A stretch of 32,000 nt of DNA from an uncultured archaeon. GTDB taxonomy: Archaea > Asgardarchaeota > Lokiarchaeia > Sigyniarchaeales > Promethearchaeaceae. A program made the position numbers and the translations under genes. Below, in pieces: positions 1-32,000 of the stretch; positions within the stretch are counted from its first letter, which is position 1; the number at the start of each line of letters is the position of its first letter. The stretch covers positions 1-32,000 of the forward strand of contig CAYRPF010000009.1 in NCBI GenBank assembly GCA_964426185.1, written 5' to 3'. The notes below the pieces were generated by a model. It had not been told where the DNA came from and did not search any database. It saw nothing but the letters and a program-made list of their open reading frames with translations.

Positions 1-47
1 TCAGGACTCCAATACGCGCTACTGAACATACTACAAAATTTTACCAT
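1..47 (-). CDS. 5' end of a gene running off the window (MVKFCSMFSSAYWSP(D/E)...); possibly proteasome alpha-like N-terminus
   Basis: Open frame on - from ATG at 47 (alternative ATG at 29) to the window edge. Only 15 codons are visible; 'SP(D/E)' loosely recalls the proteasome alpha 'FSPDG' motif. Confidence 0.3.
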   Translation of the reverse strand, partial: MVKFCSMFSSAYWSP

Positions 48-122
48 GGGAAAAATTTCTAACTTTTTATATCTCCTTTTAAAATTAATTACTAGTCATA
101 AAAAATGATCTAGGGGATAATA

Positions 123-383
123 TTGAAAAAAATTTTAGTAGTTTGTCCTATTTGTAATAAATCTAAGCGAATAATAGTTCCAGAATCTATTTTTAAATTA
201 GAAGAAGGGTCGTTATTGAAATTGGTAATTAAAAAAAATCAAATTTGTCAACATGAATTTGGATTACTTCTAGATTTTCATTTTTCAATACGAGATTATG
301 AGATAAATGAAGAAGAACTTAATAGAATTAAACAAGTCAAGCCAAAAGAAGAAGATTTAACTATTTTTGATATAATGTTTTAA
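123..383 (+). CDS. small putative zinc-binding hypothetical protein
   Basis: 86 aa, TTG start; CPIC...CQH metal-ligand pattern; acidic C-terminus. Confidence 0.7.
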   Translation: MKKILVVCPICNKSKRIIVPESIFKLEEGSLLKLVIKKNQICQHEFGLLLDFHFSIRDYEINEEELNRIKQVKPKEEDLTIFDIMF

Positions 384-391
384 GAAATAAA

Positions 392-1600
392 TCAATTTGG
401 TTCAAAAACAGAAGTTACTTTTTTTTCTCTTTCATCGACATATATTTGAAGTATTTGATTTAATTTACCAATTCTAAAATTTTTTTGGGTAAAGCATACC
501 AATTGAAGTGTAAAACTCCCCTTTTCAATTGGAGTTATTAAATTAACTGAAAATTTTGTTTCTTTAAGGGAATCGAGATGGATTTGAGAGAATCTTTTGT
601 AAAAATTACTCTCTTTATAATGAATTTGGAGATCAACAACTATCGGAATAGATTCTGGATTATAAAGCAGAAGATCTACTTTTTCGAATATACATCTTAT
701 TTTTCTATTTTTGATTTTAATAGAGTTCAACTCAGAATCTGAAATGTGGTGTTCTAAAAACTCTTGAGATTTTTGAATTTTTATTGAATTATTTGCATGG
801 AATATTAGATTTCCTATCTCTATTTGAGGAAGTTGATTAAATTCTTCAAAAAATGGAGAATTTTCATTCTCATTGGATAGGTTACTCAATTTTATATAAC
901 TTAATATCCGTTCATAGGTTAAATCTTGCTTTTCATTCAATTCAGGAAGATTTTCAACATATAATGGGGAGAAAATAACACTGCCAAAATTTGCTACTTG
1001 AAATGTATCCTTCAGTTTTAAAATCTGTAAAATAGATTGCATGTTGATATTTTTCAGAATAAAAGGAGCAACTAAAATACCATCTACCGAAAAATTATCC
1101 AGCAATTTTTTTGGAATTATAGGGATAGCACCAGTAATCAAAATTTTAGAAAATTGCCTACCCTCTTCTATACCTATAAGAGGATTTTGATTGAAAATTT
1201 CAAAATTATTTATCTCGGCATTTTCTAATTTTCGTTTTGTGAATAACGCAATATCTGGTTGTTGTTCGAGAATTGTAATTGAATGAACCACTTTTGAGAT
1301 TACAGCTTCTATATATCCTCCTTTAGCTCCTAAAAAAAGCACATCATCCGTTTCATTTAATTCTAATAGAGTAGTTGTCATACTTATCATATGAGGCGCC
1401 GATACGGTTCGATTTATTTTTTTATTCTTATAGAAAAATAAAACGGGGCGATCTCCCAATACAAACCATCTTAATTGTTCTGGTGTAAAAAATAAATCTA
1501 AAGGAAGTTCCTTTAATACATGGAAAATCTTTTTATTCCTTAAATAGCCCATTTTGATATGATTTAAAAGCAATTTAATGAATAATTTTTGATAATCCAT
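392..1600 (-). CDS. pcm: protein-L-isoaspartate O-methyltransferase (PIMT/Pcm)-like protein with ~185-aa C-terminal extension
   Basis: TVSAPHMIS (PIMT TISAPHM motif), VLFLGAKGGY (degenerate SAM motif I), FSKILITGA, GILVAP, VIFSPL (VxFVPL). Confidence 0.75.
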   Translation of the reverse strand: MDYQKLFIKLLLNHIKMGYLRNKKIFHVLKELPLDLFFTPEQLRWFVLGDRPVLFFYKNKKINRTVSAPHMISMTTTLLELNETDDVLFLGAKGGYIEAVISKVVHSITILEQQPDIALFTKRKLENAEINNFEIFNQNPLIGIEEGRQFSKILITGAIPIIPKKLLDNFSVDGILVAPFILKNINMQSILQILKLKDTFQVANFGSVIFSPLYVENLPELNEKQDLTYERILSYIKLSNLSNENENSPFFEEFNQLPQIEIGNLIFHANNSIKIQKSQEFLEHHISDSELNSIKIKNRKIRCIFEKVDLLLYNPESIPIVVDLQIHYKESNFYKRFSQIHLDSLKETKFSVNLITPIEKGSFTLQLVCFTQKNFRIGKLNQILQIYVDEREKKVTSVFEPN

Positions 1601-1931
1601 TGGAATTTCCTCCGTAAAATATTCAAGAAATATACATACTTAATATTAACTCCTTACCAACTGTAACATATAAATTAGATTTTTCATTGTGCATTCAATT
1701 ATCTGGTAAAAATTGTGGATAAATTCGATTTTAGTTAAAAATCAATAATTTATGGATAAATTTTCTGTTAATTCTTCAAATACACTTCTTTTTCTAATTC
1801 ATAAAAATATGTCTTTCAAAAGAAATGTTTTAAAACCCTAAAATAAATATTTAAGGATTTATTTTATTATATCAAATAAGAGCATTATTTTAACCAATTT
1901 CAATTTCTCTAAAACATAAGAGGATTACTAT

Positions 1932-3149
1932 ATGGCCATTGAAAAAGAAAAGGAAACAAATCCTACCATCGAAAAAGAGAAAGATTCAAATTATTTGATA
2001 ACCTACACACGACATTTAGAGCGACGTCTTCGTAATTTAGAATCTACTAAATCAAAATTAGAAAGAGAATTGTTGGCGAGTCAACGAGACCTAGATAATC
2101 TGCGGAAAGAACTTGATCGTCTTCGTCAACCTCCTCTAATATCTGCACATGTAACAGATCTATTACCTGATCACCGTGCAATTGTTAAATCAAGTTCAGG
2201 ACCTTCTTTTATTGTGAATATTGCCCCTAAAGTAAATTTTGAAGAAATTCAAGTTAACGATAGAGTTGCATTGAATCAAAGAACATTTTCAATTATGGAA
2301 CGACTTCCAAATGTGGTAGATCCTCAAGTTCAAGTGATGGAAATCACTGAAAAACCAGATGAATATACCTATAATGATATTGGTGGCTTAGAAGAGCAAT
2401 TAATTGAAGTTCGCGAAACAGTTGAAAAACCATTGCTCAATCCTGAATTGTTTGAAAAAGTAGGTGTTATCCCTCCGAAAGGAATTCTCTTATATGGAGT
2501 TCCTGGGACGGGTAAAACAATGATGGCTAAAGCCGTCGCTAATGCAACTCAAGCAACATTTATTCGGATTATTGGAAGTGAACTGGTTCAGAAATTTATT
2601 GGAGAAGGTGCCCGAATGGTTCGAGAATTGTTCGAAATGGCTAGAAATCATTCACCCGCAATAATTTTTATAGATGAATTAGATGCAATAGGTTCAAAAC
2701 GATTACAAGTGGCAACATCTGGGGATCGTGAAGTCCAACGAACTTTGATGCAGTTATTAAGTGAACTTGATGGATTTAACAATCGAGGAGATATTCGAAT
2801 TATTGGTGCAACTAATCGTCCTGATATATTAGATCCTGCCCTTTTACGACCAGGTCGTTTCGATCGATTAATCGAGTTCCCTCCTCCAGATGAAGAAGCA
2901 CGCATTAAAATCTTTCAAATCCATACAAAAAATATGAATTTAGAGAAAAAGGCTCGAAATTTCAAGCAATTTTCTCATTTGACAGAAAACGCTACTGGTG
3001 CAGAAATTAAGGCTATTGTTATGGAAGCGGGAATGTTTGCTATTCGAGAAAACTGTGAAGAAATTAAAGTTTCTCATTTTAAGAAAGCAATTGCCAAAGT
3101 AATGAAAACTTCAAAGAAAACTCATGAAAAATTTGAAATGTATGCCTAA
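1932..3149 (+). CDS. pan: proteasome-activating nucleotidase (AAA+ ATPase)
   Basis: N-terminal coiled coil plus OB domain, Walker A GVPGTGKT, Walker B IIFIDELD, SRH ATNRPDILDPALLRPGRFDR, C-terminal HbYX 'MYA'. Confidence 0.97.
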   Translation: MAIEKEKETNPTIEKEKDSNYLITYTRHLERRLRNLESTKSKLERELLASQRDLDNLRKELDRLRQPPLISAHVTDLLPDHRAIVKSSSGPSFIVNIAPKVNFEEIQVNDRVALNQRTFSIMERLPNVVDPQVQVMEITEKPDEYTYNDIGGLEEQLIEVRETVEKPLLNPELFEKVGVIPPKGILLYGVPGTGKTMMAKAVANATQATFIRIIGSELVQKFIGEGARMVRELFEMARNHSPAIIFIDELDAIGSKRLQVATSGDREVQRTLMQLLSELDGFNNRGDIRIIGATNRPDILDPALLRPGRFDRLIEFPPPDEEARIKIFQIHTKNMNLEKKARNFKQFSHLTENATGAEIKAIVMEAGMFAIRENCEEIKVSHFKKAIAKVMKTSKKTHEKFEMYA

Positions 3150-3390
3150 TATCCCGCTTAAATCTATCCCATAGTTAGTTGTGGTTATTTGTGAGTGATG
3201 TCGAGGTTCCTGCTAACGGCTTAACGTGATGGTAGTGCTTGGTGCCTAACGGCACCATGACTGATTGTGCAATAGTAATTGACTAATTATGATATACTGT
3301 GACATAAGGTCGGCGTTTGGATATAACGGGATGAAAGTTGTTGTGCGAATCAACTATGGGAAAAGAAGAAAAAAATGTTAATCTCTTTTT
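3150..3390 (+). ncRNA. candidate structured ncRNA / repeat element, copy 1
   Basis: GC-richer intergenic segment with no ORF. Hairpin TGGTGCC-TAAC-GGCACCA (3240-3257); 10-bp inverted repeat 3167-3176/3352-3361; conserved blocks shared with 16200-16375(-); followed by a T-tract. Confidence 0.6.
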
Positions 3391-3509
3391 TTTTTACCCT
3401 TTCTAATTTCTTTTCATTTATAATTTATTAATTATATCTTTGATATCATCTTTTTGGCTCTTTTTCAGAAAAATTCTATACTAATCATGTATTATTTTAA
3501 GATGATTCC

Positions 3510-4010
3510 ATGTGGTTAAATCAACGCAGTCGAGAAGAAATCCGCTCTTTTCTAATAGCAGTTTTTGGATTTCAATTTGATGATAAAATTGCTTCAATCT
3601 TGATAGAAGCATTTCCACAAATGAACTTTCAATTTTCAAGAAAAACCAAAAAAATAAAATATATTTTTTTAAACGAGGAAGTTTTTGCAGCATATCGCCC
3701 GCAAACGGGGAAATTTTCATTAGGTTTTGGGGCTGCAGAATATTTAATTGAGCATACTGAAACTCCCAGACTGCGTGCAGTAGTTCAGTCCGATATTCAA
3801 GATTTTATAAAAAGCGGAAAATCTGTGTTCTCTCAACATGTAGTAAATATCGATCCTTTGTTGCACATTGGAGATGAAGTCATAATCGTTAATGAAAATG
3901 ACGAACTACTCGCTTTGGGGAAATTAACATACCCTCCATTTTATATAACTCAAAATGTTAAAGGTAGTTGCATTAAAGTCCGTAAAGGAATTAATGCAAG
4001 ATCGAAGTAA
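3510..4010 (+). CDS. PUA-domain RNA-binding protein (TGT C-terminal/pre-PUA + PUA type)
   Basis: FIKSGKSVFSQHV..IDP.LHIGDEVIIVNENDELLALGK...KVRKG is a typical archaeal PUA signature. Confidence 0.9.
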   Translation: MWLNQRSREEIRSFLIAVFGFQFDDKIASILIEAFPQMNFQFSRKTKKIKYIFLNEEVFAAYRPQTGKFSLGFGAAEYLIEHTETPRLRAVVQSDIQDFIKSGKSVFSQHVVNIDPLLHIGDEVIIVNENDELLALGKLTYPPFYITQNVKGSCIKVRKGINARSK

Positions 4011-4080
4011 ATTTTATTATTTTTCGGAATTTTACTAACTATAGAAAATATTATTCATTCAATTCGGTGACTAAAGAAAT

Positions 4081-4635
4081 ATGGGCAAACTACCCAAATC
4101 CATGCAAAATCGTAACAAACAAATCAAAGAACTACGTGCCAAAGGTAGTTCTCATAGCAAAAGTAAGCATCGAGCACCTCCAGTAGCCCAAAATCGTCAA
4201 ATGCGGCGCAGATTGCAGAAACAAGGCATCGGTGACATGGAACAAATTGAAGCTCGACGCGTAATCATTCAAAAAGATGATGAAGATTTAATCATTGAAA
4301 ATCCTCAGATTATACGAGTCGCTCAACAAGGTATGAATGTTTATCAAGTAATCGGAGAAGCCGAACCTCACCCTTCTGGTAAATATGTGGGAGTCGGTAC
4401 CGATTTTGCTACTGCGGATGAAATTGATGCATCAAATATTACCGCTGAATCAAGAGGTAATTTGCAGGAAGCGATAGCTGAAGAAGAGGAAATTTCATTA
4501 AATGTTGAAATTACTGAGCAAGATATTCAATTAGTTGTGATGCAGACTAATGTGAGTCCAGAAGTTGCCAAACAAACACTTCAAGAAACAAATGGGGATT
4601 TGGCCAAAGCCATTATTAAATTAAAAACCCAATAA
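4081..4635 (+). CDS. nac: archaeal nascent polypeptide-associated complex protein (aNAC)
   Basis: RQMRRRLQKQGI..MEQI.A.RVII...LIIENPQI NAC domain; C-terminal UBA-like ITEQDIQLVVMQTNVS.E.A..L....GDLAKAI. Confidence 0.93.
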   Translation: MGKLPKSMQNRNKQIKELRAKGSSHSKSKHRAPPVAQNRQMRRRLQKQGIGDMEQIEARRVIIQKDDEDLIIENPQIIRVAQQGMNVYQVIGEAEPHPSGKYVGVGTDFATADEIDASNITAESRGNLQEAIAEEEEISLNVEITEQDIQLVVMQTNVSPEVAKQTLQETNGDLAKAIIKLKTQ

Positions 4636-4725
4636 AAAACAAAGTCAAAAATAATCACGGATAATCCCCTAATATCTGTTCCAAAATTATTTTTATTTTT
4701 CACTCATTACCATGATTGAATTATT

Positions 4726-5037
4726 ATGTCAGCTATCGCCTCAAAAAAAGCGGAACAAGAAAAAGGTCCTGAACAAATCCTTTTTACTATGGGTTTTGTA
4801 TTTCTCGGCACAATAGTTGTAATTCTTATTCTTACGTTACTTTTCTCATGGAATTTCTTCTCTACAAACGTCCTGGGACCAATTATTTACTTTTTGCTCC
4901 TCTCGGGGCTTACCTTTGGATTTGGAAGTTTATTAAAAGAGACTTCATATTCTGAAAAAATAATTAAGAATTGGTTTTTTGGATTTTTCGGAATAAGCAT
5001 TATCATAGGAATTGTTTTAGGAGCGTATATGTGGTAA
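4726..5037 (+). CDS. small membrane protein (about 3 TM helices)
   Basis: three hydrophobic stretches in 103 aa. Confidence 0.75.
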   Translation: MSAIASKKAEQEKGPEQILFTMGFVFLGTIVVILILTLLFSWNFFSTNVLGPIIYFLLLSGLTFGFGSLLKETSYSEKIIKNWFFGFFGISIIIGIVLGAYMW

Positions 5038-5075
5038 TTACTATTTGGTAAGGACTGAATTAGAGCATATAATAG

Positions 5076-5237
5076 TTATTATCGAAATCTCTTTTTTCTT
5101 TCTTTCTGCGATATTTTTCTATTGATTTCACTATCTTTTTTTGTGAATAAATGTCAAAGAATCTGAAAGAACCAGAATAAATTAGAGTGAAAAGTATAGA
5201 AAAAAAAATTTTAAGAATCGAAAGAATTCGAAAATAA
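5076..5237. repeat. ~160-bp imperfect palindrome between convergent genes
   Basis: nested inverted repeats 5076-5090/5223-5237 (13/15), 5114-5122/5196-5204 (9/9), 5126-5132/5186-5192 (7/7). Confidence 0.5.
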
Positions 5238-5245
5238 TCCGGTTT

Positions 5246-5566
5246 CTATTTACTCTGAAGCATTTGGTTTAATTCTGTAATTTTTTGATCGATTATCGCA
5301 GAAAATTCCCGATTATTGGAATCTTCGACAAATGAAAATGCTTGTAGATATTCTTCTAATGCTTTTTGGTGAAATCCCATTAGTTCCAATAAATTTGCCT
5401 TTTCGGCAATAGATTTAGCGATTCCGAACCGATTTGATAATTGTAGCTTTTTTTTAATAATTCTATTATAAATTTCCAACGCCAAAGTATAATTTCCTTG
5501 ATTTTTTGCTTGTTCTAAATTCTGAGCTAACCTATAAAGCTCAATAATATCTTTCATTTCTTTCAT
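5246..5566 (-). CDS. TPR-like helical repeat protein
   Basis: GNYTLALEIY...GIAKSIAEKA..LE.MG..QKALEEYLQA TPR-like pattern. Confidence 0.75.
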   Translation of the reverse strand: MKEMKDIIELYRLAQNLEQAKNQGNYTLALEIYNRIIKKKLQLSNRFGIAKSIAEKANLLELMGFHQKALEEYLQAFSFVEDSNNREFSAIIDQKITELNQMLQSK

Positions 5567-5637
5567 AAATTAAGCGATTCGTTTCCGCCTTTTGAAATTC
5601 TTTAATATACGCATCTTATCACAATATTTTCTTGATA

Positions 5638-5709
5638 GATGTACTGCGAAAAATATAAATGATGTACTGCGAAAAATATAAATGATGTACTGCGAAAAAT
5701 ATAAATGAT
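5638..5709 (+). repeat. perfect tandem repeat, 3 x 23 bp GATGTACTGCGAAAAATATAAAT, containing a BRE/TATA-like element
   Basis: units 5638-5660, 5661-5683, 5684-5706 plus GAT; ends 3 bp before ATG 5713. Confidence 0.95.
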
Positions 5710-5712
5710 TAT

Positions 5713-6456
5713 ATGGCTTTGCCTTCTGAATCTGTCCTAAATTTCATAAAAATCCGCGTTGTCTGCAAAGTTGCTCAACCATTGCGGAATTTTACTTGTT
5801 TTTTCTCAACCACCCCAACACAATCTTGGTCTTCTATTCCCATGTTGGCTACTAACGATTTTGAATATGTCGCCTATGTATCCGTTGAAAAATCTGATTC
5901 GCAAATTTATCTCTTTTTCTTATTGGAAACACCTAAAGGAGAACAAATTATTGACAGCAATAACGGAATTTTTTATCAGATTCCCATATATATTTTATCT
6001 TCTGAAAAATCGGTTGAAAAAACAAGCACTCTTTCCTCAAAACAAAGTCAACAGTTTGATATTCCTTCTCCTTTTTCTTCTTCTCCTTCTTCATCCTTAT
6101 CCCCTTTTTTTCCCTCTGGAGTGGCGTCATCGGATGGATCTCTTGCGAACCCAAAACCATTAGTAGAAAACTCAAATAAAAACTTACCATCAATCAGCCA
6201 GTCTATGCCCCATTCTTTAATCTACGTAGAAAACCCATTTAGATATTCAAAGATAACAGATAAAAATTCCATATCTCATAAAATAATCAAATTTCAAGCA
6301 TCTCCTGTTTGTAATCTTACCAATTCCAAAATAAGAAAAAATTCATCACCATCTCAAAAAGAAATTTCCGATTATTCGGTTTGTTCCAATTGTCAAGGGC
6401 GATACCCCAAAATTCTTCATATTTGCCCTTACTGTGGATATGATTTTTCTAAGTAA
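5713..6456 (+). CDS. hypothetical protein: beta-rich N-domain, Ser/Pro linker, C-terminal C4 zinc ribbon
   Basis: CSNC...CPYCG at the C-terminus; low-complexity S/P middle region. Confidence 0.7.
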   Translation: MALPSESVLNFIKIRVVCKVAQPLRNFTCFFSTTPTQSWSSIPMLATNDFEYVAYVSVEKSDSQIYLFFLLETPKGEQIIDSNNGIFYQIPIYILSSEKSVEKTSTLSSKQSQQFDIPSPFSSSPSSSLSPFFPSGVASSDGSLANPKPLVENSNKNLPSISQSMPHSLIYVENPFRYSKITDKNSISHKIIKFQASPVCNLTNSKIRKNSSPSQKEISDYSVCSNCQGRYPKILHICPYCGYDFSK

Positions 6457-6586
6457 CTCTTAACGAAAGCTCGATTCGGGGATTTTTCCAAAAAAGTGAA
6501 ATTAATAGGGTCAGAGTTGTTAATTTAAGTGTAGAATAAAAAATCCTCCTTTGAAAAAAAATGCTCCATTAGGTTGCGAAATATAT

Positions 6587-8470
6587 ATGACAGATAATTA
6601 TGACTTCTTATTTAAATGTGTGATCCTCGGAGATGGCGGCGCTGGAAAAACTGCCATTGTTGTAAGGTTTTCTCAAGGATTTTTCAAGGAGCATTATAAA
6701 ATGACCATCGGTGTTGAATTCGCAGTAAAAAACATCCAAGTCAAAGCCGCTGAAAACCACACCTATAATGTCAAGTTACAAATTTGGGATACAGGTGGTC
6801 AAGATAGGTTCCAATACGTTCGTCCTCTTTACTACAAGGGTGCAATGGGTTGTATTGTTTTATTTGATATCACAAATCGTGAAAGTTTTGAGCATATTCC
6901 ACGGTGGGTTGAAGAAATACGCAAAGAAGCAGGGAAAATACCGACTTTGATTGTTGGGAATAAAAGCGATTTGAGTCTTCAACGAGTAGTTTCCCGGAAA
7001 GAAGCGGAGAAATTTGCCAAGAAATTAGGTTTTCTTTATGCAGAATCGAGTGCTAAAAGTGGAGCAGGAGTGGGAGATATTTTTGAGATTTTGGCTTTAA
7101 TGATGATTGGTGAAGAAGTTCCAAAAGAGTTGATTGAAGAGAACCTCGTTAAACAGTTGGAATCTTCACTAAAGCCTGTAGAGACAAGCACTTCAGTACC
7201 AAAACCATTGGGTATGTCTTCTTCTTCAAAATTAACGAGTCCACAGTTCTTAAATTCCCAAAAACAAGTTATTTCACCAAAAACAAGTGAAAAATTAGCT
7301 GGTGAATCTGGAATTTCTCCAGAGAAATCAACTAAATTTGAACCTTCGACAGTAAATCCTTTCAAAACCAGTCCCTTAGTCAGTTCAAAAGCCAGTCCAT
7401 TTAAATCTTTAAAAAATAAACCCACTCAAGTGGAAGAACCCCAAAAAGTTTCAATCTCGGAGGAAAAACCTATTTTTGAGCCGATAAGAAGAAAAACATT
7501 TCCAACAGCTGCGAGACATGAAAAAAATTCTATGGATGATGAACTATTCATCCCCAAACCACCCCCCAATCCATTTGTTCCCAAAAAACCTATTCCCGCA
7601 AAAAAACATGTCTCAGTATCTGGAACTAAACCAAATTTTCATGAAGAAATAATACATGGAAAATCTACCACAGCAGAAACTTTAGAAAACTCACCTTTTG
7701 TGAAACAAACAAGTGATTCTGGAATTAATACTATTGTTCCTTTTGAAAAACAAGAAGTTAACCCATTCCTTGCCATTAAATCGGAAAAAATTGAACCAGA
7801 AAAACCTCAAGTAGATTCTATAAACTTTTTTATCCCAGACGTTCCACCAAAGCCTTCCTCAAAACCTAAGGAACAACCAGTAAAGCATTCATCACCGACC
7901 TCCTTGCTAAATCAATCTCCAATACCAAAATTATCTTCCATATCAGGTTCAACACCAAAGTCAACATCATTTTCTACCCAATCCAATATTAAGGCGGAAA
8001 ATTCTGCTTCTAATGGTAGTTCTAAGAGTTTCATTCCCTCAACTCCAAAACCATTTACAAATCCCCAATCAATATCAACACATACTGAAGATATATCTTC
8101 AAATAGTGCCATTCCATTTGTCGATTCCAAACCAGCATCGACTACCGTGAAAATCGATAACAAACTCAAACCTTTTATAGTAGGTGAAGAACCTTCTAAA
8201 CAAGAAAATGATGTAAACTTGAATCGTGAAATGATAGAACAAAATCTCCAATTAAAAATACAGACAAAGACCTTTACTGGAACTACAAACCCATTTTTAA
8301 CTCCGAAAATTACTGCAGTCCCACAAGTTCCTAAAAAACATGCTTCAAATCCTTTAATTAAAAAACCAGACAATAGTGAACCCAAACAAGTTGTATGTCC
8401 AAATTGTGGTCATGTTCTTCCCAGTAAATTTAAATTTTGCAATAAATGCGGCGCACAAATTAACAAATGA
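6587..8470 (+). CDS. Rab-like small GTPase with long disordered P/S/K-rich tail and C-terminal zinc ribbon
   Basis: YDFLFK, G1 GDGGAGKT, TIGVEF (RabF1), KLQIWDTGGQ (RabF2/G3), YYKGA (RabF4), LFDIT (RabF5), NKSD, SAK; CPNC..CNKC at the end. ATG 6587 preferred over TTG 6551. Confidence 0.92.
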   Translation: MTDNYDFLFKCVILGDGGAGKTAIVVRFSQGFFKEHYKMTIGVEFAVKNIQVKAAENHTYNVKLQIWDTGGQDRFQYVRPLYYKGAMGCIVLFDITNRESFEHIPRWVEEIRKEAGKIPTLIVGNKSDLSLQRVVSRKEAEKFAKKLGFLYAESSAKSGAGVGDIFEILALMMIGEEVPKELIEENLVKQLESSLKPVETSTSVPKPLGMSSSSKLTSPQFLNSQKQVISPKTSEKLAGESGISPEKSTKFEPSTVNPFKTSPLVSSKASPFKSLKNKPTQVEEPQKVSISEEKPIFEPIRRKTFPTAARHEKNSMDDELFIPKPPPNPFVPKKPIPAKKHVSVSGTKPNFHEEIIHGKSTTAETLENSPFVKQTSDSGINTIVPFEKQEVNPFLAIKSEKIEPEKPQVDSINFFIPDVPPKPSSKPKEQPVKHSSPTSLLNQSPIPKLSSISGSTPKSTSFSTQSNIKAENSASNGSSKSFIPSTPKPFTNPQSISTHTEDISSNSAIPFVDSKPASTTVKIDNKLKPFIVGEEPSKQENDVNLNREMIEQNLQLKIQTKTFTGTTNPFLTPKITAVPQVPKKHASNPLIKKPDNSEPKQVVCPNCGHVLPSKFKFCNKCGAQINK

Positions 8471-8476
8471 GCAATT

Positions 8477-8878
8477 ATGAGTGAATTCAATCTTAGATTA
8501 TCAGAACTCCAAAAGCAAATCCACGAAATAATTATGGAATTTGGGGGATATTGGGATCCTCTGGTTATGTTAGCTGCAGTAGTGGAAGAAGTAGGGGAAT
8601 TAAGTCGTGAAATAACCCACTTTACTGGAATTAAGCCAAAAAAAACCTCAGAATTTCACAAATCTGGTATCTTTCAAAATTCTCTTGTTTCTCATGATTC
8701 ACTTGATTATCATCAATCTATAACCGCGCTATCTGAAGAATTAGGTGATACAATGTTCAGCTTAATCTGTATTGCCAATTACTACAAAATTGATTTGGAG
8801 AAAATCATGCCTCAAATCTTACTGAAATATAAAAATAGAGATAAAAATCGATTTTCTTCACACGAGAAAATTCAATGA
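8477..8878 (+). CDS. MazG-like nucleotide pyrophosphohydrolase (YpjD-type)
   Basis: GGYW.PL.MLAAVVEEVGELSRE...EELGD.MF.LICIAN, KY..RD..R. Confidence 0.9.
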   Translation: MSEFNLRLSELQKQIHEIIMEFGGYWDPLVMLAAVVEEVGELSREITHFTGIKPKKTSEFHKSGIFQNSLVSHDSLDYHQSITALSEELGDTMFSLICIANYYKIDLEKIMPQILLKYKNRDKNRFSSHEKIQ

Positions 8879-9126
8879 TTCCATTCTTTAATAATAAGAT
8901 GGCTGGAACTTTCAAAGATAGCGGGAATTTGATCGATTTCTTCCAGAAACTTTCGATTAATGGTTTCTGTATTATCTGCCGCCAAAATGAACATCAAATC
9001 GTATTCTCCAGTGATATAAGAGATTTGTTGAACCTCAGGAATCTTTTGCAGTTGGGCAATCACTTCCAAACTTTTTCCCACTTCAACTTTAACAAAAGTC
9101 ATAATCTTTACTATGGTTTTTCTCAT
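8872..9126 (-). CDS. stand-alone Lrp/AsnC ligand-binding (RAM) domain protein
   Basis: FVKVEVGK...IPEV....ITGEYDL...IDQIPAI..S.SHLI; no HTH; ATG 9126 overlaps the upstream TGA (ATGA). Confidence 0.85.
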   Translation of the reverse strand: MRKTIVKIMTFVKVEVGKSLEVIAQLQKIPEVQQISYITGEYDLMFILAADNTETINRKFLEEIDQIPAIFESSSHLIIKEWNH

Positions 9127-9365
9127 TTCTGCCACACCTCCAATACAAAATGCGAATGAATCTCTTTTAAACCCGGAATTTTTTCAATATTTTCAAATAT
9201 CGGAACCAAATCTTCGCTGCTGGGTACAGTGATTTCTATTAATAAATCAAAATAACCAGAAATCAATTGGATTTTTCGTATTTCTGAAATATTTTTCAAA
9301 GGGGCTAAAAAGTCCTTTTTATATTGCGGTTTAATTTTCAAAAAGCTGACAACATGAATTTCCAT
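9123..9365 (-). CDS. stand-alone Lrp/AsnC ligand-binding (RAM) domain protein
   Basis: FLKIKP...ISEI....ISGYFDLLIEI...IEKIPGLKEIHSHFVL; no HTH. Confidence 0.85.
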   Translation of the reverse strand: MEIHVVSFLKIKPQYKKDFLAPLKNISEIRKIQLISGYFDLLIEITVPSSEDLVPIFENIEKIPGLKEIHSHFVLEVWQK

Positions 9366-9405
9366 TTTTATTCACTTTTTCCTATTTTTTCATTGAATTT
9401 TGCTA

Positions 9406-10746
9406 TTATTTCTTGTTAATTGTAGGTAAGGATCGATCTACACTCTGATTTAAAACTAAAAGGATTTTATAATGTTTTAATCCAGGCAGTTTTGCAATTC
9501 TTTCTTGAATAACTGAGTTCATACTTTTAGAAGACAGAAATTGAAATTCAGCCATTACATCAAATTCTCCTACCAAAGAACGAACTTCTCGGGCAGATTT
9601 GATGAGGTATAACTTCTTCATAACCTTTATGTGGGAGCGAGGTTCTATTTTCAAGAAGATATAGGCATGTATCTGGGCTTGAGTTTCACTAACAAACTTC
9701 GTCATAATTGAGATTACTAGCAAAAATATAATTATATACAACCATGAATAAGGAAAATGCTCATCTAGAAGAGTAACTCCCAGTATAATGTTAATTATTG
9801 GCTCGAGAAGTTGCAACACACCTACCCATAGATCGAATGATGCTTCTTTAGGCCAAGAAGTGGATAATGAATAATACAATAGATAAGGGCTAATGGTCAA
9901 ACCCAAAATTAAAAACATTCCATTTAGCGAAAATGTAATATCACCAATATTTGGTAATTCCAAGAAGAATTGTGAAATTTCATTTTGAATCAATTGATTT
10001 GTTATCAAAAATTTCGCCACTATCATTAAAGGGATGTAAGATATTACACAAAATAGGCTAAGTATGGCTAATTTCAAGAGAACACGAATTAATTTATAGT
10101 TTGGATTAGCATTTATAATATCAATTTCGTTTGCAGATATGCGATCCATACCGCTAGAAATTACGAAAAAGGTCAAAGCTAAACCATAAGCAATTATTAA
10201 GAGTAGAGATTGCCAAGTTAATTGTGAAACCGAGCCGATTGGTTGTGAATTAATTCCCATGATAACAGCAGCCGCTATCAAAGTAACTAAATAAATAAAC
10301 TTGAAAGCCGACATTTCTTCCTTTCCCATCCCCCATTTAATCGCTGCTATAAAAATCAAACTTAGAATAACTCCAATAGCGGTAGTTATGGCTCCAATAG
10401 TTTTTAAACAATAAAAAAACAGCAGAGTCATTAGATTTAATCCTAATATAGATATAATTAGTAAATATGACCATTGGGGGATATTGAAAAACTCTCGATT
10501 TTTTGAGGTGAAGTATTTCACAATTTGAAAAAATTCAATTTTAGACGGATTATTTTTCTTGAAATAGCCAATTATCAATATTACAGTTGAAATAAGGAGT
10601 AATGTTATTGCCATAGCTAAAAATCGAGTAAATATTATTATAAATGTAGAATATGTTTCAAATAATTGATGAGCTGGATAAGGAATTAACCCCCATAAGA
10701 TATTGCAAGTGCTCAATAGTAATATTTTCCACGTTAATTCCTTCAT
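9406..10746 (-). CDS. DMT/EamA-family transporter fused to C-terminal RAM domain
   Basis: ~10 TM; ILWG, TRF, LLEPI..I.LG..LLDE EamA motifs; tail AYIFLKIEP...SLVGEFDVMAE...IAKLPGL is RAM-like. Confidence 0.8.
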   Translation of the reverse strand: MKELTWKILLLSTCNILWGLIPYPAHQLFETYSTFIIIFTRFLAMAITLLLISTVILIIGYFKKNNPSKIEFFQIVKYFTSKNREFFNIPQWSYLLIISILGLNLMTLLFFYCLKTIGAITTAIGVILSLIFIAAIKWGMGKEEMSAFKFIYLVTLIAAAVIMGINSQPIGSVSQLTWQSLLLIIAYGLALTFFVISSGMDRISANEIDIINANPNYKLIRVLLKLAILSLFCVISYIPLMIVAKFLITNQLIQNEISQFFLELPNIGDITFSLNGMFLILGLTISPYLLYYSLSTSWPKEASFDLWVGVLQLLEPIINIILGVTLLDEHFPYSWLYIIIFLLVISIMTKFVSETQAQIHAYIFLKIEPRSHIKVMKKLYLIKSAREVRSLVGEFDVMAEFQFLSSKSMNSVIQERIAKLPGLKHYKILLVLNQSVDRSLPTINKK

Positions 10747-10977
10747 AATAACTCCCTTTTATTAACGAAAGCTGGTAAATAAAATTATGCCCATAGATCA
10801 CTCTATCAAGGTATGAGGAAAAAATTTAAACAAAAATGTTTTTTTTTTCAAATTTACTCCGAAATAGTTTTAATTTGATGCCGCTACACAATTGATTATT
10901 TAAGAGAATACATAATATTACTAATTTTCTAGTGTGACAAAAGCTTTAATTTGATGATAAGCACTAATTAAACTGGT

Positions 10978-12579
10978 ATGGGTGTGAAAGCGATTTCAAA
11001 CAAAGAAATGAAATATATTTTGGCTTTTGATCACGGAACGTCTGGAATGAAAACGGCTCTTTGCTCCATTCATGGAGAAATTTTAAGTTTTGCATTTCAA
11101 AACTATGATATGTATTATTTTGAACAAGGTTGTGCTGAACAAAACCCTGAAGATTGGTGGCAAGCTTTGTTAAAAACGAGTAAACAAGTTATTGATCAGA
11201 CTAATGTTGATCCTTCTCAAATAATCGCTATCTCCTCTAGCAACCAAATGGATGGTACCATACCTGTTGATGCAAATGGAAGCCTTCTTCATAATTGCAT
11301 CACATGGTTGGATAGTAGAGGTTCCACTGTCATTAAAGAAAAATTTGGGGGAATAATTGGGGGGTATAATTTCAAAACTATATCTAATTGGCTTTTTCGT
11401 ACTGGAGGCGTTCCTGGTCTTTCTGGCAAGGATATCATTGCTCACATTCTCTGGTTGAAAAAGAATTTTTTGGATATTTACGAACGAACGTGGAAATTTC
11501 TGGATTGTAAAGATTTTCTCAATTTTCGTTTAACTGGGAAAGTTGCCACTTCGTATGATTGTGGTATACTTACATGGCTGGTAAACGACACAGATATCAA
11601 TAATATTCATTATGATGATAAGTTAATTCGTTTAGCACAGTTAGATCGAGAGAAACTTCCAGAAATTTATCCAGCAACTCATATTTTAGGTCCTGTACTT
11701 CCTGAAGTCTCCCAAGAGATAGGAATTCCCAGAAACACTCAAGTTATCATTGGAGCTGGGGATATGGCAAGCGCAGCGATAGGATCTGGTGCTCTAAATC
11801 CAGGACAGGCACATGTATGTCTTGGTAGTTCATCTTGGATTATCACTCATACACCTCGTCGAAAGTTGGATATTGATCATTACATTGGATCAATTCCTTC
11901 AGCCATGCCATCTATGTATATGATTGTCGGCGAACAAGAAGCAGCAGGAATCACCTTATCTTGGTTAAAAGACAATATCTTATACCATAAGGATCAACTC
12001 CTACAGGAAGAACAAAAACCCGATGTTTACAAAATTTTTGACTCTTTGGTTGATGAAGTGCCCCCTGGTGCAAATAATCTGATCTTTACCCCTTGGTTGT
12101 ATGGGGAACGCAGTCCTATGGAGGATCATACTCTCAGGGGTGGATTATTTAATATCAGTTTGGATACCGATCGTCGCCATCTTTTACGTGCGATATTTGA
12201 GGGGGTGGCATTTAATTCCAGGTGGTTACTTCAATACGAAGAGCGATTGATTGGGCGAAAATTTTCAGAGATTTCGATGATTGGGGGCGGTGCATCTAGT
12301 GATGTTTGGTGTCAAATATACGCTGATATTCTAAATCGAAAAATAAAGCAAGTAGAAGGCGGTAAAGAGGCAAATTCCATCGGAGCTTCCCTAATTGCTT
12401 CTGTGGCTTTAGGAAAAATAAAATGGGGTGATATTCCTAATTTGATTAAATTTAAAGCAGAATATACACCTCGCTTGGAATATAAAGAAACATATGATAA
12501 ATTATTTCAAGAATTTACCAATATTTACACGAATAACCGCAAGATGTATCAGCGGTTAAACCGGTTCAATACGTCCTAA
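10978..12579 (+). CDS. FGGY-family carbohydrate kinase (xylulokinase-like)
   Basis: AFDHGTSGMK, AEQNPEDWW, WLDSR, GAGD, GERSP, RAIFEGV, IGGGASS; start may be ATG 11008. Confidence 0.9.
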   Translation: MGVKAISNKEMKYILAFDHGTSGMKTALCSIHGEILSFAFQNYDMYYFEQGCAEQNPEDWWQALLKTSKQVIDQTNVDPSQIIAISSSNQMDGTIPVDANGSLLHNCITWLDSRGSTVIKEKFGGIIGGYNFKTISNWLFRTGGVPGLSGKDIIAHILWLKKNFLDIYERTWKFLDCKDFLNFRLTGKVATSYDCGILTWLVNDTDINNIHYDDKLIRLAQLDREKLPEIYPATHILGPVLPEVSQEIGIPRNTQVIIGAGDMASAAIGSGALNPGQAHVCLGSSSWIITHTPRRKLDIDHYIGSIPSAMPSMYMIVGEQEAAGITLSWLKDNILYHKDQLLQEEQKPDVYKIFDSLVDEVPPGANNLIFTPWLYGERSPMEDHTLRGGLFNISLDTDRRHLLRAIFEGVAFNSRWLLQYEERLIGRKFSEISMIGGGASSDVWCQIYADILNRKIKQVEGGKEANSIGASLIASVALGKIKWGDIPNLIKFKAEYTPRLEYKETYDKLFQEFTNIYTNNRKMYQRLNRFNTS

Positions 12580-12593
12580 GATCTCATAAGATA

Positions 12594-14633
12594 TCATTCT
12601 TCTTCCACAGTGACTTCTTCATAAACATTTTCTTGTTCAATTTCTTCCAAGAAACGCGATGGGCCGCTGATTTGATCGCTATCAAAACGGTGAATGATTT
12701 CTGGATACGTCAAATAAAGCACATCCTTTGCTCGAGTACATGCTACGTAGAATAATCGTCTTTCTTCTTCGATCTCCATAAGATCTCCGATAGAACGTGA
12801 AGAAGGCATTCGACCATCAACAAGATTAATTATATAAACCACTTTCCATTCCAATCCTTTAGCTTGATGCATTGTAGATAAAATTAAAGGACGTTCTTCT
12901 TCGGTACGATCTCCTTGAAGGATTGTTTCCCCTTTAAGATTATATTGGGTTAAAATATCTGCAAGAAATTCCCGAACGGAGTGATATTTAGCCGCGAAAT
13001 TTTGTAATTCGTTGAGGTCTGCGATTCTTTCATCCGCATTAGGATATTTATTGGAAAAAAAGGGAGTTACATATTTTGTGAAGGTTTTTAATAGATTTGG
13101 TAATTTGGGCCATTTATCTTCAGGAAGCATATTTCTAGAGTGTGAGGAAAAAACGAGTTTTCGCAGAAGTTTCTGCAATTTCCCTAAATTTTCCAGCCCA
13201 ACTTTGCGCAATCGTTTGCCCTTGAATACCATAGGTAGATTGCAGAATACAAATGCACTAAGTAAATTGGAATCTTGGCTAATTTGGGTAATGATTTTCT
13301 GGGCTCCATTATTGGATATTCCTTCATGCATTGATAATACCCGAATCCACTGAATTGTATCCGCATGATTTACTAAAATACTCAGATATGCTAGTAAATC
13401 CTTAATGTGTGCTTGTTCAAAGAATCTTACCCCTGCTCGTAATTCATAGGGAATATTTTGTCGAACTAATTCATGTTCAAGTTCTAATGCATGGAATCTT
13501 GCTCTGAACAACACGGCTTGCTCATGTAGTGGAATTCCTTCATCACGATGGGTTAAAACTTGTTGACAAATCAATTGGGCTTCTTGTTCTAGTGAGATAC
13601 ATGGAACAACCATTGGCATATCTTGATTTCCACGAACCGCACGGAGATTTTTTGGAAATCCTTTGGTATTTTTAGCAATGCTGGAATTAGCCATAGCCAA
13701 AATTTCTGGAGTACTTCGGTAATTTGTTTCTAACTTGTAAATTTTACAATCAGGAAAATGCTTAGGAAAATGTAACATGTGCTCATAATTACCCCCACGG
13801 AAACGATAAATTGCTTGTGCATCATCGCCCACCACTGTTATAGAAGCTGCTTTTTTACCTAATTCGTAAACGATCTGTGCTTGAATGGCGTTTACATCTT
13901 GAAATTCATCCACTAAAACATGACGAATTTTTTGAGAATAATGAGGGCCTATTTCAGGGTGTTTAAGCAATTTCAAATAATTTACCATGAGATCATCGAA
14001 ATCCATCACATTATTTGCGCGCTTTTGCTTGGCGAAAATTTCTAAGGTTTCAGCAATTTCTTGTTTTAAATGTTCATAAGCAGGATAGGTCGTGGATATA
14101 ATTTCTGAAAGTGTTTTACCTAAATTAATCATTTTGGAGTAAATATCTAAAATTTGCTCTGCTTTGGGATGTCGTTGCTTGTTTTCTTGATTAAATCGAT
14201 TAGAAATGATAAATTTCATAAATTGCTTTTGATCTCCAGAATCTAAAATTGTAAAATTAGGTGTATAACCGATGGATTTCGCATATTTTCTTAAGGCTAA
14301 ATTGGCAATATGATGAAAAGTCCCCGCTTTTAAGCCTCTAATTTGTTTACCGATAAGACCTTCTACTCGAGAAATCATTTCTTGGGCAGCTTTTTTTGTA
14401 AAAGTAACCAGAATGATGGATTCGGGAGCTACGTGATTCTCAATTAAATAAGCCACTCGATATGTTAACATCCGTGTTTTTCCTGATCCTGCTCCTGCAA
14501 TAACAAGTGCTGGGCCTTTAGGATGTAATACCGCTTCAAGTTGTTCGGAATTCAATTCTTGCTGGTATTTTGGTGGAATTTCGATTGTTGCTTTCTTTAA
14601 TTTGATAACTTTCTTTGTCATAAATTTTATCAC
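12594..14633 (-). CDS. UvrD/PcrA/Rep superfamily 1 DNA helicase
   Basis: LNSEQ, AGAGSGKT, TFTKKAA, VDEFQD, VGDDAQAIYRFRG, NYRS, TMHQAKGLEW, EERRLFYVACTRA. Confidence 0.95.
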   Translation of the reverse strand: MIKFMTKKVIKLKKATIEIPPKYQQELNSEQLEAVLHPKGPALVIAGAGSGKTRMLTYRVAYLIENHVAPESIILVTFTKKAAQEMISRVEGLIGKQIRGLKAGTFHHIANLALRKYAKSIGYTPNFTILDSGDQKQFMKFIISNRFNQENKQRHPKAEQILDIYSKMINLGKTLSEIISTTYPAYEHLKQEIAETLEIFAKQKRANNVMDFDDLMVNYLKLLKHPEIGPHYSQKIRHVLVDEFQDVNAIQAQIVYELGKKAASITVVGDDAQAIYRFRGGNYEHMLHFPKHFPDCKIYKLETNYRSTPEILAMANSSIAKNTKGFPKNLRAVRGNQDMPMVVPCISLEQEAQLICQQVLTHRDEGIPLHEQAVLFRARFHALELEHELVRQNIPYELRAGVRFFEQAHIKDLLAYLSILVNHADTIQWIRVLSMHEGISNNGAQKIITQISQDSNLLSAFVFCNLPMVFKGKRLRKVGLENLGKLQKLLRKLVFSSHSRNMLPEDKWPKLPNLLKTFTKYVTPFFSNKYPNADERIADLNELQNFAAKYHSVREFLADILTQYNLKGETILQGDRTEEERPLILSTMHQAKGLEWKVVYIINLVDGRMPSSRSIGDLMEIEEERRLFYVACTRAKDVLYLTYPEIIHRFDSDQISGPSRFLEEIEQENVYEEVTVEEE

Positions 14634-14716
14634 GGAGAAAATTGCGTTTCAATTTAGGATATTTGCAAACCTTTTAAAGAATTCCTCTCCGTTATATTAC
14701 TGATTTAGTACGAAAG

Positions 14717-15988
14717 TCAAAATCGCCGATTTAAAATTCCTCGTAAATCTGCAAGGAAAGCATCAATATGGCTTTGGGTGACATGTGGCATACTCACAAA
14801 TCTCAATAAAGACCACTGTTCGAAATATCCCAAATACCATCCATGCTCCCTTAAAATTTGGTTTAATTTGAAGATATTTCTCGGATTATCGTATTTATTG
14901 GTGAATTGGATGCCAAGAACATTGATTTGTGGGGATTGTGCGATTTGCAGATGTGGAATCTTCTGAATTTGATCTTCTAAATATTTCGTTAAATCCCAAG
15001 ATTGCTGCATGATTTTCAAAAATCCATCCATTCCTAATAAATGAATTAGACCCCAAAAAGCAATAGCTGGCGCTCCAGGTCGAGTTCCTAAAATATTGAA
15101 ACTCTTAAAACCACCTCCTGCCAAATAAGGAATTTGAAATCCATTTTCAATTTCAGTTTTCTGATTCCGAACTAAAATGATGCCAGATGGATTAACATTC
15201 ATTCCCATTTTATGGGGATCTACACTGAACGAAGAAATATAAGGAGAACGAAAATCATATGTCGGATATATATGCCCTAATTTCTCTAAAAATGGTAAAA
15301 CAAATCCGCCGAATGCACCATCTATATGTAGAAACTTACGGTGTTTTTTGGCTAATGATGAGATATTATCTATAGGATCTACCAATCCCAAAGAACTAGT
15401 GCCTGCTATCCCCACCAAGGAAATAGTATTTTCATCAATTAATGTTGCATAAATATCCATTTTTGGGCGATAATTATCATCTAAAGGTGCATATCTTAAT
15501 TCAATATTCATCAATCGGGCTATTTTTTTAAAACTATAATGAGCCGCTTCAGACAGGACGATATTTGGTTGTTTTATTTCGGAATGAATTGATTTTGCTA
15601 AATACATGGCTATAAGATTAGATTCAGTTCCTCCCGAAGTCATATTTCCTTCTATTGGTTGATTTGAAGTGTTTCCCAATAAATTTGCCATCATTTGGAT
15701 TAATTGAGACTCAATCTTTGCAGTTCCGGGATTTAATCCTCTATCCCCTAGATTCTTTTCCAAATACTTTGAATACAATTCAGCAGCAAATGGATGAGGT
15801 TGGGTGGACATTGCTCCCAAAATTCGACCCGAATTATAAGAAACATCCGACACAAGTTTTTCATTTATTAAATTATACACAAACTCTGGATTTGAACCTG
15901 AAATCGGGAAATAATTAGTTAAAAATGCGTTTGGAGAAAAGAGGCTATCATAATCTATTAAAATTTTACTTTTTTGGCTTAATTCCAT
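14717..15988 (-). CDS. mfnA: group II PLP-dependent decarboxylase (tyrosine/aspartate decarboxylase MfnA)
   Basis: GRILGAMST.PH, NLGD.GL.PGT, TSGGTESN, HIDGAFGG, DPHK (PLP lysine), GTRPG; ATG 15988 preferred over TTG 16051. Confidence 0.88.
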   Translation of the reverse strand: MELSQKSKILIDYDSLFSPNAFLTNYFPISGSNPEFVYNLINEKLVSDVSYNSGRILGAMSTQPHPFAAELYSKYLEKNLGDRGLNPGTAKIESQLIQMMANLLGNTSNQPIEGNMTSGGTESNLIAMYLAKSIHSEIKQPNIVLSEAAHYSFKKIARLMNIELRYAPLDDNYRPKMDIYATLIDENTISLVGIAGTSSLGLVDPIDNISSLAKKHRKFLHIDGAFGGFVLPFLEKLGHIYPTYDFRSPYISSFSVDPHKMGMNVNPSGIILVRNQKTEIENGFQIPYLAGGGFKSFNILGTRPGAPAIAFWGLIHLLGMDGFLKIMQQSWDLTKYLEDQIQKIPHLQIAQSPQINVLGIQFTNKYDNPRNIFKLNQILREHGWYLGYFEQWSLLRFVSMPHVTQSHIDAFLADLRGILNRRF

Positions 15989-16199
15989 TATTAAATCATC
16001 AATTCTCCATATATGTTTTTTTATTACACACAAACAGACTGTGCATTTCAAGGTAGATACTATCTAAAAGTATACTGTCCAGGCCAAATATTTTTCCTTA
16101 GCTCATATCACGCTAAAATTGCCTTAAAATTTTAGAATGATCTAGTTTATACTATTAAATACGAGTAATTAAATCACAAAATTGATTTCCCATAATAAT

Positions 16200-16375
16200 C
16201 AAAGATTTAACATTTTTTTCCTACTTATCGCTTAGTCACTTACCATTCAATAATTAATCGCTATATGTCCAAACTCCGATCTTATACTTCACTTTTTCAC
16301 AGTCATCAGATAACTAACACACCATCACATTAATACGTTAGTTCCCACCCTCAGATATTAGAAAAAGTTTAGAGA
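16200..16375 (-). ncRNA. candidate structured ncRNA / repeat element, copy 2
   Basis: 13-bp G.U-containing hairpin AACTAACGTATTA-ATGTGA-TGGTGTGTTAGTT; blocks homologous to 3203-3381(+). Confidence 0.6.
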
Positions 16376-16402
16376 GATAATTGAAAATAATTATTTTTAT
16401 TT

Positions 16403-16476
16403 TTCCCGGAGCATTGAGGAAGCTGATCAAAGGGTGATCAGTGGTTGATTGTTATTAATCTCCCTTTATTTCAGGA
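16403..16476 (+). promoter_or_regulatory. structured 5' leader of mbf1
   Basis: perfect hairpin CTGATCA-AAGGG-TGATCAG (16423-16441) enclosed by TTCCCGGAG/TTTCAGGAA pairing. Confidence 0.35.
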
Positions 16477-17100
16477 ATGGTAAATATGGGTGTAAAAAAA
16501 GAATGTGAACTTTGCGGTCGTGAAACCAATTCTCTTTTTCGGCGCGAAATTGAAGGCGTGTTGATGTATGTCTGCTCGGATTGTAAAGAATATGGCGAAG
16601 AACCTCAAGTAGATCGCCAAATGCGGGCTAAACAAGTTCGACGTAGTAGAAATAGCGAAAAATTCCATGGCATGTATGGTTCGAAAACCAATTCATCTAC
16701 AGGAACTACTCCTTCACGTTCAACTATGAGTTCTTCCTCACGTTCCCTTTCCCATTCACGAAAAAGAAAACCTCGGATTGCAAATCTTAAGGTAATTGAT
16801 AATGCCGCAGAGATTCTTAGAAAATGTCGAACTAAATTAGGGTTTTCATCGAAAGATTTCGCTCAATCAGTACTAATCAAGGAAAATTATTATAAACGTA
16901 TTGAAAAACAAACTACTCCTCTCCCAATTGATATTGCACGAAAATTTGAAAAAAAATATCACATTGACTTAATAAAAGAAGAAGAAGAAGATGGTGCTGA
17001 TCGTGAAATTTTATCACGCTTCATGGCCAAAGATTCTAAATCTTCAGAATCAGTGATTTATTTCAAAAAACGAGGTCAAAAACCCGAATACGATCAGTAA
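16477..17100 (+). CDS. mbf1: archaeal multiprotein bridging factor 1 (Zn ribbon + HTH)
   Basis: CELCG...IEGVLMYVCSDC.EYG zinc ribbon; Cro-type HTH (R.KLGFS..DFA.....E.Y..RIE.....P....ARK.EK); start may be ATG 16486. Confidence 0.9.
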   Translation: MVNMGVKKECELCGRETNSLFRREIEGVLMYVCSDCKEYGEEPQVDRQMRAKQVRRSRNSEKFHGMYGSKTNSSTGTTPSRSTMSSSSRSLSHSRKRKPRIANLKVIDNAAEILRKCRTKLGFSSKDFAQSVLIKENYYKRIEKQTTPLPIDIARKFEKKYHIDLIKEEEEDGADREILSRFMAKDSKSSESVIYFKKRGQKPEYDQ

Positions 17101-17126
17101 TTTCATTAATCTAGGATCGCTTTATC

Positions 17127-18398
17127 GTGAAAAAATACGCAGTTATAATTCAAGTCTTTCATCCTCATCTACATCATTATTCCATAACAGAGATGGAAGG
17201 ATTGGCAGAAAGCGCAGGGTACGTTATTTGTGGACATGTTACTCAAACGGTAGGGCAGATAAACCCCACCTATTTTTTGGGAAAAGGCAAATTTCAAGCC
17301 TTGCAAGCTTTTCTGGATAAATTTTTCAAAGATTCTCAAAAAACGAAAGGAAAAGATACTCCAGAAAGAGATAATTTTATTTTACCATACTCAGAGTCAG
17401 ATTCTTCACTTGATAGCGGTCTCTATGAAGATGATGATACTTCTGGGATTGTTTTTCCTTCTGAGTTAGTTAATCGTTCTCAATTGACTCTAATTTTTAA
17501 TAATCGGCTGAGTTATTCGCAGATTTCGATCTTGGCGAAACAACTAGATGTATTGGTTAAAGATCGCGATGATATAATTTTAGAAATTTTCGAATTAAAC
17601 TCCCGAACAAGAGAAAGTAAACTACAAATTGAATTAGCTCGCATGGCTTTACAAACAAATATCATCAAAAAAGAATTCGGAGCCCACATGTCAGAAAAAC
17701 AAGGACGAGATTTTATGGGTAAAGGATTGCGAGGGTGGGAACCTCAACTACGGGCATTCAGACAGCGAAAAAAAAAAATCCAGCGCGAATTAGAAAATAT
17801 TTCTCACCAACGAGCTTTGCGCCGCAAACGACGCCAAAAAATGTTCAATGTCGGAGTTGTGGGTTACACAAATGCAGGAAAATCTACTTTAATGAATACT
17901 TTGGCAAGAACTTCTTTAGAAACAGCTGATCATGAATTTACAACCATTTCTCCCGTCAGTCGTAAGGTAACTTTTCCTGAATTTGATTCTATGGGCCAAT
18001 GGATCGGTGATGAAGTGATTTTAACCGATTCTGTTGGATTTATTATGGATATGTCTCCTATGTTAATTGATGCTTTTTTAAGCACCCTGGAAGAACTCCA
18101 ATTTTCCGATTTGCTGCTTATTCTGGTTGATGGTGCGGATGAACTCTCTTTAATTGAAATAAAAATTAGTACAACTCTTTCCATTCTTCAACGAATCCAT
18201 ATTGATGAACTTCCCCGATTGTTTCTATTGAATAAAATCGATCTGTTAACACAAGATGAACTCTCAAAACGCTTGAAGGCTCTCTCCCAAATATATCCTC
18301 GAGAAAAATGGTTGCCAGTTTCTGCAAACGACAAATCTTCTTTACAAAATGTTATTAAAGCAATTCGGACTTATAAAGAGAAACATTTTCATCGTTAA
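17127..18398 (+). CDS. hflX: GTPase HflX
   Basis: G.GK, DRD.IILEIF...S.TRESKLQIELAR, G1 VGYTNAGKST, G3 DSVG, G4 NKID, VSA. Confidence 0.92.
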   Translation: MKKYAVIIQVFHPHLHHYSITEMEGLAESAGYVICGHVTQTVGQINPTYFLGKGKFQALQAFLDKFFKDSQKTKGKDTPERDNFILPYSESDSSLDSGLYEDDDTSGIVFPSELVNRSQLTLIFNNRLSYSQISILAKQLDVLVKDRDDIILEIFELNSRTRESKLQIELARMALQTNIIKKEFGAHMSEKQGRDFMGKGLRGWEPQLRAFRQRKKKIQRELENISHQRALRRKRRQKMFNVGVVGYTNAGKSTLMNTLARTSLETADHEFTTISPVSRKVTFPEFDSMGQWIGDEVILTDSVGFIMDMSPMLIDAFLSTLEELQFSDLLLILVDGADELSLIEIKISTTLSILQRIHIDELPRLFLLNKIDLLTQDELSKRLKALSQIYPREKWLPVSANDKSSLQNVIKAIRTYKEKHFHR

Positions 18399-18566
18399 GC
18401 ATTTTTGCAGAGTTTTAATCGTTTTTTTTTTACCACGAATTAAGTTAATTCTCTGATTTTACTCACAATTTCCTTATGCAATTGAATGTACTACGAAGAA
18501 GCCAAAATTTTTTTTGTTATGCGAAATTTTGTTAGGTATAATCTGATTTTTAATTGCAAGCTGAAT

Positions 18567-18649
18567 GCGGCGGTAATCAAGTGGTTAAGATGCTGGACTG
18601 CTAATCCAGTGCCTGTATGGGCGCGAGGGTTCAAATCCCTCCCGCCGCG
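18567..18649 (+). tRNA. tRNA-Ser(GCT), long variable arm, CCA not encoded
   Basis: acceptor GCGGCGG/CCGCCGC plus discriminator G; anticodon arm CTGGA-CT GCT AA-TCCAG (GCT at 18600-18602); T arm GAGGG-TTCAAAT-CCCTC. Confidence 0.97.
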
Positions 18650-18757
18650 TTTCAGAGCTTATCTTACTTATTCTCTTTTATTGAAAATATTTTAATTTTT
18701 CAGCCATTGATGAAGAATCGGCATATTTTAATAAAAGTGTTCATAATCAATCTTGGA

Positions 18758-18835
18758 ATCTTGAACTATGCAATTCTGATGTGAATTTTAAAATAATTCC
18801 GTGAATTTACGCGATTTACCTTCCTGTGTGAACTT
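18758..18835 (+). promoter_or_regulatory. phased TGAAYT direct repeats upstream of kat (candidate regulator sites)
   Basis: TTGAACTA 18761, GTGAATTT 18781, GTGAATTT 18801, GTGAACTT 18828; the same motif occurs as a palindrome at 23165-23186. Confidence 0.45.
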
Positions 18836-18908
18836 ACATAAAGCATCTGCATAGTAAGCAAAAAATTTATTACAAAATAGAGAAATTGAAAAGATTGGAG
18901 AGAGATAA

Positions 18909-20150
18909 ATGGTTCAACCGTTAAAATTAGATAAATCAAATTCTTTATATAAAGAAGCACTCGAATTAATTCCGGGCGCAATATTAGGAATTCGCCGTCC
19001 TTATAATTTTGTTGAAGGAGAATATCCCGTCTTTTTCGATCGAGCAAAGGGAGCTAAAGTATACGATGTCGATGGGAATGAATACATTGATTATCTCTGT
19101 GCTTATGGCCCCATTATTATCGGTCATCGTGAACCCGAAATTGATAATGCAGTAATTGCTCAAATTCAAGAAAAAGGATTTTGCATGTCATTAACTCAGC
19201 CTGTCCAGAACGAATTGGCTAAAAAGCTACGTTCTTTGATACCCTCTTGTGAAAAATGTGTTTTTGTAAAAACGGGTTCAGATGCAACTACTACTGCTAT
19301 AAGAATTGCACGAGGTTATACTGGTCGCACTAAAATTCTACGATGTGGATATCATGGATGGCACGATTGGTGTGTCGAAGTGAAAGGTGGGATCCCTAAG
19401 AAATTATATGAAGATGTATTTGGATTTGAGTACAATAATTTAGAAGAGCTTGAAGCATTAATGAAACAACACGGACCTGAAGTGGCTGCAATTATTATTA
19501 CCCCAGTTGGTCATCCCTTAGGTCACAAAGTTCAAATGCCGAACCCTGGATATTTAGAAGCAGTCAAGAAATTGGCTCATGATTATGGAGCCATTTTGAT
19601 CTTTGATGAAATTCGGACTGGATTTCGGGTAAATCTCGGAGGGGCCCAAAAGGAATTTGGAGTGACTCCAGATTTGGCCGTATTTGGAAAAGCGATTGCG
19701 AATGGATACGCTATCTCTGTCGTGGTTGGAAAAGCAGAAATAATGGATGTGTTGGAACATGAAGTATTTTTGAGCTCAACGTTCTTTCCGAATAGTTTGG
19801 CACAAGTGGCTGCGTTAAAAACAATTGAGATTTTGGAAAGAGATGATGTTTTAGGTGTTGTTCGGAAAAAAGGGACTAATTTTGCCAGAGGTGTGCAAGA
19901 AATCATAGAAGATAGCGGTGTTCCGTGTGAATTTTCTGGCGGTCCTTGGATGCCTTTTATAACCTTCAAGCATGACCTGGAAAAGAAATATAAAAAGTTA
20001 CGTCCGGCTTTTTACACTAATTTAATCCGGCGAAAAGTCTTTTTACAACCCTATCATCACGGTTATATAGCCTATCGTCATACTGATGATGATTTGAGTT
20101 ATACATTAGAGGCAATTCAAGCAAGCTTGCACGAAATCAAAAATTTATAA
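18909..20150 (+). CDS. kat: class III aminotransferase, probable 3-aminobutyryl-CoA aminotransferase
   Basis: GIRRPYNFV.GEYP, DVDGNEYID, KTGSDAT, YHGWHDW, IFDEIRTGFR, FGKAIANG; directly upstream of kce in the lysine cluster. Confidence 0.8.
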   Translation: MVQPLKLDKSNSLYKEALELIPGAILGIRRPYNFVEGEYPVFFDRAKGAKVYDVDGNEYIDYLCAYGPIIIGHREPEIDNAVIAQIQEKGFCMSLTQPVQNELAKKLRSLIPSCEKCVFVKTGSDATTTAIRIARGYTGRTKILRCGYHGWHDWCVEVKGGIPKKLYEDVFGFEYNNLEELEALMKQHGPEVAAIIITPVGHPLGHKVQMPNPGYLEAVKKLAHDYGAILIFDEIRTGFRVNLGGAQKEFGVTPDLAVFGKAIANGYAISVVVGKAEIMDVLEHEVFLSSTFFPNSLAQVAALKTIEILERDDVLGVVRKKGTNFARGVQEIIEDSGVPCEFSGGPWMPFITFKHDLEKKYKKLRPAFYTNLIRRKVFLQPYHHGYIAYRHTDDDLSYTLEAIQASLHEIKNL

Positions 20151-20181
20151 TGATTTTTTATTCTAATACAGGTGAACATAA

Positions 20182-21006
20182 ATGGAGAAATTAATTATCA
20201 CTGCGGCCATCTGCGGAGCAGAAGTAACAAAAGAAAATAATCCTGCTGTGCCTTATTCCATTGAAGAAATAGGGATTCAAGCTGAAAGTGCATATAAGGC
20301 GGGAGCTAGCATTATTCATTTACATGTACGAGATGATGATGGAACTCCCACACAAGATAAAGATCGATTTGCTGCTGCCATGGAAGAAATAAAGCGGAGA
20401 TGCTCAGATGTAATAATTCAGCCATCTACTGGTGGTGCTGTGGGTATGACTGATGAAGAACGCTTGCAACCAACCGAGTTGAATCCAGAAATGGCTACTT
20501 TAGATTGTGGTACTTGTAATTTTGGTGGTGATGATATCTTTGTGAACACTGAAAACATGATCATTAAATTTGCTCAACGCATGAAAGAACGGGGTATTAA
20601 GCCAGAGTGTGAGGTCTTTGACAAAGGTATGATTGATATGGCCTTAAGATTACATAAAAAGGGTTATATTCCAGGTCCTGGCTCGTTGCATTTCAATATG
20701 GTCATGGGAGTTAATGGTGGGATCAGAGGCACTCCGAGGGATCTACTTTTTATGGTGGAAAGTATCCCCTCTGATGCAACTTTCACGGTATGTGGAGTAG
20801 GTAGGGCAGAATTTCCCATGATAACTCTTTCCATCTTATTGGGCGGTCATGTACGGGTTGGATTTGAAGATAACATATATTTATCCAAAGGAGTACTGGC
20901 TAAATCAAATGGAGAATTGGTCGAAAAAGCAGTCCGCATAGCCCGTGAATTGGGTCGAGAAATTGCCACTCCTGAAGAAGCTCGAAAAATTTTGGGTCTT
21001 AGATGA
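20182..21006 (+). CDS. kce: 3-keto-5-aminohexanoate cleavage enzyme
   Basis: LIITAA..GAE, IIHLHVR, QPSTGGAV, TLDCGTCNFG, HVRVGFEDN. Confidence 0.95.
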   Translation: MEKLIITAAICGAEVTKENNPAVPYSIEEIGIQAESAYKAGASIIHLHVRDDDGTPTQDKDRFAAAMEEIKRRCSDVIIQPSTGGAVGMTDEERLQPTELNPEMATLDCGTCNFGGDDIFVNTENMIIKFAQRMKERGIKPECEVFDKGMIDMALRLHKKGYIPGPGSLHFNMVMGVNGGIRGTPRDLLFMVESIPSDATFTVCGVGRAEFPMITLSILLGGHVRVGFEDNIYLSKGVLAKSNGELVEKAVRIARELGREIATPEEARKILGLR

Positions 21007-21038
21007 TATTTTTTCTTTTTTTCTATCTTCCATTTTCA

Positions 21039-21512
21039 TTATAAGAACCTGTGGAAATGATCTTCTTTAACAATTTGTGTGATAACCAATTCTTCCATAT
21101 CTTCAATTAGATGGGAATTTAGGAGTTCTTGATGAACTTTTTCCATGAAAACTTGTTGATTCGGAGTTTTTGCAAATATTACAAAATTTTTAGTGCCTAA
21201 TGTTTCATAGATTCCCCATACTTCTGGAAGTGGAGAAAGAGCATCAGAAAATTCTTTCATAGAATTGGGGTGGATTTTTAATTTGACCAGCAAACATATA
21301 TTAAATTCATTTTGAATTTGTGAAAGATCTATATTCGCATGATAACCTTGAATGATTCCTTCTTGTTCCAACCGCTTTATACGGTAATTAATAGTGGATA
21401 GAGATACTTTCACCATTTCAGCGAGTTTAATTCGAGGGATTTGGCAGTTTTTCTGCAATTCAAACAAAATTCTCTTATCTATTTCATCCAAAAAACTTCT
21501 TCTTTCATTCAT
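21039..21512 (-). CDS. Lrp/AsnC family transcriptional regulator
   Basis: LDEIDKRIL.ELQ.N......LA..V.VS.STI.YRIKRLEQEGII.GY HTH plus RAM domain. Confidence 0.93.
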   Translation of the reverse strand: MNERRSFLDEIDKRILFELQKNCQIPRIKLAEMVKVSLSTINYRIKRLEQEGIIQGYHANIDLSQIQNEFNICLLVKLKIHPNSMKEFSDALSPLPEVWGIYETLGTKNFVIFAKTPNQQVFMEKVHQELLNSHLIEDMEELVITQIVKEDHFHRFL

Positions 21513-21519
21513 ATTTGCT

Positions 21520-23028
21520 TCACTCCGAGATTTCCTTTAAGGAAGTCAGTAATGCTAGCGTAACATCATATAAAATTTGCACATCATTAACTTTCACCTT
21601 ATAATTCGCCGGAAAAACCCCAATTTCAGTTGGCCCAATAGAAACGACCTGCATTTTTGGGAATTTTTGTGCGATAATCCCTGGTTCTAGAACCCAATAA
21701 CTCCGATTCACTCGAACTGGATGATTGATTCGATCTTGATATATGTGCTTGACAAATTGTAAAAAGGAACCAGGAACTGCAGGTTCCCATACGGGGAAGT
21801 CATAATCATTTATAACGTTCCAACCAAAATATCTGATACACGATAATGTTCGGTTAAAAGCTTGCAGCTCTGCTTGATCATCCCCACGAGATTTACATGA
21901 TAGTTCCACTCGATCCTCATAAAGTTGAATTTTTGCAAAATTGTTGGATATTTTACCCGCTTCATTTTCTACTGCAGTTTTACGAATTAATCCTTGAGGA
22001 ATCCATGCTGTTAAGCTTATAATTTCTGCAGAAGTCTTTGGATCAATTACTTTAAATTCTTGAGACTCTGTGAGTTGAATTTTCAGATCTGGTTCCAGAT
22101 TTTGACCGTATTCACTGAATCTTTTATATTTTTTAATGATATGACGAATTTCCTCTCGGACCAATTCTTCAAGTTTTGCTGTATTTGTTTCAGGCGTTGC
22201 AAACCAGACTTCAGTCGATTGAGGAATGAATCTATAAGATTTTCCTCCCGTCCAATTATTTAAGTATAGAGGATTCTGTGATTGAATGCGAACTAAAATA
22301 CGGGAAGCGATTTTTAGAGCATTAGCTCGAAAAAAGTGAATTTCTGAACCCAATTCTCCTCCTTGTAACCCAGAAACTATCAAATGACAAAATTTTAATT
22401 TAGGCTGTGTACTTTGGTCTAAATATTTAATTTTCTTCCAAAAAGTAAATTCTGCACATCCCGCGGCGCCGTTTATAATTGAACCTATATCTACTGCATC
22501 AAAATTGAGCAGATATTGGCTTTGGATGTGTATCTCATTTGGATCCAAGTACAAAGCTCCAATAAATCTACCTTCTTTTTTTACCGTAAAAAGTGCTTCA
22601 ATAGGGCCATGTTGCACATCACCGGAAGTATCGGTTAATATGGATAAAATAATTCCTACACCCACCACAGAATCATCCAATAATGGAGTACCGATAATTT
22701 CAAACCATTTTCCTTCGGGATCAAGATTTATAGAAGATGTAAGCAAATCTTGCTTAGAGTCAAAATTACTGTTAGCTAAATCATAATGAGCTTGAAGCAA
22801 AATTGAAGAAGATTGTTTAAAACCTGGGGTGGCTGATTTTGTAATAAAGATATTCCCTATAGAATCTTCTGATATTTGAAGATTTAAGTTAAATTTCTCA
22901 TTTTGTCTTACTATCCACTGCTTAATACGTTGAGGAATTGGGATTAGGGAACGATATTTTGATTTCCTTCCGTAAATTTCTTTCAAAATTGTCCAGACTC
23001 TTTTAGGGGAGAGATCTTGATATTTCAT
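21520..23028 (-). CDS. PepD (M20 Xaa-His dipeptidase)-like protein with degenerate active site
   Basis: D..GN..I.K.ATPG, LQAHYD, HGPIEALFT, GLQGG..G.EIH..RANA.K, P.W.P, SIGPT; several metal/catalytic residues are substituted. Confidence 0.8.
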   Translation of the reverse strand: MKYQDLSPKRVWTILKEIYGRKSKYRSLIPIPQRIKQWIVRQNEKFNLNLQISEDSIGNIFITKSATPGFKQSSSILLQAHYDLANSNFDSKQDLLTSSINLDPEGKWFEIIGTPLLDDSVVGVGIILSILTDTSGDVQHGPIEALFTVKKEGRFIGALYLDPNEIHIQSQYLLNFDAVDIGSIINGAAGCAEFTFWKKIKYLDQSTQPKLKFCHLIVSGLQGGELGSEIHFFRANALKIASRILVRIQSQNPLYLNNWTGGKSYRFIPQSTEVWFATPETNTAKLEELVREEIRHIIKKYKRFSEYGQNLEPDLKIQLTESQEFKVIDPKTSAEIISLTAWIPQGLIRKTAVENEAGKISNNFAKIQLYEDRVELSCKSRGDDQAELQAFNRTLSCIRYFGWNVINDYDFPVWEPAVPGSFLQFVKHIYQDRINHPVRVNRSYWVLEPGIIAQKFPKMQVVSIGPTEIGVFPANYKVKVNDVQILYDVTLALLTSLKEISE

Positions 23029-23164
23029 ATATAATTTAACTATGTGAAAATATATTTAATTAGTTTTTCGTTATTTGAAGAAATCACAAATCCCTTATAT
23101 ATTAAATTGAGTAAATTTGGAAAATAAGAAATGGTCCTTTTTAATGGGGGTTCGTTAATGATCT

Positions 23165-23186
23165 TGAACTTGATTTTTGAAGTTCA
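23165..23186. promoter_or_regulatory. palindrome TGAACTT-N8-AAGTTCA upstream of the kdd-kam operon
   Basis: perfect 7-bp inverted repeat ~50 bp upstream of ATG 23239. Confidence 0.5.
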
Positions 23187-23238
23187 CACGTTTTCTTTTA
23201 ACCAGTATTGTTTAGATAATTAAAAAAGGTGTTCAAAA

Positions 23239-24282
23239 ATGGAAAAACCAGGGAATAAATTCGGTACTCATCGGGTAATTTCACCCAAAGGAAGCTTACC
23301 TCAAAACTGCGATAAACTCGATAATAACATGGATATTTTATACGACAATGAAATTTTAATTGATGTCCAATCATTAAATATAGATTCTGCTTCTTTTCAT
23401 CAAATAAAAGAATCTTGCAATGCCGATGAAGAAAGAATGAAAGAGCGCATGTTAGAAATTGTAGCCACTCAAGGAAAACATAGAAATCCAGTCACAGGAT
23501 CGGGTGGGATGCTCTTGGGAACAGTCGAACGAATTGGATCGAAATTACAAGACAAGATCGATCTAAAAGTGGGAGATAAAATTGCAACTTTGGTCTCACT
23601 CTCTTTGACACCTTTGCGAATTGATGAAATTCTGAAAATTAATATGAACATTGATCGAGTTGATATCAAAGGTAAAGCCATTTTATTTGAGAGTGGAATA
23701 TATGCCAAAATTCCTGATGATTTTTCTGAAGCTGTCGCGTTAGCTGCTTTAGATGTCGCTGGAGCACCTGCGCAAACAGCGAAATTGGTTAAACCTGGTC
23801 AAAAAGTCTTAATTTTGGGAGCAACTGGAAAATCAGGTATGATGTGTGCATATGAAGCGCGAAAACGTGCTGGACCCACTGGTTTAATTCTTGGAAATGC
23901 ACGAAATGAAGCTCGAGCGGAATATTTAATGAAATATGATTTTTGCCATAAAGCAGTTATCGCTAATGCCCAAAATCCTGTGGAAGTTTATGAAAAAACA
24001 ATGGAAGCTACTGGAGGAGAAGAAGTAGATATAGTTATTAACTGTTTAAACGTTCCTGACGCCGAAATGTCTTGTATTTTACCATGTAAAGATGATGGAA
24101 TAGTTTACTTTTTCTCGATGGCTACTAGTTTTACTAAAGCTGCTTTAGGAGCAGAAGGTGTGGGAAAAGACGTAAATATGATTATTGGGAACGGATATAC
24201 CCGAGATCATGCTGAAATCACCTTAGAAATTTTACGAGAGAGTCCTACTTTACGTAAGATGTTTGAAGAAAAATATACATAG
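23239..24282 (+). CDS. kdd: L-erythro-3,5-diaminohexanoate dehydrogenase
   Basis: G.KFGTHRVI.PKG.LPQ, LNIDSASF, GKH.NPVTGSGGML.G, LDVAGAPAQ, YFFSMATSFTKAALGAEG. Confidence 0.95.
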   Translation: MEKPGNKFGTHRVISPKGSLPQNCDKLDNNMDILYDNEILIDVQSLNIDSASFHQIKESCNADEERMKERMLEIVATQGKHRNPVTGSGGMLLGTVERIGSKLQDKIDLKVGDKIATLVSLSLTPLRIDEILKINMNIDRVDIKGKAILFESGIYAKIPDDFSEAVALAALDVAGAPAQTAKLVKPGQKVLILGATGKSGMMCAYEARKRAGPTGLILGNARNEARAEYLMKYDFCHKAVIANAQNPVEVYEKTMEATGGEEVDIVINCLNVPDAEMSCILPCKDDGIVYFFSMATSFTKAALGAEGVGKDVNMIIGNGYTRDHAEITLEILRESPTLRKMFEEKYT

Positions 24283-24363
24283 TTGAAGAAGCTTTGATTA
24301 TTTTGTATTTTTTTATTTTTCATTTATTATTTTTTATTTATAACCTATAGATGGGTGCTGTTA

Positions 24364-25650
24364 ATGCGGGTAAATAGACGAAAAGAGTTATTCGGAGACG
24401 TTCCTGATTCAGATTGGAACGACTGGAAATGGCAAGTTCGGAATCGAATTGAAACCGTTGAAGAATTAAAAAATTACTTGCCTCTAACTCCAGAAGAAGA
24501 AGAGAGTGCAAAGCAATGCGTGGCTAAATTTAGAATGGCTATTACGCCATATTATTTGAGTTTAATCGATCCTAATAATCCTCATGATCCAATTCGCCGT
24601 CAATCTGTACCTACGGCTGCTGAATTGATTCCTTGCAAAAATGATATCGTGGATCCCCTTCATGAAGATGAGGACTCCCCTGTTCCAGGATTGACTCATC
24701 GGTACCCCGATCGGGTCCTTTTCTTGATTACAGATATGTGTAGTATGTACTGTAGACATTGCACAAGAAGACGATTTGCTGGTGGTCAAGACAAGCCAGC
24801 CTCTCAAGAACGAATTGATGCTGGAATTGAATATATTCGGAATACTCCCCAAGTTCGAGATGTTCTCCTTTCAGGTGGTGATGCACTTCTAGTTTCCGAT
24901 AAAAGATTGGAATATATCATTTCTCAATTACGGGCTATTGAACATGTTGAAATTATCAGGATTGGAAGTCGAACACCAGTAGTGATGCCCCAAAGAATTA
25001 CTCACGAATTGGTGGAAATGATTAAGAAATACCATCCGATTTGGTTGAATACACATTTCAATCATCCTCATGAAATAACCGAAGATTCAAAACGCGCTTG
25101 TGAAAGATTAGCTAATGCAGGAATCCCCTTGGGAAATCAATCCGTGTTATTAAAGGGCGTAAATGATAGTATTTTTACAATGAAAAAATTAGTTCACGAA
25201 TTGGTAAAGATCCGTGTGCGACCATATTATCTATATCAATGTGATTTATCAATGGGATTAGTTGATTTCAGAACAACTGTTTCTAAAGGTATTGACATTA
25301 TAGAAGGACTTAGAGGACACACAAGTGGATTTTGTGTACCAACATTTATTGTTGATGCACCGGGTGGAGGAGGAAAAATTCCCGTGCAGCCGAATTACGT
25401 TATTTCTCATAGTGAAAATAAAGTGGTTTTGCGTAATTATGAAGGTGTCATTTGCCGTTATGATGAACCGGAAGATTATAAGCCAGGTATAATTCACGAT
25501 GAATATGAAGAAGAAGAAAATAATTTGACTGGAGTTATTAAGCTAATCCATGGTGAAAGTGAGCATGGAAATAATATCACAATCGAACCCGCGAATTTAG
25601 AACGGCATTTACGCAATCAAAGGCGATTAAAGAAAAACAAGAAAGATTAA
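24364..25650 (+). CDS. kamA: lysine 2,3-aminomutase (radical SAM, PLP)
   Basis: WNDWKWQ, LTHRYPDR, CSMYCRHCTRRR, LLSGGD, DAPGGGGKIP; ATG 24364 (GTG 24355 is an alternative). Confidence 0.97.
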   Translation: MRVNRRKELFGDVPDSDWNDWKWQVRNRIETVEELKNYLPLTPEEEESAKQCVAKFRMAITPYYLSLIDPNNPHDPIRRQSVPTAAELIPCKNDIVDPLHEDEDSPVPGLTHRYPDRVLFLITDMCSMYCRHCTRRRFAGGQDKPASQERIDAGIEYIRNTPQVRDVLLSGGDALLVSDKRLEYIISQLRAIEHVEIIRIGSRTPVVMPQRITHELVEMIKKYHPIWLNTHFNHPHEITEDSKRACERLANAGIPLGNQSVLLKGVNDSIFTMKKLVHELVKIRVRPYYLYQCDLSMGLVDFRTTVSKGIDIIEGLRGHTSGFCVPTFIVDAPGGGGKIPVQPNYVISHSENKVVLRNYEGVICRYDEPEDYKPGIIHDEYEEEENNLTGVIKLIHGESEHGNNITIEPANLERHLRNQRRLKKNKKD

Positions 25651-25668
25651 ATTCTTTCACAAAGTAAT

Positions 25669-25710
25669 TGGGAATGGTAAAGATATTCCCACCTTTTTTC
25701 AACCAAAAGG
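25669..25710 (+). terminator. intra-operon hairpin plus T-tract, and SD-sequestering stem before kamB
   Basis: TGGGAAT/ATTCCCA (25669-25691) followed by CCTTTTTT; CCTTTT/AAAAGG overlaps the AAGGAGG SD. Confidence 0.45.
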
Positions 25711-25717
25711 AGGCGGT

Positions 25718-26776
25718 TTGGTGACAACAATCTTTCCTTCATTTTCTGAAGAAAAACTTCTTGAACAAATACTTCATCATCAAATTATTTCAATTATTGG
25801 ATTAGGGAAAAATGTAGGAAAAACTACTACTCTAAATTATTTAATTAATTTACTTAGTCCTAATCAAAAAATTGCGGTTACCTCGATTGGAAGAGATGGA
25901 GAAAAATACGATGAAGTTTTTGGAACTCCTAAACCCAGAATTTATATTAATGAAGGAACTATTTTGGCTTTAGCCCGAAATTCTCTTGAAAATAGTGATA
26001 TCTCTATAGAAATTCTTGAATCCACTATGATCAATACTCCATTGGGAAATATTATAATTGTTCGTGCTTTAAGTGCAGGATATGTTGAACTTACTGGGCC
26101 TTCCACTAGTCATGAATTGAAAAAAGTCTTCAATATTTTTCAGCAATTTGGTTCAGAGATAATTTTGGTGGATGGTGCTGTTAATCGAAGGAGTTTTGCT
26201 TCGCCCATCATAACCAACGCAACCATTTTGGCTACAGGTGCTTCCATTTCCCCAAATTTTGATGAAATTATTCTTGAAACAGAGTTTTTTGCAAAAATTC
26301 TAACGATTCCTGCTTTAGAAAAGACAAGAATCAAAAAATTAGTAGATCAAATCCCGAAAATAGGCATTATAAACGAAGATAATAATGTAATCTCATTTTC
26401 GGTTCAAAGTTCACTGGATCTCCCGGATTCAATGTTAGAACTTATTGATGAAAAAACACGCTATTTCATTGTAAAGGGAGTATTTTCCAATTCCCTTTTA
26501 GATAAACTATTCTCCACTATTTCGCCCCACCAACCACTTACGATTGTTATTCCAGATAGTACCAAAATCTTTTTGGATCGAAATCGTTTCAATCTCCTTC
26601 AAAAAACTAAATGGGAACTAAAAGTTTTAAAAGCTATAAGACTACTCTGTATTACCGTTAACCCCACGTCTCCTTTAGGTTATGAATTTAATCGAACATT
26701 GCTCTTGCAAGAACTTCGTAGAAGGATTTCCGTTCCTATTTTTGATGTATATCAAGGATTTGAAAATGAAAAATAA
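25718..26776 (+). CDS. kamB: KamB-type P-loop accessory protein of lysine 5,6-aminomutase
   Basis: SIIGLGKNVGKTT, TSIGRDGE, TPLG, LVDGA.NR.S, NPTSP; position between kamA and kamC. Confidence 0.8.
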   Translation: MVTTIFPSFSEEKLLEQILHHQIISIIGLGKNVGKTTTLNYLINLLSPNQKIAVTSIGRDGEKYDEVFGTPKPRIYINEGTILALARNSLENSDISIEILESTMINTPLGNIIIVRALSAGYVELTGPSTSHELKKVFNIFQQFGSEIILVDGAVNRRSFASPIITNATILATGASISPNFDEIILETEFFAKILTIPALEKTRIKKLVDQIPKIGIINEDNNVISFSVQSSLDLPDSMLELIDEKTRYFIVKGVFSNSLLDKLFSTISPHQPLTIVIPDSTKIFLDRNRFNLLQKTKWELKVLKAIRLLCITVNPTSPLGYEFNRTLLLQELRRRISVPIFDVYQGFENEK

Positions 26777-26784
26777 CCAAAAAA

Positions 26785-28362
26785 TTGATTAATATGCCGA
26801 CTTTAACACCTATTCCGTTGAATCCCCGAGAAAAGCAAGTTATTGGGTGGAATTTTATAATGCAACAACTTTCACCTGAAACACCTTATGGAAATACACT
26901 AAAAGCAAATACAGGAATCTATTCATCGGAGGATCGACAAGAATTATTGGAGGAATTCGAGAATATCGCATATATGATTAAGAGTTTGCAAAATTCAGCA
27001 AGTATCCATGAAAAATTAGGATATGAGTTGATAAAACTTAAAGATATTCGACCCATATTGCGCAAGCTTCAAAGTAATCAAAATTTAGATGAAGTTGACT
27101 TTTACGAGTTAAAATATACGCTATTAGTTTCCCAACGAATCATAGGTTTGTATTCTCAACTTGATCTTTCCATCAAAAATATACAATTTTCTGACTTAAG
27201 TGAATCTCTTTCAATCTTAGATCCGCAGCACACACAGCTGCCTACATTTCAGTATTACCCAGAATATTCTGATAGGCTGCAAAACATTCAGAAAGAGAAA
27301 AAATCTCTAGAAAATACCATGTTTCAGCTTCAAAAAAAAAAAACTGTAGAAAAAAAAGTCAAAAACGCTGAATTTTTAGATGAATTAGAACACCTAAAGC
27401 AAAAACGCACCCTTCTGGTTCAACAAGAACAAGCCGAAATTGGGATTATTCGCAGAAATCTTTCCCATCAATTACTCTCTTATGTTCATAATTTTAAGTC
27501 ATTAATTACTTCGCTTGGAAATTTGGATTGGCTGCTTGAAAAAGCAAAATTGGCTCTGCAGTTCAGTGGATGTCGCCCTGATATCCAAAAATTCTCAAAA
27601 AAAAAGGAGAAAATTGCATTGAAGCTAGAGGAAATGCACAATCCCTATATTGCCTCACTTCTCGCAGCCCGAAATAGATCTTTCACTTCTCTTTCAGTGC
27701 AATTCTCTCGAGGTGTTAACCTCATAACTGGGGCAAATATGGGCGGGAAAACAGTCTTACTTTACACTACCCTCTTGAATATTTTATTAGCCCATAGTGG
27801 ATTTTATGTTTTTGCAAAATCTGCAGACATACCACTAGGAGCGTTTTTCAGCAGTATTTTCACAGATAATCAAGATTTATCTCAAGGGCTCTCATCTTTC
27901 GGAGCAGAAATTGTTATGTTTAATCGTGTTCTTCTTGATCATGAGAATGAACCGGGGTTTTTATTTATTGATGAATTCGCCCGTGGAACTAATCCCTCTG
28001 AGGGTAGAATGATTTTTAAAGCCATTGTACGATATCTTCAATTTTTACCATGGATTTCGGTACTTACAACTCATTATGATATTAAACCAGAACCTAATGT
28101 ATCAAATTTTCAAGTTGTTGGGTTAAGAAACACCGATCTTTCTGCTCTCGCTCAAAAATTATCCAATATTCAAGACGATCCTTCTAGATCCGTAGCTTTA
28201 ATTCAAGATCACATGGATTATCATATAATTCCGGTGACATCTAATACCAGCATCCCTATGGATGCAATTAATATTGCCCAAATTTTAGGGTTAAAACCTG
28301 CAATAATTCAATTTGCGAAGGAATTTATTCAAAATGACCTTCATCAAAACGTGAAGGAGTAA
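26785..28362 (+). CDS. kamC: KamC, MutS-domain-V-like ATPase accessory protein
   Basis: ITGANMGGKT, GLSSFGAEI, IDEFARGTNP.EG, TTHY, VVGL; no mismatch-binding domain. Confidence 0.82.
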   Translation: MINMPTLTPIPLNPREKQVIGWNFIMQQLSPETPYGNTLKANTGIYSSEDRQELLEEFENIAYMIKSLQNSASIHEKLGYELIKLKDIRPILRKLQSNQNLDEVDFYELKYTLLVSQRIIGLYSQLDLSIKNIQFSDLSESLSILDPQHTQLPTFQYYPEYSDRLQNIQKEKKSLENTMFQLQKKKTVEKKVKNAEFLDELEHLKQKRTLLVQQEQAEIGIIRRNLSHQLLSYVHNFKSLITSLGNLDWLLEKAKLALQFSGCRPDIQKFSKKKEKIALKLEEMHNPYIASLLAARNRSFTSLSVQFSRGVNLITGANMGGKTVLLYTTLLNILLAHSGFYVFAKSADIPLGAFFSSIFTDNQDLSQGLSSFGAEIVMFNRVLLDHENEPGFLFIDEFARGTNPSEGRMIFKAIVRYLQFLPWISVLTTHYDIKPEPNVSNFQVVGLRNTDLSALAQKLSNIQDDPSRSVALIQDHMDYHIIPVTSNTSIPMDAINIAQILGLKPAIIQFAKEFIQNDLHQNVKE

Positions 28363-28370
28363 TAAACACA

Positions 28371-29963
28371 ATGGAAAACAAAACCATCAATCATAAACTA
28401 CATTTGAACTGGCAACAAGTTCAAGAAGCACGCGATTCTGCTAAAAACATAGCCAATCAAATGCAGTCATTTATTGACCGGCACACAACTGACAGTGTAG
28501 AAAGGACAGTCTGCCGATTACTCGGTATCGATGGCGTTAATAGTTTTGACGTCCCTTTACCTAATGTCGTGGTGGATAATATCAAACAAGGTAATGGATT
28601 ATCCATAGGTGCAGCCACTTACATCGGAAATGCAATGCTGGAAACCAACCTGTCTCCACAAGAAATTGCAGAACGGGTGGCTAACAATGAGTTGGATTTA
28701 ACCACATTACCCATGCATGACCAATTTGAAATTCATTTAGCTCTTCAAGAGGTTGTGCAGAAAATCCTAGACAAAATTTCCCAAAATCGCCAAAAACGGG
28801 AAGAATTGCTTCAAAAATACGGAGATAAAGAAGGGCCCTACATATATGTCATCGTTGCTACGGGAAATATTTATGAAGACGTAGTTCAGGCTGTGGCTGC
28901 TGCAAAACAAGGCGCAGATGTTATTGCAGTTATTCGGACGACTGGCCAGAGTTTAATAGATTATGTTCCTTATGGAGCCACTACAGAAGGTTTTGGAGGA
29001 ACATACGCTACCCAAGAAAATTTCCGAATTATGCGTGAAGCCTTGGATGAAGTTGGTGCAGAACTAAACCGTTATATTCGACTTTGTAACTACTGCTCTG
29101 GTTTGTGTATGCCCGAAATTGCTGCTATGGGTGCATTCGAACGCTTGGATTTTATGCTTAATGACGCCCTTTACGGGATCCTTTTTAGAGATATCAATAT
29201 GAAGCGTACTATGATAGATCAGTATTTCTCCCGTATGATCAACTCCTATGCTGGTGTGGTCATCAATACCGGTGAAGATAACTATCTAACCACCTCAGAT
29301 GCTTATGAAGAAGCCCATACAGTTCTTGCATCCCAGTTTATTAATGAGCAATTTGCCTTTTTGGCAGGTTTACCTTCAGAACAGATGGGTTTGGGTCATG
29401 CTTTTGAAATGAATCCCGGAATTGAAAACGGATTTCTGTATGAGCTGGCTCAAGCTCAGATGGCCAGAGAAATTTTTCCAAATGCACCGTTAAAATATAT
29501 GCCTCCCACAAAATTTATGACTGGAAATATCTTTCGAGGTCACATTCAAGATGCACTCTTCAATGCCGTTACCATCATGACCCAACAACGCATTTGTCTT
29601 TTAGGGATGCTCACCGAAGCCATTCATACCCCTTTCATGCAAGATAGGTATTTATCTATCGAAAATGCCAAATATATCTTCAATAATATGAAGGATTTTG
29701 GGAATGAGATTACTTTCAAACCCAACGGCATCATCGAGCAACGCGCTCAATTTGTTCTGCAAAAAGCTCGAGATTTATTGAAAGAAATTGAGAAAAAGGG
29801 GTTATTCCAAGCTCTATCTGAAGGGATCTTTGCTGGTATTAAGCGGCCAATTGATGGTGGAAGGGGTTTAAACGGAGTGATTGTCAAGGATCCCAAGTAT
29901 TACAACCCATTCATTGATCGGATGAAAGATTACCTGCAATTAACCAACGAGGAGGCAAACTAA
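28371..29963 (+). CDS. kamD: lysine 5,6-aminomutase alpha subunit
   Basis: HTT.SVERT.CRL.GIDG, YVIVATGNIYEDV, VIRTTGQSL.DYVP.GAT.EGFGGT, NYCSGLCMPEIA, KYMPPTK. Confidence 0.96.
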   Translation: MENKTINHKLHLNWQQVQEARDSAKNIANQMQSFIDRHTTDSVERTVCRLLGIDGVNSFDVPLPNVVVDNIKQGNGLSIGAATYIGNAMLETNLSPQEIAERVANNELDLTTLPMHDQFEIHLALQEVVQKILDKISQNRQKREELLQKYGDKEGPYIYVIVATGNIYEDVVQAVAAAKQGADVIAVIRTTGQSLIDYVPYGATTEGFGGTYATQENFRIMREALDEVGAELNRYIRLCNYCSGLCMPEIAAMGAFERLDFMLNDALYGILFRDINMKRTMIDQYFSRMINSYAGVVINTGEDNYLTTSDAYEEAHTVLASQFINEQFAFLAGLPSEQMGLGHAFEMNPGIENGFLYELAQAQMAREIFPNAPLKYMPPTKFMTGNIFRGHIQDALFNAVTIMTQQRICLLGMLTEAIHTPFMQDRYLSIENAKYIFNNMKDFGNEITFKPNGIIEQRAQFVLQKARDLLKEIEKKGLFQALSEGIFAGIKRPIDGGRGLNGVIVKDPKYYNPFIDRMKDYLQLTNEEAN

Positions 29964-29964
29964 A

Positions 29965-30780
29965 ATGGGCGGCGGATTATATTCTTCTCATAAAAAAGAT
30001 TTCGATACCACTCGGGATGAAACTCGATTAAAACCTTATGGTGATACCATGAATGACGGAAAGGTTCAACTCAGTTTCACTCTACCCATCAAAGATGGTG
30101 ATCGTGCTGTAGAAACGGCTCGTCAATATGTAGAAAAACTTAATATGACCGACGTTCAAGTGGTATACCATCACTCTCTGGATAAAGAATTTACCTTCTT
30201 TGTAGTTTACGCATCTGCTATTCCCACTATAGATTATTCCAGTATCCAAGTAGAAGAATTGGAAATTGAGACCATGACCATGGAAGAAACCGATAAATTC
30301 ATCGAAGAAAAATTCGGAAGAAAAATCGTTGTAATTGGCGCAACAACTGGTACAGATGCACATACAGTCGGAATAGATGCAATTATGAATATGAAAGGTT
30401 ATATGGGACATTATGGATTGGAACGCTATCGGATGATAGACGCTTATAACTTAGGCTCTCAAGTGTCGAACGAGACCTTTGTGAAAAAAGCCATCGAACT
30501 CAATACCGATGTTTTATTAGTATCCCAAACCGTAACCCAGAAAAATGTACATATTCAGAATCTAACAGAGTTGGTCGAATTAGTGGAAGCAGAGGGCATT
30601 CGAAAAGATGTGGTTTTAATTGTGGGTGGTCCTCGAATTACAAATGATTTGGCTAAAGAGTTGGGATATGATGCAGGATTTGGACCTGGAAAATACGCCG
30701 ATGATGTAGCAACCTATTTTGTGAAAGAAATCGCCAAAAGACAGAGAAAATTTGAAAAAAGTAGAAGAATTGTGAAATAA
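29965..30780 (+). CDS. kamE: lysine 5,6-aminomutase beta subunit (AdoCbl/PLP binding)
   Basis: KPYGDTMNDGKVQLSFTLP, TDAHTVG (DxHxxG), NMKG (PLP lysine), SQTVTQ, GYDAGFG.G. Confidence 0.96.
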   Translation: MGGGLYSSHKKDFDTTRDETRLKPYGDTMNDGKVQLSFTLPIKDGDRAVETARQYVEKLNMTDVQVVYHHSLDKEFTFFVVYASAIPTIDYSSIQVEELEIETMTMEETDKFIEEKFGRKIVVIGATTGTDAHTVGIDAIMNMKGYMGHYGLERYRMIDAYNLGSQVSNETFVKKAIELNTDVLLVSQTVTQKNVHIQNLTELVELVEAEGIRKDVVLIVGGPRITNDLAKELGYDAGFGPGKYADDVATYFVKEIAKRQRKFEKSRRIVK

Positions 30781-30804
30781 TTCTTTTTCTGGAATTTTTT
30801 ATTT

Positions 30805-31260
30805 TTATTCGTTGATGATTTCAAAAACCATCTTATCGATAATAGGCTTCTTAGTTTCTCTTTTATCAAAATACCAACCTACTATGTTGTTGGGTGTGAT
30901 AATTACCATTACACCGGTTGAAAGATAATTTAAAATTTGTAAATCCATATCATGTAATTCCTCTTTTCCATCAGGATGTGTGTGAAATTGCCAGACGATA
31001 TCAATCTGATCTTCTTCTTTATATTTCCTCATTTGGAATAATTTGCGTTTTTTCATGCGCATCCAAGATTTGGGTTTCTCATGTGCCTTAGCGGGATCCT
31101 TGGTTATCTCATATCCTTTGACTATCCCGAAATTTTCCTTGCGATCAGCAAATAACCATCCCGCAACAATTTTATTATTTTCTTCTTTTCCTTCTTTAGC
31201 TAAATCAATTAATTCATTATAAATTGGTTCTGGAATTAAGTATCTGAAATCAATGCTCAT
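30805..31260 (-). CDS. JAB/MPN (JAMM)-domain protein, variant motif
   Basis: I.E.IYNEL...A......V.GWL, FHTHP-x7-DMD. Confidence 0.75.
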   Translation of the reverse strand: MSIDFRYLIPEPIYNELIDLAKEGKEENNKIVAGWLFADRKENFGIVKGYEITKDPAKAHEKPKSWMRMKKRKLFQMRKYKEEDQIDIVWQFHTHPDGKEELHDMDLQILNYLSTGVMVIITPNNIVGWYFDKRETKKPIIDKMVFEIINE

Positions 31261-31355
31261 TTTTTTCTCCCAATAGTATATATATCCGATAAAAATTTAA
31301 TCTTATGATTCTGATAAAAAACTATCGTATTTAAGAAAAAAATAGAAGGAATTTT

Positions 31356-32000
31356 ATGAATAGCCAATTTAAGTTTTCTAAACCGGTTTGGGCCCAAGCT
31401 AAAGAAGAATTATTAAAAAATTTACAATCTAAACCTAAACATGGATTAAAATCAACCGATGCAAAAAGACGGTTAGAGATTGAAGGAGTAAATGAACTTC
31501 CCCCTCCGAAAGTAAATTTTTTCCGCATCTATCTCGCGCCCTTGTTTAACTGGTTGATAGTTGTCTATTTAATCGCGGCTTTGATCATGTTCATCTTTGG
31601 AATTATTACAGGAGAGGGGAATATGACCATGATTTATACCACTTTGGCCATCGTAGGACTCAATTGCGTGGTTGCAGTCGTACAACAAGCTCGGGCAGTT
31701 AAAAAACTTCGGGTATTACAAGCTTTGGCGGCGCATACTTGTATAGTAATTCGGGATTCAGTTGAGCAAGAAATTTCTTCTTCAAAGTTGGTTCCAGGAG
31801 ATGTGGTATTATTGGAAACGGGAAATAGGGTTCCTGCTGATTGTCGGATATTAGAAGCGACTAATCTCCAAGTTGATGAATCCTCCCTAACAGGCGAAAG
31901 TGAACTCGTATCCAAAAATAGTGGTGAAGCACTCTCTCTTACTTTATTATCTTCGGATCTACCGCTACAGACTCAATATAATATTTTATTTTTTGGAACA
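31356..32000 (+). CDS. P-type cation-transporting ATPase (type II-like), 5' part, runs off window
   Basis: Open frame from ATG 31356: GL....A..RL...G.NEL, two TMs, VIRD, LVPGDVV.LE.GNRVPAD.R, VDESSLTGES, N.LF.GT. Not in the supplied ORF track. Confidence 0.92.
   Translation, partial: MNSQFKFSKPVWAQAKEELLKNLQSKPKHGLKSTDAKRRLEIEGVNELPPPKVNFFRIYLAPLFNWLIVVYLIAALIMFIFGIITGEGNMTMIYTTLAIVGLNCVVAVVQQARAVKKLRVLQALAAHTCIVIRDSVEQEISSSKLVPGDVVLLETGNRVPADCRILEATNLQVDESSLTGESELVSKNSGEALSLTLLSSDLPLQTQYNILFFGT

Follow-up and report, generated by a model that had tools for sequence, protein, structure and literature searches.

The window analysed here is a stretch of 32,000 nucleotides from an uncultured archaeon of the Lokiarchaeia. 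On its forward strand, at 6587..8470, lies a gene of 627 codons for amino acids (P0001), which joins a Rab-like GTPase to a disordered tail with a zinc ribbon at its end; the gene is defined by its open reading frame, its translation and the alignment of orthologues. The open reading frame, 6551-8470(+), opens with TTG. The start is placed at the ATG at 6587, which is backed by the orthologue alignment: M-x-[DE]-x-YD-[FY]-LFK opens all relatives. Upstream lie a gene for a TPR-like protein of 106 amino acids (5246..5566, reverse strand) and, divergent from it, a gene for a protein of 247 amino acids, here called the partner (5713..6456, forward strand). Downstream, 7 nt past the stop codon of the GTPase, begins a gene for a MazG-family pyrophosphohydrolase (8477..8878, forward strand). 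An earlier note on this DNA had already described a Rab-type G domain, a disordered tail of ~420 amino acids, a terminal zinc ribbon and no prenylation box. Pfam, AlphaFold2 and the translation agree with this architecture.

The G domain comprises residues 1-175 (6587..7111, +), as judged from Pfam Ras, solved relatives, pLDDT and invariant columns. Pfam Ras (PF00071) matches residues 10-170 with an E value of 1.3e-52 and a score of 178.1 bits (cut-off 21.6); TIGR00231 reaches 92.5 bits against a cut-off of 42.5. G1-G5 and the catalytic glutamine are all present in the translation, i.e., the P-loop GDGGAGKT, T40 of switch I, WDTGGQ with Q72 in switch II, GNKSD and SAK. The positions of the nucleotide-binding motifs and the switch II glutamine are invariant in 39 relatives. 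As far as can be read from these motifs, the G domain is catalytically complete and Rab-like. Its best solved match is the Thorarchaeota Rab 7EZB (3e-42), followed by Rab43, Rab30, Rab1, Rab8 and Rab11 (E ~1e-41). For RabF1-F5, near matches can be made out by eye in IGVEF, KLQIW, RFQYVR, YYKGA and IVLFDIT. A short hypervariable region ending in a prenylation motif (CC, CXC, CCXX or CAAX) is not found; the terminus reads ...C-N-K-C-G-A-Q-I-N-K, and its cysteines are those of the zinc ribbon. In the AlphaFold2 model, which was built on an alignment of 39 sequences, residues 1-175 are predicted with confidence (pLDDT of the G domain ~80-95), as is a helical extension at residues 180-195 (7124..7171, +) behind a family-conserved L-A-L-M-M-I-G-E-E-V-P stretch.

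The same architecture is seen in 84 relatives from Lokiarchaeia, Hel-, Hod- and Sigynarchaeia. They measure 344-1098 amino acids and carry the terminal ribbon in 81 cases; two of the three proteins without it come from records labelled 'partial'. The closest relatives belong to Ca. Harpocratesius repetitus, Promethearchaeum syntrophicum and Ca. Lokiarchaeum ossiferum, which confirms the Asgard origin of the DNA, the genus being Harpocratesius. Orthologues in cultured species are those of P. syntrophicum MK-D1 (517 amino acids) and L. ossiferum (588 amino acids). The protein fits an Asgard orthogroup of Rab-like GTPases with disordered tail and zinc ribbon (an identity of 50% or more in the G domain, 150-470 amino acids of tail, a terminal C-x2-C-x10-C-x2-C and an adjacent partner gene). 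This group is without a name; its existing annotation is 'GTP-binding protein' only. A literature search, which was thin in subscription journals, yielded no account of the tail, the ribbon or the motifs of this family.

The tail, residues 199-592 (7181..8362, +), is rich in S, P, K and T and is classified as disordered from composition and pLDDT, the latter being mostly below 50. The exception is a short helix at residues 544-553 (8216..8245, +), which coincides with a genus-level island of conservation, K-R-E-h-I-E-x-N-L. Tryptophan, tyrosine and cysteine are all absent from the tail. Phenylalanine occurs 21 times, of which 10 are in xPF, and its spacing is more regular than shuffling would give (CV 0.60 vs 0.91, P 0.018). 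The trend recurs in 9 of 11 near-clade or sister-clade tails tested (CV 0.52-0.66) and is absent in the four most distant members; the tails in this test are related, and the statistic is thus not independent. At genus level the tail is 0.24 identical, as compared to 0.86 for the G domain. Motif scan and alignments also single out a proline motif, F-F-I-P-D-V-P-P-K-P, at residues 414-423 (7826..7855, +), where relatives have NPF or F-A-P-x-V-P-K-K-P. Its I-P-D-V-P-P-K-P part resembles a MIM2-type proline motif, which is only a lead. Possible readers of proline motifs are encoded in the genome, namely a profilin-like open reading frame below threshold (23.3 bits) and a Vps4-type MIT domain (43 bits).

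Within the tail, four NPF motifs are found. The first, at residues 257-259 (7355..7363, +), keeps NP at the aligned site in 4 of 7 genus-level sequences. The second, at residues 328-330 (7568..7576, +), is part of F-I-P-K-P-P-P-N-P-F (7547-7576) and is replaced by NPH or KP[LS] in relatives of the genus. The third, at residues 392-394 (7760..7768, +), reads NPFL; five of the seven sequences have NPF there and one has QPF. The fourth, at residues 568-570 (8288..8296, +) in K-T-F-T-G-T-T-N-P-F-L-T-P-K, is invariant (NPF in 7/7). The motif list of the earlier note, i.e., NPF at 7355, 7568, 7760 and 8288, two SPF, VPF, two KPF, IPF and NPL, together with FIPKPPPNPF and FFIPDVPPKP, was correct throughout.

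These motifs exceed what composition explains. The comparison with composition-matched shuffles that had been proposed was run: residues 186-600 hold 4 NPF where 0.16 are expected, a number reached in 0 of 20,000 shuffles. For xPF in the same residues, composition-preserving shuffles yield 2.7 against the 10 observed (P ~1.5e-4). In a crude whole-genome set of 2,852 open reading frames, no protein but the GTPase has four NPF, and none is more enriched in the motif. Family-wide, 85 NPF stand against 6.5 expected. A recent repeat expansion was considered as their source and rejected; the DNA has no repeats in tandem, and such direct repeats as it has are short and due to chance.

The proposed check of conservation in orthologue tails gave a divided answer: NPF is kept in one subclade, in 1-7 copies with one invariant site, but most members of the family lack it. 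The tree of G domains, likewise run as proposed, unites the NPF-bearing proteins in one clade, the Harpocratesius / Promethearchaeum / Lokiarchaeum subclade. Distant members have FIPF, FVPF or IPF in place of NPF. As the wider family works without NPF, its core function cannot depend on the motif. At genus level, where tails are 24% identical, each tail has 4-7 NPF, distributed over 12 aligned sites of which one is invariant and the rest are turning over. Upkeep of the count despite positional turnover is the usual evolutionary pattern of functional arrays of linear motifs, and the sequences support the view that the NPF motifs behave like such a maintained array. Of 78 distinct contexts of the motif, 62 have L, I, F, M or V right after NPF, and the consensus reads N-P-F-[LIFMV]; the flanks are rich in K and P. 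One relative has four N-P-F-[MV]-[PS]-K units at a spacing of exactly 22 residues.

The zinc ribbon closes the protein at residues 600-627 (8384..8467, +). Pfam Zn_Ribbon_1 (PF13240) matches residues 604-624 with 27.6 bits against a cut-off of 25. AlphaFold2 models the ribbon as a beta-hairpin at a pLDDT of ~90, with strands at 601-603 and 610-612. The spacing C-x2-C-x10-C-x2-C is identical in 81/81 ribbon-bearing relatives, and a conserved face, [FYW]-K-[FY]-C-[NT]-K-C-G, goes with it. Among solved structures the ribbon has only weak sequence matches, all to archaeal or bacterial ribosome-associated zinc-ribbon proteins: HVO_2753-like (E 6e-4), then bL32, eL40 and a 'Zn-ribbon RNA-binding protein involved in translation'. 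A basic stretch precedes the ribbon in about half of the relatives and is missing in about a third. Terminal ribbons of this sort are found on 37 of the 2,852 open reading frames of the genome, including a GTPase of 197 amino acids that has the ribbon right behind its G domain.

The partner, characterised by AlphaFold2, fold searches, alignment and gene adjacency, consists of an N-terminal Ig/CBM-like beta-sandwich (residues 11-91), a disordered tail with an NPF at 174-176 (6232-6240) and a conserved Phe 194, and a ribbon from C224 to C241 (6382-6435). Its ribbon is of a different conserved subtype, W-x-[IT]-C-P-[IY]-C-G. The partner gene lies within ~2 kb of the GTPase gene in at least 22 of 41 genomes from two taxonomic families, in tandem in one family and convergent in the other. 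Its NPF is kept in position in 7 of 8 sequences from NPF-bearing genera, with NPY in the eighth, and spans four genera; the aligned position holds QPK, KPI or KPM where the GTPase tail is also without NPF. Fold searches with its N-terminal domain find nothing beyond a generic sandwich of the Ig/FN3/CBM kind (best E by Foldseek 1.8e-3; VIA-align Z at most 9.1, within the background range of the tool). The matches being only generic, no function can be read from them.

The 106-residue neighbour is best called TPR-like, on the strength of weak Pfam TPR and profile matches. It scores below the Pfam cut-offs (TPR_12 18.2 bits vs 30.1; TPR_2 18.0 vs 27), its profile matches the peptide-binding TPRs of Pins and OGT in the PDB with E ~1e-3, and some of its relatives carry a precomputed PF13424. 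NCBIfam has nothing for this protein or for the partner. Strong matches of the gene occur only in four NPF-bearing genera (g1, g5, g6 and g7), and only 35 clusters are found among 5.8 billion proteins. The gene appears, from matching lengths of the longest contigs, to share contigs with near-clade GTPases in ~10 cases and has the same position in another metagenomic locus. In genus g4 the GTPase tail has at least two NPF and the partner none, and the TPR-like gene was not found in this genome, which is 85% complete. Complex prediction of the TPR-like protein with tail residues 540-600 scored 0.00 in both of two runs, which speaks neither for nor against binding.

The MazG gene (Pfam MazG 1e-12) is, by its position, probably co-transcribed with the GTPase. 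It adjoins the GTPase in the loci examined from the same family (g1, g5, g6) and is 1-3 genes off in g7 and in the sister family. PAN, a PUA protein and NAC are among the wider surroundings of the GTPase, a conserved block made up of housekeeping genes, which is not kept in the sister family.

NPF is the canonical ligand of EH domains, and the earlier note had named these as readers. The genome of this archaeon, 92% complete, contains no match to EH (PF12763) at E<=1. A profile search of 41 genomes, the own one and 40 relatives, found no EH domain over cut-off; a very divergent fold could escape sequence profiles. The best EH score in the 40 relatives is 20.8 bits, from a single genome and in a frame with a stop codon. 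The other readers that had been put forward fared no better in the own genome: SHD1 has no match in a Pfam profile search, SH3_1, meant to read the PxxP motifs, is not found over cut-off, and EF-hand_7, searched as proposed for EH-like EF-hand pairs, reaches 15 bits only, which is below threshold. The alpha-adaptin appendage (Alpha_adaptinC2) is not found over cut-off there either. A proteome-wide NPF network was rejected, all open reading frames together having 150 NPF vs 119 expected. The motif network first envisaged is also narrow; outside the pair of GTPase and partner, disordered-like segments hold 4 NPF vs 1.2 expected. Three of these four sit in one zinc-finger / PH-like protein (contig C133), the same-genus orthologue of which has none. 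A direct ancestral link to eukaryotic NPF-EH trafficking is unlikely, because NPF is a trait of one subclade and not of the GTPase family as a whole. It is more plausible that the likeness is convergent or that the motif has a different reader.

The reading we prefer, tentatively and with somewhat less than even confidence, is that of a GTP switch on a leash: multivalent NPF-hydrophobic docking sites would serve a reader of non-EH type, and partner and GTPase would form one module. The switch would be the catalytically complete Rab-like G domain and the leash the disordered tail of ~400 residues. The terminal four-cysteine ribbon might be a docking knob that localises the GTPase, at the place where eukaryotic Rabs have their prenylated end. 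The 1-7 N-P-F-[LIFMV] motifs of the subclade and the F-[IA]-P-x-x-P-P-K-P motifs would be multivalent docking sites for a putative protein reader other than EH. The partner would meet the GTPase at one place or on one reader, and the two would therefore act as one module. For the role of reader or adaptor, the TPR-like protein would be the best available candidate. A more specific version is doubtful: the NPF array and the NPF of the partner would be read by a dedicated non-EH reader, with the TPR-like protein as first candidate, in a motif-based recruitment module of three genes round a Rab-like switch, an archaeal development either older than the EH system or independent of it. The NPF in both proteins and the TPR-like gene may go back to one ancestral event in one clade; their co-occurrence then counts as roughly one observation.

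Other explanations have to be weighed. The NPF motifs might be ligands of an EH-like domain, i.e., an EF-hand pair, or of an SHD1-like domain, and the PxxP motifs ligands of SH3, which would make the protein a direct forerunner of the eukaryotic endocytic motif networks. Enriched, conserved and multivalent NPF in a disordered tail on a Rab-like GTPase speaks for this. The domain searches reported above, the limitation of NPF to one subclade and a consensus of its own, with its hydrophobic +1 residue and K/P-rich flanks, however, render such a forerunner very improbable. At the opposite extreme, the tail could be mainly an entropic spacer that drifts freely, the NPF excess being a functionless, lineage-specific by-product of composition and descent. 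Its fast evolution within the genus and the lack of NPF in most of the family would be in line with this. The spacer is nevertheless disfavoured by the shuffles, none of which reached four NPF, by the 4-7 copies that were held across the genus through gains and losses at 12 sites, and by the partner's NPF, which stays at its aligned position in four genera; we regard it as very unlikely.

Even spacing of phenylalanine fits a sticker-and-spacer tail as well as it fits a docking array. The phenylalanines, mostly in Pro-Phe or Phe-x-Pro, would then provide weak multivalent self-association or binding to a hydrophobic surface and so gather the switch in a condensate or mesh, and NPF would be a favoured sticker without a dedicated reader. 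That all 21 aromatics of the tail are Phe, and that distant members make do with FIPF, FVPF or IPF, agrees with such a tail. A strict N-P-F, an invariant site and the positionally conserved NPF of the partner, in contrast, point to stereospecific recognition, and the spacing statistic derives from related sequences. Stickers without a reader seem unlikely to us. The ribbon, finally, might dock on RNA, on the ribosome or on nucleic acid generally, and the GTPase would then, on its tether, regulate translation or protein handling instead of membranes. Its only matches among solved structures, and the conserved block with PAN, the PUA protein and NAC, hint in this direction. Yet these matches are weak and owe their scores to the CxxC pairs, the block consists of housekeeping genes and is not kept in the sister family, and the uneven basic stretch before the ribbon implies that a general polyanion-binding tail is not conserved. 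Such a role is accordingly quite unlikely.

The family bears on how Asgard Rab-like GTPases, which lack prenylation sites, are positioned in the cell. The most Rab-like paralogue is the one that carries a very long tail, conserved putative docking motifs and a conserved ribbon, plus a travelling partner gene. Since the two Asgard species in culture each have an orthologue, work can start from defined peptides, domains and candidate partners. If an NPF reader were found, multivalent linear-motif scaffolding round small GTPases, a hallmark of eukaryotic trafficking, would already be at work in archaea. If the three-gene module were true, a eukaryote-style network of switch, multivalent linear motif and reader would be of archaeal origin.

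Archaeal Rab-like proteins have been described without C-terminal extension, terminal cysteines or a membrane-association signal (Surkont & Pereira-Leal 2016, Lokiarchaeum set, PMC4915359; Tran et al. 2024, Thorarchaeota Rab, PMC10933270). The orthogroup discussed here belongs to the same G-domain family and has the RabF-like motifs, the catalytic glutamine and all nucleotide-binding motifs. It differs in its tail of ~400 residues and its four-cysteine ribbon, and this tail-and-ribbon family contradicts the generalisation that archaeal Rab-likes are short-tailed (PMC4915359, PMC10933270).

With eukaryotic Rabs (Rab1, Rab8, Rab11, Rab30, Rab43) the family shares the order of parts: a flexible C-terminal region follows the G domain, and an element for targeting, putative in the Asgard proteins, stands at the end. 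In eukaryotes, the hypervariable region has ~30-40 residues and ends in prenylated cysteine (CC, CXC or CAAX). The flexible region of the Asgard proteins is ten times longer, contains linear motifs and has a zinc-binding fold at its end, the cysteines of which are presumably occupied by metal. With generic zinc ribbons appended to archaeal proteins (PF13240, PF12773, PF13248) the ribbon of the GTPase shares the four cysteines in two CxxC knuckles, and it scores above the Pfam cut-off; it is distinguished by its family-specific face and the fixed x10 spacing, seen in 81/81.

Eukaryotic NPF adaptors and Rab effectors include epsin, Rab11-FIP2 and Rabenosyn-5; their EH-domain readers are Eps15 and EHD1-4. 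There, too, several NPF in a disordered region are tied to a Rab-type switch, in a multivalent array with turnover. In the Asgard proteins, however, it is the GTPase itself, rather than an effector, that bears the motifs, the search of 41 genomes turned up no EH domain, the motif is N-P-F-hydrophobic and it is confined to one archaeal subclade. Judged by this comparison, the likeness to the eukaryotic adaptors is one of functional analogy, not of homology.

The GTPase gene occupies a frame that is open from a TTG at 6551 to 8470 (+ strand). Because every orthologue begins M-x-[DE]-x-Y-D-[FY]-L-F-K in the alignment, the ATG at 6587 is its likely start, giving 627 residues; a database copy of 639 residues is annotated from the TTG. 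Pfam assigns Ras to residues 10–170 (1.3e-52) and Zn_Ribbon_1 to residues 604–624 (27.6 bits versus a cut-off of 25). In an AlphaFold2 model built on a 39-sequence alignment, the G domain, followed by a helix at 180–195, and the terminal ribbon (pLDDT ~90) are confident; pLDDT is mostly below 50 over residues 199–592, except for a short helix at 544–553. The closest solved structure to the G domain is the Thorarchaeota Rab 7EZB (3e-42); the eukaryotic Rab43, Rab30, Rab1, Rab8 and Rab11 come next. All nucleotide-binding motifs are intact, as is the switch II Gln, and these positions do not vary among relatives. Judged by sequence, the G domain belongs to the archaeal Rab-like group.

The window derives from a member of the Promethearchaeaceae, and Ca. 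Harpocratesius repetitus is the genome from its genus. A search limited to proteins of 344–1098 residues at E ≤ 1e-40 yielded 84 relatives, among them orthologues in P. syntrophicum MK-D1 (517 residues) and L. ossiferum (588 residues) and proteins with Hel-, Hod- and Sigynarchaeia labels. A CxxC...CxxC ribbon ends 81 of them, and the three exceptions include both 'partial' records. Where the ribbon is present, its spacing is always x10 and its conserved face reads [FYW]-K-[FY]-C-[NT]-K-C-G; only about one relative in two has a basic stretch ahead of it.

Terminal ribbons are also found elsewhere in the window's own genome. In a second Ras-family GTPase (contig C2:16107-16700, locus L039; 197 residues, Pfam Ras 3.4e-43), a CxxC...CxxC ribbon scoring below the Pfam cut-off (21.8 bits versus 25) comes straight after the G domain, and the long tail is missing. 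Recurrence of the zinc ribbon on small GTPases thus does not depend on the tail. In a crude whole-genome ORF set, CxxC-x6-16-CxxC lies within the last 45 residues of 37 of 2,852 ORFs, many being of the hydrophobic-C-x-x-C-G type. In this archaeon a C-terminal zinc ribbon is a commonly appended module. Two adjoining genes on contig C8 (26783-29110, locus L038; 310 and 419 residues) each end in a zinc ribbon, without any other Pfam domain; the second additionally contains a single NPF and a disordered, P-rich stretch.

The tail of the GTPase is unusually rich in NPF. The motif occurs at nucleotides 7355, 7568, 7760 and 8288, i.e., four times in residues 186–600, where composition predicts 0.16, and none of 20,000 shuffles produced four. 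For xPF the count is 10 versus 2.7 expected (P ~1.5e-4). The variants SPF (twice), VPF, KPF (twice), IPF and NPL and two F-I-P...P-P motifs are likewise present, and the DNA beneath the NPF motifs contains no tandem repeats and no meaningful direct repeats. What the earlier note had observed, namely a Rab-type G domain, a disordered tail carrying these motifs and a terminal ribbon, is thus fully confirmed by the ORF, Pfam, motif, shuffle and AlphaFold2 results.

Over all 84 family tails, 85 NPF stand against 6.5 expected, with a clade-specific distribution. The motif is carried by 28 of the 34 closest proteins, at 4–7 per genus-level sequence, and in the G-domain tree its bearers form one clade. 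In the distant half of the family the tails are N-poor and P-rich, NPF is almost absent, and FIPF, FVPF and IPF[LS] are enriched in its place. Within the genus, tail identity is only 24% versus 86% for the G domain; the NPF count is nonetheless kept. Seven genus-level sequences define 12 aligned sites: that at residue 568 is invariant, one more is kept in five of the seven, and the remainder have been gained and lost. The extended motif N-P-F-[LIFMV] accounts for 62 of 78 distinct contexts. As read from these alignments, this is how a multivalent array of linear motifs under selection would be expected to behave. In a metagenomic relative of 617 residues (P0066), four N-P-F-[MV]-[PS]-K units follow one another at intervals of exactly 22 residues and precede the family ribbon; upstream, an N-terminal TPR region is fused to a G domain lacking the P-loop. 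This protein is either a genuine rearrangement or a chimera produced by assembly or gene calling.

Upstream of the GTPase and in the same orientation lies a conserved partner gene (5713-6456, +; 247 residues) whose product has no Pfam domain. A search with a profile built from its homologues detects the gene in 38 of 41 related genomes, and by coordinates it is within ~2 kb of the GTPase in at least 22 of the 41, in tandem in the window's taxonomic family and convergent in the sister family. Residues 11–91 are modelled as an Ig/CBM-like beta-sandwich (pLDDT 73–90), for which fold searches returned generic sandwiches only. Beyond it follow a disordered tail, a conserved Phe and a C-terminal ribbon of a conserved subtype different from that of the GTPase. 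The tail contains a single NPF, which seven of eight sequences from four genera share at one alignment position; the eighth has NPY there. QPK, KPI or KPM stands at this position in the sister family, where the GTPase tails are devoid of NPF.

Which protein might read these motifs? The earlier note had proposed EH-domain or SHD1 proteins, with SH3 domains for the proline motifs. Sequence-profile searches for EH (PF12763) matched nothing in the window's own genome (92% complete) and nothing above the cut-off in 40 relatives; those for SHD1, the alpha-adaptin appendage and SH3_1 were negative as well, and EF-hand_7 gave a single match of 15 bits. Nor is there a proteome-wide NPF network: the GTPase is the only protein with four NPF, disordered-like segments outside the GTPase-partner pair hold 4 versus 1.2 expected, and the only other protein with three has lost them in its same-genus orthologue. 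The idea of a GTPase scaffold therefore survives, that of an EH/SH3 ancestry does not. The three-NPF protein (contig C133:1559-3706, loci L036 and L040; 715 residues) has an N-terminal zinc finger, a Q/N-rich tail and a weak PH/GRAM-like match (bPH_3, 22.6 bits versus 23). Conserved in 37 of 41 relatives, it may represent an Asgard 'Znr-CC-PH' type family (PMC10936438).

We tentatively favor, at slightly less than even confidence, a switch on a leash: the ribbon would dock the GTPase, the tail would set the radius explored by the G domain, and the NPF-hydrophobic and F-[IA]-P-x-x-P-P-K-P motifs would recruit a non-EH reader multivalently, the partner being brought to the same reader or site by its own NPF and ribbon. 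The main rival, a sticker-and-spacer tail, is improbable in our estimate. It is suggested by the fact that all 21 aromatic residues of the tail are Phe, spaced more evenly than by chance (CV 0.60 versus 0.91, P 0.018), a trend shared by nine of eleven near-clade or sister-clade tails and by none of the four most distant. Docking of the ribbon to ribosomes or RNA is less probable still, the only hint of it being weak matches to ribosome-bound zinc-ribbon proteins.

For the switch on a leash, the best candidate reader, if an unlikely one, is the TPR-like protein of 106 residues encoded divergently at 5246-5566 (−). Its family is tiny (35 clusters among 5.8 billion proteins), strong homologues are confined to four NPF-bearing genera (g1, g5, g6 and g7), the longest contig of about ten clusters equals in length that of a near-clade GTPase, suggesting that they share contigs, and another metagenomic locus has the gene at the same place. 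The co-occurrence is imperfect: in genus g4 the GTPase tail has at least two NPF, the partner has none, and the TPR-like gene was not found. Since all positives form one clade, and clade-level co-occurrences are non-independent observations, it may go back to one ancestral event.

A MazG-family gene (8477-8878, +) begins 7 nt past the GTPase stop; it adjoins the GTPase in the same-family loci examined and lies one to three genes off elsewhere. Downstream (8872-10746, −) are two small ORFs for stand-alone AsnC/RAM domains and an EamA-type transporter whose C-terminal end is RAM-like; in Ca. H. repetitus, L. ossiferum and one metagenomic contig, MazG is followed by the same trio. Upstream of the module (1932-5037), genes for the PAN proteasome ATPase, a PUA-domain protein, NAC and a 103-residue membrane protein keep their order in loci L026, L027, L028 and L072, across four genera of the family.

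A literature search of incomplete coverage found no description of the tail, ribbon, motifs or partner gene. The GTPase lacks the prenylatable C-terminus that defines eukaryotic Rabs. Archaeal Rab-like proteins have been stated to be devoid of a C-terminal extension, terminal cysteines or any membrane-association signal (PMC4915359, PMC10933270), and according to one of these papers no MK-D1 small GTPase has terminal cysteines; the MK-D1 orthologue described here, in contrast, ends in the ribbon.
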